A DNA stretch of 64,000 nt from Candidatus Latescibacterota bacterium (lineage in GTDB: Bacteria > Latescibacterota > UBA2968 > GCA-2709665): assembly GCA_965203805.1 (NCBI GenBank), contig OZ241917.1, positions 1,696,001 through 1,760,000 of the forward strand, given 5' to 3'. The number at the start of each line of letters is the position of its first letter. The stretch's first letter is position 1. A model generated the notes under the pieces. The model was not told the DNA's origin, searched no databases, and saw nothing but the letters and a program-made list of their open reading frames with translations. A program made the translations under genes and the position numbers. This document shows, piece by piece, positions 1 through 64,000 of this stretch.

Positions 1-216
1 CGCATCCCGCAACGGATCGCGTTCCAATACCCTTACCGTGCCGTCGGTGGGTTCGAGAAGTGTGGCAAGAATGCGGAAAAGCGTCGTTTTACCTCCGCCG
101 TTCGGGCCGAGCATGCCATAGACTTCCCCCTTCTCAATTCGAAGATCGATCCCGTCCAGCGCAATCCGATCGCCGTAACGATGTCGCAATCCGGCAACGG
201 CTATGGCAGGCGACAC
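1..216 (-). CDS. ABC transporter ATP-binding protein (5' part only, runs off the window start)
   Basis: Not in the ORF track. Manual translation from GTG at 216 (SD AAGGAG upstream) gives MSPAIAVAGLRHRYGDRIALDGIDLRIEKGEVYGMLGPNGGGKTTLFRILATLLEPTDG, with Walker A GPNGGGKT. Confidence 0.9.
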   Translation of the reverse strand, partial: MSPAIAVAGLRHRYGDRIALDGIDLRIEKGEVYGMLGPNGGGKTTLFRILATLLEPTDGTVRVLERDPLRDA

Positions 217-248
217 TGAGACTCCTTACCGAAAATCTTCATGATCCT

Positions 249-281
249 AAAAGAGAAAGGTGATAGGCTACCCCTATCACC
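249..281 (-). terminator. Probable intrinsic terminator after ctaB
   Basis: 9-bp stem GGTGATAGG/CCTATCACC (259-267/273-281), followed on the minus strand by TTTCTCTTTT. Confidence 0.6.
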
Positions 282-313
282 CGAAACGACGTGGTTTGCG
301 GCGCCCCATCCCA

Positions 314-1216
314 TTACAGGAACGTATCGAACAGCAGGGCGATCCAGAGCAGAGGCAGATAAACAAGCGTCGTGCGCAGCAGCCGTCTCGCGTTCCGCTC
401 CGACCGGGTACCGGCGAACGTGGTTACGGAATACAGGAGGCAGAGTCCCGCGGCCGCAGCCGCGGCGGCATAGACCGCACCACACAGACCCGCCAGCCAA
501 GGAAGCACGGAACAGGCCAGCAGGACCGCGCTGTAGATGGCGATCTGTCCGGCCGTTCGCCGGCCGGCCGGATCGTCCGTGGATATCATCTTGAATCCGC
601 CGCGCACGTAGTCCTCCCTGTAGATCCAGGCAATGGAGAAAAAGTGCGGAAACTGCCAGAAAAACACGATACCGAAGAGCATCCACGCGCCGCTGCCGAT
701 CTCTCCCTGCGCCGCGGCCCAGCCGCCCATGGGCGGCAACGCCCCCGCAACGGCGCCAACGGCGGTGTTGTGCGTGGACACCCGTTTCAGGGGCGTATAC
801 GCGAACAGATAGATTACCGAGGTCAACGCCGCGAGTAGACCGGCAAGCCAGTTAATCTGCAGCCCCATATAGAGGATGCCGGTTCCCGACAGCAGGAGCC
901 CGAACAAATAGGCTTCTTCGGGATAAAGGCGGCCGGCAGGCAGGGGCCTGCTCGCGGTACGTTCCATACGGGCATCCATCTTCCGTTCCAGGAACTGGTT
1001 CAGCACCGCCGACCCGCTCGCGATCAGGACCGTCGCCAGCAGTGTGTGCAGAAGCCGGGAAACCTCGAAGACACCGGCCGAACCCAGAACGAACCCAACC
1101 GTTGTGCTCAAGACGACAAAAACGGTGATTTTGGGCTTGGTGAGGGTCAGATAATCCAACAGGCGCGCCCGCGACAGTGCGGGACTCGCCGCCCCGGTTT
1201 CAACCCGCGGTTTCAT
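314..1216 (-). CDS. ctaB: Protoheme IX farnesyltransferase (heme O synthase)
   Basis: LTKPKI, NQFLERKMDARMERTASRPLP, YTPLKR and FFWQFPHF motifs; last gene of the oxidase cluster. Confidence 0.95.
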   Translation of the reverse strand: MKPRVETGAASPALSRARLLDYLTLTKPKITVFVVLSTTVGFVLGSAGVFEVSRLLHTLLATVLIASGSAVLNQFLERKMDARMERTASRPLPAGRLYPEEAYLFGLLLSGTGILYMGLQINWLAGLLAALTSVIYLFAYTPLKRVSTHNTAVGAVAGALPPMGGWAAAQGEIGSGAWMLFGIVFFWQFPHFFSIAWIYREDYVRGGFKMISTDDPAGRRTAGQIAIYSAVLLACSVLPWLAGLCGAVYAAAAAAAGLCLLYSVTTFAGTRSERNARRLLRTTLVYLPLLWIALLFDTFL

Positions 1217-1236
1217 CAGTCAAAGACCTCCAGCAC

Positions 1237-2229
1237 TCAGCGGTCAGCGTGTAATGATGCGATACCGGAACTGCGCGCGGCGTCCATCCGCAATACGCGA
1301 AGCGTCTGCACCAGGCTGGTTCCCAGCACCGCGGCGCCTACGACCACGTGCATCGTCGTGATCGCGACACCCTTGCCGGTCCAGATCACCAGGGCCCCCA
1401 ACGCGAGCTGAACAAGAAGCAGCGCAAGCAACGCCACGGAGGGCCTCGTCAGTTCGGGTCGGTTCCCGTGGGCGCGCAGGACACGGCACGCGGTCCAGAC
1501 CAGAACAACGGACACGACAACTGCCCACGCCCGATGGGCAAAGTGGATGGCCACTCGGGTCCGGAACGTGTCGATCGAGATGGGAAACGGGTCCGTTGCA
1601 TCGACAGTCAATTCCGAAAAGGGCGGAATCAAGCGGCCGAAGGAAAGCGGAAAATCGGGAATGGCCAGGCCGGATTCGGTATGCCGCATCAGCGCGCCGA
1701 GGACCAACTGAATGAAAACCACCGCCGTGCCGGCCGCTGCCAGCCATTTCAGCGGCACCCCGCCCGCCTCCGGCAATGGCTCCGCGGCCCCCTTCCAGCC
1801 AGCCGACGTAAATAGCGCGATGCCCACGGTCAGGCAGAAAAAGGCCTGCGCCAGGCAGGCGTGGCTTATGGAGATCCACGTGGGCAGGAGATAGAGCACC
1901 GTCAGGCCGCCCAGCAACCCCTGCAGGACAACCGCGGCCAGGGCCGCCACACCCAGGTTCCGCAACCAGCGCCGTTCTTCCCGGCGCCACAGCCAGATGG
2001 CGAGAACCGCGGTCAGCACCCCCACGAATGTCGCCACCATCCGGTGGCCGTGTTCGTAGAATATTCCGCCGACCATGGGCGGAAATACCATACCGTAGGA
2101 TAGCGGCCAGTCCGGAACCGCCAGTCCCGAACCCGTACTGCTGACCATCGCGCCGGCGAAAATTAAAAAAAGGGTCGCGCCGGCCGTGAACACGGAAAAA
2201 CGGTGCAACCAGCGATACCCCTGCGACAT
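1237..2229 (-). CDS. ctaA: Heme A synthase (COX15/CtaA family)
   Basis: GSGLAVPDWP, EHGHR, HACLAQ, HFAHR and TMHVVVG histidine motifs. Start moved to MSQGYRW (2229). Confidence 0.9.
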   Translation of the reverse strand: MSQGYRWLHRFSVFTAGATLFLIFAGAMVSSTGSGLAVPDWPLSYGMVFPPMVGGIFYEHGHRMVATFVGVLTAVLAIWLWRREERRWLRNLGVAALAAVVLQGLLGGLTVLYLLPTWISISHACLAQAFFCLTVGIALFTSAGWKGAAEPLPEAGGVPLKWLAAAGTAVVFIQLVLGALMRHTESGLAIPDFPLSFGRLIPPFSELTVDATDPFPISIDTFRTRVAIHFAHRAWAVVVSVVLVWTACRVLRAHGNRPELTRPSVALLALLLVQLALGALVIWTGKGVAITTMHVVVGAAVLGTSLVQTLRVLRMDAARSSGIASLHADR

Positions 2230-2258
2230 TGCGATATCCACTTCCGTCCGGCCTGTCC

Positions 2259-2531
2259 CTATTCCGCGTCGGCGGCAAGCCATTTGCCGTTCATACCGAG
2301 AATTCCCGGTTGTCGTTTTGAATGACGTCGCGCGCGGCGCATCCAGAAGATCGCCACACCCACAATTCCCACCAGCACGGACACGATAATACCCATGAGC
2401 ACCAGAACCCCGGCCGCCGCGCCCTTTGCCATATCCGATTCCGGATTCCCGTAACACACGGCGCAAGCCTGAAGGGTCTCGGGAATCATCAGGGCCCCGG
2501 TGACAGCCGCTGCAAACCAATCACGCCTCAC
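2259..2531 (-). CDS. Small membrane protein with a CxxC (CAVC) motif in the oxidase operon
   Basis: GTG at 2531 overlaps the upstream TGA (GTGA). Signal-like N-terminus, then ACAVCYG, one TM helix and a basic tail. Confidence 0.7.
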   Translation of the reverse strand: MRRDWFAAAVTGALMIPETLQACAVCYGNPESDMAKGAAAGVLVLMGIIVSVLVGIVGVAIFWMRRARRHSKRQPGILGMNGKWLAADAE

Positions 2532-2734
2532 AGATAACTCCATCCCTTGAGCTTCTTCAGAAACCAGAGGCCGTACCACACCAGGACGACGCACCCCGCG
2601 AATGAACCGACGCCAAGTACGAGATTCGTCCCGTTGCCGGTCGCGGCGTAATCCTGAACCGCCCAGATCCCAAAACCCAGACAGCAGAGTATTGACACAA
2701 TGACAAAGACCACGTGGAATGCCTTGAGAGACAT
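2528..2734 (-). CDS. Small two-TM membrane protein in the oxidase operon
   Basis: 68 aa MSLKAFHVVFV..., two hydrophobic helices, GGAG SD, tightly packed in the operon. Confidence 0.75.
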   Translation of the reverse strand: MSLKAFHVVFVIVSILCCLGFGIWAVQDYAATGNGTNLVLGVGSFAGCVVLVWYGLWFLKKLKGWSYL

Positions 2735-2747
2735 CGCGTTCTCCGCT

Positions 2748-3065
2748 TCAAGACTCGCTGGTCAACGCGCCCACGCCCGAGAATTCCGTAACGGACGGAA
2801 GCAGCATCAGGGCGGCAAAAAAGACGACCGTCAGCGCCAGTACCCAGAAGATAATCTGCTTTTCGGACACCAGATGCATGAAATACCCGGCAACCAGCCC
2901 GCCTTTGATACTCGCGATGAACAGCGCGATCAGGACCGTAGCCGCCACCGACTCGATCTTGAGATAGGAGACGCCAACCGTCACGACCGTGAGCACAGCC
3001 AACGCGGCAAACACCAGAATGTAGACCCGAACATGCTTCCTGATCTCTTCAGCGCTTTCAGCCAT
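2748..3065 (-). CDS. ctaF: Cytochrome c oxidase subunit IV family protein
   Basis: YILVFAALAVLTVVTV and IKGGLVAGYFMHL motifs, 3 TM helices. Start at MAESAEE. Confidence 0.85.
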   Translation of the reverse strand: MAESAEEIRKHVRVYILVFAALAVLTVVTVGVSYLKIESVAATVLIALFIASIKGGLVAGYFMHLVSEKQIIFWVLALTVVFFAALMLLPSVTEFSGVGALTSES

Positions 3066-3075
3066 GCCATGCTCC

Positions 3076-3675
3076 TTACAGCAGGTAAAGAATCGGGAAC
3101 AGGAAGATCCAAACCAGATCCACGAAGTGCCAGTAGAGACCGGCACACTCGATCCGGTTGGCAAACTGCTCGGGCGCCGTATGCCAGAGCTTGCTTCCCG
3201 GGAACAACAGGTAGAGATTCACGATAATGCCGCCCACCACGTGAAGCCCGTGCAGGCCGGTCATCGTAAAGTACGTGGCGTAGAACGTGTTGGTGGACGG
3301 AAAGATGCCAAGATGGAATTTGTGGGTGTATTCGAAATACTTGATGACCAGGAACACGAAGGCCAGCAGTACCGTCAGCCCCAGATAGAGTTTGAACCTG
3401 CCGAAGTTGTCCATTTTCAGGGATGCCCAGGACATCACCATGGTCACACTGGACGCGATGAGCACGAACGTATTCAGCGTGGCCAGCGGTACATTCAACA
3501 GCTCCGAACCCTGAGGCCAGCTGGGCGCGCCCACCCTGAGCAGGACCAGCGTTGAAAACAGCGCGCCGAACAGCATCACCTCGGACGCCAGGAACAACCA
3601 GATCCCGAATTTTCCGTTATACACCCCTGTAATCGGATGCGGCTCCACCGTGTGGGGAATTTCTTCAACGGACAC
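3076..3675 (-). CDS. ctaE: Cytochrome c oxidase subunit III
   Basis: WLFLASEVMLF, TGLHGLHV and YWHFVDLVWIFLF motifs. Confidence 0.95.
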   Translation of the reverse strand: MSVEEIPHTVEPHPITGVYNGKFGIWLFLASEVMLFGALFSTLVLLRVGAPSWPQGSELLNVPLATLNTFVLIASSVTMVMSWASLKMDNFGRFKLYLGLTVLLAFVFLVIKYFEYTHKFHLGIFPSTNTFYATYFTMTGLHGLHVVGGIIVNLYLLFPGSKLWHTAPEQFANRIECAGLYWHFVDLVWIFLFPILYLL

Positions 3676-3719
3676 CGTGTGTCTCCTTTACGTTTGTAGC
3701 GGACGGGCCGCCCGGTTCG

Positions 3720-5522
3720 CTAATCGTCGTCCGCGGGCGTGGGCGTCGGTTCGGGTTCGGGTTCGGGTTGAGCCACCTGGCCGTTTTCGGACGCGTGCTG
3801 CGGTATGAAGTCACTGGAAGCGCCCGGAACACTGTATTCGTACGGCCCCCGGTAGACCCTGGGCGTAACCGCGAAATTCCCGTGCGGCGGGGGCGTGGGC
3901 GTAGCCCACTCCAGGGTGGTGGCCTGCCAGGGATTGTCCGACTCGACCTTCTTCCCCTTCTTCATGCTCCAAAAGAAATTGACGATGAAGAATATCTGAG
4001 CCAGTCCCAGCAACCACGCGGACCAGGAACTCATCGCTGTCAGGCCCTGAACCTGCGCCCCGTAGGCGTACTGCGTCTGGTCGTAGAGCCGCCTCGAAAC
4101 CCCGGCCATTCCCACGAACAACATCGGCATGAACACGCCGTTCATAAAGATCAGGCTCGTCCAGAAATGCAGTTTGCCCAGCACATCGTTCATCATGCGG
4201 CCCGTTGCCTTGGGAAACCAGTAATAGATCCCGGCAAACAGCGCGAATATCGTACCCGGCGCCACCACATAGTGAAAATGACCGATCACGTAATAGGTAT
4301 CGTGCAGATGCAGGTCCGACGCCGTGAGGCCCAGCGGCAGCCCCGTCAACCCTCCGATGGCGAACATGGGAATGAACGCCAGGCAGAACAGCATAGGAAC
4401 TGAAAACCGGATGGACCCGCCGTGCAGGCTCAACGCGAACGCCGTCAGGATGATCACCGAAGGAATGGAGATGATCATGGTCGTGGCCTGGAAGAAGGTA
4501 CTAATGGTCGTTCCCATCCCCGTCATGAACATGTGGTGCGCCCAGACGATAAACGACATGAATCCGAGAAAGACAATCGAGTAGATCAGCGTGCGATACC
4601 CCCACAGCGGCCGGCGAGTGTTGTTTGCCACGATCTCGCCCACGATGCCCATAGCCGGAAGAATCAGCACATAGACTTCCGGATGCGCGAGAAACCAGAA
4701 CAGGTGCTGCCACAACAGCGGGCTGCCGCCGCCGCTCACGTCCAGCGCCTGTCCGGTGACGACGAGGCCGCTGGGCATGAAGAAGCTGGTCCCCGCGATC
4801 CGGTCCATGAGTTGCATCACTCCGGCGGCCTCGAGCGGCGGGAACGCCAGCAACAGCAGAAACGCCGTTACAAACTGCGCCCACACGAAGAACGGCAGCC
4901 GGAAAAAGTAAAGCCCCTCGGCCCTCATCTGTACCGTTGTGACGATGAAATTCACCGAGCCCAGCAGAGACGAGGTGATGAGGGCGACCATCCCCCACAG
5001 CCACCAGGTCTGCCCGGTGGGCGCGATAACGGCAAGCGGCGGATAGGATGTCCAGCCGGACTGTGCGGCGCCCTCGGGCACGAAAAAGCTGGCCAGCATA
5101 ATGACGCCGCCTACGAAGAACACCCAGTAACTCGCCATGTTGAGTTTCGGAAACGCCATATCCGGCGCGCCGATCTGGAGCGGCAGCACGTAGTTTCCGA
5201 AACCGCCGACGGCCAGCGGAACCACGCCCAGAAACACCATGATTGTCCCGTGCATGGCCCCGAGCTGGTTGTAGTATTCGGGAACCATGATGCCTTCCGG
5301 CATATTCACCGCGCTGAACAAGGTTCCTATCCAGGGCATCGGCTGTCCGGGATAAGCAAGCTGCCACCGCATCATCATCATCAGGCAGAAGCCGAATAGC
5401 AGGAAGAAAAGTGCGGATACGGCGTATTGGATCCCGATGACCTTGTGGTCCGTGGAAAACACGTACTTCTGCCAGAATGGCAACTCGTGATGTCCGTGAT
5501 CGCCGTGTGCATGCTCAGCCAT
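3720..5522 (-). CDS. ctaD: Heme-copper oxidase subunit I, A1-type
   Basis: STDHKVIG, MHGTIMVF, WFLAHPEVY, VWAHHMF and GHFHYV motifs. Pro/Glu/Thr-rich C-terminal tail. Confidence 0.97.
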   Translation of the reverse strand: MAEHAHGDHGHHELPFWQKYVFSTDHKVIGIQYAVSALFFLLFGFCLMMMMRWQLAYPGQPMPWIGTLFSAVNMPEGIMVPEYYNQLGAMHGTIMVFLGVVPLAVGGFGNYVLPLQIGAPDMAFPKLNMASYWVFFVGGVIMLASFFVPEGAAQSGWTSYPPLAVIAPTGQTWWLWGMVALITSSLLGSVNFIVTTVQMRAEGLYFFRLPFFVWAQFVTAFLLLLAFPPLEAAGVMQLMDRIAGTSFFMPSGLVVTGQALDVSGGGSPLLWQHLFWFLAHPEVYVLILPAMGIVGEIVANNTRRPLWGYRTLIYSIVFLGFMSFIVWAHHMFMTGMGTTISTFFQATTMIISIPSVIILTAFALSLHGGSIRFSVPMLFCLAFIPMFAIGGLTGLPLGLTASDLHLHDTYYVIGHFHYVVAPGTIFALFAGIYYWFPKATGRMMNDVLGKLHFWTSLIFMNGVFMPMLFVGMAGVSRRLYDQTQYAYGAQVQGLTAMSSWSAWLLGLAQIFFIVNFFWSMKKGKKVESDNPWQATTLEWATPTPPPHGNFAVTPRVYRGPYEYSVPGASSDFIPQHASENGQVAQPEPEPEPTPTPADDD

Positions 5523-5534
5523 AAACAAGGCTCC

Positions 5535-6305
5535 TTAAAAGGAAAATTCGTCCTCTTCGTCCGCCGCCCCGGACTGCTCATCGAACCAGACCCGGAAAGC
5601 CGCTTCCGACTCGACCGTCAATTGACCACGCATGCGATAGTGGCCCAACCCGCACAGCTGCGCGCAGGCGATGTCGAAGGTGCCGTTCTTCGTGGCCTCG
5701 AACCAGATCCTGATGTCCTGGCCGGGAATCGCGTCCTGCGTCAGCCGCAGTACCGGTATCTTGAAGCTGTGAATGACATCCTTCGAGGAGATGTGCGCAA
5801 TGACGGGCTTGTCTTTCACAATATGCAGATTGTTGATGGCATTGAAATCGTCTTTGCCGTCAGGGTCATCGGGGTCCAGCCCCAGCAGGTTGTCGGCGCT
5901 GACAAACTCAGGCGCCGTCCGTCCGAATTTCCCGTCTTTACCCGAGTAGTGGATGTTCCAGGCAAACTGCTCCGGTACCACCCGGACCACAAGCGCGTCG
6001 GACTCGTCGGGAAACGCGTGCTTGAAATCCGCCCAGAGCGGCATGGACAGCCCGACGAGCAGCACCGCCTCAACGACGATCACACCGTACTCCACGTACT
6101 TGGCGATCTTTCCCTTTATGGGATCGTAGGTCGCGTCCGGGTTCGCCCTTCTCCGATAGCGGACAAGACAATAGACGAAAAAGACGCCCCAGCCCAAAAA
6201 CAGCGCCACCATGAAGACATGCAGCCAATTGATCAGCCAATCCACGGTGGCGCCGTGGGTTGAGATGTCAATTGGCAGCCAGTAACCGTACACCTTTTCT
6301 TGCAT
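5535..6305 (-). CDS. ctaC: Cytochrome c oxidase subunit II (CuA)
   Basis: Two TM helices, QFAW, SKDVIHSF, DAIPG, CuA motif CAQLCGLGHYRM. No fused cytochrome c. Confidence 0.95.
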   Translation of the reverse strand: MQEKVYGYWLPIDISTHGATVDWLINWLHVFMVALFLGWGVFFVYCLVRYRRRANPDATYDPIKGKIAKYVEYGVIVVEAVLLVGLSMPLWADFKHAFPDESDALVVRVVPEQFAWNIHYSGKDGKFGRTAPEFVSADNLLGLDPDDPDGKDDFNAINNLHIVKDKPVIAHISSKDVIHSFKIPVLRLTQDAIPGQDIRIWFEATKNGTFDIACAQLCGLGHYRMRGQLTVESEAAFRVWFDEQSGAADEEDEFSF

Positions 6306-6369
6306 TCGGGACCCCTCCCGTATTGTCGCGGTGCGGACCCGCCCGCGACGCCAGTCCGTCGCAACACGT

Positions 6370-7110
6370 TTATTTCTTCGGCTTTATCTTGAAAAGAAAG
6401 TCCACGGCCCTGGACTCGCCGTCGGCAACCGTAATCTCCTCCGTCATCGTGCCCAGGCGCTTGCTTTCGTGCCACGCCTCGATCGTGTAGGTGCCCGCGG
6501 GCAGACCGGCGATCTCAAATTTCCCTCCCTCGCCGCTGACGGCGAAGAACGGGTGTTCCATCACGCCGATATAGGACTGCATCCAGGGATGTACGTCGCA
6601 TTTCACCGGGACCATCACCTCGGGATTTGCAAACGAAATTGTGATCTTCTTCATGAACTTCGGCATGGCCTTGTTGATTTCGCGTGAGTTCTGCGGCTTC
6701 GGGTGGATGTTGTGCAGCGTGCCGTCGCTGTTGAGTACCGTGATCGGTTGCCCCGCCCTGACGCCCATAACGTGCGGTTTATAGATACAGCCCTGCTGGT
6801 CCAGAACGGCGGGCTCGGTCGGCGTGTCGAATTTCCTGCCCTCCAGACCCTTTTTTACGTAGACGAATACGTTGTGCAGACTGCCGTCGTCCTCAACCAC
6901 CACGACCTCGCTCAATGCCGGACCGGCGGTGTGCTTTCCCGCGCAGACCGGATCGGCAGCCATCTGGATTTTCTTTCGGCCCGGTTTCTTGCCCCCCGGA
7001 AATTCCAGTTTGATGGTTCCGGAAACCGTTGCTCCCGCCATCGCATCGCCCGACGCAAAACAGCCGAAACTCACCGCGATGATCGCTGCGATTGACCCAC
7101 GTCGCTTCAT
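6370..7110 (-). CDS. Secreted cupredoxin-like / carboxypeptidase-regulatory-like domain protein
   Basis: Signal peptide; LDQQGCIYKPHV, LHNIH, CDVHPWM; C-terminal beta-sandwich (LPAGTYTIEAWHE). Confidence 0.75.
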   Translation of the reverse strand: MKRRGSIAAIIAVSFGCFASGDAMAGATVSGTIKLEFPGGKKPGRKKIQMAADPVCAGKHTAGPALSEVVVVEDDGSLHNVFVYVKKGLEGRKFDTPTEPAVLDQQGCIYKPHVMGVRAGQPITVLNSDGTLHNIHPKPQNSREINKAMPKFMKKITISFANPEVMVPVKCDVHPWMQSYIGVMEHPFFAVSGEGGKFEIAGLPAGTYTIEAWHESKRLGTMTEEITVADGESRAVDFLFKIKPKK

Positions 7111-7222
7111 TTGTATCCCCTCTCTTCCGTTAACGTCTGCGACCGGCCCGTTGGACCGGACTAACCTGCGCCGGTTGACATACCCTCATTGTTTTCAATC
7201 GCGAAGATATCCGAAGTTCCAA

Positions 7223-10200
7223 CTAACGTCTGGTCAGACGGGCATCCTGGTGCAGGCCGTAGATGATGTAGTCGGTGAGTGCCTGAATAACCACGTCTGA
7301 GGGCAACTCGAGAAATTCGTCCGAGGGTTTGACCCCCTCCGGCAGCTTCAGATAGGCGGCCATTTCCTCCGGCAGGTAGGTCATTTCGTCGCCGAAGAAC
7401 GTAGGCATCTTGGTGCCCGGCTGGATCTTCTGCGGATCCCACAGCCAGTCCCGGATCCATGCCGGTTTCAGCCGCTCCCGCGCCAGCTTCAGGTCGGGCG
7501 CCCAGCTTGCCGGGTCGCCCGTAGGCTTGATATCGCCCTGCTGGTGGCAGGTGAAGCAGTTGTAAATGTCGGCGCTGAACAACTTCCTCGCGCCCGTGAT
7601 GTCTCTTGAACTCAACCGCTTATGCACAAACGTCGCATACGGGAACTGCTCCTTGTCCAGGCGGGAAAAATAGGTGACCAGGTCGATTGCTTGCTGGTCT
7701 TCGAAGCCGAACGAGGGCATTCGCACTTCGAGCCACGGACGGATGGGTTCCACGTTTTTCAGGAATGAGAAGAACCAGTCCGGCTGGACTTTTCTGCCCT
7801 CGCCGTTCAGTTCCGGCGGCACGAAACCCACGGCGTCGGCGGCGGAGACGTCCTCGGCGCCGTAAGCCTTCACCATCGGATCCCGGATTGCTCCGCCCTG
7901 GTGCTCCACAACGTGGCACCCTTTGCAGTTCCTGTCGTACACCAGCCAGCGGCCCTTCTCGATATCCACTTCATCCGGTGCGAGGCGTTTGATCGCGTCC
8001 GATCCCGCCTGGCTCCGGTTCAGGCTAAGCAGCGCCGTCGTCAACGCGTGCGCATCCTCGTCGCTCAGGCCGTACTGCGGCATACGCAGCTTGTCGTCGA
8101 ACAGTTTCACCTTGCCCTTGTCGAAAACACGGGGTTGCTTGAGCTTTTTGTAGAACCAGTCGTGACGCGTATAGGGAATGGCGTCCGGATCGGTGTTGTA
8201 GGAGCCCGGCTTTTTGGCCAGCAGGCCAAAGTCCAGCTTGTCGACGTCCTTGCTGCCTTGCTCGGTCAGTTCCGTTCCGATGGGCTGGGCATCTTCGAAT
8301 CCCGGAATGAGGTGGCATCCGAAGCAGCCCTGCCGGGAAATGATCTTCTCGCCCAGCCAGATATCCCGCTCATGGCTCGACATCCCGGCCAGTTGCTCCT
8401 TCGCGGTCTTCACGGGCAGCCTGCTTCGAAGATAGTTCAGTACCAGATCGTCGCGCACCTGCGTGTCCACTGCCGCCAGTTGTCGGGCTTCAAACTCCGT
8501 ATTTCGAAGGGTAAGCAGATATGCGGTAATGTCGGCAGCTTCCCGGTCTGTCAGCCGTAGATTCGGCATACGGGTGTCCGGGAAATAGGCCGTGGGATCC
8601 TTCAGCCATGCGAACAGCCACCCTGAAGACAGCTTGCTGCCCACGTCGTTCAGATTCGGGCCGAAGTTCCGGAGGCCGTATTCCTGGCCCAGCCGGTCGT
8701 CCGCGCCCACCGCGTGGCAGGCCTTGCAGCCCACCATTTCCACGAGGCGCTCGCCGCGGCCGGCATCGCCCTGCACCGGAGGCGCGGGGTAGCGGGGCCG
8801 CTCGGACTTGTCGAAGATATACGTCACGATGGCATTGACAGCAGCCGTATTGCGCGCGATATCCTCCGGACCGCTCACGTTGGCCAGATCGAAAATCTTG
8901 GGCATTTTGGTGGATGGCCGGAACCCCTTGGGATCACGCACCCACTTGATTGTCCAATCGCGTTCCAGCTTGCCTGCTGCCTTTCGCAGGTCGGGTCCGA
9001 CCCTTCGCCCGTCCTGCAGCGTATGTTTTGCTATCTTGTGGCACCCGTGGCAACCCAGCGTGCGAACGAGATGGATGCCGCGATTCAGGTTGTCCGCCTG
9101 CGGCACGTCCACAACGCCCGCGTGGCACTGCGCGCACGTGGATTCGACATATCGGCTGGGCAGCATCGGGTGGTCCCAGTATTTCATTTTCTTCCAGCCG
9201 TACAGTCTCTTCCAGCGAGCCGCCTCGACGTCGTCGCCCGGGGTATGGGCCGTATTCTTGAATGTGACGCCCCGGTCGCGCCCGAGATGACATGTCGTGC
9301 ATCCTGACTCGTCGATCGGATGCGGCGAGCCGCTGCTCAGGAAAAGGTCCAGTCTCGGATGCGTGGCGAATGCCCTGGTGCGGCCAAGCCGTACATCCTC
9401 ATCCGCGTGGACCGTTTCCATATACGCCCTGAGCTTCTCATCCTTGAACCAGCCGGTTTCCGGATCGAGTTCGTACCCCGGACGGTCGATGTTCACGTGG
9501 CACGTGGTGCACCGGTCCACCCGGGGAACCCGGGTAAAATTGAGTTCGTTTCTCAGATCGGCCAGAACAACCTGTCGGACTTTTATAGACGGATCGATAA
9601 AATCGACCATCGGCAGGTTTCGGAACACATTGGGGAAACTGGGCACGAGCCCCGTCAATTTTCGCCTCAGGTTGTCTTCATCCTTGCGCAGCGAGCGCCG
9701 CCTGGACGCCAGTGCCTGTCGCTTCCCGGCCACTTCATCGATGATCTTCTGCTGCGCCGCCTGTTTCTCCTCTACCGCCTCTTTGGCCAGCCGGAACTCG
9801 AATATCCGGCCTTCCATGGCCTCCATTTCGGCCTTTTTCTTCGCCGCGGTTTTCTCGTTCCCGGCTTTGGCCGCGTCTTCATACTCAAACTTCACCACGT
9901 CGTATTGCGCTTTTTCAAACTTGAGCCTCTGATCGGCGCCGTACCAATCGGCCTGCGTCAACCGTTTCAACTCACCGGTCGCCGCGTCGTATTGTTCCTG
10001 GTGCGCCTGGATTGCGGCCTGGATCCCGGCAAGTTCGTCCTCGATTGCCTTCAGTGCGTCCTGATCGACGTTCTCCTGCGCCAGCTTGATTTCCGCTTCG
10101 GTCTTGTAGGCCTCCAGCGCCATTGCTTCCTTTTGAAAATCCTTCCATTCCCGGTCGTAGTCGTCCCAGACCATCCAGAGCACGGCGAGAACCAGAACCA

Positions 10201-10276
10201 CGCTGGACACGGCGAAAATCATGTTCATTCTGTCTACATTGTAGACGAAATCTATGAAGCGCTTCGGCTCATTCAT
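7223..10276 (-). CDS. Membrane-anchored octaheme cytochrome c of the Rieske/cyt b complex
   Basis: N-terminal TM helix, long coiled coil, 8 CxxCH motifs (CTTCH x2, CAQCH, CHGCH, CKACH, CFGCH, CKGCH, CFTCH). Confidence 0.92.
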   Translation of the reverse strand: MNEPKRFIDFVYNVDRMNMIFAVSSVVLVLAVLWMVWDDYDREWKDFQKEAMALEAYKTEAEIKLAQENVDQDALKAIEDELAGIQAAIQAHQEQYDAATGELKRLTQADWYGADQRLKFEKAQYDVVKFEYEDAAKAGNEKTAAKKKAEMEAMEGRIFEFRLAKEAVEEKQAAQQKIIDEVAGKRQALASRRRSLRKDEDNLRRKLTGLVPSFPNVFRNLPMVDFIDPSIKVRQVVLADLRNELNFTRVPRVDRCTTCHVNIDRPGYELDPETGWFKDEKLRAYMETVHADEDVRLGRTRAFATHPRLDLFLSSGSPHPIDESGCTTCHLGRDRGVTFKNTAHTPGDDVEAARWKRLYGWKKMKYWDHPMLPSRYVESTCAQCHAGVVDVPQADNLNRGIHLVRTLGCHGCHKIAKHTLQDGRRVGPDLRKAAGKLERDWTIKWVRDPKGFRPSTKMPKIFDLANVSGPEDIARNTAAVNAIVTYIFDKSERPRYPAPPVQGDAGRGERLVEMVGCKACHAVGADDRLGQEYGLRNFGPNLNDVGSKLSSGWLFAWLKDPTAYFPDTRMPNLRLTDREAADITAYLLTLRNTEFEARQLAAVDTQVRDDLVLNYLRSRLPVKTAKEQLAGMSSHERDIWLGEKIISRQGCFGCHLIPGFEDAQPIGTELTEQGSKDVDKLDFGLLAKKPGSYNTDPDAIPYTRHDWFYKKLKQPRVFDKGKVKLFDDKLRMPQYGLSDEDAHALTTALLSLNRSQAGSDAIKRLAPDEVDIEKGRWLVYDRNCKGCHVVEHQGGAIRDPMVKAYGAEDVSAADAVGFVPPELNGEGRKVQPDWFFSFLKNVEPIRPWLEVRMPSFGFEDQQAIDLVTYFSRLDKEQFPYATFVHKRLSSRDITGARKLFSADIYNCFTCHQQGDIKPTGDPASWAPDLKLARERLKPAWIRDWLWDPQKIQPGTKMPTFFGDEMTYLPEEMAAYLKLPEGVKPSDEFLELPSDVVIQALTDYIIYGLHQDARLTRR

Positions 10277-10380
10277 CGAACGGCTCCAGGGTGGCGGCGC
10301 CGGACCGTCGTTCCGCGTCCACCAACCCCTTCAAATCGCACACAGGATGCTGCAGCGGCGCCGGCAACAAGAGCGAACCC

Positions 10381-11457
10381 TCAGATATTGAAGAAATACT
10401 CAGGTATGGCGACGATGTATTTCAGGTTGAACAGCCAGCGCAGCAACATCTTGATGGGGAGGGCGACCATGCAGAGGAAGAAAAAGATCATCACGCTGTA
10501 GCGGGCGAATCCCATGTTCTTGTAGAATTCCTTGAACACCGTCTGCGCGAGCAATGGCGGCGGAACCAGAAAATACAGGATCACCAGCAGAAATCCCCAG
10601 ATCTCGCGCATCAACCAGAACGAAGGCAAACCCGTGCCCAGCCACTGGACGTAGATATATTCCGAAAGATTGACGTTGACAAGCGCTTCCAGCTTATGTA
10701 CGTCCCAGAATTCGTATGGGCCGAAGAAGTTCCAGTTCGGCCCGCGCAGGAACGTGCCGATCATGATCAGCACCACCCACAACACCACAAAACCGAACAG
10801 GAACACCGTAATGGCGAACCGGCGTTCCTTGAAGGTGTAGTAGCCCAGACCTTTGGGATTCCGATCGATAAACGGAATGGCCATGAGTCCCACAATCACG
10901 AGGGTTGGCAGAACAACCCCTGCGATCCACGGATCGTAATAGACCAGCATTTCCTGAAGTCCCAGGAAATACCATGGCGCCTTGGATGGATTAGGAGTCT
11001 TTGCGGGGTTGGCGGGCTCTTCGATAGGCGCTTTTATAAGTACGGACCAGAGAATCAGGAAGACAGTGGCCAGCGTCAGGCAGATCAACTCCGTGTACAC
11101 CAGGTGGGGCCAGGTGAGGACTTTTTCCTTGAATTCCGCTTTTTCAATCGGTCCTTCGCCCCTCGCGATGCGTTCGTCGTTGTCGTACCCCTGTTTCATG
11201 GCGTACCAGACAAAGAAACCCACCAGGAACAGCAGCATGACAATGGGGATATTGTCACCCTTCGTCACGATGATGCGAAAATTCTCATCCTGAAAACTAA
11301 CCAGGAAAAATACGATCGAGGCGATCAGGGCGGGCAGGCCGAAGCGGACCGTCCATACCCAGCGGGTCCGCAAAGCCAGAAAGAAGAGAATGGCAAACAA
11401 CGGCATGAAATATTCAGGCGTAAGAAGCCAATTGACGAAGCCTTTCAGAACGTCCAT
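10381..11457 (-). CDS. Cytochrome b C-terminal subunit (PetD/subunit IV-like) with extra TM helices
   Basis: EEPANPAKTPNPSKAPWYFLGLQE (PEWY-equivalent region) and AIPFIDRNP; follows the b6-like gene. Confidence 0.85.
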   Translation of the reverse strand: MDVLKGFVNWLLTPEYFMPLFAILFFLALRTRWVWTVRFGLPALIASIVFFLVSFQDENFRIIVTKGDNIPIVMLLFLVGFFVWYAMKQGYDNDERIARGEGPIEKAEFKEKVLTWPHLVYTELICLTLATVFLILWSVLIKAPIEEPANPAKTPNPSKAPWYFLGLQEMLVYYDPWIAGVVLPTLVIVGLMAIPFIDRNPKGLGYYTFKERRFAITVFLFGFVVLWVVLIMIGTFLRGPNWNFFGPYEFWDVHKLEALVNVNLSEYIYVQWLGTGLPSFWLMREIWGFLLVILYFLVPPPLLAQTVFKEFYKNMGFARYSVMIFFFLCMVALPIKMLLRWLFNLKYIVAIPEYFFNI

Positions 11458-11506
11458 CGTGTTCCTCGGTGAAACCCCGAATTTACAGCGTGGAGGCCGT
11501 TTCTAC

Positions 11507-12292
11507 CTACATTGGTCCCGATATCCCGCCGTCTTTCCGCACCCGCCAGAAGTGAACGGCCATCAACACAGCCGCCACGAACGGGATGAACAGACAATGC
11601 AGGACATAGAATCTGAGCAGCGCGCCCTCCCCGACAAAGCGGCCTCCCAGCAACGCGAATCGGGCATCGTCGCCGGCGTGAACCAGATTGATATCGCCAA
11701 GCATCAGGAACGCCGCTCCGGGCCCCTCGTGACCGAGGAAAGGGGTTGCGCGGGCCATATTCGACCCCACGGTAATGGCCCAGATGGCAAGCTGATCCCA
11801 GGGCAGAAGGTACCCGGTAAAGCTCAACAACAACGTCAGAAGAAGCAGAATGACCCCGATCGCCCAGTTGAATTCGCGGGGAGGCTTGTAAGACCCGGTC
11901 ATAAACACGCGCAACATATGGAGCCAGACCGTAATGATCATGGCGTGGGCGCCCCATCGGTGGATTTCCCGCATGATGCCCAGCGGCACCTGCTCGCCCA
12001 GGTCTATAATGTCGGTGTAAGCGTACTCCAGAGTGGGCCGGTAGTAAAACATCAGCAGAATGCCGGTGATGGTCTCAATGAGAAAAATAAAAAAGGTGAG
12101 CCCACCCATACACCAAGTGTAGCGCACCCTGATTCCCGATTTTGGCGTGCGCACAGGATGCAGATGCAGGAAAACATTGGTCAACACCACCTGCGCGCGC
12201 CCGCGTTCGTCTCTCGGTACGTCGTGCCGGAAGATGGACTTCCAGATCTGAGAGCGCTTGGTCCGGTCCAGGAGGCCGGAGATTTTCGGCAT
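11507..12292 (-). CDS. qcrB: Cytochrome b6-like subunit (N-terminal half of split cytochrome b)
   Basis: [39 protein letters not shown] and RFYVLH motifs. Confidence 0.93.
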
Positions 12293-12378
12293 ACCGTATT
12301 CTCCCGATGGTACCGCAATGCTGAAGCAGTCGCCAAAATCGCGTTAAAGAGGATACCGCCGCCCGATTGCAGGCTTGA

Positions 12379-13329
12379 CTATATCCGCAGGAACGACTCC
12401 GGGTTGTCCCAGTGACCCTTCTCGTACAGGAATTTTCGGGTTTTGTCGACCAGCACCTGCCCGTCTTCGGCCAGTACGATGCGCGCCCTTTCCAGGGGGC
12501 GCGGCGCCGGACCCTCGAAGTTGATGCCCGACATGTAAAATCCGCTGCCGTGACACGGACATTTGAATTTCTGTTCGTTGCCCAGCCAGTTGGGGGTGCA
12601 GCCCAGATGCGTGCACACCGAAATGAGCGCGAACATGTCCTGCGTGGACTTGACGATCCAGACGCTGAACTTGTCCTTCCAGCGTTCATCCACGCCCAGG
12701 TCGTAATCTTCCGCGAACCCGATCTTGAAAGACTGGGGCGGCTCGAACAACACGTTCGGGAACAGAAAGCGCCCGAAACCCAGAAGCCCGGCCGCCGACG
12801 CGACCGCAAAGGACGCCCAGGCCAGGGTCAGCCAGGTGAAGAATCCGCGGCGGGTGGTCATGCCGCCTTCGGCGACGGCCTGCGTTCTCTCCGGGCCGGG
12901 ACGGATTGCGGGCGGCGCCGGAGACGTCTGAACGATCACACGCTCCTCGGCGGGCTCGTCGGTCTTCTGCGTTAACGCGCGAGCGGCGGCGGCCCGGTCC
13001 GCGGTGGATGCGGCTTTCCTGGCCGGCGGGCCGGACGGCGCCGGTTTTGCGCCGCCGCGAGCCTTGCGCATGAGTTCGGCCTTGGCCTTTGCGCGGGCAA
13101 CGCGGTCCTGGATCTCGTCCAGCGACGAAAGATCCACTTCGGCGGCGGCGGATTCGCCTCCCGATTCATCCGGGGCCTGCGAGGAAGCCTCGCCTGCCGG
13201 CGTCTCCCCGGACGCATCACCCGCGGCGGCCTCCCGGGCCTTGCGGAGCGCCTCCGCTTTGGCCTTGGCCCTGGCCACCCGATCCGGAATTTCGTCAAAT
13301 TCCGAAAGATCGATTTTTTCGTCCGACAT
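12379..13329 (-). CDS. qcrA: Rieske 2Fe-2S subunit with a ~155-aa N-terminal extension
   Basis: CTHLGC and CPCHGS motifs; internal Tat-like TRRGFF followed by a TM helix. Confidence 0.93.
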   Translation of the reverse strand: MSDEKIDLSEFDEIPDRVARAKAKAEALRKAREAAAGDASGETPAGEASSQAPDESGGESAAAEVDLSSLDEIQDRVARAKAKAELMRKARGGAKPAPSGPPARKAASTADRAAAARALTQKTDEPAEERVIVQTSPAPPAIRPGPERTQAVAEGGMTTRRGFFTWLTLAWASFAVASAAGLLGFGRFLFPNVLFEPPQSFKIGFAEDYDLGVDERWKDKFSVWIVKSTQDMFALISVCTHLGCTPNWLGNEQKFKCPCHGSGFYMSGINFEGPAPRPLERARIVLAEDGQVLVDKTRKFLYEKGHWDNPESFLRI

Positions 13330-13452
13330 GGTGTTCCCCGGAAACCGGCCATGCGGTTTTTGGATCGGAAATCGTCAGATCTGAATTATATATGATATAA
13401 GTTTATAAAATACCGGAAATTGCATCATTTACGGCCTGGAATACAACGGGCC

Positions 13453-13481
13453 AATATATCCAAACCACCCCGGAATGTCAA
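13453..13481 (-). promoter_or_regulatory. Sigma70-type promoter of the respiratory operon
   Basis: TTGACA-17 nt-TATATT on the minus strand, about 125 nt upstream of the Rieske ATG. Confidence 0.7.
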
Positions 13482-13588
13482 GCGGGATTTTCTGCAGATT
13501 CGCACCTTCCGGGAGCCAAAGAAAAGGGGATCCGACAGGCGCCCCCGATGGCCGGATCCCTCGCCGAAAATCCATCGGTTCAACCCGC

Positions 13589-14497
13589 TCATTTCCCATC
13601 CCATCCATTCAGAACCTCGATGGCGGCCTGCCGGACCCGCAAGTCCGGATCCTGATTACGCAGCCGCTGCAGCGCAGGTGCCAGCGACGTCGCGTTGAGC
13701 ATGCCCACGGCCCTGATCGCTTCGACGAGAATATTACGTCGCCCCTCTCCGCTTATCCTTTCGAAACCATTCAGATACCCCGGGCTCAGCATTTCGCCCA
13801 GCACCTCCAGACCCGCGCTGTTACCGGCGGAAGCCAATTGCAATGCGGCGTTCCAGCGAACGTCCGGGGTTCGGTCGTGAAGCGCCTGTTCGAGTGCCGG
13901 CGGCACTCGCGGATCATCGAAATTGCCCAGCGCGAATACCGCGGCCTTGCGCAATCCGGCATCGTCGCCTGACGCGATCCTGATAAGATGCGGGACGGCC
14001 GTGGGATCTGCCTGCGCCCGGAGCGAGAACATTGCGTTGATACGGGTTTCGTCGTCCGGGTCATCCAGTGCGGAAATCAGAACGCCGACGAGTTCAGGAT
14101 CCCGCACCCGTCCCATCGCAGCGGCGAGAAAGCGCCTCACCCGCGGATCGTCCGAGCGGGAAGCTTCGAACACCCGGATCAACTCCCCGACGAACCTGTG
14201 ACCGATCCGTCCTTCCCGCTGTTCCTGGTCGAGTACCGTGGCCAGTTCATACGCCGCCTGCCACCGGCTGTTGATGCCGCCCACGCGAATGGTATTGAGA
14301 TAGTCCTCCGCGGTCTTTCTTTCGGCCGTCAACAACCCCAGCCCCAGGTATATGGCAAGCGCCACGAGGATGATCGCCACCGGAAAGATGACGAACTGCG
14401 AAACCAGCCTTGCCCGTGAGACGTCCGCGTCCGAAACCGGAGCGGTGGCGTCTTCGGCGATTTTTCTGAGTTCCTCTTCGGGAGTCGGTTCGTTCAT
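13589..14497 (-). CDS. Membrane-anchored HEAT-repeat protein
   Basis: One TM helix, then repeated DxDxxVRxxAxxAL units. Start at MNEPT. Confidence 0.85.
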   Translation of the reverse strand: MNEPTPEEELRKIAEDATAPVSDADVSRARLVSQFVIFPVAIILVALAIYLGLGLLTAERKTAEDYLNTIRVGGINSRWQAAYELATVLDQEQREGRIGHRFVGELIRVFEASRSDDPRVRRFLAAAMGRVRDPELVGVLISALDDPDDETRINAMFSLRAQADPTAVPHLIRIASGDDAGLRKAAVFALGNFDDPRVPPALEQALHDRTPDVRWNAALQLASAGNSAGLEVLGEMLSPGYLNGFERISGEGRRNILVEAIRAVGMLNATSLAPALQRLRNQDPDLRVRQAAIEVLNGWDGK

Positions 14498-14565
14498 TTC
14501 ACAACCTCTGCAGCGAATAACTGCAAATGCCACCCACCGGGCGGACGCGCGAATACACGCAGTCC

Positions 14566-14670
14566 AATATATACAGCGCCGGCACGCGCTGTCAAGGTTT
14601 TGGTCCCGCGCGAAGTTTGCCCGGCCCTGGACCCTTCCTTCTTGACAACCCCCGGCAAAGACCTTATTTT
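14566..14670. promoter_or_regulatory. Divergent sigma70 promoters (HEAT gene on minus, Fe-S protein on plus)
   Basis: Minus strand: TTGACA(14595-14590)-18-TATATT. Plus strand: TTGACA(14642-14647)-17-TATTTT(14665-14670). Confidence 0.55.
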
Positions 14671-14727
14671 ATCCTCGGACGACACAGACTGCATCTGGAA
14701 TTTCCGAACACAGGAGATCACAATACA

Positions 14728-15459
14728 GTGAACGTCGACCTTACCCAGTTTGACGGCATCACCGACCGGGTGGCGCGCGCCAGGGCCAAAGCCGAGGCCA
14801 TGCGGAACGCAAAACAGGGCGGTGGCGACGCGGAATCCGCACCCGACGCGGCCAGGGCCGAACTGGAAGCATCGGCCGCACCCGCGGAAGCCGAACAGGA
14901 ACCCGCCGGCCTGACCATTCTCGAATTCAGGCCCGGCATCCACTTCAAACTGAACGGGCGGGCCGGACGGACGGTGGGCATCCGTTACGATCTGGTCAGT
15001 TTCGTGTACGACGACGACCCCGACCAGCTCGTTACCGCGGACCGATACCGCCTCAGTCACGCCCACGCCGAAGGCACGCTGGAATTCGCGCCGAAGTCGG
15101 AGGTCTACAGACCGGAGCGCGTCGCGAAGAAAGAACGCGTCGACTTCCACGAACACCTGTGGCTCGAGTCCCGCTCCGGCATGACGGCCAAGAAGAAACG
15201 GCCGCGGCATATCGCCATTATCAACCCGGACTACTGCACCGGCTGCAATGCCTGCATCGAAGTCTGTCCGACCGACTGTATCGAGGAAGTGGACGTGGCC
15301 GATGCGGGCCTCGACGGCATCGGCACATTCTGTGAAGTGCGCCTGGAAGACTGCATCGGATGTATCCAGTGCGTGCACATCTGTCCGTGGGAAGCCATCG
15401 AAATGGTGGACACCCCGCGGGTCGAGGAGGCATACGGCATTCCCGTGGGGACGCTGTAG
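14728..15459 (+). CDS. 2x[4Fe-4S] ferredoxin-domain protein with an N-terminal extension
   Basis: GTG start after AGGAGA; CTGCNACIEVCP and CIGCIQCVHICP motifs. Confidence 0.88.
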   Translation: MNVDLTQFDGITDRVARARAKAEAMRNAKQGGGDAESAPDAARAELEASAAPAEAEQEPAGLTILEFRPGIHFKLNGRAGRTVGIRYDLVSFVYDDDPDQLVTADRYRLSHAHAEGTLEFAPKSEVYRPERVAKKERVDFHEHLWLESRSGMTAKKKRPRHIAIINPDYCTGCNACIEVCPTDCIEEVDVADAGLDGIGTFCEVRLEDCIGCIQCVHICPWEAIEMVDTPRVEEAYGIPVGTL

Positions 15460-15486
15460 ATCGAAACTGAAAGAGGTCATATTGAG

Positions 15487-15522
15487 AGAGCGTCGACCGG
15501 TTCGAGTCGACGCTCTTTTTCT
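15487..15522 (+). terminator. Intrinsic terminator after the Fe-S protein
   Basis: 11-bp stem AGAGCGTCGAC/GTCGACGCTCT followed by a T-tract. Confidence 0.8.
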
Positions 15523-15535
15523 ATAGCTGGAATCC

Positions 15536-15720
15536 AGTGTTCTGTCCCGGAAATAAGTTGCCTGAATTCGGCCGTCGAGTCGCCCGGCTCGCATCCTTCG
15601 ACAGGCTCTGGACCCAGCGCCGGAGCGCAGGCGACCTGGCACGGTCGTCGAGCGATGGCAACGCCGCGAGACGGGATGAATCTGCGGAAGAATGGTGAGG
15701 TATTTCCGGGACAGGACACT
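15536..15720. mobile_element. Probable MITE / non-autonomous IS remnant (185 bp)
   Basis: 20-bp terminal inverted repeats with 19/20 match: AGTGTTCTGTCCCGGAAATA ... TATTTCCGGGACAGGACACT. Intergenic, no credible gene inside. Confidence 0.65.
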
Positions 15721-15743
15721 AGAACGGCGAACAACGCTGCCCG

Positions 15744-16712
15744 TCAGCTGACGCCTGACGTCAGCGCCTCGGAGACGCAGGCCATGTCCGGCGGCAGGTC
15801 CGCGTGGAATTCCAGTGCTTTGCTCGAGACCGGATGGTTGAAACCGAGCACGCCGGCATGCAACATCTGCCGATTCGCCAGATCCAGGACCGTCCTGGCC
15901 GCGTTCCGCAACGACGGCGCAATCCCTCGAATCCGCTTCGGGCCCCCTCCGTAGGTGGTATCTCCGAATACCGGATGGCCGACGTGGGCGAGATGCACGC
16001 GAATCTGATGCGTTCGACCCGTCTCCAGCCTCAATCCCAGCGTCGACGCGAACCCGTGGAACGCCTTTACCTCGTACCCGGTGGCGGCAGCGCGTCCACC
16101 GGTGTCCACCACGGCCATGCGCCTGCGGTCTTCATGGCTCCTGCCGATGGCCTTTTCGATGCGGCCGCGCTCCGCCCGGGGTTGCCCCCATACAATGGCG
16201 GAATATCGCCTGGTCACCGTACGCGCCTCCAACTGCCGTGCCAGCCCCCGGTGGGCCGCGTCGTTCTTGGCCACCATCAGCAGACCCGATGTTTCTCTGT
16301 CCAGCCGGTGTACGATTCCGGGGCGCAGAACGCCGTTGATCCCGGAGAGACCGTCGCAATGGGCAAGGAGGCCGTTAACCAGCGTACCGGATCGCATGCC
16401 GCCCGTGGGGTGCACGACCATGCCCGCAGGCTTGTTGACGACAAGCAGATCCGCGTCTTCAAATAAGACGTCCAGAGGAATCTCCTCCGGATCGATTCCG
16501 GGCGGCCGGGGGGCAGGCAGACAGACGACGATCCTTTCTCCGACCGAAACCCGGTAGCTTGATCGAACCCGTTTTCCCCTTACCAGCACATCCCCCGAGG
16601 CAATCAGCGCCTGGATTCGAGACCGGGAGAATGGTTCGCAAATGGCCGCCAGCAGGCGGTCCAGCCGGCTGCCCGCGTGTTCCGGAAGGACGGCAACGTC
16701 AATCTTCGTCAT
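15744..16712 (-). CDS. rluD: RluA-family 23S rRNA pseudouridine synthase
   Basis: S4 domain, NKPAGMVVHP, GIVHRLDRETSG, TGRTHQIRVH; follows lspA. Confidence 0.93.
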   Translation of the reverse strand: MTKIDVAVLPEHAGSRLDRLLAAICEPFSRSRIQALIASGDVLVRGKRVRSSYRVSVGERIVVCLPAPRPPGIDPEEIPLDVLFEDADLLVVNKPAGMVVHPTGGMRSGTLVNGLLAHCDGLSGINGVLRPGIVHRLDRETSGLLMVAKNDAAHRGLARQLEARTVTRRYSAIVWGQPRAERGRIEKAIGRSHEDRRRMAVVDTGGRAAATGYEVKAFHGFASTLGLRLETGRTHQIRVHLAHVGHPVFGDTTYGGGPKRIRGIAPSLRNAARTVLDLANRQMLHAGVLGFNHPVSSKALEFHADLPPDMACVSEALTSGVS

Positions 16713-17163
16713 CCTTTCCGCCCTTCAGAAGACCGCAGCCCAGGATCAACAGGCCGGCCCCCACCGTGACGGATGCGTCGGCGACGTTGAACACCCACCA
16801 GCGAAGGGATCCGAGTCCGAAATCCAGAAAATCGACCACGGCGCCGAAACGGACCCGGTCGATGACGTTGCCGACGGCGCCGCCCAGCACAAGCGCCAGG
16901 CCGGCCGACGCCACCCGTTCCCCGGGCGGCAGCCGGAGCCACATCAGCGCGACCATGATCAATGCCACGCCGGCGAAAATCAGATGTGCAACGTTCCCGC
17001 CCAGCCTCAATCCGAACACGGCGCCGGGATTGTGTATATAGGTCAACCTGAAGAATGAGCCCAGCACGGGAATCGACTCGCCGAGGAACATCGATTCCAT
17101 CACCATCCGCTTTGACACCTGGTCGAGGAAAACGACAACACCGGAAATCCAGAGGCTCCGCAC
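16699..17163 (-). CDS. lspA: Lipoprotein signal peptidase II
   Basis: DQVSK, NPGAVFG, GAVGNVIDR, VVDFLD and FNVAD motifs. Start moved to GTG at 17163. Confidence 0.93.
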   Translation of the reverse strand: MRSLWISGVVVFLDQVSKRMVMESMFLGESIPVLGSFFRLTYIHNPGAVFGLRLGGNVAHLIFAGVALIMVALMWLRLPPGERVASAGLALVLGGAVGNVIDRVRFGAVVDFLDFGLGSLRWWVFNVADASVTVGAGLLILGCGLLKGGKDDED

Positions 17164-17222
17164 ATCGCCCCCAATGGTGACGAATCGAACGCGCCCGATC
17201 CTGCAACGGGCCGGCGGACGAA

Positions 17223-17606
17223 TTATGAAGAACGAAAACCCTGCCGCTGTTCGCCTTCCTTGCAGGGAACGCACAGGCGGGTTGTGGGCACGGCCTCCAG
17301 ACGCGCTTTCGGGATCGCTTTTGTGCATAGCCTGCATGCTCCGAACGTCCCTGCCTTTATGCGCTGCAGCGCGTCCTCCACCTGCGTCAGGTAGGCTCCG
17401 TCGCGAGACGCGAACAGAAACGCCTTTTCCCGTTCGATGGAGTCGCTGCCCAGCTCCGGCATATGATCCGAGTAAATCTGTCCGCCGGATGCCTCCTCGG
17501 ACGTCGCATGCATGGACCTCTGTTCCAGCATCCCCAGATCCTGAACGATGGACAACCGCTTTTTTTCCAGGATCTCCCGGAAGTATTTCAGATCTTTCTC
17601 GGTCAT
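17223..17606 (-). CDS. DksA/TraR C4 zinc-finger protein
   Basis: Coiled coil followed by CRLC...RLEAVPTTRLCVPC. Confidence 0.9.
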   Translation of the reverse strand: MTEKDLKYFREILEKKRLSIVQDLGMLEQRSMHATSEEASGGQIYSDHMPELGSDSIEREKAFLFASRDGAYLTQVEDALQRIKAGTFGACRLCTKAIPKARLEAVPTTRLCVPCKEGEQRQGFRSS

Positions 17607-17703
17607 CGGCCTCTCCGACTGTCAATTCCAATTGTGCGCACCCGCAGGATGCCGCAATCCTCGCGCGTCCGTGATGTCCGGACCGAATATGGCCTTATAA
17701 CGT

Positions 17704-20700
17704 TCAATTGCGCAAAATGCCGATTGTGCCGCGCAACCCGTTCACCTGCCATTCCCGCTTAAACTGGCAGGAATCCGGCAGTTGGCCTACCAGCAATTCC
17801 TCGGCAAGCGTCTCCCCGCCGACGTACGACCGGTAGCGGGCGACCGCACGCTCCAGGCGACCTTCTCCGAATACCCCCACCTGGATGCGGTCGACGACGT
17901 TCAATCCCATCTCCTTCCGCATGTTCTGAACGCGGTTGACGAACTCGCGCGCGGTACACTCGTCGATCAGTTCCTCGTCGAGATGCACGTCCAGCCCCAC
18001 GCACAGGTTGTTCTCGACGGCAACGACCACGTCGTCTTTCTTTCGCCGCTGGATTTCCAGGTCTTCGAGGCCGATTTCGCCCCCCGCAACCGCCAGCGTC
18101 TCCCCCGTCTGCAGGCGTTCGACCTCGCCGGGCGCCAACCCGGCGATCCGTCCGGCCACTTCTTTCATGCGTTTCCCGAAACGCGGACCGAGCGCCCTGA
18201 AATTGGGTCTGTAGGTGATTTCGCTCAACTCGGTCTCGTCCTCGACAAACACGATCTCTTTGATATTCAGTTCCTCTGCGATCAGTCCCTGCATCGACGC
18301 CAGTGCATCGCGCCCGGCGGCATCGGGCGGCAGAAGGTAGACCCGTCGCAGCGGTTGGCGGACCTTCAGGTCGTGACGGCTGCGAAGCGACCGGCCGAGG
18401 GCAACCGCGCGCATCGCCAGATGCATCTGCGCCTCGAGTTCGGGATCGCGTAACGACTCATCCGCTTGCGGCATTTCGCACAGGTGCACACTCTCCGGCG
18501 CTTCCGGGTGCACGCTTCTCACCAGATTCTGATAGATATGCTCGGTTATGAACGGCAATACAGGCGCCATCGCCTTGACCAGCGCGACCAACACCTCGTA
18601 GAGTGTCTCGTAAACCGCCGCCTTGTCCTCGTCGTCTTCCGACTTCCAGAAGCGGCGGCGGCTGCGGCGGATGTACCAATTCGTCAGCTTTTCCACGAAC
18701 GAGACCATTACCGGCACGGTCCTGTACAAGCGGTAAGCCGACATCTCCGCGTTCATGTCGTGGAGCAGGGTCTGCAATTCCGACAGGATCCAGCGGTCCA
18801 GTTCGTGTGCGGGCGCGGACCCGGTCGACGAGGCGGGCGTCCAGCCGTCGATATTTGCGTAGGTGACGAAAATTCCGCCGTACGCGTTCCACAGTGGGAT
18901 AATGACCGACCTGAGGCTTTCCTGAATGCCCCGCTCGCTGATTCTCAGTTCCTCGGCCTTGAGCGCCGGGGAGTTGAGGAGATACAACCGTAACGCGTCC
19001 GCGCCGTACGCATCCAGCATTTCGGTGGGTTCCGGATAGTTCTTCAGCCGCTTGCTCATCTTGCGCCCGTCCTCAGCAAGCAGCATCCCGGAAACAATGC
19101 AATTCCTGAACGCCGGTTCCTCAAATAACGCGGCGGCGAGAACCGTCAGCGTATAAAACCAGCCGCGGGTCTGATCCAGCCCTTCCGAAATGAAATCTGC
19201 CGGAAAATTCGCATCGAAAAACGATCGGTTCGCGAACGGATAGTGTGTCTGGGCGTACGGCATGGACCCGGACTCGAACCAGCAATCCAGCACCTCGGGC
19301 ACGCGTTTCAACAAACCCCGTCCGGTGGGGCTGGGGATTTCGATATGGTCGATCAGGTGCTTGTGCAGATCCTCAACCTTGCGACCGCTCAAGCGCTCCA
19401 GTTCCTCCCGGCTTCCGAGACAGATCGTCTCCTTCGTCTCCTCATTACGCCACACGGGTAGCGGCGTGCCCCAGTACCGGTTCCTGCTGATCGCCCAATC
19501 GCGCGCATCCTCAAGCCATCGCCCGAACCGCCCGTTCTTGATGTGCTCCGGCACCCAGCGGATCCGCTGGTTGGCGGCGATCATCTTCTCCTTGATCGGC
19601 CCGATGGCCACAAACCACGTCGAAATCGCCCGATAAATCAGGGGAGAATCGCACCGCCAGCAATAAGGGTAACTGTGTACCAGCGTTCCGTCGGAAAACA
19701 GCAATTCACGCTTTCGCAGCTGTCTCACGATATCGCGGTCGACATCCTTTACGAAACGTCCAGCATAGTCCGGGACCTCGCCGGTAAACGCGCAGTCTTC
19801 GTCGATCGGACACACGACCGGGATGCCCTCTTCAACGCCCAATTGATAGTCGTCTTCGCCGAAACCCGGGGCGACATGGACAATTCCGGTACCGTCGTCG
19901 GTGGACACGAAATCGGCTGCAACCACACGAAACGCGCCCTCGTCTCCCAGTTCCGCAAAATAGCGGAACAACGGCTCGTAGCGCATCTCCAGCAGCCCCT
20001 CCGTCGGCTCCGGCTCCACCCGTACCACTTCTCCGTTTCGCCTGCCGAACACGGCATCGAAACGCGGTTCCGCAAGAATCAACTGCTCGCCGTTCTCCAT
20101 GTGGACGCGTACGTACCGGATATCCTCCCCCACCGCGAGCGCCATGTTTGAAGGCAGCGTCCACGGGGTCGTTGTCCAGGCGAGAATCGATGTATTCGCC
20201 TGTCCTCGCACCCGGAACCGCACCGTAATCGAAGGATCCTGGGTGTCCCGGTAGCCCCCAAGGTTCACCTCGAAATTCGAAAGCGGCGTAGCGCACCTTG
20301 GACAATAGGCGAGCGAATAGTAACCCTCGTAAACCAGGTCCTTCTCCCACAGGCTCTTGAACACCCACCACACCGACTCCATGAAATCCGGATCCATCGT
20401 CCTGTACTGGTGGTCCCAGTCCACCCACCGTCCGCATCGCTGGATGACCTGCTTCCACTCCGCCGTGTATTGAAGCACCTGTTCACGGCAGAACTCGTTG
20501 AACCGGTCCACTCCGAATGCAAGGATGTCTTTCCGGGACTTCAGGCCCAACTGCTTCTCGGCCTCGTTTTCGACCGGCAGACCGTGGCAATCCCATCCGA
20601 AACGCCGGTCCACCCGGTATCCGCGCATGGTCCAGTACCGCGGTACGACGTCTTTGATGATGGAGGCCAGCAGATGACCGTAATGCGGAAGCCCGCTGGC

Positions 20701-20874
20701 GAAGGGCGGTCCGTCATTGAAAATGAACGCGCTGGATGCCGGGCGGGTCGCCACCGACTTCGCAAACGTCCGGTTCTTCTCCCAGAAACGAAGGACTTCC
20801 CGCTCCATTTCGGGAAAGTTCATCCTGCCGGAAACATCTGCAAAACCCTTGCCTGCCTGCTTTAACGCCGCCAT
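17704..20874 (-). CDS. ileS: Isoleucine--tRNA ligase (type 2-like)
   Basis: DGPPFASGLPHYGH, GWDCHGLP, WTTTPWTLP, DWAISRNRYWG, EGLDQTRGWF and KMSKR motifs. Confidence 0.97.
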   Translation of the reverse strand: MAALKQAGKGFADVSGRMNFPEMEREVLRFWEKNRTFAKSVATRPASSAFIFNDGPPFASGLPHYGHLLASIIKDVVPRYWTMRGYRVDRRFGWDCHGLPVENEAEKQLGLKSRKDILAFGVDRFNEFCREQVLQYTAEWKQVIQRCGRWVDWDHQYRTMDPDFMESVWWVFKSLWEKDLVYEGYYSLAYCPRCATPLSNFEVNLGGYRDTQDPSITVRFRVRGQANTSILAWTTTPWTLPSNMALAVGEDIRYVRVHMENGEQLILAEPRFDAVFGRRNGEVVRVEPEPTEGLLEMRYEPLFRYFAELGDEGAFRVVAADFVSTDDGTGIVHVAPGFGEDDYQLGVEEGIPVVCPIDEDCAFTGEVPDYAGRFVKDVDRDIVRQLRKRELLFSDGTLVHSYPYCWRCDSPLIYRAISTWFVAIGPIKEKMIAANQRIRWVPEHIKNGRFGRWLEDARDWAISRNRYWGTPLPVWRNEETKETICLGSREELERLSGRKVEDLHKHLIDHIEIPSPTGRGLLKRVPEVLDCWFESGSMPYAQTHYPFANRSFFDANFPADFISEGLDQTRGWFYTLTVLAAALFEEPAFRNCIVSGMLLAEDGRKMSKRLKNYPEPTEMLDAYGADALRLYLLNSPALKAEELRISERGIQESLRSVIIPLWNAYGGIFVTYANIDGWTPASSTGSAPAHELDRWILSELQTLLHDMNAEMSAYRLYRTVPVMVSFVEKLTNWYIRRSRRRFWKSEDDEDKAAVYETLYEVLVALVKAMAPVLPFITEHIYQNLVRSVHPEAPESVHLCEMPQADESLRDPELEAQMHLAMRAVALGRSLRSRHDLKVRQPLRRVYLLPPDAAGRDALASMQGLIAEELNIKEIVFVEDETELSEITYRPNFRALGPRFGKRMKEVAGRIAGLAPGEVERLQTGETLAVAGGEIGLEDLEIQRRKKDDVVVAVENNLCVGLDVHLDEELIDECTAREFVNRVQNMRKEMGLNVVDRIQVGVFGEGRLERAVARYRSYVGGETLAEELLVGQLPDSCQFKREWQVNGLRGTIGILRN

Positions 20875-21028
20875 GAGGGTTTTTCCATCAATTGGTGGGT
20901 CTGTAATCCTGGGGATATCGAGCGCTTCAACGTCCAGTCATTTCCGGTACCGCGACCGATCGGAACCCGTTCCCTTCCGTGCCGCAGGCCGGTTCAGCCG
21001 GTCGTGTGTTGCATGGGAATATCGAATA

Positions 21029-21499
21029 TCAGCGATTCGACCGACCGTTCACCATCGCGACGATCCGATCTTTGTTCTCCTTCAGCAGCGCCTTCTGCTC
21101 CGGCCACATCATCACCGGCAGCCGATCGATCGGGAACCAGTCAACGATTTCGTGATGTTCGACGTCGGTCGGCACGACGTGCACCTGCTCGGTCCTATAG
21201 AGGAAATAGTGCGTGGTTTTCCATTCCGTGCGACGATAATTCATCCGTGCCCGCACGCCCATCGACTGGATCAGCTCCATCTCGGTAAAACCCGCCTCCT
21301 CCTCGATCTCCCGTCTCGCGGCTTCCTCGACGGACTCGCCTCCGTCCACGTGCCCCTTGGGAAGCACATATTCCTCGTACGACTGTTCGCGAATCAGCGC
21401 CACCAGCACCCGACCGTCCGCCACCCTCGCAACCACGCCCCCCGCCGAGACGGCTTCCGGGGCGTCCCCGGGCCTCCTGTACCATCGCTCATCGATCAT
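21029..21499 (-). CDS. NUDIX hydrolase
   Basis: Nudix box GHVDGGESVEEAARREIEEEAG. Confidence 0.92.
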   Translation of the reverse strand: MIDERWYRRPGDAPEAVSAGGVVARVADGRVLVALIREQSYEEYVLPKGHVDGGESVEEAARREIEEEAGFTEMELIQSMGVRARMNYRRTEWKTTHYFLYRTEQVHVVPTDVEHHEIVDWFPIDRLPVMMWPEQKALLKENKDRIVAMVNGRSNR

Positions 21500-22383
21500 T
21501 GCAACCCACCCAGATAGTGTCCGTACAAGACATTCAGCCGCTGCCTCGCTTCATCGGGAATGGCGTCGGGCGACGTGATGATCGCGTCTCGCGCCGCGTG
21601 CAGGCATTCGCAATCGGTCGTCTCCGGAAGCAGCCCGGAGATTTCTCTCACGACCGCATTCGCCGTCCGCGTATTGGCCTTCATGATAGCGAGTACGGAC
21701 TCGATTTCGACGTCCCCTTCCTGCTCATGCCAGCAATCGTAATCCGTGCCCATGGAAAGCACGGCATAACACATCTCGGCCTCGCGGGCAAGTTTGGCCT
21801 CGGGAAGCGCCGTCATTCCAATCACCGTGGCATCAACGGCACGACGGTAAAAGTGCGACTCCGCCCGGGTCGAAAACTGCGGCCCTTCCATGCAGATATA
21901 GGTGCCGCCTTCGTGAACCACAGCGCCCGTGTTTCGCGCCGCCCGCACCACCAGGGAGCGCAGACCCGCGCAGAACGGGTCTGCGAAGGCAACATGTCCC
22001 ACCACCCCGTCGCCGAAGAACGTGGACGGCCTGATTCCCTTGGTACGGTCGAAAATCTGGTTCGGCACCACAATGTCTCCAGGCCTGATGTGTTCCTTCA
22101 TGATTCCCACGGCGCCTACCGCGAGAACGTGGGTAATTTCCAGTTGCTTCAAAGCATGGATATTGGCGCGGTATTTCACCTCGGACGGCAGCAACCTGTG
22201 ACCCCTTCCATGGCGAGGCAGAAACACGACCGCGCGTCCGTCGATATCCGTTTCCACCAGAAGATCGGACGGGCGTCCGAACGGCGTATCCACCTCACGT
22301 TCCCGCACCACCGTGACGCCTTCCATCTCATAGAACCCGGATCCGCCGATCACACCCAGGCGCAGCGGGGTAGGCTTTGTCAT
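21496..22383 (-). CDS. mtnP: S-methyl-5'-thioadenosine phosphorylase
   Basis: GVIGGSG, PRHGRGH, EGPQFSTRAES, IGMT, EAKLAREAE and TDYDCW motifs. Confidence 0.93.
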   Translation of the reverse strand: MTKPTPLRLGVIGGSGFYEMEGVTVVREREVDTPFGRPSDLLVETDIDGRAVVFLPRHGRGHRLLPSEVKYRANIHALKQLEITHVLAVGAVGIMKEHIRPGDIVVPNQIFDRTKGIRPSTFFGDGVVGHVAFADPFCAGLRSLVVRAARNTGAVVHEGGTYICMEGPQFSTRAESHFYRRAVDATVIGMTALPEAKLAREAEMCYAVLSMGTDYDCWHEQEGDVEIESVLAIMKANTRTANAVVREISGLLPETTDCECLHAARDAIITSPDAIPDEARQRLNVLYGHYLGGLQ

Positions 22384-22404
22384 GGAACCGCTCCGTTCCC
22401 GCTT

Positions 22405-23007
22405 CTACGACACGCTAAGGCCAAAGACCGTGAGAACGGCCGCCTTGGCGAAATTCAAAAGCAGAATCAACAGAATCGGCGACAGATCGAACATCCCCAA
22501 CGGCGGAATCATGCGCCGGAACGGGGCCATTACGGGCTCAGTCAGTGCATACAGCGTCCAGATCAGCCGCCCGTTCCGCAGAAAGGGAATCCAGGAGACA
22601 ATGATGCGAGCGAGGATCAACACAAGATAGACCGAAATCGCCCCGTAAAAGAGCCAGCCGATGACCTGTAGAAAAGCCAGGTTCAATAATGCCCGAACCA
22701 CGCCTTCCAACGCCAGAAGCACGTCGTTGCTGACCCACTTCAGAAAAAACGCGGCCAACAACGTTGCAAGAATCACGAACAACGGCGCAATGCCCAGACT
22801 GTTGGGCGCGGGCAGACTTTGCGCAACCGGCCAGATCATCGGATCGGTCCACTCCCGGACGATCTGGGCCAGCCGGCCAAAGGGCTGCACCCTGAACAGG
22901 ACCCATCGTAGAACCATCAGAACAACGACAACCACAACCGCCGCAAATGCCACGAAATTGACGGCCGCGCGCATATAGTCGATTACCTGAAGCAAAACGT
23001 ATAACAT
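22405..23007 (-). CDS. yggT: YggT family membrane protein (two repeats)
   Basis: [22 protein letters not shown] motif; follows yggS. Confidence 0.88.
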
Positions 23008-23102
23008 AGTCGCCCTTCGCTGAACCCTGCCGACGCGGAAAGTCGCGCGCCCGTCAGGCGGCGGGTCGCAGCGATTTCATCCGGAAGCGTCCCGTCCCCG
23101 CG

Positions 23103-23792
23103 TCATCGCCTCGAGCCGAAGATCGCAGATCCTATGCGTACCATTGTGGCGCCTTCCTCAATTGCCACCTCAAAATCACCCGTCATCCCCATGGAAAGGT
23201 GTGCCATTGATACACCGGGCAACCTCGCCGCCGCGACCTTCTCGCTCAGTTGACGCAACTGGACGAAACATGGTCGCACCGCCTCCGGGTCCGGCAGAAA
23301 CCGGCCAATCGTCATCAACCCCTCCACACCCAATCCTTTTACTTCCGAAATCCGCCCGACCAGATCGACTGTGGCGTCGGGCCCGGACCCGAATTGCGAG
23401 GCCGACCCCGACGTATTCACCTGAACGAGCGTCCGTGCGGACATCCCTGCCTGCACGGCTCGTTTCCCGATCTCCTTTGCCAATCGAAAACTGTCCACCG
23501 AGTGAACCATTTCGAACATTCGGAGGGCGCTTTTCACCTTGTTCCGCTGCAGATGTCCCACGAGGTGCCATTCCACTGCACCCGTAACGCTGCCAACCTT
23601 CGTCTCGGCCTCCTGTACGCGGTTCTCGCCCAGAACGCGGACCCCGGCCTGCACCGCTTCCCCGACGGCCTCGACGGGCTTCGACTTTGAGACCGCGACA
23701 AGAGTTACATCGTGCGCCTGCCGCCCCGTTCGCTCGGCGGCGCTGGCGATGCGTTCACGGACCCGCTTCAGATTCTCGGAAATCGACTTCAT
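23103..23792 (-). CDS. yggS: PLP homeostasis protein (YggS family)
   Basis: [33 protein letters not shown] and VRIGSAIFG motifs. Confidence 0.95.
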
Positions 23793-23965
23793 TGGCGCTG
23801 CGCCACAACAAAAAAGGGTGAATTGCGGTTCCGATACAGAATAACAAATTTACAACAAGGCAACCATTTTGGCAACCCATTCGCAGACCGGGAATTCCCG
23901 AATTCAACCATCGGCCTTACCAGCAATCTGCCAAACAACGAAAAACAAGCGGATTACGCGGAAGA

Positions 23966-26593
23966 TCACACGAAACCACCGGTTCCGGGTCCGTGTCCGG
24001 ACGGCTCTGCCGGCTCCGACGATACCCGAGACTCGCTTCCGTCGTTGTGGATTTCGACGACACCAAGGCTCCCATCCACGGTAATCCGGTCTCCCGTACG
24101 GATTCGCCGCGTCGCGCCCGACACCCCCACAACTGCCGGCACCCGGTACTCCCGGGCGATCACCGAACTGTGGTTCAGCACGCCGCCGATTTCCGTGACC
24201 ACCGCGCTAACGCGCCGGAAGAGCGGGGTCCATCCCGGGTCGGTACCGAGCGCGACCAGCACCTCCCCCTGCGCCAGCGCCTCGAACTCCTCGGGACCGC
24301 GTATCAGCCGGGCGATTCCGGTCGCCGTACCGGGGCTGGTGCCAACGCCTTCAAGCCTGCTCGCATCGGGGTCTCCCCCCCGAATCGGGTTCTCGCCACG
24401 ACCTTCAATCCAGAAGTAATACGGCTGCCGGCAACGCGCACGTTCGAAATCGGCGATCCGTCGATCGACTTCATCCTCGCTTGCGACGGCGCCGCCCGTG
24501 AACGCATTCTCGACTTCGCCACACGACAGGAAAAACACCTCATCCCTCCGCCGCAGCATCCCGCGGGATACGAGATGATCACCCAGTTTCAGATAGACTG
24601 CTCTGTACCCGGCAAACAGCCTGTCCAGACGGAATCTCAACTCTTCACGCAGTCCGAGATAGATTCTGGCGTATTTCAGCACCCGGCGAAATATCGTGGT
24701 CCGCACCCATCGCCACGGCGAATCGGACAGACGTTTCAATACCTTCGCTTCCGCGGACCGCACCACTTCCTTTGGCTCCTTCCTCACCGATACGGGTTCC
24801 GCACCAAGGTTCTGACGGAGCATCTGCACGACAGTCTCCGGGCGTTCACGCCAGCGTTCAAACGTAAAATCCCGATTCGCAGAGCGAATTCCGTACGCGT
24901 CGACAAATGCGTTGAACCTGGATGCAACGTCGGCATGGCCGGCCCGAAGGCATTCGAGAAACGCGGCGTCGGTCCCGGTTTCCAGGGTCCGCCGAAGCAC
25001 GGCATCGCTTCGGATCTCATCCGACAATTTTCCCAGTGCGGCATTGACTTCGGACGTCGCATTGCGTTCAGGCAACAGCAGCAGATCCTTGAATGTGGCC
25101 ACGTCGAGATCCGCCCAGCGGACCAGCATCGCGCGCAAAACCCAGATGCAGTTCATCGCATACGCGTAACTCCACTGGTTGACGTCCCTCTGCTGACGCA
25201 CGGCGAGTTCCGTCAGACGACTCGCGGCCAGAAGCAGGACGTCCGGGTCCCGGGCCGCGGAAATCTGGCGTTCGATGAAACGCACCCGCCGGTTGAATAC
25301 CGGGAAAAACGCCCGCCTGACCCTTCGGTGATTGCTGTGAATCAGACCGTACGGTTCGGTCATCAGGAGGCCCGGAAGACGCAGCAGCGCCGGTACGATC
25401 CCCATCCAGGTCCGGCTCGCGCACGCCACCTCCCGCCGGAGCTTTCGCGGCAAAATGACCAGCGCATCGTCCATCAGCAGTTTCGCGGGAACCAGTTTGA
25501 GGGCCTGCGCAACGGCATCCGCGTTCACGTACATGTAGGAATCGATCACCTTCATCATATCGTGGCGTACCAGCGCCCTGAGTCCGAGTCGCCGTGCGGG
25601 CCCCTGAAACGTGTACGCGTGGCTCAGCCGGCCCGCAATGACGGACGCCGTCATCGGAGAGAGGGCCTCGGACCAGACGTCGTCGCAGATCCCCCGGGAC
25701 CAGGCGCCGTGCGGCCTGGATACGCTCGTCGTAATCGGTCGCGTCTGCAGGACATAAAGCCGTCCGCCGGAAAACGCCCATTCGACGTCCTGGGGCCGGC
25801 CGTCGGAAAACGACTCGATCTCGCAGCCCCGCCGCCACAGCAATTGCAGCTCGCGCGGAGAAAGCGCCTCCTCGTCCCGCAGCCCCTCGGGCATGGGTTC
25901 AGACCGGCGGCCACCCGGTCGCAGGCGCCATAACTTGTGTGCTATCCGCTTCTCCACGACCCGGCCGGACTTCCGGTCCAGCACGTATGAGTCGGGCGAA
26001 ACCTCGCCCCCGACAACGGTCTCGCCGAGACCCCAGTTGGCCTCCACAAAAATACCCGGCGCGCCTGAGGCTACCGGGTTCTTTGTAAAAAGGATGCCTG
26101 ATTTTTCGGCCTCGACCATCTCCTGTACGACAACCGCAATGCGCGGAACCAGACCGGGCGCATAGGTTCGCAACCGGTCGTTCCACGCCGACGCCCAGCA
26201 CAGCCGTACGTGCTCGATGACCGACGCGACATCCGTCAGGTTCAGGTAGGTTTCGAACTGCCCGGCAAACGCGTATGCACGGCCGTCCTCGGACGCGCCG
26301 GACGAACGGACGGCCACGGATCTGACGCCGGCGCCCATCAGAGATTCGGACGAGCATCGGATGGCTGTTTCGACTTCGGACGGAAATGAACCCCGGGCAA
26401 CGGTCTCCTCGGTTGCGCCGGCCGGATCGAGGCCATTGTGTTCCAGAAACCGGACACAGGCGTCCGCCGTCACGCAAAATCCGTCCGGAACGCGGAAACC
26501 TCCCTCGAGCAAACGACCCAGATTTCGCGCCTTACCGCCGACCTGCTCCAATGAAGCCTTGCACGCCTGAGCGAGTTCAACGACAATTTCCAT
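23966..26593 (-). CDS. PEP-synthase/PPDK-like phosphotransferase (ATP-grasp, substrate domain, C-terminal His swivel)
   Basis: VGGKARNL, VAVRSS, FAGQFET, QDVEWA, LQTRPIT, TDPGWTPLF, TEIGGVLNHSSVIAREY. Start at MEIVVEL. Confidence 0.88.
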   Translation of the reverse strand: MEIVVELAQACKASLEQVGGKARNLGRLLEGGFRVPDGFCVTADACVRFLEHNGLDPAGATEETVARGSFPSEVETAIRCSSESLMGAGVRSVAVRSSGASEDGRAYAFAGQFETYLNLTDVASVIEHVRLCWASAWNDRLRTYAPGLVPRIAVVVQEMVEAEKSGILFTKNPVASGAPGIFVEANWGLGETVVGGEVSPDSYVLDRKSGRVVEKRIAHKLWRLRPGGRRSEPMPEGLRDEEALSPRELQLLWRRGCEIESFSDGRPQDVEWAFSGGRLYVLQTRPITTSVSRPHGAWSRGICDDVWSEALSPMTASVIAGRLSHAYTFQGPARRLGLRALVRHDMMKVIDSYMYVNADAVAQALKLVPAKLLMDDALVILPRKLRREVACASRTWMGIVPALLRLPGLLMTEPYGLIHSNHRRVRRAFFPVFNRRVRFIERQISAARDPDVLLLAASRLTELAVRQQRDVNQWSYAYAMNCIWVLRAMLVRWADLDVATFKDLLLLPERNATSEVNAALGKLSDEIRSDAVLRRTLETGTDAAFLECLRAGHADVASRFNAFVDAYGIRSANRDFTFERWRERPETVVQMLRQNLGAEPVSVRKEPKEVVRSAEAKVLKRLSDSPWRWVRTTIFRRVLKYARIYLGLREELRFRLDRLFAGYRAVYLKLGDHLVSRGMLRRRDEVFFLSCGEVENAFTGGAVASEDEVDRRIADFERARCRQPYYFWIEGRGENPIRGGDPDASRLEGVGTSPGTATGIARLIRGPEEFEALAQGEVLVALGTDPGWTPLFRRVSAVVTEIGGVLNHSSVIAREYRVPAVVGVSGATRRIRTGDRITVDGSLGVVEIHNDGSESRVSSEPAEPSGHGPGTGGFV

Positions 26594-26595
26594 AG

Positions 26596-27585
26596 TTATC
26601 GGTCCGTCCGGAGCGCCTGCAGGAAACCGTGCATCTGCCCGACGCAAAACGCGATATAGGCACGCCCTTCCTCGTCGCCCGCCAGTTCCATGATGTGGTC
26701 GTAGTCGATGGCGCCGTCAAAGCCCACGTCGTGCAGCGCACGAACCACCTGAAACATATTCAGGTCTCCCGTATCCGGAATCACCTCCTCGTATCCTCCG
26801 GTTTCCGGAATGGTCCCCCGTACGTTCCGAAAGTGGACGTGGAAGATCTTCCCCTGCCCGCCAAATCGCCGGATTCCCTCGAACACGTCCTCGCCGGATT
26901 CGTACCGCGTCCCAACGCAGAACGTCATCCCGTTTGCCGGCGAGGGCACTTCCGAAAACAACCGGTCGAACGCCTCGAAATCGAACAGGACCTGCGGCAC
27001 TCCGTAAAGGCTTGACACAGGAGGGTCGTTCCCGTGCATGGCGACCCGTGTGCCGGCCGCTTCCGCGACCGGTACCGTCGCGCGAAAAACCTTCAGGGTT
27101 CGTTCCCAGAGTTCTTCGTGCGTCGGGGCGCCTTCCGGCGCCGGTTTGTTCAACGCGTCGGTTAAATCGACTTTCAGATGCCGATAGCCGCCGCGTCCTT
27201 CGACCCATTGGTAGACGCCCCGCGGCGTCCCTCCGAACTGGGCCGCCTGAAAACACTGGATTCCCACGACGGGAAACCCGTGTTCACCGCAAAGAGCGAC
27301 GTTGGCCACAAGCCGGTCCAGTTCCTCTCCGGCATCCGCTTCATCAAGAAAAATCGCGCGCATATAGTTGTTGGTTGAATTCGCCCGCTCGATCTTCAGT
27401 CCGGCGCCGTCCACCACCTCCACCACGCGTTCCACGCTCTCGCGACACAGTCTTCCGGACTCCCTGTAGCCCGGAAAGATATCCAGCGTCACATCCACCA
27501 CATCCACGCCGATCTGCTTCAGAAACCGCAAGTCCTCCGGCCGGTCCAGCCAGCCCGGATCGATCCGCGTTCCAATCTTGATCAC
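26596..27585 (-). CDS. Mannonate dehydratase (UxuA)-like protein
   Basis: VAMHGNDPP, NGMTFCVG, KIFHVHFRNV and GAIDYDH motifs. Confidence 0.8.
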   Translation of the reverse strand: MIKIGTRIDPGWLDRPEDLRFLKQIGVDVVDVTLDIFPGYRESGRLCRESVERVVEVVDGAGLKIERANSTNNYMRAIFLDEADAGEELDRLVANVALCGEHGFPVVGIQCFQAAQFGGTPRGVYQWVEGRGGYRHLKVDLTDALNKPAPEGAPTHEELWERTLKVFRATVPVAEAAGTRVAMHGNDPPVSSLYGVPQVLFDFEAFDRLFSEVPSPANGMTFCVGTRYESGEDVFEGIRRFGGQGKIFHVHFRNVRGTIPETGGYEEVIPDTGDLNMFQVVRALHDVGFDGAIDYDHIMELAGDEEGRAYIAFCVGQMHGFLQALRTDR

Positions 27586-27694
27586 GAGACACCTCTCAGG
27601 AAGACAATTTCGTTTTCACAAGGTTATGCCCTGGACTATATTGCCTGCGTTGTGAAGATAGCCGACAGCCTGCTTACCGGGGAGCCTGCCGGAG

Positions 27695-28627
27695 ATGTAT
27701 TCCGAGGACTTCAAAAATCGACTCAAACACACCCATGCGTTCGTGGTCACGCCGTTCGAAAGGCAAGACCGCGGTCGACTTGCCGTTGACGCCCTTGAAC
27801 GGAACCTGGAGTTTCTGATCGAGCACGGCGTGAAGATACTGAACATCGGAGGGGGCACCGGGGAGGTCAACGCCCTCTCCGGCGCCGAACTTCTGGCGAT
27901 GACCCGGGTAACCTTCGACATTGCGAGGTCGGGCCCGCTGGTCATTCCCACCCTGCCGGACAACCTGGGCGCCGCTCTGGAACTCGCGCCGGTCTACGAA
28001 CGCCTGGGCGCCCGGGTCGCGCTGGGCATGGCGCCCTATATTCGCAATGAAACACCCGACGACCTGGAGGGTGTTTTCAACCACTACCGGATCCTGGCGC
28101 GCGCGTCCGGTCTCGCGTTAATGCCCTATAACACGCAGGCCTGGCCCGCGGGGTTCTTCCTCAGGCTCGCAGAGATCGACCGCATTGTCGGAATCAAGGA
28201 TCCGTGCCGGGCGCCGCACAATCTGTTCGCCGCGATTCAGATCCTGGGCGACCGCTTTGTCTGGATCGGCAACAAGCGGCATGATCCGGGCGTTCTGCAT
28301 CTGCGCTTCCAGATGGGCATCGACGGCTTCTCCGCCGGCTTCGTCAACTTCGCGCCGCAACACGAACTCGAACTCTTCGACCTGGCCTGCGAGAAGAACT
28401 GGGCGGCCATGGTCTCCCTTCAGCGTCGGCTGGCCCCTCTTGAACGGCTGAGAGCCAGGTACGGCGACGTTTCGATGATCAAAGCCGGCATGGACCTGGC
28501 CGGTCTGCACGGCGGACCCGTCCGGCCGCCTCGCGTCGACGTTCCCGTCGCGGCTCGCGCGGAAATCCGCGCCGCGCTCACGGAACTCGGCGTCGAAACG
28601 ACCGGCCCATCGTCCGAAGCGGGGTAA
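27695..28627 (+). CDS. Dihydrodipicolinate synthase (DapA)-family lyase/dehydratase
   Basis: VVTPF, GGTGE, MPYN and Schiff-base Lys in IVGIKD. Confidence 0.85.
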   Translation: MYSEDFKNRLKHTHAFVVTPFERQDRGRLAVDALERNLEFLIEHGVKILNIGGGTGEVNALSGAELLAMTRVTFDIARSGPLVIPTLPDNLGAALELAPVYERLGARVALGMAPYIRNETPDDLEGVFNHYRILARASGLALMPYNTQAWPAGFFLRLAEIDRIVGIKDPCRAPHNLFAAIQILGDRFVWIGNKRHDPGVLHLRFQMGIDGFSAGFVNFAPQHELELFDLACEKNWAAMVSLQRRLAPLERLRARYGDVSMIKAGMDLAGLHGGPVRPPRVDVPVAARAEIRAALTELGVETTGPSSEAG

Positions 28628-28661
28628 CCTCAGCAGACCGCGCACGCGGTCTGTCGACGGT

Positions 28662-29906
28662 TCAACGCCCTTCGGAAATGACGGGTGCTGCATTGAAGTA
28701 CGACGCGTCGCCAAACCAGGGAAACATGCCGAAGCCCGCATCCAGGTCCCGCTGCTCCCATACAAGTCCGGTTTCGCAATAGCTCAGCGAGCCGTGGGCG
28801 GGTGGCGAAAACTCCGGACGTCCCAGCAGGTCGCTTCGGAACCAGACGCTCCGATGCCCGAAACACACGCCCCTCTCCAGGTTCTCCCGAACGAATTCAA
28901 CCATATGCGGAAACGTCCGCTGGTACTCCGCCCCCCGGCCGTATTCAATATGGGTCTTCAGATTCTCTCCCGCGGCCCGGACTTCGCCCATCGACATGGG
29001 GGCTCCGCCCTTTACGAACAGCGCATCGGCGTTCGGATCCACCACCGCCCATTTGCCGTACTCGTCGAACCAGACCTCAGCCACGAAATGCCCGTTGAAT
29101 CCGTTCACCGCTTCGGTGAGAACGGCGCATCTGGCCGGAATGCCCACCGCCTGGGCGCAGCTTACGAAAGCGGCCGCATAATGAACGCACATCGCCACGG
29201 GCCGCTTTCCGTTGTGTCCCGCCTGCCGCGGCGCCCATGCGAGGAGGGTTTCCGCGTCCCACGGGGCATATTGGCCGGCCCTGAGCGAATTGGTGTGCTC
29301 CCAGCTGGACGCCAGCCAGGCCGACAGCGCACGGACCCGGTGGATCAGCGGGCCCTGGTCCCGCGCGACCGGCGGCAGCAAACGCCTCAACGACACCAGC
29401 CTCGGTGACTCCGCGACCTCCCATGCCATGGCGGGAGGCGGCGGGTCCGCTCCCTCGGCCAGCCGGACCCGGATGACGTATTCACCCAGAACCGAGTTGA
29501 GGTAGCCCATGCGGTCGCTCCGCCATGTCTCGCCGCCGTCGTCGCTCACTCCGCTGTCCGGCGCCGCGTGACCCGCTTCCATCGCGAGCGACCAGCCGTC
29601 CATCGCCGTGCCATCGGTCCAGAGTTCGAAGGTGTTGTCACCGGCTTCCAATCCGGCCACGGACAGCTCATACCAGGAATACGCGCCGGGCCTGTCGGGC
29701 TGGAGCGCCGCCACCTCTGCGCCGTTCAGGGCCACCCGAAGCGGCGCGTCGTTATCGGGATAGGGCCGGGCGAGGATGTAGACCCGCCCGGGCGCGTCCG
29801 TCGCGGGCAACGCGAGTGTCTTTCGCGCCCGCCGGAACGTCGTCAACTCCTCGCAAAGAGACGGCATGACCCGTCCGTCTTCGCTGTAATACAATCGGCT
29901 CATCAA
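28662..29906 (-). CDS. Transglutaminase-like domain protein
   Basis: Cys-His-Asp triad pattern MCVHYAAAF..GIPAR, HFVAEVW, WAVVDP; N-terminal beta-rich domain. Confidence 0.8.
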   Translation of the reverse strand: MMSRLYYSEDGRVMPSLCEELTTFRRARKTLALPATDAPGRVYILARPYPDNDAPLRVALNGAEVAALQPDRPGAYSWYELSVAGLEAGDNTFELWTDGTAMDGWSLAMEAGHAAPDSGVSDDGGETWRSDRMGYLNSVLGEYVIRVRLAEGADPPPPAMAWEVAESPRLVSLRRLLPPVARDQGPLIHRVRALSAWLASSWEHTNSLRAGQYAPWDAETLLAWAPRQAGHNGKRPVAMCVHYAAAFVSCAQAVGIPARCAVLTEAVNGFNGHFVAEVWFDEYGKWAVVDPNADALFVKGGAPMSMGEVRAAGENLKTHIEYGRGAEYQRTFPHMVEFVRENLERGVCFGHRSVWFRSDLLGRPEFSPPAHGSLSYCETGLVWEQRDLDAGFGMFPWFGDASYFNAAPVISEGR

Positions 29907-30015
29907 GGCCTCTCTCTAGTGTGCCCGCCGCGTCGGGCCGCAGGAAACTACGCGCGGACCCTTATCCTGACATCGCTCTCCATGGAAAGCAGTGACATTT
30001 GCCGGATCCCCGCGT

Positions 30016-30918
30016 CTATTTTCCAATGTATTCCGGAAAAGCAAGTTTCCAGTTTTCGTAAATGATGTTGTGGATCACTTCATCCGGAACCCTTGGAAAA
30101 TTCGTCCCTTCCACCACGTCGTTTACCTTCCACTGGCCGGCAATCACCTGCGCCGCCGTGGCCGATGGAAAATCGGACCCGAAAATCAGTTTGTGTTCCA
30201 CGCCGTATTCGATGGCCGACATGAAGGCCTGGTAGTGCCGCCTGGGCCGGTAGTGAAGCGCCGACACGTTGGTGTAGAGATTGGGGTGCTTTCGAATCAG
30301 CACCACGCACTCATCCTCCCAGGGATGCCCCATGTGGGAAATGACGATGCGAAGATCCGGACACGCGATTGCAATGTCTTCGAGTTGAATCGGATTCGCG
30401 TACTTCAACGGACCGGTCCGGACGAACGAGGTACCCTGGTGGATGTTCAGCGGTATGCCGAGCGATTCCGCCTTTTTGAAGAACGGCAGGTGTCGGGGAT
30501 CCCCGGGGTCCCAATTCTGATAGATCGGCGCCACCTTCAGCCCCCGTAGCCCGAGATCCTCAACACAGTGCACCAGCTGATCGATGCAGTCCGCGTCGTT
30601 CGGATTGACCGAACCCCATCCGTAAAACCGGTCCGGATGGTCATTCACGAATGCGGCCACCAGGTCCTGGGGCACGTCGATTCCCACGTGCGGCGCCCGC
30701 AGACCGAACACGATCACCCGGTCGCAATCCTCGGTGGCCGCCAGCAACTGCTCGGGCCTGGCGTCGAATGCATTGCGTTCGTCGCGGGCGTCGGCGGCGA
30801 AATACACGTCGGGCGACAACCGCATCTTTGCCTTCTTGGCGGCAAGCGCGGACTCGACGAACTCATCCGACAGATGGTCCGGATACCACAGTAAATTGGT
30901 ATGGGTGTCGAAAAGCAT
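30016..30918 (-). CDS. Amidohydrolase_2 family protein
   Basis: DTHTN, GLKVAP, NIHQG, ISHMGHPW and LIFGSDFP motifs. Confidence 0.88.
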   Translation of the reverse strand: MLFDTHTNLLWYPDHLSDEFVESALAAKKAKMRLSPDVYFAADARDERNAFDARPEQLLAATEDCDRVIVFGLRAPHVGIDVPQDLVAAFVNDHPDRFYGWGSVNPNDADCIDQLVHCVEDLGLRGLKVAPIYQNWDPGDPRHLPFFKKAESLGIPLNIHQGTSFVRTGPLKYANPIQLEDIAIACPDLRIVISHMGHPWEDECVVLIRKHPNLYTNVSALHYRPRRHYQAFMSAIEYGVEHKLIFGSDFPSATAAQVIAGQWKVNDVVEGTNFPRVPDEVIHNIIYENWKLAFPEYIGK

Positions 30919-30952
30919 GACCTGCCCCCATTGGCCACACGGATGGAGAATG

Positions 30953-32539
30953 CTACCCCAGGAACCGCCTCAGCACGTTGCCGGTGATCCTGGACAGTTC
31001 ATCGCTGACCAGAAGCGAGCTGATATATGTGATCGACCCCGTAGAAAAGACGGCGCCGCCACCGTCCGGCTCGTGAACGACCATATGGGCGCCTCCGTCG
31101 TTTTCGTTCATCCCTCTGGCAAGCAGCTCGACGTTTTTCGGCGAGAATCTGGATGAGATCTTGTCGGTTTCGTGCCCGGACGCTCCGCCCGGAATCCGCA
31201 TGTGCAGGTACTCCCTGCCGAAGATATCTCCGTCGCCGAGGCCCGTGCCCTCGTATGCCCAGTGGCCGGAGTCGACGACCCTGTACGGCGCGGCGGTCAT
31301 GATGCCGGCATCGGTAAACACCACCCCGAGCAGGTTGGCCTCGGACTCCTGGCGCATATGCATGCGGCTTTCAAATCCACCGTCCCGCTGCTGGCGCAGG
31401 TTGCCGTTCCGGACGATCATCGTATCCTCGTCCACGAACTCCACCTCACAGTTCAGCCCGTTGCCGCCCAGATACATCAGCCTGCCGCCACGGTTGAATA
31501 CCCAGTCCTTCACCTCGTAATACATCTTGCTGGACCAGTATTCGGGATGGGGTCCCAGGATCAATACCGCGTAGTCGTCCAGGTTCAGCGCGTCGAAATG
31601 CAACTGGGTCTCCGAATAAAGGTCGTATTCGAACCCCTCGCGTTCCAGCCACCCCAGCAACCGCCACTCCGCCGGCGCGACGTGATTGGGCGCACGGCCC
31701 TCGATCGGATCGGTTACCTGCTCGTCCTCCGGCACGACATTGATCGGCTCCGGACGTTCGAAAGACAGCGGCAGGTAGTCATCCGCGTCGTAATTGATAT
31801 GTTCCGGATCGGTGTAGCGCTTCAACTCGAGCCGGGCATTGATGGTGGGTGTGGAAGGCATCCTGTCCGGATGAATATAGTTGCTGCGACCTCCGAAATT
31901 GTTATAGCAGTTCCAGTTGATGTCTGACGCCAGCACGGCCACCTTCGCCGACGGCTCGGCAGGCGCCACAACCCATGGAAACGAGAAAAACAGTCCGGAT
32001 TCCGTTCTGGCATGAAAGTAGTAGAGGCCGGACCTCCCGGGCGCTGCGACAAGCTGTTTGTGACCGGGGCTGGTATATCCGAACCTGTTCCACTGCGCGC
32101 CTGCCTGCGAATAGTCGCCGTCGGGAGTCAGCTGGACGGTGGCCCTGGGCCCGTGCTCGTCGTACCATCCGATCGGACGGATAAGTTCCTTTTTCCATCC
32201 GTAACGCCACAACTCCAATTTATACGATTCGTGCGAATGCACGCGAAACTCGGACCGATCGCCCGACTTGACGCATTTGGGCCAGACGTAGCCCATCAGA
32301 CAGTCCTTCAGCAGGCGAAACTGATGGGGTTCGTCCGGCGTGACTTCCACGTCGACGATTTTCGACCCGTACCCGTTGCAAGCCAGAATCACCCGATGCC
32401 GCCCCGGCGTCACGTCCGCATAGACCGCACCCGATGCCGACGAACGGGCCAGCACCGCGTTTCCCGACGGGTCCCGGAACTCCAGAGCCACGTCGGAAAG
32501 GGCGATATAACGCTCGTCACTCACGTAACCCACCAGCAT
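30953..32539 (-). CDS. N,N-dimethylformamidase large-subunit family protein
   Basis: SGLYYF, YNNFGGRSNY, SFERP, HPEYWS, LMYLGGNG, GHETD and AVFSTGSI motifs. Confidence 0.8.
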   Translation of the reverse strand: MLVGYVSDERYIALSDVALEFRDPSGNAVLARSSASGAVYADVTPGRHRVILACNGYGSKIVDVEVTPDEPHQFRLLKDCLMGYVWPKCVKSGDRSEFRVHSHESYKLELWRYGWKKELIRPIGWYDEHGPRATVQLTPDGDYSQAGAQWNRFGYTSPGHKQLVAAPGRSGLYYFHARTESGLFFSFPWVVAPAEPSAKVAVLASDINWNCYNNFGGRSNYIHPDRMPSTPTINARLELKRYTDPEHINYDADDYLPLSFERPEPINVVPEDEQVTDPIEGRAPNHVAPAEWRLLGWLEREGFEYDLYSETQLHFDALNLDDYAVLILGPHPEYWSSKMYYEVKDWVFNRGGRLMYLGGNGLNCEVEFVDEDTMIVRNGNLRQQRDGGFESRMHMRQESEANLLGVVFTDAGIMTAAPYRVVDSGHWAYEGTGLGDGDIFGREYLHMRIPGGASGHETDKISSRFSPKNVELLARGMNENDGGAHMVVHEPDGGGAVFSTGSITYISSLLVSDELSRITGNVLRRFLG

Positions 32540-32613
32540 ATCTCACTCCCCCTTGATGGTTCTCCGCCTCGAGTTATGTCTGTCCGACCGTGACCCGCGG
32601 GCGGTCTCAACGC

Positions 32614-34014
32614 TCAGTCACGGTACCCCGGCGGATGCGATGCACGCCAGTCCGTCGCCTGTTCATACGCATAGGCCAGCCGGAGAATCGTCGTTTCGTC
32701 GTACGGTTTGCCCGTAAGCTGCAGTCCCACCGGAAGCCCGTTCGACGTAAATCCGCAGGGTACGGATACCGCGCACAGGCCCAGCCAGTTTACCAGCCGC
32801 GTAAGCAAACGCGCGGGCTCCCCGCGGTCCAGATCGCGCAGACGCGGCGCGGAACTCAACATCGTGGGGCCGGCGACGGCCTCGACGTCGGCCAGACGGG
32901 CCGCCGACGTGCGCATCATCCCGCCTCGTTTGCGCTGAATCCCGGCCAGATCGACCCCAAGCAATCCCGGCTCGACCTCGAGACGCGCGCGGACCACGGG
33001 CCCGAACGAATCCGGCGCGTCTTTCAACGCCTCGCGGTGGACAGAGACCGCCTCGGTCCTCAGAAGCCTCAGGTTGTCTTCCTCTTTTTCGGCCTGCACC
33101 GCCTCGGGAAACGGCATTTCCCTGACGTTAACGCCCAGACCGGCCAGGACCCGGATGGCGTCCTCCACAAGGGAGACGACCTCCGGATCCGCGCCGCTGA
33201 AGAAGGGCTCGCGGACCACCGCGATCCGAAGGCCGCCGACATCCTTCTTCAGCATGCCCATGACGTCGCCCACCGGCAGATCGAGGGCCGTGGCGTCTTC
33301 GACGTCGGCGCCCGCGATCGCCGTGTACATCAGCGCGACGTCCTCGACGCATCTGGCCATCGGGCCGATCGTGTCCAGCGTCCAGGAAAGCGGCATCACG
33401 CCCGCCGTGCCGATACGGCCCGTTGTGGTCTTGAGGCCGACGACGCCGCAGTAAGCCGCCGGTATCCGTACCGAGCCCCCGGTATCCGTGCCGATGGCCG
33501 CTGCGGCAAGACCGGCTGCGACGGCCACGCCTGACCCGCTGCTGGATCCGCCCGGAACCCTCTCGGGGTCCCACGGATTCGGAGGCGTTCCGAAATGCGG
33601 ATTGATTCCGAAAGGGCCGAACGCGTATTCGACGAGATTCGTCTTGCCCAGCAACACCGCGCCCGCACGCGCCAGCCGCTTTGCCACCGTCGAGGTCCGC
33701 GCCGGCACATAGTCCTTCCGCGCCCAGGCGCCCGACGTCGTTCGAATGCCCGCGGTATCGCAAAGGTCTTTCAGCGCGATCGGAACGCCATGCATCGGTC
33801 CGAAGTCGTTTCCCGACCGGAGGGCCAGTTCCGCGGCCTTCGCGTCCGCCCGCGCGCGGTCCGCCGTTACGGTAATGAATGCGTTCGTCCCGGGCTGATA
33901 GCGATGGATTCGCTCCAGATACGCATCCGTTACCGCCACGGGCGAGACCTGCCCGCCGCGGTACAGCGCGGCGAGTTCCGTCGCCGTCAGAAAATGTAGC
34001 GCTTGTTCCGCCAT
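32614..34014 (-). CDS. Amidase (amidase-signature family)
   Basis: HGVPIALKD, GKTNL, PGGSSSGS, GTDTGGSVRIPA and GLPVGLQL motifs. Confidence 0.93.
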   Translation of the reverse strand: MAEQALHFLTATELAALYRGGQVSPVAVTDAYLERIHRYQPGTNAFITVTADRARADAKAAELALRSGNDFGPMHGVPIALKDLCDTAGIRTTSGAWARKDYVPARTSTVAKRLARAGAVLLGKTNLVEYAFGPFGINPHFGTPPNPWDPERVPGGSSSGSGVAVAAGLAAAAIGTDTGGSVRIPAAYCGVVGLKTTTGRIGTAGVMPLSWTLDTIGPMARCVEDVALMYTAIAGADVEDATALDLPVGDVMGMLKKDVGGLRIAVVREPFFSGADPEVVSLVEDAIRVLAGLGVNVREMPFPEAVQAEKEEDNLRLLRTEAVSVHREALKDAPDSFGPVVRARLEVEPGLLGVDLAGIQRKRGGMMRTSAARLADVEAVAGPTMLSSAPRLRDLDRGEPARLLTRLVNWLGLCAVSVPCGFTSNGLPVGLQLTGKPYDETTILRLAYAYEQATDWRASHPPGYRD

Positions 34015-34062
34015 AGCCGAAGGCTCATCGATCGGGCAGTACGCAGGGGTCGCATCTCGTCC

Positions 34063-34398
34063 TTAACAGCCCGGTCCCCTGATCTCATGCCGCGCAACCT
34101 GCTCCGGTAGCAAACCGCGTGCGAATCCGTCGGGATCGGCCCGATGACCCTCGACGAGTTTCCGGATCTCTTCCAGCACCCGTTCCCGATCGTACAGTCC
34201 GTACCGATAGATGTCCATGGGGCCGATCAGTTTCAGATAGAAATGGTTACCCGCGTCGTGTTCCTCCGCGCATGCGCTTGGTTTCTGCGCAGTCTCCAGT
34301 TGTTCTTCAAACGCGTCCGCGAACGCCGCCAGCAGCGGCTCACCCCACAGATCAGCCGGGATCTCCGGGAACCGGGTCGCCAGTTCCTGAACCGTCAT
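34063..34398 (-). CDS. Hypothetical protein (111 aa)
   Basis: AAGGAG SD before MTVQELAT; co-oriented within the operon. Confidence 0.7.
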   Translation of the reverse strand: MTVQELATRFPEIPADLWGEPLLAAFADAFEEQLETAQKPSACAEEHDAGNHFYLKLIGPMDIYRYGLYDRERVLEEIRKLVEGHRADPDGFARGLLPEQVARHEIRGPGC

Positions 34399-34804
34399 CC
34401 GTTGTCTCCTTTCCCTGAGAACCTGTCTCCCGCAGCAATTCATCGGGAATCCGTTTTCGCCCCTGATAACCTTCCATGGGACCGTGATAATGCGTTACGC
34501 GCTCCTCATCGCTCCGCCAGCAGAGTAACACTTCCTCGCCGTCGATTACGGCGGGAAAATCAACCAGACCGAGGTTGAAGTTAGGGTCCTTATAAGAACA
34601 CCCGATGGCCTCCAGCTCCTCGAAGAATTCATTCAATGTCGCAATCAGTTTCCTGATCTCCGCATCGTCGGCCGCGGCCGGCCCCAGTTCCCCGGCAAGC
34701 TGACGCAAACGGCGCCCTGAAACCTGGATATCGGCGACAATCCTCTTCACCAGGGGCAACGTCCGGTTGGCCTCCACAGGCGTGAAATACCTGATCTCTT
34801 TCAT
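34352..34804 (-). CDS. DUF2203 family protein
   Basis: FTPVEANRTLPLV, GLVDFPA, LLCWRSDE and YQGRKRI motifs. Start at MKEIRYF. Confidence 0.85.
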   Translation of the reverse strand: MKEIRYFTPVEANRTLPLVKRIVADIQVSGRRLRQLAGELGPAAADDAEIRKLIATLNEFFEELEAIGCSYKDPNFNLGLVDFPAVIDGEEVLLCWRSDEERVTHYHGPMEGYQGRKRIPDELLRETGSQGKETTDDGSGTGDPVPGDPG

Positions 34805-34817
34805 CCGCGCCATCCCC

Positions 34818-35885
34818 TTAGGACGCTTCGCCCTGCGCGCCGGAATCCGCCGGTTGACCATCAGGGCCGGCAGCGGCGCCGGACACGAAATCGTCCAGAC
34901 GTATCAATGCGCCGCCTGCGGAGGCGGACGCATTGGCTCCCAACACCGCTGCCAGACTGTTCAGCGCCTGCCCGTACCCGTTCCGCAGTCCGGACGCGTC
35001 ACCCGACCGGATCGCGTCGACGAATGCCCTCGCCTGGCCGGCGAACGGATTGTCCCTGTCCGGGAGTTCGAAAATCGTCTCTCCGTTCTCCACGACCCTT
35101 TCGGCGGACCATTCCAGCAGCGAATCGTCGCACACCACAAGCACTTCCCGCCGGGACGCATTGACGTTCGTCAGCACGCGCGAGGTCGTGACGCTGGCGA
35201 CGACGCCGCTTTCGAAGCGGTAATTCACATCGTACACGTGGGGCAGATTGATCGGCTCCGGCCCTTCTCCGGGCTTGCGATAATAATAAAACGCCGAGAC
35301 CTCCGTGACATCGCCGAGGAAGAACCTGAGCAGATCCACCATGTGGATCGTATTCTCGACGAACGATCCGCCGCATAGCTCGAAACGGCTCGTCCAGTAG
35401 CGAATATGCGCGCCGCTGTAGAGCAGTTGCACCAGCGCATGTCTCGGAGTCCGATCCGATATCCGATCCCGGATGAACGCTGCGGTCGCGTAATAGCGGC
35501 TCATGAAGCCGACCTGAGACGGAACTCCCGACTTTCTGACTGCCTCGCTGAACCGGACGGCCTGCGCGATGTCCAGGGTCTGGGGTTTCTCCACCATGAC
35601 CGGGATCCCTTTTTCCGCGGCAATCAACTCGGCATCCGTATGCAGGGTAGGCGGAATGCAGATGTAGACTCCGTCCAATTCCTCTTTCTCGAACATTTCA
35701 CGATGGTCCGAATATACGGCATTCGCCCCGAAGGCCCGCGCCTGACCGGCGGCCGTTTCCTCGTCCGCGTCGCAGAACGCCTGAAGGATCACCAGACCTT
35801 TATCCGCCAGTTCGGCCAGGGGCGGGAGATGGGCATTAACCGTGATGTAACCCAGACCGATAAAGCCGAGTCGCGCCGCTTCCAT
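34818..35885 (-). CDS. Gfo/Idh/MocA oxidoreductase
   Basis: GFIGLG, VEKP, GGSFVENTIHMVD. Start at MEAARL. Confidence 0.9.
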   Translation of the reverse strand: MEAARLGFIGLGYITVNAHLPPLAELADKGLVILQAFCDADEETAAGQARAFGANAVYSDHREMFEKEELDGVYICIPPTLHTDAELIAAEKGIPVMVEKPQTLDIAQAVRFSEAVRKSGVPSQVGFMSRYYATAAFIRDRISDRTPRHALVQLLYSGAHIRYWTSRFELCGGSFVENTIHMVDLLRFFLGDVTEVSAFYYYRKPGEGPEPINLPHVYDVNYRFESGVVASVTTSRVLTNVNASRREVLVVCDDSLLEWSAERVVENGETIFELPDRDNPFAGQARAFVDAIRSGDASGLRNGYGQALNSLAAVLGANASASAGGALIRLDDFVSGAAAGPDGQPADSGAQGEAS

Positions 35886-35886
35886 G

Positions 35887-36783
35887 CTAAACCTCCTCGA
35901 TCTTCCGGACGAGGTCCGGCGGGAGGTACTCGCCGTCCGAAACCGATACACACACTTCCAGCTCGTCCGGATCGGATGCCCCGCAAAGCAGCAAGGACAC
36001 CCGCGGGTCCGAGAGCAGATAACGAAGCGCTACGTTCACGATGCCCGCCGGCTCGTCCGCAAGCAATCCCTCCAAGCGGCGCAGCCTGGGGTGCAACTCG
36101 CGGAAACGTCCATTCTCAACGAACCGGTCGCGCTTGGACCCGAGGAGACCGCCGTGCAGGGGGGAAGCGGCGATCACGGCCACGTTTTCCGCGGCCGCGA
36201 CAGGAACCAGGACATCCCTGGCTTCCTGCGTCAGCAAGTCGTATTTGCAGAACGTGATCACTGAGACAAATTCGTCCGTCTCTTCAAGGATTTCTCCCAT
36301 CAATGACAGGTCGGACCCGGTCAATCCGATATGCTCCACAAGCCCCTGCGAACGAATATCCAGCAGCGTTTCCAGGGTTCGTTCCGTTCCGAAAATGCCC
36401 TCCCAGCCGGCCTGCTCCGCTTCATGTACCTGCAGCAGATCCACACGATCCCGCCGAAGGCGCTTCAAGCTGGCTTCGAACCCGCGCCAGATCGCGTCCC
36501 GGGTATAATCGAACGGTTCAGGATAATAGCCCGCCTTGGTCGCCAGATAGTGCGGTTCCGTCACGCCCTCCAGGGCAAGCCCCAGAACCTCCTCGCTTCG
36601 GCCCTCCCCGTAAAGCGGCGCGGTATCGAAAAAATTCACGCCCAACTCGAGTGCGCGCTCTACCAGCTTGACCCCGTGCGCGTCGGGCAGCAGGCCCTCC
36701 TCGGGCCGGCCGTAAAACCACGAACCGCCCAGCCCCACCTCGCTCACCTGCCATCCGGTCCTGCCAAAACACCGGTACCGCAT
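35887..36783 (-). CDS. Aldo/keto reductase
   Basis: FFDTAPLYG, ATK and SLKRLRRDRVDLLQVH motifs. Confidence 0.92.
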   Translation of the reverse strand: MRYRCFGRTGWQVSEVGLGGSWFYGRPEEGLLPDAHGVKLVERALELGVNFFDTAPLYGEGRSEEVLGLALEGVTEPHYLATKAGYYPEPFDYTRDAIWRGFEASLKRLRRDRVDLLQVHEAEQAGWEGIFGTERTLETLLDIRSQGLVEHIGLTGSDLSLMGEILEETDEFVSVITFCKYDLLTQEARDVLVPVAAAENVAVIAASPLHGGLLGSKRDRFVENGRFRELHPRLRRLEGLLADEPAGIVNVALRYLLSDPRVSLLLCGASDPDELEVCVSVSDGEYLPPDLVRKIEEV

Positions 36784-36868
36784 CCAGTTCCCGTCCTGTC
36801 CGGATTCTTCGAACCCGCGTTGAGTCGCGACCGCGGAAATCCTTGCGCGGAAACCGCACCCTGCCTTC

Positions 36869-37576
36869 TCATCGAACGTCTCGATAAAGACGGCTCAGCC
36901 ACTTATCCGAAACCGAACAAAGGTAAAGGATTCGAATCGTCCACATCCAAATGACCGACCTGACGACACCCCAGCGGCGCCACCGTCGGGTGGACGTGCG
37001 GACGCTGCCGTCAAGCAGGACGAATCGACCCAGCTTACTTACAGCGGCGCAGAACTCCGAGTCCTCGAAGAGCTCCACCTCGGGAAACCCGGCCACCCGG
37101 TCGAAAACGCGACGCCGGACGTAGACTCCCTGGTCTCCGTACGTCACCCCCAGATACCTTGACCGCATCGTGGATAGCAGGGCGATCGCGCGAAAAACCC
37201 ACGTATCCTCGGAAAGCCCCATTCGGAACCGGCCGCCCACCACATCCGGTTTCTCGAGGGATTCAAGGATCATCCGGATGCCGCCGGCGGGCAAAAACGT
37301 ATCGGCGTGCAGAAACAGCAGCACGTCCCCCGTGGACGACCTCGCCCCGCGGTTCATCTGTACGGATCGACAGGACCTCGGCGACGTCACCAGCCGGACT
37401 GTCCCGGTTGCCCGGACTCGCTCCCGCGTACCGTCGCAACTGCCCCCGTCGACCACAATCACTTCAACGTTCCGTTGTCCGCGGAACTGCGCCAGGCATC
37501 CGTCAATGGTGTCCGCTTCATTGACAACGGGGATAATAACACTGACCTGCAACGGACTCTCGCGAGAAGAATTCAA
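36869..37576 (-). CDS. GT2 glycosyltransferase (TIGR04283-like)
   Basis: VSVIIP, VVDGGS, QMNRGA, FLHAD, YGDQG, FED, TSTRRW. Start approximate (TTG overlapping the upstream TGA). Confidence 0.85.
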   Translation of the reverse strand: MNSSRESPLQVSVIIPVVNEADTIDGCLAQFRGQRNVEVIVVDGGSCDGTRERVRATGTVRLVTSPRSCRSVQMNRGARSSTGDVLLFLHADTFLPAGGIRMILESLEKPDVVGGRFRMGLSEDTWVFRAIALLSTMRSRYLGVTYGDQGVYVRRRVFDRVAGFPEVELFEDSEFCAAVSKLGRFVLLDGSVRTSTRRWRRWGVVRSVIWMWTIRILYLCSVSDKWLSRLYRDVR

Positions 37577-38154
37577 CCCGCGGCGCCATGCCCTTGCATC
37601 AGAAATCTGCGCGCGTAGCTTACGGTCGAAACCAGCAGAAGCACGGCCGACAGGTAGAGAAAGGGAACCTTCAGCGGCTGCGTATCCATCGCGTAGGCAA
37701 TCAGAAGCACACTCATCGCACAGGTGGTCAGCTTGCCCCAGATATTGGAAGAAAGCACGATTCGGTCCCGCGATATCAGGAATACCCCCGCCAGCACAAT
37801 CGAGATATCGCGTCCCACAACCACCACGACGACCCAGAGCGGCAGCCCCTTGACGAGCGCCAGCATGATGGCGATCGCATCGATCGCCACCTTGTCCGCC
37901 AGAGGATCCAGGATCGTCCCCCAGCGCGTCACGGTTCTGAAGTGCCTTGCGAGGTATCCGTCCAGAATATCGGTGATAATCATCACCATGACAACCGTGA
38001 ACAGGAACCACTTGTACACCGGCCCCATCCAGATCAACCAGAGTACGGGCCCCGTCAACGCGGCCCGGAGCAGGCTGAGGCTGTTTGAAATCGTCCAGAA
38101 CGGATTGACCGCAAGATCCTCGACAGACCTGGAAGCGCATGCATTTTCACTCAT
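37573..38154 (-). CDS. CDP-alcohol phosphatidyltransferase (PgsA-like)
   Basis: TDILDGYLAR...GTILDPLADK and WGKLTT motifs. Confidence 0.9.
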   Translation of the reverse strand: MSENACASRSVEDLAVNPFWTISNSLSLLRAALTGPVLWLIWMGPVYKWFLFTVVMVMIITDILDGYLARHFRTVTRWGTILDPLADKVAIDAIAIMLALVKGLPLWVVVVVVGRDISIVLAGVFLISRDRIVLSSNIWGKLTTCAMSVLLIAYAMDTQPLKVPFLYLSAVLLLVSTVSYARRFLMQGHGAAG

Positions 38155-38810
38155 CGTTCTGCCTGTTCGCCCGGTGAGAGCACCACTCCGCCCATATTGG
38201 CCAATTCGCAAAACGCGTCACGCGCGGGCCCCCACGTGGTCAGGTGATAGCTCCCGTCCGGCAATTTCTGGCTTCGGGTGAAGTTCGCGAAGATGCACGA
38301 CATTCCGTCGTGCTCCGTCCGGCTGACACGCGGCACTCCCGCCCAGGGGATGGCCAACCTCGCGCACCATCGCCCGCTCGCATCGAATTCCTCAACCGAC
38401 CATTCCAGCCCGGGTACGTCGAATTTCGACATCGCCCGCCAGTCCGCCTCCTTCTCGTCCGGGAAGTACAGATCCAGAACCGCGCCAAGGGGGTTTACCT
38501 CGATTTCGTAGTAGCCTCCGCCCGCTCGGAGGAAGACCTCCACCGCGCATTCGTTGAAGAGATCCTGGTCCCGTGCCCGCATTGTCACGGGAACCGGAGA
38601 CGGATCCGAGACGAGACACACGTAGAGGGCACGCTCGTCCCAGAGCGCCGATGCTTCGAGGAAGAAACCGGGCGGATCGTCATCCGTACCGAGCAGATGG
38701 AATGCCTGGTTGATCCTGCCTGCAAGGTCCCACGCTGTCCCGGAGGTCTTCCCGTGCAGTGGCGGCGGGGCGGAAACGTTTCTGCAGCAGTAAACGGGTC
38801 GCTCTCTCAT
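38151..38810 (-). CDS. Carbohydrate-binding family 9-like (DOMON-like) protein
   Basis: LWDERALYV, ECAVEVFL, YYEIEVNPLG and LAIPW motifs. Confidence 0.75.
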   Translation of the reverse strand: MRERPVYCCRNVSAPPPLHGKTSGTAWDLAGRINQAFHLLGTDDDPPGFFLEASALWDERALYVCLVSDPSPVPVTMRARDQDLFNECAVEVFLRAGGGYYEIEVNPLGAVLDLYFPDEKEADWRAMSKFDVPGLEWSVEEFDASGRWCARLAIPWAGVPRVSRTEHDGMSCIFANFTRSQKLPDGSYHLTTWGPARDAFCELANMGGVVLSPGEQAER

Positions 38811-38893
38811 TGCGGATCCCTTCTCTGATACATGATTCCATACCATCGCTCGTTCAGGCCATGACAGGGCCGCAGCCACCTGCCCCGGGACCG

Positions 38894-39649
38894 TCACGGG
38901 GCTTGATTCGATGCCGGTCGGCGGGTTCCCCGGTCACCACGGGAATGCGATATTGCAACCAGGTGCGCAAACACGCGGTCCCACACCGTACCGGGCAGCG
39001 CTTCGGGGTGAAACTGAACGCCGATGATGCGTCCATCTTCCGTCTCGATCCCCTCTATGACGCCATCCTCGCTTACCGCATTCACGCGGAGTCCGGCCCC
39101 GGGCCCCTCGATGGCCTGGATATGCGAGCTGTTCACCTCCAGCGCGTCGCCCGGCCGGCCGGTCAGTCGGGCAAGCCAGGTATCTTCCATCGTCATCACA
39201 TCGTGCCGTACCGGTCGCCCTCCCGTGCGCCTGGCGGAGTGGGCGCGTTTGCCAAGCTGGACCTGCAGATCCGCGTATATCGCGCCGTCAAACCGGGCAT
39301 TGATGAACTGCATGCCGTAGCAGATTCCCAGTATGGGCAGATCCTGCTCCCGGGCGTAGCGGAATGTCCAGGCATCCGTCCGTGCACGGATCGGGTCGAC
39401 GGGCGGCAGGTCGTCGGGAAGCGCGCCGATCAACCCTTGCGTTATGCCGGGACCGCCCGTAATGATCAGTCCGTCGATCAGACGCAGCACCGGCGCAAGC
39501 GCTTCCCGGCGTTCGACCATGGGCAGTAACACCGGACAACCCCCGGCCCGCTCCACCGCGCACACGTATGCGCGCCCGACCTCCTGGCGGGATTCGCCCC
39601 CGTTCCACGTCCTGACGCTCGTGGTGATACCGATTACCGGCCGTGACAC
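38894..39649 (-). CDS. Peptidase C26 / gamma-glutamyl-GABA hydrolase (PuuD-like)
   Basis: RPVIGIT, PILGICYGMQ, VNSSHIQ and GVQFHPE motifs. Confidence 0.9.
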   Translation of the reverse strand: MSRPVIGITTSVRTWNGGESRQEVGRAYVCAVERAGGCPVLLPMVERREALAPVLRLIDGLIITGGPGITQGLIGALPDDLPPVDPIRARTDAWTFRYAREQDLPILGICYGMQFINARFDGAIYADLQVQLGKRAHSARRTGGRPVRHDVMTMEDTWLARLTGRPGDALEVNSSHIQAIEGPGAGLRVNAVSEDGVIEGIETEDGRIIGVQFHPEALPGTVWDRVFAHLVAISHSRGDRGTRRPASNQAP

Positions 39650-39675
39650 GCGTTTCTCCAGTCGTTTCGACGGCC

Positions 39676-40392
39676 TCAGGATACCATCAACCGGAAGCCG
39701 ATCACGAGCACAAGGGCCAGGATCGCCCTGTTGAACCATACAACGGACAACCGCGTATTCATCAGGATACCGATCCCCACGCCCGCGGCAAGTGTTGGCA
39801 GCATAAAGAGATCCATTCGCCAGACTTCGATGCCAAGGAGGCCCAGCTTCGCATAGGCCAGCGCCTTCATGGTGTTCAGGGCCAGCCCGACCAGCACCGC
39901 GGTGGACACAAACACACGTCCGCTCAGTCCCTGAGGGATCAGGTACAACATCAAAATGATGCCGCCGGAATGGGTGAGTACCGAAACGACACCCAGCGCG
40001 ACCCCGGCGGTAAGGCCCGAGACGGACGGCAGCGGCGGCAGGCGGTCCCGGAAGGCCTGCAACAACCCGAATAGACACGCCAGTCCACCCAGCATCCTTC
40101 GGAACCAGATTTCCGGGATCACGTCCAGCAACACCCAGCCAACCAGCACCCCGATCGCCATACCCGGAAGCAGAATGATTGCAAACCTGGCAACCCGGTA
40201 CTTCCAGTAAAATCTGATGGCAATCAGATCCGCCGCCAGCGACAGCGGAAGCATGACGCCCAGCGCCAGCTTGGCCGGGATCACAAGCGCCAGCAGCGGC
40301 GTCACCACGACGCCCACGCCGCCGCCGAACCCGGCTTTCATGATGCCGATGAGCAGGCCCGCCAGGGCCAGAACCAGATGCGTAACGTCCAG
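39676..40392 (-). CDS. Sulfite exporter TauE/SafE family membrane protein
   Basis: KAGFGGG, TPLLAL, HSGG and multiple TM helices. Start extended to a probable CTG (see findings); first ATG at 40341. Confidence 0.8.
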   Translation of the reverse strand: MDVTHLVLALAGLLIGIMKAGFGGGVGVVVTPLLALVIPAKLALGVMLPLSLAADLIAIRFYWKYRVARFAIILLPGMAIGVLVGWVLLDVIPEIWFRRMLGGLACLFGLLQAFRDRLPPLPSVSGLTAGVALGVVSVLTHSGGIILMLYLIPQGLSGRVFVSTAVLVGLALNTMKALAYAKLGLLGIEVWRMDLFMLPTLAAGVGIGILMNTRLSVVWFNRAILALVLVIGFRLMVS

Positions 40393-40585
40393 ATGGCCCC
40401 CTGTCTCTGGCGACTACCGGGCTCCGGTACCGCTATGGCAGACGACAACTGCAAACCGACTGCATGCACCGGACGTTGTGGGGAAAAGGTCCTTCAAGCG
40501 CCCGGACGACAGAATTGCAAAGTATAACATACGCGGAAACCGGTGAAAAGACAAAACCGAGCCTCTTTCGCCGGCGGCGTCGAGC

Positions 40586-40614
40586 TTGACAGCCCCCATA
40601 ATTCTGAATATGTT
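40586..40614 (+). promoter_or_regulatory. Sigma70 promoter of the YkgJ-family gene
   Basis: TTGACA-17 nt-TATGTT. Confidence 0.55.
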
Positions 40615-40749
40615 TGGCCCGGGAAACGCGATTCAACCGCACGGGAATACTGGCGCCAACGCGCAGCGTACATTGCACGCGCACCTCCCGCGGCAAGCCG
40701 GAGCAAAGTGCTCCGCGCAACATCACACCCGGTAGCCGGGAGTCAGGTC

Positions 40750-41295
40750 ATGGCGAAGACCTGGAAACGCCTTCTCAGATTCCGTTGCACCTGCTGCGGA
40801 AACTGCTGCAGGGAACCCATCGCTCTGGTTACGGACGAAGACATCCGGCGCATCGTGCGCCATACGGGACGGACCGCCGGAAACGTCGTCGAATTCTATA
40901 CTTCGGATGAAATTGAATGGAGCCTCTCGAATCCGGGATGGATCCGACTCCGGAATGACCAACGCATCATGGGCTTGCGCCGGAACGAACGCGGGTGCCG
41001 GTTTCTGGGAAGAGACGACCTTTGCACCATTTATGAATTCCGTCCGGTGACCTGTCGCCGGTATCCGTTCAACGTCGAATTCGACGATCGCGGCGACGTC
41101 GAATTCCTGGGTATCAGCGACGCCGTAGAATGTCCGTACGAACTGGACGGCGAAAACTCGCTCATGCAAATCAAGGCCGTGTGCGATTGGGAAGAATCAG
41201 AGGAACAAGCCTACTTCGAGCGGTTGGAATCATGGAACAGGAGGGAACGGGCAGGCGGAACGCGTGAGTTCCTGCGGTATCTGGGATTCGATTGA
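40750..41295 (+). CDS. YkgJ family cysteine-cluster (CxxCxxCC) protein
   Basis: FRCTCCGNCC, CRFL, CTIYEFRPVTCRRYPF. Start at MAKTW. Confidence 0.88.
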   Translation: MAKTWKRLLRFRCTCCGNCCREPIALVTDEDIRRIVRHTGRTAGNVVEFYTSDEIEWSLSNPGWIRLRNDQRIMGLRRNERGCRFLGRDDLCTIYEFRPVTCRRYPFNVEFDDRGDVEFLGISDAVECPYELDGENSLMQIKAVCDWEESEEQAYFERLESWNRRERAGGTREFLRYLGFD

Positions 41296-41373
41296 TGAGC
41301 GAGGTGGTTGTGTATTTGCGGTCTGCCCCCTGGGGTCCGGGCGGCACGGGCTTCGGTGCGGCGGGAAACCGCT

Positions 41374-42183
41374 TCAATGCCGCGTCTGCCGGCAGCGCCG
41401 CAACGCCGTTCGCTTCAGTTTCCGAAGCACACAAAACAGCCAGCGTACGTCTTTGATGACCGGCAAGCGAAAGTAAAGCCCGAGTCCGTATTTGCGCCGC
41501 ACGGACCAGATCGCCCGGTCGTCGGACTCCTTGCGGCTGATGCTGGCGTCATGGATCCGGTAAGCGTAGAGGGGCCGCGGCACGTAATGTCCGCATCCGC
41601 GGTGTCTCTGGACGACGTTCAACCAAAGATCCCAATCCTGATAACGCCGAAGGGACTCGTCAAACCCGGGAAAGCTGCTTGCCCGCAGCAACGCGGCGAG
41701 ATCGACATAATTGCCTCTGCGCAACCTTGCCGGCTCGAAGGGTCCGGATATCCTGACTCCCTCGGGTTCCGGATGCCAGGAGCCGTCCCCTTCCGTGAAG
41801 TTGGTGCGATCGCAATACACGAAATCCAGACCCGGCCGCGCCGCCGCGTGGAGCGCATCCAGGAATTCGGGCGCCATAAAGTTATCCGCGTCGAAGAAGA
41901 CCACCCATTCGGCCGAGACCTGAGCGAAGCCGAAATTGCGGGATCTGTTCGCGTTCTGAAACCCGACACGGTGGTATTCCACGTCCCGAAACTGCCGGGC
42001 GACCGCCTCGGTCTCGTCGGTGCTGGCATCGTCCACGACCAGAACGGTCGCCGGTTTCAACACCTGCGCCTCAATCGAACGCAGGCATTGCCGCAGGTAT
42101 CGGCCGTAATTGTGACAGGTGACGATAATTGCAATATCGGCCTTGCGCTCCGGTTCCATCCCTAACCGTCCGTTGATCGTCAT
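41374..42183 (-). CDS. GT2 glycosyltransferase
   Basis: HNYGRYL, VVDDASTD, FFDAD and QDWDLW motifs. Confidence 0.88.
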   Translation of the reverse strand: MTINGRLGMEPERKADIAIIVTCHNYGRYLRQCLRSIEAQVLKPATVLVVDDASTDETEAVARQFRDVEYHRVGFQNANRSRNFGFAQVSAEWVVFFDADNFMAPEFLDALHAAARPGLDFVYCDRTNFTEGDGSWHPEPEGVRISGPFEPARLRRGNYVDLAALLRASSFPGFDESLRRYQDWDLWLNVVQRHRGCGHYVPRPLYAYRIHDASISRKESDDRAIWSVRRKYGLGLYFRLPVIKDVRWLFCVLRKLKRTALRRCRQTRH

Positions 42184-43169
42184 CGCGAAGAGGCCTGCCC
42201 TCTCGCCTTGCGCAGCAGTTCGACCTGGTATTCCAGACCGAGCAATCCCTCTTCTCCTGTAACGACGGCCCGACGGCCCGTGCCGCGCACGTTGGAAACG
42301 AATGCCTCGACCAGAATGTGGAGAAAATCGTCACATTCCAACGATTCACTCCCGTGGAGGAGCCGCGCGCGATAGATTCCACACGTATCCGCGTACCCTT
42401 CCCAATCCACCATGAATCCGTTGACACCAAACCGCCGCGCCGGATCGCCCTCGTCGATATCCCGCAATACCAGATCTATCGAGCAGGTGCCGCGGGTGCC
42501 GACGTAGTCGAAGCTCGCCCGATTCTCACGCTCTTGGATTTCGCAGAACGCCGATGCAGCATCCATCGTGCCGTCCGGAAGAAAGCCGATCACCAGGCTC
42601 AAGGCGTGCGGAGCGACGTCGGCCCAGATTTCCTCGAAATATTTCGGCCCTCTCCGGCCCTTCACCTCCATCTCCATCGAAATACGGGTCACGTCGTCCC
42701 ACGACCCGCGGACCCGCTCGTAAAGCGCCTTGTAGTGCGGGATGCCCGCCGGATACTGCGCGGACACCCCAAGCATTCGACCGGCGTCCCGTGCACTCGC
42801 CACGATCGCCCGTCCGTCTTCGAGAATCTCGTCCAATGCTTTTTCCCGGTCCCAGCAGAACGGCTTTTCGCAAAGAACGTGTGCCCCGGCGTCGAGGGCC
42901 GCAAGCGCGTGATCCCTGTGCATCGGATACGGGCTCGTTACCGCGACAATGTCAGGGGCTTCCACCCGAAGCATCGCCTCCACGTCCACGTACGCCCGGC
43001 CGCTGAATCCGAAATACGACGCCAGCCGTGCGCGTGTGCGATCGCACGACTCGCGCGAAGTGCCGGCGAACGCAACCACCTCGCACCCGGAGAGATCGTA
43101 CCACCGGGCGTGATGCTGGCCGATACCGCTGGCGCCGATGACCGCGACTCTGAGAGGCCTGTTGTTCAT
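42180..43169 (-). CDS. Gfo/Idh/MocA oxidoreductase
   Basis: VAVIGASGIG and HVLCEKP motifs. Start at MNNRPL. Confidence 0.85.
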   Translation of the reverse strand: MNNRPLRVAVIGASGIGQHHARWYDLSGCEVVAFAGTSRESCDRTRARLASYFGFSGRAYVDVEAMLRVEAPDIVAVTSPYPMHRDHALAALDAGAHVLCEKPFCWDREKALDEILEDGRAIVASARDAGRMLGVSAQYPAGIPHYKALYERVRGSWDDVTRISMEMEVKGRRGPKYFEEIWADVAPHALSLVIGFLPDGTMDAASAFCEIQERENRASFDYVGTRGTCSIDLVLRDIDEGDPARRFGVNGFMVDWEGYADTCGIYRARLLHGSESLECDDFLHILVEAFVSNVRGTGRRAVVTGEEGLLGLEYQVELLRKARGQASSR

Positions 43170-43410
43170 GGACTCCAACCCAATAGCGAGTTTAAAGTCG
43201 GTTTCACGTAAAATAGAAATCCTCGATATCGTATCCAATTATTTTTTTCTTCGCTGTGCGCGAGTCCGTCGCAATCCGCGGCGCGAGGTGATCGGTCGCG
43301 TGAGAACCAACTCTTGACGTGGTCGCTCGCTGCGGCTTCCGGTCCGCAAGGAAGACCGTCCTGCTGACGCGCGAGATGGTCTTCATGTTTATGGGCGGTA
43401 AAGGAACTCC

Positions 43411-43438
43411 TTGTTTTTTTTTTGCTTTTTGATATTAT
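43411..43438 (+). promoter_or_regulatory. Putative original ferritin promoter, now separated from ftnA by the IS
   Basis: TTGTTT-16-TATTAT with extended -10 (TGa-TATTAT), immediately left of the IS target duplication. Confidence 0.4.
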
Positions 43439-43442
43439 TAGA

Positions 43443-45123
43443 CCCGACCTATTCATGAAATTGACCGGAACAGTATTTTTGGAAGTAGGAAGTGTTCTGT
43501 AGAAGAGAAAACAATAGAATGAGGTGTTGTTGGCGGGTTGATGAGTGATTTTGGTTGGGCCGTCAGCATCAAGGGGTGTCGAGTTCGTGAATTTGTGGTT
43601 TGAGAGGACGGACGGATGCCTTGGTCTTACCTGGCGGCTATGATCAAGGGATGGCGGGACCTGCGTGAAGCGGCGTTATGGAACTGCCATTGCCAAATTA
43701 CAGAGGATGGTGTCATAGAGGTGTTTCAAGGGAAATGAGGTTGGCAAATGGAGTTTGATTTTGGTTTTGAGTTCGGACACGCTCCCTGCGACTTTGAGGA
43801 TGCGATTCTGAATGGTATTAAACTGGGCGTGCGTCCATTGGGTGGTCCGGAGTCCTTTTTCGGTAAGGGTGTGCATCAAGACATAAGCGGCACTATGCAG
43901 CAGGAGACGGAAGTGATTGGCTTCGAAGGTGTGGCAGGAGGTGCGATCGGAATGGAGAAAGGTTTTGTGATTCTTGATGAAGTTTTCCATCCTGCCGCGC
44001 GCACAATAGACGGTTTTGTAGATGAATGAGGGCTGGCTACTTTTCAGGTTGGTGACGACAAAGCGTGTATTGGCTTGCCCCGAGGCGGTGATTTCAGCTT
44101 TGTAGATGATGCGTCTTGGCACGGCCCAAGTCGTTGCCTGGTAATCGAAACTGGCAAATAACTGCACGGGCTGTCCGGTTTCCCGATACCGGGCCTTTGC
44201 CTGCTCGATCAACGCGTGTCCCCGTTGTGCAAGCCTGGCATTGCCCGTCTGTCCCAGCGTAAAATACACCGCTTGCTCGTCGCAAAAGTCGTGGACCTCA
44301 GGACAGGAAAAATGGCCATCGCCACGTAAATAGATACCCACGTCCGGCCACGCCTCACGAAGCATTTTCACCAGTCGCTTGAGAATGCTGACAATCTGTT
44401 TGCCGGTAGGACGGGCGCCCGGACGCAAAAGCGTCGTGATCAGTCTTCCTGTCCGGCCTTCATAAATGTGCAAGGGACAATAACAGCGTTCATTGTAATA
44501 GCCATTGAAAAACGACAACTGTTGCTTGCCGTGAACCTCGTCATCGGTGTCATCGATATCCAGAACGACCCCTTCGGGAGGCCTATCGTAGGACGCGATG
44601 AATCCGTCCACAAGGGCCTCGGCAATGCGATATAAGTCCCGGCGACGAATGCCGTTTTCCAATCGACTCATCGTGGGTTGGCTGGCCAACGGCGCCCCTG
44701 ATATCGGCAACCGATCACAGGCCGCCTTGAACGCAGGGTCAAAGCGCAGCAAATTGCAATCGTTCGCATCCTCATACGCGCACGCGATCTGAAAGACACG
44801 CTGGCTGATCAGATCCGCCATCGGGTGATCCACGTAACTGGGATGCCGACGGTCCGGCAACGCCTCGACGATCCGAGACAGGATGCCGTTTTTGGACTCC
44901 ACCTCTCGAAGCAGCATCAAACCCATATCGCTGGTGAGCACACCGCCATCGAAGACCGCTTCTACCTGCTTGCCAGAAATACTTGCGAAAGGAAGTGCGG
45001 CTTGTTTATCTTGAACTTCCACGGTAGTTTCCTCCTGTTTCATTGTGTTATGGTTATTTGCGTAACCACAATATAATACAATGACTTGGGTATGGAAACT
45101 ACCTTTTTTGTGAATAATTGGGG
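43443..45123 (-). mobile_element. IS1380-family insertion sequence (1681 bp), intact
   Basis: Imperfect IRs CCCGACCTATTCA / CCCCAATTATTCA (10/13), 5-bp direct repeat TTAGA at 43438-43442 and 45124-45128. Visibly more AT-rich than the flanks. Confidence 0.9.
43676..45043 (-). CDS. IS1380-family DDE transposase
   Basis: FDGGVLTSDMG, YEDAND, ASQPTMSRLEN, LDIDDTDD, LRGDGHF and RGRMENFIK motifs. Confidence 0.95.
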   Translation of the reverse strand: MKQEETTVEVQDKQAALPFASISGKQVEAVFDGGVLTSDMGLMLLREVESKNGILSRIVEALPDRRHPSYVDHPMADLISQRVFQIACAYEDANDCNLLRFDPAFKAACDRLPISGAPLASQPTMSRLENGIRRRDLYRIAEALVDGFIASYDRPPEGVVLDIDDTDDEVHGKQQLSFFNGYYNERCYCPLHIYEGRTGRLITTLLRPGARPTGKQIVSILKRLVKMLREAWPDVGIYLRGDGHFSCPEVHDFCDEQAVYFTLGQTGNARLAQRGHALIEQAKARYRETGQPVQLFASFDYQATTWAVPRRIIYKAEITASGQANTRFVVTNLKSSQPSFIYKTVYCARGRMENFIKNHKTFLHSDRTSCHTFEANHFRLLLHSAAYVLMHTLTEKGLRTTQWTHAQFNTIQNRILKVAGSVSELKTKIKLHLPTSFPLKHLYDTILCNLAMAVP

Positions 45124-45249
45124 TTAGACTCCCTCGTCTGTCGAGTCATCGTCGAATAAATCCGCTGAGCCGTCACGCAACGACGTCGCGCGGACCCGGA
45201 GTATCGCATTCGTTTCTGCTTTGCTCTTCCGTCCGCAAGGAGGACGTGG

Positions 45250-45759
45250 ATGATCAAAGAGAATGTCCAGGCCGCCTTGAACGAACAGTTGAATTCCGAG
45301 CTGTACGCCTCGTATTACTATCTTTCGATGTCCGCCTACTTTCATGCCTCCAACCTGACGGGATTCGCCTCCTGGATGCGCGCGCAGGCCCAGGAGGAAT
45401 TGATGCACGCCATGAAAATCTATGACTTTATCAACGACCGGGAGGGCGAGGTGGTCCTCACTACGGTCGCGGCGCCCAACCAGCAATGGGATGACTCCCT
45501 GGCGGCATTCGAAGATGCCTTTCAGCACGAGAAGGCGGTGACCGCCCAGATATACGACCTGGTGGACCTGAGCGTCAAGGAAAGAGACCACGCCACCAAC
45601 ACTTTCCTGCAGTGGTTCGTCACCGAACAGGTTGAAGAAGAGGCCACCGCAAGCGACATCGTCAACAAGCTGAAACTCGTCGGCAACGACGGCAATGGCC
45701 TGTTCATTCTGGATCGTGATCTGGGTGCTCGAGGACCGGAAACCGAAGAAGAGGATTAG
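45250..45759 (+). CDS. ftnA: Non-heme bacterial ferritin
   Basis: ELYASYYYLSMS, QAQEELMHA, HEKAVT and FLQWFVTEQVEEE motifs; AGGAGG SD. Confidence 0.95.
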   Translation: MIKENVQAALNEQLNSELYASYYYLSMSAYFHASNLTGFASWMRAQAQEELMHAMKIYDFINDREGEVVLTTVAAPNQQWDDSLAAFEDAFQHEKAVTAQIYDLVDLSVKERDHATNTFLQWFVTEQVEEEATASDIVNKLKLVGNDGNGLFILDRDLGARGPETEEED

Positions 45760-45837
45760 ACAGTAAGGCCGTCCGGCTGTGCCTCCGGCGAAATGATTCA
45801 TTATGATTTCTTCGCAGAAAAAATCTTCTTTCCTGTA

Positions 45838-45866
45838 TTGACAAATCTGCAATCGTATGTTATCTT
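45838..45866 (+). promoter_or_regulatory. Strong sigma70 promoter about 480 nt upstream of the sigma factor gene
   Basis: TTGACA-17 nt-TATCTT with TGn extension. Confidence 0.65.
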
Positions 45867-46343
45867 GCTATTTCACAGGGCTTTCTGTTCATAGAAAGTC
45901 CAGAAAGCGAATTTGGTAATCGGAGTCGAACGCGGTTTCAGCCGTCACCCCTCGGCATTGAAACTTTGATTCCGGCGAACAACAACGCTCCGGCCGGGTA
46001 CGCCCCGGGCGGAGCACCTTGGATTCCTTACCAGGAAGTCGAATCGGGAAACGTTACCCCTAACTGGTTCCCGGCTGAATCTTCAGCTTTCCCCGCGGGT
46101 TCAACGCCTCGCCCCAAGAGGGGTTGAACTTTCCGAAGTTTCCTTCTCCCTTTTTCATTTGCTCCCCTTTGCAGACTGTGTTGTTCACGTTCATGGTCGG
46201 CACTTTCGAACCTGTGTGTCGCGGGTAGTGTGTTTTGCCCGACCAGGATCTGTCCGCGCGCGAGTCCCGGTCGTTTCCGGATGGATCGACGTGACGCCGG
46301 GTACCGGCACGCAGCCGACCGCACCATTGTCTGGGGGAAAGAA

Positions 46344-47225
46344 ATGCCTGCAACAGCAACGAGCCAGCAGAATGGAATCTCGTCACGGGGAAAAAAGCGG
46401 TCAGCACTCGAGCTCTATCTCAAGGACATCGCCTATAACGACTTGCTGACGCCACAACAGGAAGTGGCACTGGCCAAGCGTATCCGGGCCGGAGACCGCA
46501 AGAGCCTGGAACAGATGGTCGAGTCCAACCTCCGGTTCGTCATCACCATCGCCAAGGAATATCAGGGTCGCGGATTGCCCCTCGAAGATCTGATTGCCGA
46601 GGGTAATCTGGGGCTGGTTCGCGCGGCGACGCGGTACGATGAAACAGTTGGTGTCAAGTTTACTACCTATGCTGTCTGGTGGATCCGGCAGGGCATTCTC
46701 TCATCGCTTGCGGAAAAGGCCCGTATGGTCCGCCTGCCGGTGAACAAGATCAAACATCTGTGCCGGATGGAGAGGATTGCCTCGAACCTCAAACAGAAAC
46801 TTGGCAGAGAACCGAGCATCGACGAGATCGCGGTGGGGGCGGACATGCAGCCCAAACAGGCGCAGGACCTGCTGAACGCGTCGCGTTGGCACGTGTCCCT
46901 GGATATGCCGCTGGAAGAGGGCCCGGATTCGTCTCTGCTCGAAGTGCTCGAAGACAAGGACCAGGTATCGCCCGAAAACGAAGTGATGGAACAGGCGATG
47001 GCCGAAGAAATCCGAGCCGCGCTGGATTCCCTGTCTTCCCGCGAAGCGCGTATCTTGCGTCTCTATTTCGGCATCAATGGCCAGGACACCATGACACTGG
47101 AACAGATCGGCAATCAACTCAGCCTCACCAAGGAACGCGTCCGGCAGATTCGGGACAAAGCCCTTGCCGCGCTTAAACATCCGTCGCGAATGCGTAAGAT
47201 CCGCGCATACCTTACGGAGAACTGA
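46344..47225 (+). CDS. RpoD/SigA-like sigma70 factor lacking region 1.1
   Basis: YLKDI, NLRFV, DLIAEGNLGL, KFTTYAVWWIRQ and TLEQIG..LTKERVRQI motifs. Start at MPATAT. Confidence 0.93.
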   Translation: MPATATSQQNGISSRGKKRSALELYLKDIAYNDLLTPQQEVALAKRIRAGDRKSLEQMVESNLRFVITIAKEYQGRGLPLEDLIAEGNLGLVRAATRYDETVGVKFTTYAVWWIRQGILSSLAEKARMVRLPVNKIKHLCRMERIASNLKQKLGREPSIDEIAVGADMQPKQAQDLLNASRWHVSLDMPLEEGPDSSLLEVLEDKDQVSPENEVMEQAMAEEIRAALDSLSSREARILRLYFGINGQDTMTLEQIGNQLSLTKERVRQIRDKALAALKHPSRMRKIRAYLTEN

Positions 47226-47230
47226 GCATC

Positions 47231-47665
47231 GTGGCACAAGATACGGCCAACAACCCGGAAGCTTCTTTAAGGGGCGCCGTGTCCCCGGTTCTGGACATCG
47301 TCGGGGTGCATCACATCACCCTCGTCGTGCGCAACGTGAATAAGTCCAGGTCCTTTTATGAGAAATTTCTGGGCCTGGACCCCATTCCGCGGCCCGATTA
47401 CGATTTCGAAGGCGCCTGGTATCAATGCGGAGGCGTGGAAATACACCTCCTTGTTGCGGAAGAACACCCGGATCCGTCGAGGCGCCACATCGCGCTTGAA
47501 GTCACCGACTTTGAGCGCGTGATCAAATCTCTCGATGGCGAGTGGGTGCACGTCGTGGGCGGTCCGGGCGTCAGAACACACGACGGAAGCCGGTTCGTGT
47601 TTCTCCAGGACCCCGATGGAAATCTGATAGAAATCACCTGCAGGAGGTCAAAAAAGAAAGATTGA
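47231..47665 (+). CDS. VOC/glyoxalase family protein
   Basis: HHITL, FYEKFLGL, HIAL and DPDGNLIEI motifs. Confidence 0.9.
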   Translation: MAQDTANNPEASLRGAVSPVLDIVGVHHITLVVRNVNKSRSFYEKFLGLDPIPRPDYDFEGAWYQCGGVEIHLLVAEEHPDPSRRHIALEVTDFERVIKSLDGEWVHVVGGPGVRTHDGSRFVFLQDPDGNLIEITCRRSKKKD

Positions 47666-47686
47666 ATTGCCGGTGAATGCAGAATG

Positions 47687-47726
47687 GGCAACGGGCCGCG
47701 ACAGCTGTCGCGGCCCGTTGCCTTTT
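47687..47726. terminator. Terminator between convergent genes (36-bp perfect palindrome)
   Basis: GGCAACGGGCCGCGACAGCTGTCGCGGCCCGTTGCC followed by TTTT on the plus strand. Confidence 0.8.
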
Positions 47727-47749
47727 CAGTTCGGCAGGCAAATAGGAAG

Positions 47750-49216
47750 CTACCCGCCCTTTCCCGCACGCAGCACGGGCTTCCGTGCGGCCGTTGCTTC
47801 GTCCAGACGCCGAACGGGCGTGTGGTGCGGTGCGCTGTGCAACAGTTCGGGGGTTTTTTCTGCTTCGTCGGCAATACGGATCATGGCCTCGACAAATTCG
47901 TCGATCTGTTCCAGGCTTTCTGTCTCCGTGGGTTCAATCAGCATCGCTTCCGGCGCAACCCTCGGCAGCGGAAAATAAATCGTGGGCGGATGATGGCCAT
48001 AGTCGATCAGTCTCTTGGCGATATCCAGGGCGCTTACGCCACTGGTCTTCTTCTGCCGCGACGCCGAGAACACCATTTCGTGCATGGGCTGCGCCGATTT
48101 GGGTCGATCGAAGGTACCATCCAGCCGGCTGGCGATGTAATTCGCGTTCAGAACGGCCATTTCGCTTGTTCGCCGCATGCCTTCCGCACCCAGCATTCTG
48201 GCGTAGACGTAGGCGCGGATCACCATCCCGAAATTCCCAAAGAACGTACTGACCTTGCCGATCGACCGGGGGAGATCGTAGTCCAGTCCGAAGCGATCGC
48301 CTTCTCTCTTGACGACGGGGACAGGCAGATAGGGCAGTAGCGCTTCCTTTACACCGACCGGCCCGGACCCCGGACCGCCGCCCCCATGCGGCGTCGTGAA
48401 GGTCTTGTGCAAGTTGATGTGGACGACGTCGAAACCCATGTCTCCTGGCCGGCATTGTCCAAGGAATGCGTTTAGATTGGCGCCGTCGTAATAGAGCAAC
48501 CCGCCGCCGTCGTGGACCACCTGCTGGATTTCCAGGATTTCATCCTCGAAAACGCCGAAGGTATTGGGGTTGGTCAGCATCAATCCCGCGACCCGATGGT
48601 TCATCTTTGCTTTCAGATCCGCGACAGCGACGGTCCCGCGGTCCGTAGACTTCAACGTTTCCACCTGAAAGCCGCACATCGCCGCGGTCGCGGGGTTTGT
48701 TCCGTGGGCTGAATCCGGGATCAGCACGATCTGCCTGCGATCCTGCCTCTCGCGGTGGTACGCCGCGATCAAAGAGATGCCGACGAATTCACCCTGCGCT
48801 CCGGCAGCCGGCTGAAACGTGAAACCGTCCATTCCCGTTACGGCGGCCAATATCCCGTCCATTTCCCACAGGACGCGTAACGCCGCCTGGGAGGAAACTG
48901 CGTCCGCGAGGGGGTGCAATCCCGCGAAATCGGGCAGACGTGCGGCGCGTTCGTGTATCTTGGGATTGTACTTCATCGTACATGAACCCAGCGGATAGAA
49001 CGCGGTATCAATACTGAAGTTCATGGACGAAAGATTCACGTAATGCCGTACCAGTTCCAGTTCGCTGACTTCCGGCAGCGCGGGTGCGTCTTTCCGGTAC
49101 ATTTCGTCCGGTATGGGTACTGCCGGATCGCCCGCATCCGGGAATGTCGCACAACGCCGCCCCGACTCACCGCGCTCAAATATCAGCAGATCCCGATCCA
49201 TCAGAGTTCTCTCCAT
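47750..49216 (-). CDS. gcvPB: Glycine dehydrogenase subunit 2
   Basis: YPLGSCTMKYNP, SAHGTNPA, YYDGAN and HINLHKTFTTPHGGGGPG motifs. Confidence 0.96.
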   Translation of the reverse strand: MERTLMDRDLLIFERGESGRRCATFPDAGDPAVPIPDEMYRKDAPALPEVSELELVRHYVNLSSMNFSIDTAFYPLGSCTMKYNPKIHERAARLPDFAGLHPLADAVSSQAALRVLWEMDGILAAVTGMDGFTFQPAAGAQGEFVGISLIAAYHRERQDRRQIVLIPDSAHGTNPATAAMCGFQVETLKSTDRGTVAVADLKAKMNHRVAGLMLTNPNTFGVFEDEILEIQQVVHDGGGLLYYDGANLNAFLGQCRPGDMGFDVVHINLHKTFTTPHGGGGPGSGPVGVKEALLPYLPVPVVKREGDRFGLDYDLPRSIGKVSTFFGNFGMVIRAYVYARMLGAEGMRRTSEMAVLNANYIASRLDGTFDRPKSAQPMHEMVFSASRQKKTSGVSALDIAKRLIDYGHHPPTIYFPLPRVAPEAMLIEPTETESLEQIDEFVEAMIRIADEAEKTPELLHSAPHHTPVRRLDEATAARKPVLRAGKGG

Positions 49217-50538
49217 GCCTCAACCAGTCGCGCCACATCCGCTCCGGTCTTCGTTTCGGTCACACATGTCAGAACGCACCGCTCCAATTCGGGGAAGAAC
49301 CGTCCCAGATCGATGCCGCCGGCGATGCCCTTTTCCCGCAACGACTGCAGCGCTTCACGCGCAGGACGGGGCGTTTCAATTACGAACTCGTTGAACGACG
49401 CACCGGAGAACTTCACGGATAGCCCATCGACGTCGCTCAGAGCGGACGCGGCTTCGTGACTGCGGTTCCAGTTCAACGTTCCCACTTCCCGCAGACCATC
49501 CGGACCCAGCGATGCAAGATAGACAGTCGCGGCTGTCGCGCACAGCGTCTGATTCGTGCAGATATTCGAGGTCGCCCGTTCCCGGCGAATGTGCTGTTCG
49601 CGCGTCTGAAGCGTCATCACGAACCCCCGCCTCCCGTCCGCGTCGGTCGTCTGACCGACCACCCGCCCGGGCATGCGTCGAATATGCCGGTCCCGCGTGG
49701 CGAACATTCCCACGTAGGGACCCCCGTAGGACAACGGCAGACCCAGAGGCTGACCGTCGCCCACGACAATGTCCGCTCCGAAGTCTCCCGGCGGCCGGAT
49801 CACCCCCAGAGAAATCGGATTCACCGCCGCGACATATGCGGTTTTGCGATTCTGCAACAGGCTTCCCAATGCTTCCAGCGGTTCCAGCACGCCCACAAAA
49901 TTCGGATTCTGCACAACGACCGCGGCGGTGTCGTCGTTCAACTCCGACTCGACCCGTTCCAGGTCGATCGTTCCCGCATCCGTCCAGGGAATTTCCGCCA
50001 ATTCCAATCCGATGCCGTGTACATACGTCTCGACGACACGCCGGTAAAAGGGGTGGAGGCTGCGCGGCAGCAGTACCCGGCCGCCGTCGTTAATCCTCAC
50101 AGCCATCATCACTGCCTCCGCCAGGGCGGACGCACCGTCGTACATGGAGGCATTGGCCACCTCCATGCCGGTCAATTCGCAGACCATCGTCTGGAATTCG
50201 AAAATCGCCCGCAGCGTACCCTGGCTCACCTCCGCCTGATATGGCGTATACGCCGTGTAGAACTCGCTGCGCGAAATCATCGCATCGACGACGCTGGGCG
50301 TAAAATGCTCGTAGGCGCCACCGCCCACGAACGAAAGCGCGGGCGCCTGCTCCCGCGCTGATCGGGCGAGATCCTGCACCAGGCCCAACGCCTCCATTTC
50401 GCTGACCCCGGCGGGCAGATCCAGGGATGACAGCCGAAGGGTCTCCGGGACCGGATCAAATAACGCCGCTGTTGAATCGATCCCGATCGTTTCCAGCATC
50501 TTCTGTATATCTTGATCCGTATGCGGAGTATAATTCAC
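49201..50538 (-). CDS. gcvPA: Glycine dehydrogenase subunit 1
   Basis: EFYTAYTPYQAE, NASMYDG and QTREQHIRRERATSNICTNQ motifs. Confidence 0.96.
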   Translation of the reverse strand: MNYTPHTDQDIQKMLETIGIDSTAALFDPVPETLRLSSLDLPAGVSEMEALGLVQDLARSAREQAPALSFVGGGAYEHFTPSVVDAMISRSEFYTAYTPYQAEVSQGTLRAIFEFQTMVCELTGMEVANASMYDGASALAEAVMMAVRINDGGRVLLPRSLHPFYRRVVETYVHGIGLELAEIPWTDAGTIDLERVESELNDDTAAVVVQNPNFVGVLEPLEALGSLLQNRKTAYVAAVNPISLGVIRPPGDFGADIVVGDGQPLGLPLSYGGPYVGMFATRDRHIRRMPGRVVGQTTDADGRRGFVMTLQTREQHIRRERATSNICTNQTLCATAATVYLASLGPDGLREVGTLNWNRSHEAASALSDVDGLSVKFSGASFNEFVIETPRPAREALQSLREKGIAGGIDLGRFFPELERCVLTCVTETKTGADVARLVEAWREL

Positions 50539-50575
50539 TGGCAGAACCTCGAATATTGAAACGGTTCAGCGGTTT

Positions 50576-51304
50576 CTATCTCTTCCGATAGGTATAATCC
50601 AAAGCATCTCCGGGTTGCCACCCCAGAATCCGCTTTGCTTTCTCGTTTGAAAACTGCCCGTGCGGGCGATCACTGAAAATATTGAACGCCTCGCAACGCG
50701 ACGGCAATTCGTCCAGTTCGATGGTCAACCCGGGCACGAACGCCGCGGCCGCGTCGCGCCAGGATACCAGAAACGACCGGTCCCGGGCCGGCTCCGTCGA
50801 CACGTCGTGATCCCGGAAGATGTAGAACAGATAACACAACACGTAGACGTCGCAATGCAACGTAAAGATCCGGCAGATTTCCTGGCCCAGCCCCTTGGAC
50901 AGCGCATACAGATTCGTACCTGGCTTCGGCGGCACGTCCGGGCCGATTCCATGGTCCCACGCCTCATAGGGTGCGCCCTGTACTGTAAAATGCGGACCCG
51001 TGTTGATGACTCGCCGGATCCCGTTCCTGACCGCCGCGCGCATGATGTTGTAACACCCGAGCGTGTTGACGTCGAATGCGACCTTTCGATGCGGCCGTAA
51101 GACGGACAGGTTGATGATCGCATCCATTCCCTCGGCCGCGCGCATCACCGCATCCGGGTCCGCCACGTCCACGGGCATCATCTCGTGCGGGGTGTCGAAC
51201 GGGTCCAGATCCGTTATGCGCAGCGAAACGTGCTCCTCCAGGGCCTTCACGACATGAGGCCCCAGCATGCCGTTGCCGCCATAAATCACAACCTTCATTT
51301 CCAT
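50576..51304 (-). CDS. NAD-dependent epimerase/dehydrogenase (extended SDR), paralog 1
   Basis: GGNGMLG and YALSK motifs. Start at MEMKVV. Confidence 0.85.
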   Translation of the reverse strand: MEMKVVIYGGNGMLGPHVVKALEEHVSLRITDLDPFDTPHEMMPVDVADPDAVMRAAEGMDAIINLSVLRPHRKVAFDVNTLGCYNIMRAAVRNGIRRVINTGPHFTVQGAPYEAWDHGIGPDVPPKPGTNLYALSKGLGQEICRIFTLHCDVYVLCYLFYIFRDHDVSTEPARDRSFLVSWRDAAAAFVPGLTIELDELPSRCEAFNIFSDRPHGQFSNEKAKRILGWQPGDALDYTYRKR

Positions 51305-51384
51305 CTCCAATCGCGCCCGGACATCCGTGGCGTTTGCGGCGCGCCGTATGATGTACCGGCGCCGGCCCGCGGATTCCCGGTTAT

Positions 51385-52119
51385 TTATTTTTTCATATAC
51401 GTGTATTCGAGCCCGTCTCTCGGCTGCCACCCCAGGATCCGTCTGGCCTTCGCGTTCGTAAAGTGCCCGTGCGGCCGGTCGCCGAGAATATTGAATACCT
51501 CGCATCTTGACGACAGACGCTCCAGTGGAATTTTCAATCCGGGTAGGAACGCGTCGGCGGCATCCCGCCACGTCACAATGAATGACCGGTCCTGAACCGG
51601 TTTCGAGGACGGGTCGTGACCGCGAAAACTCCAGAACAGGTAACACAGCACGTACACGTCGAAGTTCGAGGTGAAGATCCGGCAGATTTCCTGGCCCAAT
51701 CCCTTGGACAGCACATACAGACCCGTTCCGGGCCTGGGGGGCACGTCCGGACCGATGTGATAGTCCCAGTGCATGTAGGGGTCGCCCTGTACGGTAAAGT
51801 ACGGCCCCGTGTTGATGACCCGCCGGATCCCGTTCCTCACGGCCGCGCGCATCACGTTGTAGCATCCCAGGGTATTCACGTCGAACGCGATTTTTCGATG
51901 CGGCCGCAGAACGGACAGGTTGATGATCACGTCCATCCCTTCCGCCGCGCGCAAGACGGCCTCCGGGTCCGCCACGTCCACGGGCATCATCTCGTGGGAC
52001 GTCTCGAACGGCTCCAGGTCCGTGATCCGCAGGGACACGCGCCCTTCCAGCGCCTTTACGACATGCGGCCCCAGCATCCCGTTACCGCCGTAGATCACGA
52101 CTTTCATATTCGTCTCCAT
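51385..52119 (-). CDS. NAD-dependent epimerase/dehydrogenase, paralog 2
   Basis: GGNGMLG and YVLSK motifs; closely similar to paralog 1. Confidence 0.85.
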   Translation of the reverse strand: METNMKVVIYGGNGMLGPHVVKALEGRVSLRITDLEPFETSHEMMPVDVADPEAVLRAAEGMDVIINLSVLRPHRKIAFDVNTLGCYNVMRAAVRNGIRRVINTGPYFTVQGDPYMHWDYHIGPDVPPRPGTGLYVLSKGLGQEICRIFTSNFDVYVLCYLFWSFRGHDPSSKPVQDRSFIVTWRDAADAFLPGLKIPLERLSSRCEVFNILGDRPHGHFTNAKARRILGWQPRDGLEYTYMKK

Positions 52120-52139
52120 CGTCACGCGGTGCTGACAAT

Positions 52140-52784
52140 TCAGATACCGAGGGCTTCTTTGGCCTGGTCGATGGGAAACCTTGCGTTTTCAACCTCGGAC
52201 TGCACGTGCAGCACCCGCCACATGGGCCCGTCTTTCTCAAGCGCCCCGTTAATGGCACGGACCGCGTCGCCAACGGTCAACGCCGTATCGCCTTCGCCTC
52301 CCACGTCGCCGAACCGCAGGCACGTCACGCGCACCGAATGTTCCCGCGCAAATTCCCTGCACGTGAATTCACCCAGGTACTTCGCCATCGGGGCGGCATC
52401 CGTGGTCGGGCGCGGCGCCCACTGCTCCGTCACGATCCAGTTCGGGTCGCAGGCCGCAAACAGACTCAGCGAGCTGATGTAGACCACGTGGCCGACCTTT
52501 TTCTCCCGGGCGCCAACCATCAGATTGTAGGTACACCGCGTATGGAAATCGACTTCTCGCTCGTCGTTCCTCAGCCCGTCCGGCAACTCCGCGAGATGCA
52601 CGATCGCATCCATACCGTCCACCAGGGATTCCGTCTCTCCCTCGTGGCCCAATTCGCACTGACGAAAGGGAAACTTCGTGGTCACGTCCGAGACATCGGT
52701 CAACGTCACTTCGTGCTGCCGCGACAGGTCCTCCGCCAGGGCCTGGGCCAGCGACGTACCTCCCGAGGTAATCAGAACTTTCAT
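52140..52784 (-). CDS. Divergent NAD-dependent epimerase-like protein
   Basis: MKVLITSGG, DAIVHLA, VVYISS; the YxxxK motif is degenerate (PMAKY). Confidence 0.75.
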   Translation of the reverse strand: MKVLITSGGTSLAQALAEDLSRQHEVTLTDVSDVTTKFPFRQCELGHEGETESLVDGMDAIVHLAELPDGLRNDEREVDFHTRCTYNLMVGAREKKVGHVVYISSLSLFAACDPNWIVTEQWAPRPTTDAAPMAKYLGEFTCREFAREHSVRVTCLRFGDVGGEGDTALTVGDAVRAINGALEKDGPMWRVLHVQSEVENARFPIDQAKEALGI

Positions 52785-52902
52785 AAATCACGCTCCTGTA
52801 TTTGGTAACTCAATCTTGCCGTGTGCAGGGATACCTATTTCGCCAATTAAGGCAGGCAGTTCGGCCGTAACGGCCGCATTCCACTCCCATGCAAATCGCG
52901 AG

Positions 52903-53226
52903 CTACACGGCAACCACGCGTCTTTGTCCCTCGCCGCTATCTGACGGAATGATACGGATCTCGATATCGCGATTCAGGCGAGTAAGAAATGTCATTAACC
53001 GGTCAACGCTGTAATGATTGAACTTTCCCCTCTTCAGCCGGGATATTTCAGGCTGTTTCACCCCAAGGATTTCCGCCGCCTCAGCCTGGGTCAGATTCCG
53101 TTTTCCGATTATCTGAAAGACCTCAAAACCGAGTGTTGCCTTGAGAAACAACGCTTCCGCGTCTGGTAAGTCCAGATCCTGAAACACGTTTCCTGAACTT
53201 TTCTCGATCTTGATCCTATCGCTCAT
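52903..53226 (-). CDS. XRE-family HTH antitoxin (HigA-like)
   Basis: SSGNVFQDL and LTQAEAAEILGVKQPEISRL; overlaps the toxin stop codon. Confidence 0.88.
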   Translation of the reverse strand: MSDRIKIEKSSGNVFQDLDLPDAEALFLKATLGFEVFQIIGKRNLTQAEAAEILGVKQPEISRLKRGKFNHYSVDRLMTFLTRLNRDIEIRIIPSDSGEGQRRVVAV

Positions 53227-53584
53227 AGTCCGCCTCCAGCTCCAGCGCCTTTCTCAGGCGTCGCCTGATCAGATCGACCTCTCTCAAGGGAGTCCTGGCT
53301 CCACGTGTTGATTTTTTCTGAAAACAATGCAATACATAAACCCTCGCGCCAATCTTTACTGCGTAGACCGCGCGAAAAGCGTCCGTTTTATGATCCGCCC
53401 GAATCTCAAAGACGCCTGAGCCAACGCCCTTAAATGGTTTGGCCGCGGGAGACATGCTGCCCGCCTGCGCGATAAACAGAGCGTCACCGATATCTTTCTG
53501 AACCTGCGCCGGAAACTCCTTCAGCCTGGTTCTGGAGTCTCCAATCCAAAAGACCGTCCTCAAATTTTCTCGAGCACGAGACAT
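53216..53584 (-). CDS. RelE/HigB-like toxin (Gp49-like)
   Basis: KPFKGVGSGVFEIR, FRAVY and VLHCFQKKS; toxin-first gene order. Confidence 0.88.
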   Translation of the reverse strand: MSRARENLRTVFWIGDSRTRLKEFPAQVQKDIGDALFIAQAGSMSPAAKPFKGVGSGVFEIRADHKTDAFRAVYAVKIGARVYVLHCFQKKSTRGARTPLREVDLIRRRLRKALELEADYER

Positions 53585-53589
53585 TAAAT

Positions 53590-53618
53590 ATTATAACCAA
53601 ATGGATATAAATTGTCAA
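53590..53618 (-). promoter_or_regulatory. Consensus promoter plus palindromic operator of the TA operon
   Basis: TTGACA-17-TATAAT; inverted repeat TTATAACCA-AA-TGGATATAA (53591-53610) overlaps the spacer and -10. Confidence 0.85.
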
Positions 53619-53718
53619 GCGATGCGTCAATTGCACGGTCCGGGCGGCCGGTGTATCAGAGACGAGAGGTGTCCGGCCGAACAAACAGAATCCGGACGTT
53701 CGATCGGGCATCGCGGGT

Positions 53719-54237
53719 TCAAAGGTACTGATAGTATGTTACCTGGGGCTGCGCAATGTTGAATCCCACTTTCTTGTAGGCGCGGCGGGCGGGCGCGTGG
53801 CCCACGTCCAGCCCCGTCCCCACGGCGGCGAACCGAAGGCCTTCAGTTCGAAAAAGGTCCAATGCGTACCGATACATCGCCGTACCGATTCCATTCCCCT
53901 GGGTTTCAGGGGCTACCGCATTGTTCGTGATTCTACCCAGGGACTTTCCGCGATCGATCGAAAACGTCAGGAATGCGACCACCTGCCCAGTCTGTGCCAT
54001 GACGACAACCCGGAACCAGTCGGGATGTCGCTTCCAGTGTCCCTGCACCGCAGCCGTCTTTTCCGCCTCCCAGTTCTCACACAGCAGGGCGTGCATTTCT
54101 TCGCCCATGATCTCAACGCTACTGTCGTGAATCCGCTGCCACGCCTGCCTGGCAATCTCGCCCACCCGATCCATATCCTCACGCACCGCATGTCGGATTT
54201 GAAACCCCGGGGCCAGCTCGGCGTTGTGGCGGCTCAT
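53719..54237 (-). CDS. GNAT N-acetyltransferase
   Basis: AVAPETQGNGIG and PARRAYKKVGF motifs. Start at MSRHN. Confidence 0.85.
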   Translation of the reverse strand: MSRHNAELAPGFQIRHAVREDMDRVGEIARQAWQRIHDSSVEIMGEEMHALLCENWEAEKTAAVQGHWKRHPDWFRVVVMAQTGQVVAFLTFSIDRGKSLGRITNNAVAPETQGNGIGTAMYRYALDLFRTEGLRFAAVGTGLDVGHAPARRAYKKVGFNIAQPQVTYYQYL

Positions 54238-54419
54238 CAGACCTCCTGGCAACTCTCGATTTCCTTGTGGATAATGCCGCTCGTATCCACTGGGCAGGTA
54301 CACGGCATTTTGGAGCCGGCCTCGCCATTCCACAACTACAAAGGCGTTGACTTTCCACGGCGACGCGATATCTTGAAATCGAACCCTGCCACCGGAAAGG
54401 TACGAAAGGAGCGCGTCGC

Positions 54420-55184
54420 ATGAAACTGGGAATTGTCACCTACCAGATCGCCAAGGACTGGGATGTGCCGGCATTGCTCGATATGTGCCGAACAACGGGA
54501 ATCCAGGGCGTCGAACTTCGCACCACCCACGCCCACGGCGTGGAAATCGGCCTCTCGACGGGCGAACGTGCCGCTGTCAGAGGCCGGTTCGAAGACGCGG
54601 GCATCGATATCGTCGGACTCGGAAGCGTCTACGAATACCATGCACCCGATCCCGAAACCGTGCGTCAGAACATCGACGGTACCATTGAATATGCAAGACT
54701 CGCCGCGGACCTGGGGTGTCCGGGCGTTAAGGTGCGTCCAAACGGACTGCAGACGGAAAGAGGCATTCCGGAAGAGCAGACCCTCGAACAGATCGGGCTG
54801 GCCCTAAGGGAATGCGGCCAGGCCGCCGAGGGTCTGGGCGTTCAGATCCGGGTTGAAGTCCACGGCAGGGACACCTGCGAACCCCGGCGCATGCGCCGCA
54901 TTATGGACCATGCCGACCACGAGAACGTCTGGATCTGCTGGAATTCGAACCCCCAGGACGTCGTCGACGGTTCGGTCAAGACGGGTTTCGACCTCCTGAA
55001 ACACCGGCTCGGGCTCGTGCACATCAACGAACTGCACAAAGCCGAATACCCGTGGCGCGAACTGTTCGGGCTCCTGAAGGCCGAAGGATATGACGGATAC
55101 ACGCTTGCTGAAATCCCCGACAGCCCGGAGCCGGAACGCCTGTTGCGCTACTATCGCGCGCTCTGGCAGGCCCTGACGGCCTGA
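54420..55184 (+). CDS. Sugar phosphate isomerase/epimerase (xylose-isomerase-like TIM barrel)
   Basis: GVELR, RVEVHG, LVHINEL and YTLAE motifs; AAGGAG SD. Confidence 0.85.
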   Translation: MKLGIVTYQIAKDWDVPALLDMCRTTGIQGVELRTTHAHGVEIGLSTGERAAVRGRFEDAGIDIVGLGSVYEYHAPDPETVRQNIDGTIEYARLAADLGCPGVKVRPNGLQTERGIPEEQTLEQIGLALRECGQAAEGLGVQIRVEVHGRDTCEPRRMRRIMDHADHENVWICWNSNPQDVVDGSVKTGFDLLKHRLGLVHINELHKAEYPWRELFGLLKAEGYDGYTLAEIPDSPEPERLLRYYRALWQALTA

Positions 55185-55262
55185 TCCGGCGTACGGCATC
55201 GTACTGCGCTGGCGCGGGGCGGTGCCATGCGTATTGACGTTCGTACCACGGAACTTCCACAT

Positions 55263-56567
55263 TCATGCCCGAACCTCCCCCGTTTTCAGCCCGAAGTTGA
55301 TGCGGTTGTCATTCAGAATTGATACCGCACGTCCTGGCGAAACATCAACTACTGACCCATCCGATTTAGTCATCGTCCATGCTTCTGTGGTCAGATTTCG
55401 CAGGCCGAAAAGATTTCGAACTTGTGAATTCTGAACGACTTCCGCGATCGGCGTGTCGTCATCGCGGGCCTGACCGACGTGGTAGCCGAACAGTCGGGTG
55501 GTGCGATTGAGTAGGATGATTTCGTCGTCAATTTTGATGCGCGGTGGGAGTACCAGCGGCTTCTTGCATGACCAGCAGCGCTTGCCGCCAGCGGGCGCGA
55601 CCGCAGGCTCATAGAAATTCTCGGCGCCGCATCCGCACCGCCAGATGCTGTTGATGGCACTGGCAAGAGCCTTCCGCCACTCCGACTCACGCACGCGCCT
55701 TGGCGGATAGCGCAATCCGTCCGTGAACGATCGCCGGAACAAATCGGCCAGAATTCCCGGGTACATGTCGCGAAAAGCGATGGGGTTGTCGTGTATCCCG
55801 GGAACAGGACGGTTGGAATCGTCCTTCGTATCCCAGATGTAGAGCGGATTAGATCCGTATAGTCGCTCGTAGGCAGGCACATCGAGACAGCGTATGTTTG
55901 CTTCAAGTTGACCGTCGAGGGGATGACCGCCGTACAAAAGAAAAAACAGAAGTACCGCCAGCGAGTAGAGATCGGTATCGGCAGACGGAGCTTGCTCTCG
56001 ACGAACCACCTCTGGGGCCATAAAACGTTGGGTACCCAGCACACTGCCCGTTTCGGCGCCCGTAATGTCAACGTTGTCGTTGTCGCAGATGCGGATATCG
56101 CCGGTCTTCGGATCAAAGAACACATTGGTAAAGGAAATGTCCCGATAGCAGAGGCCGTGGCTGTGGAGGCGGAGGAAGCCATCCGCGAGTTTTCTGCCAG
56201 CCGTGAGCAATGCACGCAATGATGGGTGGATCCGCCGTGCCATGAAATCTTCCACGCCGCGGAAGTTGGGCTCTCGAAGGGCCATGATGTAGCCGTACCG
56301 TTCTGACTGGATATCTTTTACCATCGCCATCGGCCACAGGAAGTGCGGTGCAGGCGAGCCTTTTTCAACCAACCGCTCAAGTACCGCTTTTTGTTCCACG
56401 GTAGACGTATTCCGGTGATATATCTTCACCGCGACGGCCTCTCCGCCGTCAGTGGCTTTCCAGACCTCGCCTTGTCCCCCCTGACCGAGCAGTCTATTGG
56501 CAGTGATGCGCGTTCCGTCTGTAATTTTCAGTAGTTCTGGCTTTCGCATTTGCGACTTCTCCATCAT
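55263..56567 (-). CDS. Ser/Thr protein kinase of a TerY-P triad (YegI-like) with Zn ribbon and C-terminal beta domain
   Basis: GQGGQGEV, AVKIY, YRDISFTN, DNDN, APE; CGCG...CWSC. Confidence 0.88.
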   Translation of the reverse strand: MMEKSQMRKPELLKITDGTRITANRLLGQGGQGEVWKATDGGEAVAVKIYHRNTSTVEQKAVLERLVEKGSPAPHFLWPMAMVKDIQSERYGYIMALREPNFRGVEDFMARRIHPSLRALLTAGRKLADGFLRLHSHGLCYRDISFTNVFFDPKTGDIRICDNDNVDITGAETGSVLGTQRFMAPEVVRREQAPSADTDLYSLAVLLFFLLYGGHPLDGQLEANIRCLDVPAYERLYGSNPLYIWDTKDDSNRPVPGIHDNPIAFRDMYPGILADLFRRSFTDGLRYPPRRVRESEWRKALASAINSIWRCGCGAENFYEPAVAPAGGKRCWSCKKPLVLPPRIKIDDEIILLNRTTRLFGYHVGQARDDDTPIAEVVQNSQVRNLFGLRNLTTEAWTMTKSDGSVVDVSPGRAVSILNDNRINFGLKTGEVRA

Positions 56568-57568
56568 TTCAAGATTGCTTTAGCCTTTACTGTTCCCACA
56601 ACCCTGCAGAGGGCATCTCGGATCCATCGTACGATCCAGTTGTTCGATGTTGCCTCCAGATTCCCCGTCGGCGACTCGTCTGATTCCATCTCCGCTGGCC
56701 TCTCCATCGAAGTCCGATTCGGCTCATTTTGCGGCGAATTTTCCGACGATATTATGGAGGAACCCGCAACAGTCTGGCTCGTTGATGGCGGCCAGTATAT
56801 TAGCGCAAGGCCGATGTCGTCACCAGCTCCCTGGGCGGTGGTCTGCTCAAGGAAACCCCGCAAGTTCAAGGCGGAGACCCCATTCTTGCGTATAAGGTTG
56901 AGATAATCGGGGCCAATCTGCCTGAACGCGGCGTCCGTCGGGTATGATTTGCTGTATCCATCGGTCGAAAGCACGAGGAGTGTCTCTCCAACAGGTGCAC
57001 GTAGGGCGCGCATACGAAGCGAGTACTCTGCCTCCGGAAGACACAGACTGGAAGTTTCGTCGGCGAACGCCGCAGGGTCGGCCGGTAGCAGGACTTCGGG
57101 TTTTCCATCCTTGGCGACGAGCAGAACATCGCCGTCTCCGAGTTGTCCAACCAACAGGAAGTCCGGCGTGGCTAAGGCGACTATGAGTGTCGATCCATAA
57201 TCCGAGAGCGGCGATTCGTCGTCGCCAGCCTTGGCGCGTACTTGCGCTTTCCATTCCCGGACGATGTGCATGCGGAGGGGATGTTCAGCGCACTTCCGTA
57301 CCTGCGTCAAATTTGAAGCGCGTTCACCGAGATCCGCGGCGAACCGCACGAGCGAGGTAAGCGCCACCTGGACTGCGAGTCGGGCGCCGACGTCGGCGTG
57401 TTTGCTCGTGCCATGGCCGTCAGCGACAGCCGCGACGACGGAGTCGGCGACCGCACAGACCCCCACCTCATCCTGGCAGGGTTTACCGGACCGCATGTGG
57501 TTCGCACCGATGACACGCTCAAAGGCGACTGCGGGTCGTCGGCCGGTTTCTCGACTACCAGACGTCAT
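56564..57568 (-). CDS. PP2C-like phosphatase of a TerY-P triad (YegK-like)
   Basis: IGANH, PCQD, VADGHG, GSTL, LGDG, LSTDG and GDD motifs. Start at MTSGSRE. Confidence 0.9.
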   Translation of the reverse strand: MTSGSRETGRRPAVAFERVIGANHMRSGKPCQDEVGVCAVADSVVAAVADGHGTSKHADVGARLAVQVALTSLVRFAADLGERASNLTQVRKCAEHPLRMHIVREWKAQVRAKAGDDESPLSDYGSTLIVALATPDFLLVGQLGDGDVLLVAKDGKPEVLLPADPAAFADETSSLCLPEAEYSLRMRALRAPVGETLLVLSTDGYSKSYPTDAAFRQIGPDYLNLIRKNGVSALNLRGFLEQTTAQGAGDDIGLALIYWPPSTSQTVAGSSIISSENSPQNEPNRTSMERPAEMESDESPTGNLEATSNNWIVRWIRDALCRVVGTVKAKAILK

Positions 57569-58271
57569 TGGCGTCTGCCATGTCTGGCTCCGGAGGCGGA
57601 GGCAACGGCACATTGACGCCGGCGGGAGCAGCCGACGTCTGGCTCGCTGGAGCGGACGCGGCCTGCAACACTGCGGTGGACGCCCAACGGATATAATTGA
57701 CCAGATCTTCTGCGTTGTCGGCCTGCAACGGTTGAATCTCTGCGTGACCGATGAAACGCTGGAGGACATTGTTATCCGCATCGCCAATTGCGATTGCAAG
57801 ACGCACGGCCTTCTTGCCCCAGGGTTCGGCCATCAATGCTTCTAGCCCTTCATTGAAGTTATCCGTAGGTTGTCCGTCACTGATAAGCACCAGAACGGGA
57901 GGCAACGCACGCTCAGGCATCGGCGGCGTCTTGAGCGCGTCGTCTGTGACCAGAGACAGGGCACGCCCCATAGAGGTCATGCCATTGGCCGAAAGGTCAG
58001 TCCACTCAAACTCATCAACTGCTGTCGGCTGTGAAACGTGCCACTGGGCGCCGGATGAAAACTTGATCGCCCGCACAAGGACCTCCGCGTTCGGATTGCC
58101 GTGTGCGACCTCTCGCATGTGCGGGATGGCCTCCCGGATCGCTTGATTGAGTGCTTGAATCTTGCGGCCCGCCATTGAGGACGAGCAATCCGCGATGAAG
58201 ATGAAATGGAGGGGCCTGTTTGCGATAGGCCCACCCGGGAGTTTGTGCTCCATTGACTCTTCTTGTTCCAT
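57555..58271 (-). CDS. terY: vWA-domain protein TerY (YegL-like)
   Basis: MIDAS DCSSSM, TSMGRAL and LVLISDGQPTD motifs; Pro-rich tail. Confidence 0.9.
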   Translation of the reverse strand: MEQEESMEHKLPGGPIANRPLHFIFIADCSSSMAGRKIQALNQAIREAIPHMREVAHGNPNAEVLVRAIKFSSGAQWHVSQPTAVDEFEWTDLSANGMTSMGRALSLVTDDALKTPPMPERALPPVLVLISDGQPTDNFNEGLEALMAEPWGKKAVRLAIAIGDADNNVLQRFIGHAEIQPLQADNAEDLVNYIRWASTAVLQAASAPASQTSAAPAGVNVPLPPPPEPDMADANDVW

Positions 58272-58311
58272 AGATTTTCCTCCGTGTTGAAGTTGCTTTG
58301 ACCTGTTACGC

Positions 58312-60555
58312 CTATGAAGGGTTGACGACAGCCACGAGTTCGGCCTGAAGTCGTTCCGCGACGGGCTTCGCTGGCTCGAGTTGATCCCAGGTGCGGATGG
58401 CGAGGAAGCGCTCTCCGCGAAATTCGTAGAGTTCCCCTATCTCTGGAGGCGCCTCGGACGGGATCGGCGGATGCGAATTCACTTCACCAGTTGACGGGAC
58501 CGGAAGTCGCTGCGGTCTATCGAAACGGAATTCCTCCGATGCAGCACGATTGAAATTCTCAATCTCCCTGGAGAGACGGGTAGCATCGGCCTGAAGGTCG
58601 GCAATCGCCGTGTTCGCCTCCGTCAGGCGAGTTGGTACATCGCCGAGTTCGGACGTGGGAGGCAACCAATCTGATAGGCTCTCTCGGTCCTGCTTGTTGC
58701 GGGCGACCATCTGCTCTGCCTCCCTCACGCGCTTATTCGCTCTCTTTCGTGGTCCCTTGGACCGCTGGCCCTTATGCTCTCTTTTGAGAGACTTCCAGAG
58801 TGTGTGCGATTCCTCCAGCTTTGCCTCAAATTCAGCCCGTTCCTTGTCCAAGAAAGCCTTCCGATCCTGGCGTTTGGTTGCCACAACGTTGTCAAGAGTA
58901 GCCTGCACTTCCCGTCGTCTATCCTCCGCCGTGCCCTGGGCTTCCTCGTTTGCCGATAGCTTCTGTCGTGCCTCACCCAGCTTGGCCTTGGCGTCATTGA
59001 CGCGCTGTTCCCATACGCCTCGCTGATCTTCCCTCGCCATGGCATCCTCTGCACCCTGCTGCTGACTAAAGGCGTTACGCCGCAACCCATCCACGCGACC
59101 GACGATCCAGACGAGGCGTTCCATGCGCTCTTCTGCTTGATCCGATATCCCGCTTGGACGCGACTCACCGATTTCGTCAAGTTCGTCTCGGAGTTGCTCT
59201 CGTTCCGAGGCCAGGTTCTCATCCCGAGACGGGAGCCATTGGCGAAGTTTGTTCAACAGCCCTTCTTGACTCTCAAGCTCGTCAAGCTCGTGGCGGAGTG
59301 TATACACCGTGCGCGACGCCCACTCATCCACTGCTGTCCAGCTACGTACGATCTCGGCAGTGCGGGCGTCCGGCGGCAAGGCAGCCGGCACTCGCTGCCA
59401 TCGGATGGTCGCTTCCAGGGCGAGAGGCGGAATATCTGGTAAGCGAGCGGGCCGAACAGAGTCGAAACTCAGCAACGGCGCGTCCAAATCGCCGGCGTCC
59501 AACGGGACGGACCGTACGATCTCGGCTGGCTGAGTCGCCCCGTCGAGCATCACTTTGCCATTGACGGAGGCGAGCCGTCGCTCAGGATGGAATTCCCAAT
59601 CGGGTTGTTTCGCCATTTTGTCGAGAGAATGGATTAATTTTATCGCCTCGCCGCTAGGCCATTCGACCTGGAGTGCGATCGGTGCTTCCACGAGATCCAT
59701 AACCATACGCTGACGTGTAATCGTCGTCCTCGGAAGGCCGGTATCAACCCACAGCACCCGGTGGCCTCGTTGGCAGAGCGCCTTGGGAAGATCGAGATCT
59801 ACTGGGCTATCTCTCCCGCCGTTTGCCCAGGTGCCAGTGGGAGGAACAAACAGCACCCGCGCGCGTCCGGGGTCTACCGCCATCGGTGAAATCCTGATCT
59901 CGCCATCGGGAACCGGATCGTCGATATCTCCGTCCAGTCGGAGCCGGCCAGCCGCGAGCGAAATGTCGTTTCCGGGAGGGTCGAACGGTGCTGCCAGCGG
60001 CTCTTGGAAGGAGACTTCACCACTGATGTCCGGCAGGGCTTCGCGCTCTGCATGGAACCAGAACAGCACTCGAAATGCCTCAAACAGTGACCGTGCCAAG
60101 GCTCCCTCGACGGGAATCGCCCATCTTTGATGCTCTGCGGTAGGCCCTACGACAAGCCGTCCTTCACGTCCTTTATCTACGACGAGCCAGTCCGCAGGTG
60201 GGTGAGGACCCAAGCGGGTGAGGACCCGGTCACCCATACCTGCGGTTCTTTGAACCATTGCAGTATCGGCCTCAAGAGCACGGTCCCCATAGATATAGAG
60301 TCGGCAGCGCGCAGGAAGAGATTGTAAGACAACGTTAAGCAATTTGTGCGAGGTTGCTGTCGCACCTATCGCGAGGACTACGATGTGAGCATCCGTCACG
60401 ATCGGCTGCACGTCATTGAAGGCGTAGGAGCGGTTCAAGTCGGTCCAAGGAAGGTCAATATTCGCACCGCTGCCCTGTTCCCAGAGCGGAAGCTCTTTCT
60501 CCCTCCGGTCAATCCGTTCCTCCTGTACTTCGGATTGAATCGGCCCGCTACGCAT
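58312..60555 (-). CDS. Uncharacterised ~747-aa protein: globular N-terminal half, long coiled-coil C-terminal half
   Basis: Long ORF coupled to the upstream gene (TGATG); heptad-like E/R/L/A-rich region in the C-terminal ~300 aa. Confidence 0.8.
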   Translation of the reverse strand: MRSGPIQSEVQEERIDRREKELPLWEQGSGANIDLPWTDLNRSYAFNDVQPIVTDAHIVVLAIGATATSHKLLNVVLQSLPARCRLYIYGDRALEADTAMVQRTAGMGDRVLTRLGPHPPADWLVVDKGREGRLVVGPTAEHQRWAIPVEGALARSLFEAFRVLFWFHAEREALPDISGEVSFQEPLAAPFDPPGNDISLAAGRLRLDGDIDDPVPDGEIRISPMAVDPGRARVLFVPPTGTWANGGRDSPVDLDLPKALCQRGHRVLWVDTGLPRTTITRQRMVMDLVEAPIALQVEWPSGEAIKLIHSLDKMAKQPDWEFHPERRLASVNGKVMLDGATQPAEIVRSVPLDAGDLDAPLLSFDSVRPARLPDIPPLALEATIRWQRVPAALPPDARTAEIVRSWTAVDEWASRTVYTLRHELDELESQEGLLNKLRQWLPSRDENLASEREQLRDELDEIGESRPSGISDQAEERMERLVWIVGRVDGLRRNAFSQQQGAEDAMAREDQRGVWEQRVNDAKAKLGEARQKLSANEEAQGTAEDRRREVQATLDNVVATKRQDRKAFLDKERAEFEAKLEESHTLWKSLKREHKGQRSKGPRKRANKRVREAEQMVARNKQDRESLSDWLPPTSELGDVPTRLTEANTAIADLQADATRLSREIENFNRAASEEFRFDRPQRLPVPSTGEVNSHPPIPSEAPPEIGELYEFRGERFLAIRTWDQLEPAKPVAERLQAELVAVVNPS

Positions 60556-61655
60556 CAGGCCTCCATTCCCAAATCGGCACCCGCGGCGAGCAGCCACCTC
60601 GTCCGGGCGGCAAGGAGTCGACCATTCACCTCAGAGAGTACTGACGGATCGGGCGCGTCTCCAGCCCATTTTGCCAGTGGGGTATCTTCGATAATGTCTG
60701 ACCACTCCGACTGATAGGCATCGGGAACCATATATATGTCCTCGGCCTCGGCCTGAGCAACGAGAATAGCGGTTGCCCAGGCGCGAGCGTCATCTTTTGT
60801 TGCCGGACCGACCGGTATGTCTCGGACCTCAACCCTATCGAACGGGCCGAAATCCCTGACCTGCTTATTCCTGTAACTCTTAGACCGAAGGAATGACTCG
60901 CGTCCGCCCGGCCCGACCTTTCCGTCATACGCTATGGCGAGGCGACCCACTTGCTCGTCCCATTGCGGTTCCCAGTCTGCGTAGACATCGACCAACTTGC
61001 TCGGCTCCACCGACTCAGGTGAGGATCGGAACTTGCCGCGCCGATCCCAGTCTCCGCTCACTCGCCCTTCAATCGTCCACTTGTTGCTGCCCGATCCAAG
61101 GTCTATATCCCACTGCAAATTCCCCGTGGTCATCTCTTCGATGCGGCAGACCGGACTTTGGCCTCTTTGTGCCGGGAACTTCGCAATGTTGAATCGCTTA
61201 TCTTGGAAAATCGACGTGAATACCCGGTCACGTTTGGGTGAGAGCCACGATGGAAGCAGCTCGTGGTTGCTGTAGTCGCGATCTCTCCTATCGCCAGGAG
61301 TACGTTTGAAGTCAAGGACATAACTTTCAAAGAGCGGATGGAATGCCACGAGCAGACGATATACGCCCTGCTCCCGGGCAGGCGCCTCGCCCGACGACGC
61401 ACAACGGCGTCCGAGAGCAGTCAGTACTCCGTTTCGATCAACAAGCTGAATATAGCGTAGGTGGCGCAAAAGGTTTGCCCTTGCCCGACGCGACAGCCCC
61501 GGCAGGACAGTCTCAAACACGTCCTCGTCGAGAGCGCCACGGCCCCGAGCGGCGACGCATAAGACCTTAAGATCCGGTCTCTTTTCCCAAACGGTGAGTT
61601 CTGCAAACACCGAAATGTCCCGGATCTCAACTTCTGCTTCGAGGCGGGCATTCAT
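60555..61655 (-). CDS. Uncharacterised 366-aa protein, possible N-terminal winged helix
   Basis: ATGA overlap with the helicase; LLRHLRYIQLVDRNGVLTALG resembles a wHTH wing. Confidence 0.8.
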   Translation of the reverse strand: MNARLEAEVEIRDISVFAELTVWEKRPDLKVLCVAARGRGALDEDVFETVLPGLSRRARANLLRHLRYIQLVDRNGVLTALGRRCASSGEAPAREQGVYRLLVAFHPLFESYVLDFKRTPGDRRDRDYSNHELLPSWLSPKRDRVFTSIFQDKRFNIAKFPAQRGQSPVCRIEEMTTGNLQWDIDLGSGSNKWTIEGRVSGDWDRRGKFRSSPESVEPSKLVDVYADWEPQWDEQVGRLAIAYDGKVGPGGRESFLRSKSYRNKQVRDFGPFDRVEVRDIPVGPATKDDARAWATAILVAQAEAEDIYMVPDAYQSEWSDIIEDTPLAKWAGDAPDPSVLSEVNGRLLAARTRWLLAAGADLGMEA

Positions 61656-64000
61656 CGCACACTTCCAAGCTCAAATAACGGTGTAGCATCTGCAAGCGCA
61701 TTGAGTTCCTCGGATGGGCAATCCTCGGCGAAGTACTTCCGATGACCAAAGGCGACGAGCAAGAACCGGGCTCGGGTGATCCCCACGTTGAGCCGATTTG
61801 GGCTGTCCATGTGACCGGGCCGAGAGGTATTCCTGAGACTCAGCAACACGAGATCTGCCTCTCGCCCCTGAAATCGATCAACCGTTGCACACACAATCGC
61901 CGTGTTGGGAAGCGCGAAGCGCGTCTCCCCACGAGTCTTTCCGGTGAGTCGCCGGAGCATGTCTCGCGTCCCCAGTTCCTGCCGGTTGTAGAACGAGAGG
62001 CAAGCCACCGTCCAATCCTTGCCATCGGTTCTCTGGTGAGATTCGGCGTAATCCCGCCAAGCCACCAACCAACAACGCATGGACTCGATTTCCGCCTGGT
62101 TGATTCCGCGTTTCTCGTGGCCACGCACATCCTCCCACACTCGTCGTGCAGGCGCGCCGGGCATAAAGGACCAACCGTCTCGTTTGTCGCGTTCATCAAG
62201 GGTATTTGCGTCCCTTAATGCTGCTCCCTCGTAGAACTGGTCTCGAGGTAATCTCGAAATGTCCGGATGCATTCGGTGTTGATATTCAAGTACTACCGCC
62301 CGCTCCTTCCATACGTCCTGCGGAATCGCCTCGGTGAGCGCGCTCCGGCGGCGGACGCGATGGTCGCTCCTGCCTACGCGGAAAGACTCAATCGCACTGC
62401 GTACCCCTACGTCGCGGATTGCGTCAATGGCACGAGGGACCCATTTGGAGTAAGGCTCCAAAGCGGGCATAAGGCTATCAATCTCGTTTTGTCGTCGTTC
62501 ACGCTGTCTATCGTCTCGAGCGCTGGCAAGTTGATGAACCCTTCCAAGCCGCCACGATACCTGCTTGGCCCAGGATTCCTCGCGCAGGAAGTCCCGCTGG
62601 CGACTGGCCAACTCACAGGCGGTTTGGAAACGACGCCGTTGCTCCCGAACGGGCTTGCTGGTGAATCGGCCTCGTTGGGTGTGCCAGTGTTCGAATTGAT
62701 ACGTACGGGCCGAATCCAACTCCCAGTCGCGCAAAGCAAGCCCATCCGGCGGCAGATAAGGCGCAATGCAATTTCGCAATTCAGGCGGAAAAAGTATCCA
62801 GTCGGCTGCCAGTAAACGCAGCGCCTCGGGTTGGCCGGCCTCAATGTCTATAATGGACATTTCATTGTCCGCGGACCGGCCCTGAACAATGCGCACGAAG
62901 TCGGGCGTACAGTCGCCGCGTTTTGTCCGAGCGTTGATTTCTGCAGTCAGCGCGTTGAGCACGTCGTCTGGCTCTTCGATCAGCCACCTGACGCTCCCAA
63001 CCCCGGCCTCCGTGCGCTGCAGCCGGAACAGGATCAGCAACGCCACCTGGTGGGCGTCGGGGAGCATTGCGGCGTTTTCATCGCTGACTTCGGCAATGCT
63101 GGCTTCAAGGTCCTTGGGTTCCGAAAAAGGCGGTAGCTGACGTACGTCACCGACCACAATCCACTTGCTGGCAAGCTGGGCGGGGACCAGAAACTCCTGG
63201 AACGTCGTCTTACTGGCTTCATCAATGATCAGGACGTCAAAAAAAGGCCAACGCGCCCCCGTTTCGTTTTCGCGCCTATGGTTTAACCGACGTATGTAGG
63301 GGTGCGCAAGGATGCCCGTGGATGTGCCACAGGTGAGATTTACGGAGGAAAGAATGGTCGCTTCTGCGACCCGCTCCAAGGAGAAATCGTCGTCCAGGTC
63401 GGCGAAGACACCGGCAGAACGCCAGGTTTCCGTCAATGCCGAGATTCGCTCATCGATCTGTACATCTCGGATGGTTTGGTCCACCCGGTCCGCAAGCCCG
63501 ATACGGACCGCCTCGACTTGTTCAAATTTGCCGACAAGGCGCTCCAGCACATTGTCCACTGCCACGTGTGTCGTGGAGCAGAGCAACACGTTTAATCCCT
63601 GGTCGATGAACTGAAGCACCAATTCACAGATGGCGTGGGTCTTGCCCGATCCGGGCGGTCCTTCGAGAAACGCGAAGTCCGGTGTGCCAAGGGCCTTTTC
63701 TACGAACTCCCGCTGCTGGATTGTGCCCGACCAACGCTCATCGTTGAGCAAGTGCCAACGGGAAACGGACTTTGGTTGGCACCTCGGCCAATGGACCTTG
63801 TCGGGCGCTTCGCAAAGTCTGAGTAGGGCTTGAAGGTGGGGTAGCGGGCTATCCTTGAGACTGAACATCGCCTGCCGCTGGCGTTGTAGACCTGAAGTGC
63901 TGGAGGGGATATACAATGTCGATTCCTCGGGCGGGAGCCGATCCAACTCGAGCTGGTAGTTGTCGCGAAGGAATCCCAAGACTCTGAACGCATTCCGGGG
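61652..64000 (-). CDS. SF1B (Upf1/DNA2/NAM7-like) helicase, 5' end beyond the window
   Basis: GPPGSGKT, IIDEAS, VGDVRQLPP, QHRMHPDI, TVDRFQGREAD and NRLNVGITRAR motifs. The frame stays open up to 64000. Confidence 0.92.
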   Translation of the reverse strand, partial: PRNAFRVLGFLRDNYQLELDRLPPEESTLYIPSSTSGLQRQRQAMFSLKDSPLPHLQALLRLCEAPDKVHWPRCQPKSVSRWHLLNDERWSGTIQQREFVEKALGTPDFAFLEGPPGSGKTHAICELVLQFIDQGLNVLLCSTTHVAVDNVLERLVGKFEQVEAVRIGLADRVDQTIRDVQIDERISALTETWRSAGVFADLDDDFSLERVAEATILSSVNLTCGTSTGILAHPYIRRLNHRRENETGARWPFFDVLIIDEASKTTFQEFLVPAQLASKWIVVGDVRQLPPFSEPKDLEASIAEVSDENAAMLPDAHQVALLILFRLQRTEAGVGSVRWLIEEPDDVLNALTAEINARTKRGDCTPDFVRIVQGRSADNEMSIIDIEAGQPEALRLLAADWILFPPELRNCIAPYLPPDGLALRDWELDSARTYQFEHWHTQRGRFTSKPVREQRRRFQTACELASRQRDFLREESWAKQVSWRLGRVHQLASARDDRQRERRQNEIDSLMPALEPYSKWVPRAIDAIRDVGVRSAIESFRVGRSDHRVRRRSALTEAIPQDVWKERAVVLEYQHRMHPDISRLPRDQFYEGAALRDANTLDERDKRDGWSFMPGAPARRVWEDVRGHEKRGINQAEIESMRCWLVAWRDYAESHQRTDGKDWTVACLSFYNRQELGTRDMLRRLTGKTRGETRFALPNTAIVCATVDRFQGREADLVLLSLRNTSRPGHMDSPNRLNVGITRARFLLVAFGHRKYFAEDCPSEELNALADATPLFELGSVR

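What the first reader, a model, noticed from the sequence alone, without database searches (positions are those of the whole stretch)
13060..14811. A 26-aa motif shared by the Rieske protein's cytoplasmic tail (x2) and a divergently encoded 2x[4Fe-4S] protein: candidate docking module
Seen: IDLSEFDEIPDRVARAKAKAEALRKA (Rieske, nt 13314-13237), VDLSSLDEIQDRVARAKAKAELMRKA (Rieske, 13137-13060) and VDLTQFDGITDRVARARAKAEAMRNA (Fe-S protein N-terminus, 14734-14811). 16 of 26 positions are identical in all three. Each copy is followed by an Ala/Pro/Glu-rich linker, and the codons differ, which suggests protein-level conservation. Knowledge: residues before the Rieske Tat/TM anchor remain cytoplasmic, and the Fe-S protein has no visible signal peptide. 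Inference: the motif self-associates or binds a common partner, tethering a ferredoxin to the cytoplasmic face of the complex near heme ci. That could allow cyclic or bifurcating electron flow, or redox control. The ARAKAK core loosely recalls RnfC/RsxC C-terminal repeats. I know no named family for this motif.
Basis: partly seen in the sequence, partly recalled or inferred. Interest (0 to 1): 0.85.

Follow-up and report, generated by a model that had tools for sequence, protein, structure and literature searches.

The report
Shared docking tag on respiratory proteins
A short, strongly conserved peptide tag on flexible linkers is shared by a membrane respiratory complex and a nearby iron-sulfur protein, and the same pairing recurs in a second bacterial phylum, which suggests a tether that wires iron-sulfur modules to the complex.

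Summary
Three copies of a 26-aa element (16/26 identical) lie at the stated coordinates: two in the cytoplasmic N-tail of a b6-type Rieske protein and one at the N-terminus of a divergently encoded protein (tag, linker, SH3-like barrel, 2x[4Fe-4S]). The tag is conserved at the protein level (pN/pS about 0.18, synonymous sites near saturation). It has no other copy in this 5.9-Mb genome. It occurs in 30 of 168 Latescibacterota genomes, always as 2-3 copies at this one locus. A profile search of 1.84 billion proteins found only 27 carriers. Five orthologous or paralogous Rieske loci that lack the partner also lack the tag. In one family the partner is split into a tagged, membrane-anchored barrel protein and a separate ferredoxin. 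Independently, in an actinomycete order a related module (hhalign 96%) is shared by exactly two proteins: the C-tail of NuoI and the N-tail of subunit IV of a b6-type complex. It is on both in 11 of 11 genomes where both genes are intact. The best reading (0.55) is a paired docking or tether tag. Binding itself is unproven. The resemblance to RnfC/RsxC repeats is not supported. No curated family or paper describing the tag was found.

The parts
13237..13314 (-). Tag copy 1 (Rieske residues 6-31): acidic turn IDLSEFDEIPD (net -5) followed by basic helix RVARAKAKAEALRKARE (net +5)
   Evidence: weak AF2 support for turn plus helix (helix 17-36, pLDDT 54-73)
13141..13233 (-). Linker 1 of the Rieske tail (residues 33-63), rich in Ala/Glu/Gly/Ser; variable in length between genomes
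   Evidence: coil with pLDDT 30-56
13060..13137 (-). Tag copy 2 (Rieske residues 65-90)
   Evidence: Present in genera g1, g5, g9 and g11; absent where the Rieske has one copy
12856..13056 (-). Rest of the cytoplasmic tail (residues 92-158): Ala/Pro-rich, with two further conserved stretches (around ADRAAAARALT and VIVQTSPAPPAIRPGPER)
   Evidence: invariant columns R112, A114, A116, R117, L119, T120, Q134, P137, P139, P140, R143-G145
12763..12855 (-). Twin-arginine motif (TTRRGFF) and single TM anchor of the Rieske protein. It places residues 1-158 in the cytoplasm.
   Evidence: hydrophobic segment 167-185; helix 160-189. The topology rests on established knowledge of Rieske/cyt b complexes.
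12379..12762 (-). Rieske [2Fe-2S] domain (CTHLGC...CPCHGS) and stop codon
14728..15459 (+). Partner gene (243 aa from GTG 14728): tag, linker, small beta-barrel, basic segment, 2x[4Fe-4S] domain. No hydrophobic segment.
14734..14811 (+). Tag copy in the partner (residues 3-28)
   Evidence: turn 5-8, helix 14-30, pLDDT about 70
14815..14901 (+). Partner linker (residues 30-58), rich in Ala/Glu, predicted disordered
   Evidence: (pLDDT below 50 for 32-57)
14905..15093 (+). SH3/Tudor-like small beta-barrel (residues 60-122). It always accompanies the tag in Latescibacterota partners, in both the fused and the split forms.
   Evidence: pLDDT 79-90; best Z 5.0-5.4, generic
15208..15456 (+). 2x[4Fe-4S] ferredoxin domain (residues 161-243), net charge -14. 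It is preceded by a basic segment (+6) that contains WL...KKKRPRHIAI.
   Evidence: It is similar to operon-encoded ferredoxins of other b6-type operons.
13589..14533 (-). HEAT-repeat protein with one N-terminal TM segment, directly upstream of the Rieske gene on the same strand. The start is uncertain (ATG 14497 possible).
   Evidence: present in 11 of 11 loci; also at the tag-less G048 operon
11507..12292 (-). Cytochrome b6-type subunit. The Cys in YTWCMGG aligns with Cys35 of solved b6.
10381..11457 (-). Enlarged subunit IV-like protein (358 aa, about 8 hydrophobic segments)
7223..10276 (-). Membrane-anchored octahaem cytochrome c (8 CxxCH motifs, one N-terminal hydrophobic segment)

Best explanation
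The 26-aa element is a portable docking or tether tag. It consists of an acidic turn (DLSxFDxIxD) followed by a basic, Ala-rich helix (RVARAKAKAEAMRKA). It is displayed on disordered Ala/Pro/Glu linkers in the cytoplasm. In this genome it is carried twice by the N-tail of the Rieske subunit of a b6-type Rieske/cyt b complex (split cyt b, heme-ci Cys kept, octahaem cyt c). It is carried once by the N-terminus of a divergently encoded soluble protein (tag, linker, SH3-like barrel, 2x[4Fe-4S]). I propose that the matching tags bring the two proteins together at the cytoplasmic (n) face of the complex. This could work by tag-tag association, since the tag is a charge dipole and so is self-complementary in an antiparallel arrangement. 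Alternatively, both tags could capture the same acidic surface, the obvious candidate being the ferredoxin domain (net -14). The docked 2x[4Fe-4S] clusters could then exchange electrons with the n-side of the complex (heme bn, heme ci, Qn site). Shown: the existence of the tag, its protein-level conservation, its restriction to these two gene products, their co-occurrence and synteny, the cytoplasmic placement, and an independent parallel in actinomycetes. Inferred: the binding itself, its mode, and any electron transfer.
For: (1) Purifying selection on the peptide: pN/pS 0.17-0.19 with pS 0.61-0.76, including between the two copy types within one genome. Nine columns are invariant in 27 copies from 11 genomes.
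(2) Exclusivity: only 3 copies in the own genome. 30 of 168 genomes of the phylum carry it, each with 2-3 copies at a single locus. 27 proteins reach E<=0.001 among 1,835,955,588. By my reading of their sequences, 21 are Rieske tails or partner proteins, 4 are a NuoI-tail variant, 1 is an unassigned fragment and 1 is an unrelated repeat protein.
(3) Co-occurrence: the full-length partner and the orthologous Rieske occur in the same 30 genomes. Four further genomes have the orthologous Rieske (56-64% identical) but no tag and no barrel partner (G048, G049, G050, G071). The second Rieske operon of G079 also lacks the tag.
(4) Synteny: partner, then divergently HEAT-Rieske-cyt b-subunit IV-cyt c, in 11 of 11 loci from 10 genera.
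(5) The architecture changes but the tags stay. In family f3 the partner is tag x2, barrel and a C-terminal hydrophobic anchor, and the ferredoxin is a separate adjacent gene.
(6) Independent replicate. In an actinomycete order, 16 of 17 genomes carry a related module (hhalign Prob 96.4%, E 1.2e-9, 22 columns), at no more than two loci per genome. These are the C-terminal tail of NuoI (8 of 8 loci; NuoI models are the best hits) and the N-terminal tail of a subunit IV-like protein (4 of 4 inspected; 45% identical to the window's subunit IV). That protein lies in an operon Fer4-cyt b6-subunit IV-Rieske-cyt c. By match pattern, 11 genomes have both. In the 6 others the missing partner is cut by a contig end or is not in the assembly.
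(7) Ferredoxin genes accompany b6-type operons in three contexts (window; G079 second operon; actinomycete operon).
(8) The cyt b keeps the Cys that aligns with Cys35 of b6.
(9) The tag works at an N-terminus, internally and at a C-terminus, always on low-complexity linkers. That fits a binding module and not a targeting signal.
Against: No physical interaction has been demonstrated. Co-variation between the Rieske and partner copies within genomes is marginal: identity 0.715 within against 0.700 between genomes, with 145 of 10,000 shuffles reaching the observed value, and shared phylogeny confounds this. Copies resemble their orthologues (0.79/0.78) more than their within-genome partners, so specificity co-evolution is not evident. 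In f3 and in the actinomycetes the ferredoxin itself is untagged, and in f3 the tagged partner is already membrane-anchored, so simple 'tether a soluble ferredoxin' does not cover all cases. The link between the actinomycete and Latescibacterota modules rests on the helix half only, which is short and compositionally biased, so convergence cannot be excluded. G048 carries a different repeat at the same position that is shared with no other protein in its genome. So Rieske tails can carry modules with some other, non-paired role. Both AF2 models are of low overall confidence (mean pLDDT 54 and 44).
Confidence: 0.55

Rival explanations
1. Both tags bind a third, separate component that is neither tagged protein nor the ferredoxin domain. 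Candidates are a scaffold protein, the membrane-anchored HEAT-repeat protein encoded between the two genes, anionic lipids, or a polyanion such as nucleic acid or polyphosphate. Co-localisation would then be indirect, or might not be the point at all.
For: The invariant charged residues (D3, D12, R13, R16, K20 of alignment A3) suggest specific recognition of some surface. The HEAT gene lies between the two tagged genes in 11 of 11 loci, and ARM/HEAT repeats often bind basic peptides (my own knowledge). G048's Rieske tail carries a different module with a faint Rho_N-like match (E 0.05), which hints that tails of this Rieske subfamily may bind something else.
Against: The HEAT gene is also present at the tag-less G048 operon. 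No HEAT family was found among the 9 ORFs scanned at the actinomycete operon. So HEAT is not coupled to the tag. A general scaffold or lipid-binding helix would be expected on more than two proteins per genome, but the tag is on exactly two in both lineages. Rieske, subunit IV and the f3 partner are already membrane-anchored, so a membrane-binding role adds nothing.
Confidence: 0.2
2. The element has no docking function. It would be a local structural, stability or regulatory element, for example an autoinhibitory or cap helix, or a degradation or turnover signal. It would act separately in each protein and be shared only through common descent by duplication.
For: The copies behave as old, independently conserved orthologous lineages without clear co-variation. 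Copy number varies from 1 to 3 per protein. No interaction has been shown.
Against: Independent local roles do not explain why the tag is kept on exactly one complex subunit and one Fe-S-associated protein encoded at one locus, why both are lost or absent together, or why the same two-protein pattern recurs with different carriers in actinomycetes.
Confidence: 0.1
3. The tag recruits a maturation factor, for example an Fe-S cluster delivery co-chaperone or a Tat proofreading chaperone, to Fe-S proteins.
For: Rieske, the Fe-S partner and NuoI are all Fe-S proteins. The Rieske protein is a Tat substrate that must receive its cluster before export (my own knowledge). Short basic motifs recruit Fe-S co-chaperones in mitochondria (recalled, not tested here).
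Against: Two carriers have no Fe-S motif: the f3 barrel-plus-anchor partner and the actinomycete subunit IV. The separately encoded ferredoxins in those lineages are untagged. All other Fe-S proteins of the genome lack the tag. The partner and NuoI are not Tat substrates.
Confidence: 0.07
4. The similarity is an artefact: low-complexity Ala/Lys/Arg composition, chance, or recent gene conversion between neighbouring genes.
For: The helix half is compositionally biased, and the genome is GC-rich with strong codon bias, which inflates DNA identity.
Against: The acidic half, with its invariant D, L, I and D, is not low-complexity. Synonymous sites between copies in one genome are saturated (pS 0.76) while pN is 0.14. 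The tag is conserved across three families and 10 genera and is absent from the rest of the genome.
Confidence: 0.03

Closest known systems
Anammox (Kuenenia) Rieske/cytochrome b complexes with an added cytoplasmic NAD(P) oxidoreductase subunit
   Same: A Rieske/cyt b complex with multihaem cytochrome c subunits and an extra cytoplasm-facing redox subunit. That subunit is proposed to take low-potential electrons from the b-haem side (PMC12954380; I read passages of the abstract, introduction and discussion).
   Different: Here the added protein is a small 2x[4Fe-4S] protein with an SH3-like barrel and no flavin or NAD(P) domain. It is encoded divergently. The link to the complex is proposed to be a shared peptide tag on flexible linkers, and the passages I read describe nothing of that kind.
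Cytochrome b6f acting as ferredoxin:quinone reductase through heme cn/ci
   Same: A b6-type cyt b with the Cys that aligns with the heme-cn ligand, and a ferredoxin-type protein proposed to dock on the n-side by charge complementarity. [quoted passage not shown]
   Different: This is a non-photosynthetic organism. The ferredoxin-like protein is dedicated and encoded at the locus. The complex has an octahaem cyt c and an enlarged subunit IV. Docking would be through an appended tag and not only through a surface patch.
Actinomycete NuoI C-tail and subunit IV N-tail module
   Same: The core DRVARAKAK is identical and a basic helix follows an acidic D...[FY]D..I segment (hhalign Prob 96.4% over 22 columns). 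It sits on Ala/Pro linkers at protein termini. Exactly two proteins per genome carry it, one a b6-type complex subunit and the other a 2x[4Fe-4S] protein.
   Different: The carriers differ (NuoI of complex I and subunit IV, not a ferredoxin-like protein and Rieske). One tag is C-terminal. The N-half has different spacing and was not aligned by hhalign. The SH3-like barrel was not found with a single-sequence query in 0 of 5 genomes.
RnfC/RsxC C-terminal repeats
   Same: A basic Ala-rich helix (…AAIARAKARK…) is repeated six times on linkers at the end of a 2x[4Fe-4S]-containing subunit of a membrane redox complex (E. coli RsxC). This is an architectural analogy.
   Different: Only the hexamer IARAKA is shared. 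All 8 domain scores against the tag profile are negative. There is no acidic half. The window's genome has no RnfC above the family cut-off.
Peripheral-subunit-binding domains of 2-oxoacid dehydrogenase E2 and docking domains of modular synthases (functional analogies, recalled from my own knowledge)
   Same: Small helical, charged modules on Ala/Pro-rich flexible linkers or at chain termini that recruit a partner protein.
   Different: There is no sequence relation. No such family appeared in the Pfam scans of the tails at E<=1. The tag is shorter, at about 26 residues.

Membership tests
b6-type Rieske/cytochrome b complex | Rieske subunit with the CxHxGC...CxCHG cluster-binding boxes and an N-terminal RR signal anchor | tested here: met
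   CTHLGC and CPCHGS are in the ORF. Pfam Rieske E 8e-8. PetC and Rieske models of NCBIfam are the best hits but below their equivalog cut-offs. TTRRGFF is followed by one hydrophobic segment.
b6-type Rieske/cytochrome b complex | Split cytochrome b (b6-like four-helix part plus subunit IV-like part) | tested here: met
   Two adjacent genes match Pfam Cytochrome_B (E 3e-41) and Cytochrom_B_C (E 1e-8). The best solved relatives are cytochrome b6 chains (E 3e-41).
b6-type Rieske/cytochrome b complex | Cys that binds heme cn/ci covalently | tested here: met
   The Cys in YTWCMGG aligns with the Cys in IFYCLGG at residue 35 of chain 2zt9_A. That this residue is the heme cn ligand is from my own knowledge. 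The presence of the haem cannot be tested here.
2x[4Fe-4S] bacterial-type ferredoxin domain (Fer4 families) | Two CxxCxxCxxxCP motifs | tested here: met
   C170/173/176/180-P and C209/212/215/219-P are invariant in 29 sequences. Fer4_21, Fer4 and Fer4_7 score above their cut-offs.
RnfC/RsxC C-terminal repeat | Sequence match of the tag profile to the repeats of E. coli RsxC | tested here: not met
   hmmsearch of the A3 profile against RsxC gave 8 domains, all with negative scores, and only IARAKA aligned.
Actinomycete NuoI/subunit IV tail module | Profile-profile similarity over the whole module | tested here: inconclusive
   hhalign Prob 96.4%, E 1.2e-9, but only over the 22-column helix half of a short, compositionally biased profile. 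The weak direct hits have tblastn E 2e-5 to 6e-4.
SH3/Tudor-like small beta-barrel | Fold match of the middle domain | tested here: inconclusive
   The best matches are CarD-N, Tudor, UvrD-C, FeoA and KOW, with Z 5.0-5.4, rmsd 1.8-2.3 A and 46-55 residues aligned. This is below the level at which the tool considers a match specific.
Any curated family covering the tag (Pfam, NCBIfam) | A family model matching the tag or the tails | tested here: not met
   No family matched residues 1-160 of the Rieske protein or residues 1-220 of the partner at E<=0.01. Scans of the tails alone at E<=1 gave only noise (E 0.07-0.9).

The most novel reading that the evidence does not exclude
A portable, self-matching docking tag physically wires 2x[4Fe-4S] modules onto the cytoplasmic face of b6-type Rieske/cyt b complexes. 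The module is a dedicated ferredoxin-like subunit in Latescibacterota and complex I itself, through NuoI, in an actinomycete order. This would create a tethered ferredoxin (or complex I) to heme ci/bn electron path. It would be a natural ferredoxin:quinone-reductase-type or bifurcating b6 complex, and in the actinomycetes a complex I-b6 supercomplex held together by flexible tethers.
Probability: 0.25. Interest if true: 0.9.

Novelty: new variant of a known kind. Interest (0 to 1): 0.72.

Why it matters
Whether ferredoxin-type carriers dock on the n-side of b6-type complexes and feed or drain heme ci is a long-standing open question. The review read says the ferredoxin-quinone reductase may be cyt b6f itself and that the docking site is unresolved. 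This locus offers a defined candidate docking device: a dedicated ferredoxin-like protein and a 26-residue tag that can be deleted, swapped or synthesised. That makes the question directly testable in vitro. The recurrence of the same two-protein tag pattern on NuoI and subunit IV in a second phylum suggests a general, undescribed way of coupling Fe-S modules or whole complexes to Rieske/cyt b complexes through flexible tethers. If it binds specifically, the tag would also be a compact natural docking pair for engineering electron-transfer assemblies.

Tried and rejected
- **Complex prediction.** I sent the full Fe-S protein, two 4Fe-4S clusters and Rieske residues 1-36. The verdict was 'no answer' (ipSAE 0.00 and 0.01; the controls were not run). 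It is no evidence either way.
- **Co-variation of copies within genomes.** The signal was marginal and is confounded by phylogeny, so I did not use it as support.
- **HEAT protein as the common receptor.** Rejected as the leading idea. It is present at the tag-less G048 operon, and no HEAT family was seen among the 9 ORFs scanned at the actinomycete operon.
- **SH3-like barrel as the universal receptor.** It was not found in 0 of 5 actinomycete genomes with a single-sequence query. This is weak evidence.
- **RsxC homology.** Rejected.
- **G048's alternative tail repeat.** It is not shared with any other protein of that genome (next hit E 0.14). for the same question failed on a frame error of mine and was corrected.
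- **Third module variant (P0073/P0078 type).** The 'longer' search found only 5 proteins: 3 Fer4/NuoI-like and 2 fragments. No second carrier type and no names were returned.
- **AF2 models.** Both have low overall confidence because the alignments are shallow (mean pLDDT 54 and 44). I used only the barrel (pLDDT 79-90) and the helix/coil pattern, and the pattern only as weak support.
- **Literature.** Searches returned no paper describing this tag, a tagged Rieske tail, or a NuoI tail of this kind. The mycobacterial complex I preprint reports extensions on NuoB, C, H and J, and none on NuoI in the passages read. The passages read were not relevant to the tag. Supplements were not consulted.

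Full report
**1. Observation.** Aligned without gaps, 16 of the 26 core positions are identical in all three. The nucleotide copies differ mostly at third codon positions. The minus-strand ORF 12379-13329 is a Rieske protein of 316 aa (Pfam Rieske; the best NCBIfam hits are PetC and Rieske models, below their equivalog cut-offs). The plus-strand gene has two complete CxxCxxCxxxCP motifs. It most likely starts at GTG 14728 behind an AGGAG, as its homologues begin MNVDL. The tag is therefore at the extreme N-terminus of both proteins, and the Rieske tail holds a second, internal copy. A profile of the three copies finds no other copy in the 5.87-Mb single-contig genome (next best E=0.87; 49 candidates scored).

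**2. Anatomy.**
- The tag has an acidic half (I/V-DLSxFDxIxD, net -3 to -5) and a basic, Ala-rich half (RVARAKAKAEAMRKA, net +5 to +6).
- AF2 predicts a short turn followed by a 15-20-residue helix for all three copies (pLDDT 54-73). The stretches between them are predicted as coil with pLDDT 30-50. Both models are of low overall confidence (mean pLDDT 54 and 44), so this is weak support.
- The linkers are rich in Ala, Glu, Gly and Pro and vary in length between genomes.
- In the Rieske protein the tail (residues 1-158) precedes the twin-arginine motif TTRRGFF and the single hydrophobic segment. By the established topology of Rieske subunits, the tail stays in the cytoplasm.
- The partner protein has no hydrophobic segment. 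After tag and linker it has a confidently modelled small beta-barrel (residues 60-122, pLDDT 79-90). The barrel resembles SH3/Tudor-like domains only generically (Z 5.0-5.4). Then come a basic segment (+6) and a very acidic 2x[4Fe-4S] domain (net -14).
- The Rieske gene heads an operon with a b6-type cytochrome b, an enlarged subunit IV (about 8 hydrophobic segments) and a membrane-anchored octahaem cytochrome c. The cyt b Cys in YTWCMGG aligns with Cys35 of solved b6 chains. From my own knowledge, that Cys is the covalent ligand of heme cn/ci.
- A HEAT-repeat protein with one TM segment is encoded directly upstream of the Rieske gene.

**3. Conservation and distribution.**
- Record titles of near-identical loci place the clade in Latescibacterota.
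- In the 168 genomes held for the phylum, 30 carry the tag. Excluding the window's genome, the counts are family f1 21/21, f2 6/31 and f3 2/3, with 0 of 112 in the other eleven families. Every carrier has 2 or 3 copies.
- In 11 of 11 loci from 10 genera the arrangement is the same: partner gene, then divergently HEAT-Rieske-cyt b-subunit IV-cytochrome c.
- Across 29 loci the copies are under strong purifying selection at the protein level. pN/pS is 0.17-0.18 with pS 0.61-0.65. Between the Rieske and partner copies of one genome, pS is 0.76 and pN/pS is 0.19. This excludes recent gene conversion.
- In 27 copies from 11 genomes, nine columns are invariant (D, L, I, D, R, R, A, A, K) and six more are at least 90% conserved.
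- A profile of these 27 copies, run against 1,835,955,588 representative proteins, found only 27 proteins at E<=0.001. By my reading of their sequences (Pfam), 21 are Rieske tails or partner proteins, many of them fragments. Four are a NuoI-like protein and fragments of it with a diverged form of the module. One is an unassigned fragment and one is an unrelated repeat protein.
- No Pfam or NCBIfam model covers the tag, the tails or the barrel.

**4. Natural controls.**
- The full-length partner, including the barrel, is found in exactly the 30 tag-carrying genomes. Elsewhere there are only generic ferredoxin-domain hits, the best at E 4e-16.
- The orthologous Rieske is found in the same 30 genomes, and at 56-64% identity in four further genomes of other classes (G048, G049, G050, G071). 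None of these four has the tag or a barrel partner. Their Rieske tails are short or different.
- G079 has a second Rieske/cyt b operon whose Rieske has a short, untagged tail. This operon contains an 85-aa 2x[4Fe-4S] ferredoxin gene between subunit IV and the cytochrome c.
- Close relatives of the Rieske domain in other phyla (65-69% identical) are only about 180-200 aa long.
- So the tag on the Rieske protein is present exactly where the tagged barrel protein is present.
- Genus g6 (21 genomes, many of them single-contig) lacks the whole module.
- G048 is a caution. Its Rieske tail carries two copies of a different 40-aa repeat on Ala/Pro linkers, and no other protein of that genome shares it.

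**5. A variant architecture.** In family f3, and in four metagenomic proteins (P0055, P0056, P0068, P0070), the partner consists of two or three tags, the barrel and a C-terminal hydrophobic anchor, with no Fe-S motifs. In the two f3 genomes the ferredoxin is a separate, untagged 105-aa gene immediately downstream. It is 71-75% identical to the C-terminal part of the window's protein and begins at the WL...KKKRPR...IAIINPD segment. The constant features are therefore the tags, the barrel and a nearby ferredoxin. Fusion to the ferredoxin is not constant.

**6. An independent parallel.**
- Eight actinomycete MAG loci (Mycobacteriales/Frankiaceae by record title) gave weak hits. All eight lie in C-terminal extensions of NuoI-like proteins: Ala/Pro linkers followed by one or two copies of ...[IV]DQxTYDxAIAxGLPDRVARAKAKSAWVKKARKG. 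NuoI models are the best NCBIfam hits for the one protein I scanned.
- The profile of this module matches the Latescibacterota profile over the helix half (hhalign Prob 96.4%, E 1.2e-9, 22 columns).
- I searched five of these genomes with the NuoI-tail profile. Each had exactly one further locus (E 1e-12 to 1e-18).
- In 4 of 4 loci inspected, this is the extreme N-terminus of a subunit IV/PetD-like protein, followed by a long Ala/Pro linker and the core with NPSKAPWYFLGLQE. It matches Pfam Cytochrom_B_C and is 45% identical to the window's subunit IV.
- That protein is encoded in an operon 2x[4Fe-4S] protein-cyt b6-subunit IV-Rieske-cytochrome c.
- The operon's ferredoxin is untagged. It resembles the window's Fe-S protein beyond the cluster motifs (33% over 90 aa, E 2e-7).
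- In the GTDB order of these MAGs, 16 of 17 genomes carry the module, at no more than two loci each. By match pattern, 11 have both types, 3 have only the subunit IV type, 2 have only the NuoI type and 1 has neither.
- In all six exceptions the 'missing' gene is either cut by a contig end just where the tail would lie (NuoI of G176 and G182; subunit IV of G180 and G182) or was not found in the assembly (NuoI of G178 and G181; subunit IV of G183). No intact untagged orthologue was seen next to a tagged partner. G182 does have a second, 62%-identical subunit IV paralogue without a tag.
- The N-terminus of subunit IV lies on the n-side in b6f (my own knowledge). NuoI is in the cytoplasmic arm of complex I.

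**7. Interpretation.** Two unrelated lineages keep a DRVARAKAK-type module on flexible linkers on exactly two proteins. One is a subunit of a b6-type Rieske/cyt b complex. The other is a cytoplasm-exposed 2x[4Fe-4S]-associated protein.
- This pattern is what a paired docking or tether tag predicts.
- It argues against an Fe-S maturation or Tat-proofreading signal, because subunit IV and the f3 partner have no cluster.
- It argues against a membrane-binding helix, because several carriers are already anchored.
- It argues against a targeting signal, because the tag works at N-termini, internally and at a C-terminus.
- Two binding modes remain open. One is tag-tag association: the tag is a charge dipole and could pair antiparallel. 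The other is capture by both tags of the same acidic ferredoxin domain. These data cannot separate them.
- The functional consequence remains an inference: electron exchange between the 2x[4Fe-4S] clusters and the n-side of the complex, giving ferredoxin:quinone-type, cyclic or bifurcating flow. The closest described ideas are the anammox Rieske/cyt b complexes with a cytoplasmic NAD(P) oxidoreductase (PMC12954380, passages), and the proposal that cyt b6f itself is the ferredoxin-quinone reductase through its extra c haem (PMC7908018, passages).

**8. What does not fit or is weak.**
- Within-genome co-variation of the copies is marginal.
- The link between the actinomycete and Latescibacterota modules rests on a short, biased helix.
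- The AF2 models are of low overall confidence.
- The RnfC/RsxC resemblance is only an analogy.

**9. Verdict.** The docking-module interpretation is partly supported by comparative evidence and strengthened by an independent parallel, but binding is unproven. I found no curated family and no paper that describes the tag. I rate it as a new variant of a known kind: an accessory cytoplasmic redox subunit of a Rieske/cyt b complex, with a previously undescribed shared peptide tag. Interest is 0.72.

Noticed in passing
window 13589-14533 (-): A HEAT-repeat protein with one N-terminal TM segment is encoded directly upstream of the Rieske gene in 11 of 11 Latescibacterota loci. It also lies downstream of the tag-less G048 operon (43% identical). 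This looks like a conserved accessory or assembly factor of this Rieske/cyt b complex. Its topology and role are unknown.
   Followed up: partly
L086 8792-10006 (-) (genome G048): The orthologous Rieske protein of another Latescibacterota class has a long N-tail with two copies of a different ~40-aa repeat (L[NS]AEQLRAAAEALGIEVKAHGRLGAGAMKRVQ) on Ala/Pro linkers. It has a faint Rho_N-like match (E 0.05). The repeat occurs nowhere else in that genome.
   Followed up: partly
L089 6171-11197 (+) (genome G079, second operon): A second Rieske/cyt b operon has an 85-aa 2x[4Fe-4S] ferredoxin gene inserted between subunit IV and the multihaem cytochrome c. Its Rieske has a short, untagged tail.
   Followed up: partly
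window 12856-13056 (-), Rieske residues 92-158: Besides the two tags, the Rieske tail has two more conserved stretches (around ADRAAAARALT and VIVQTSPAPPAIRPGPER) just before the twin-arginine motif. The first looks like a degenerate half-tag.
   Followed up: no
window 10381-11457 (-) and 7223-10276 (-): Subunit IV is unusually large (358 aa, about 8 hydrophobic segments, three of them N-terminal to the PetD-like core). The cytochrome c is a 1017-aa octahaem protein with an N-terminal anchor, a long charged helical region and FixO/cbb3-subunit-III-like domains.
   Followed up: no
proteins P0073, P0200-P0202 (metagenomic; no locus): A third lineage of NuoI-like proteins carries C-terminal extensions with two copies of a longer, diverged module (DLSxLNxIxDRVxR[GS]xAK followed by about 35 more conserved residues). 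No taxon name and no second carrier protein could be found.
   Followed up: partly
L119 (G182:C340:2504-2950): One actinomycete genome has a second subunit IV paralogue, 62% identical to the tagged one, with no tag hit.
   Followed up: no
protein P0075 (121-aa fragment): A fragment of unknown parentage holds two tag-like helices (EDRVARARAKAAAIRAQ and TDRVERSRAKAAW) and has no Pfam family. It may be a further carrier type.
   Followed up: no
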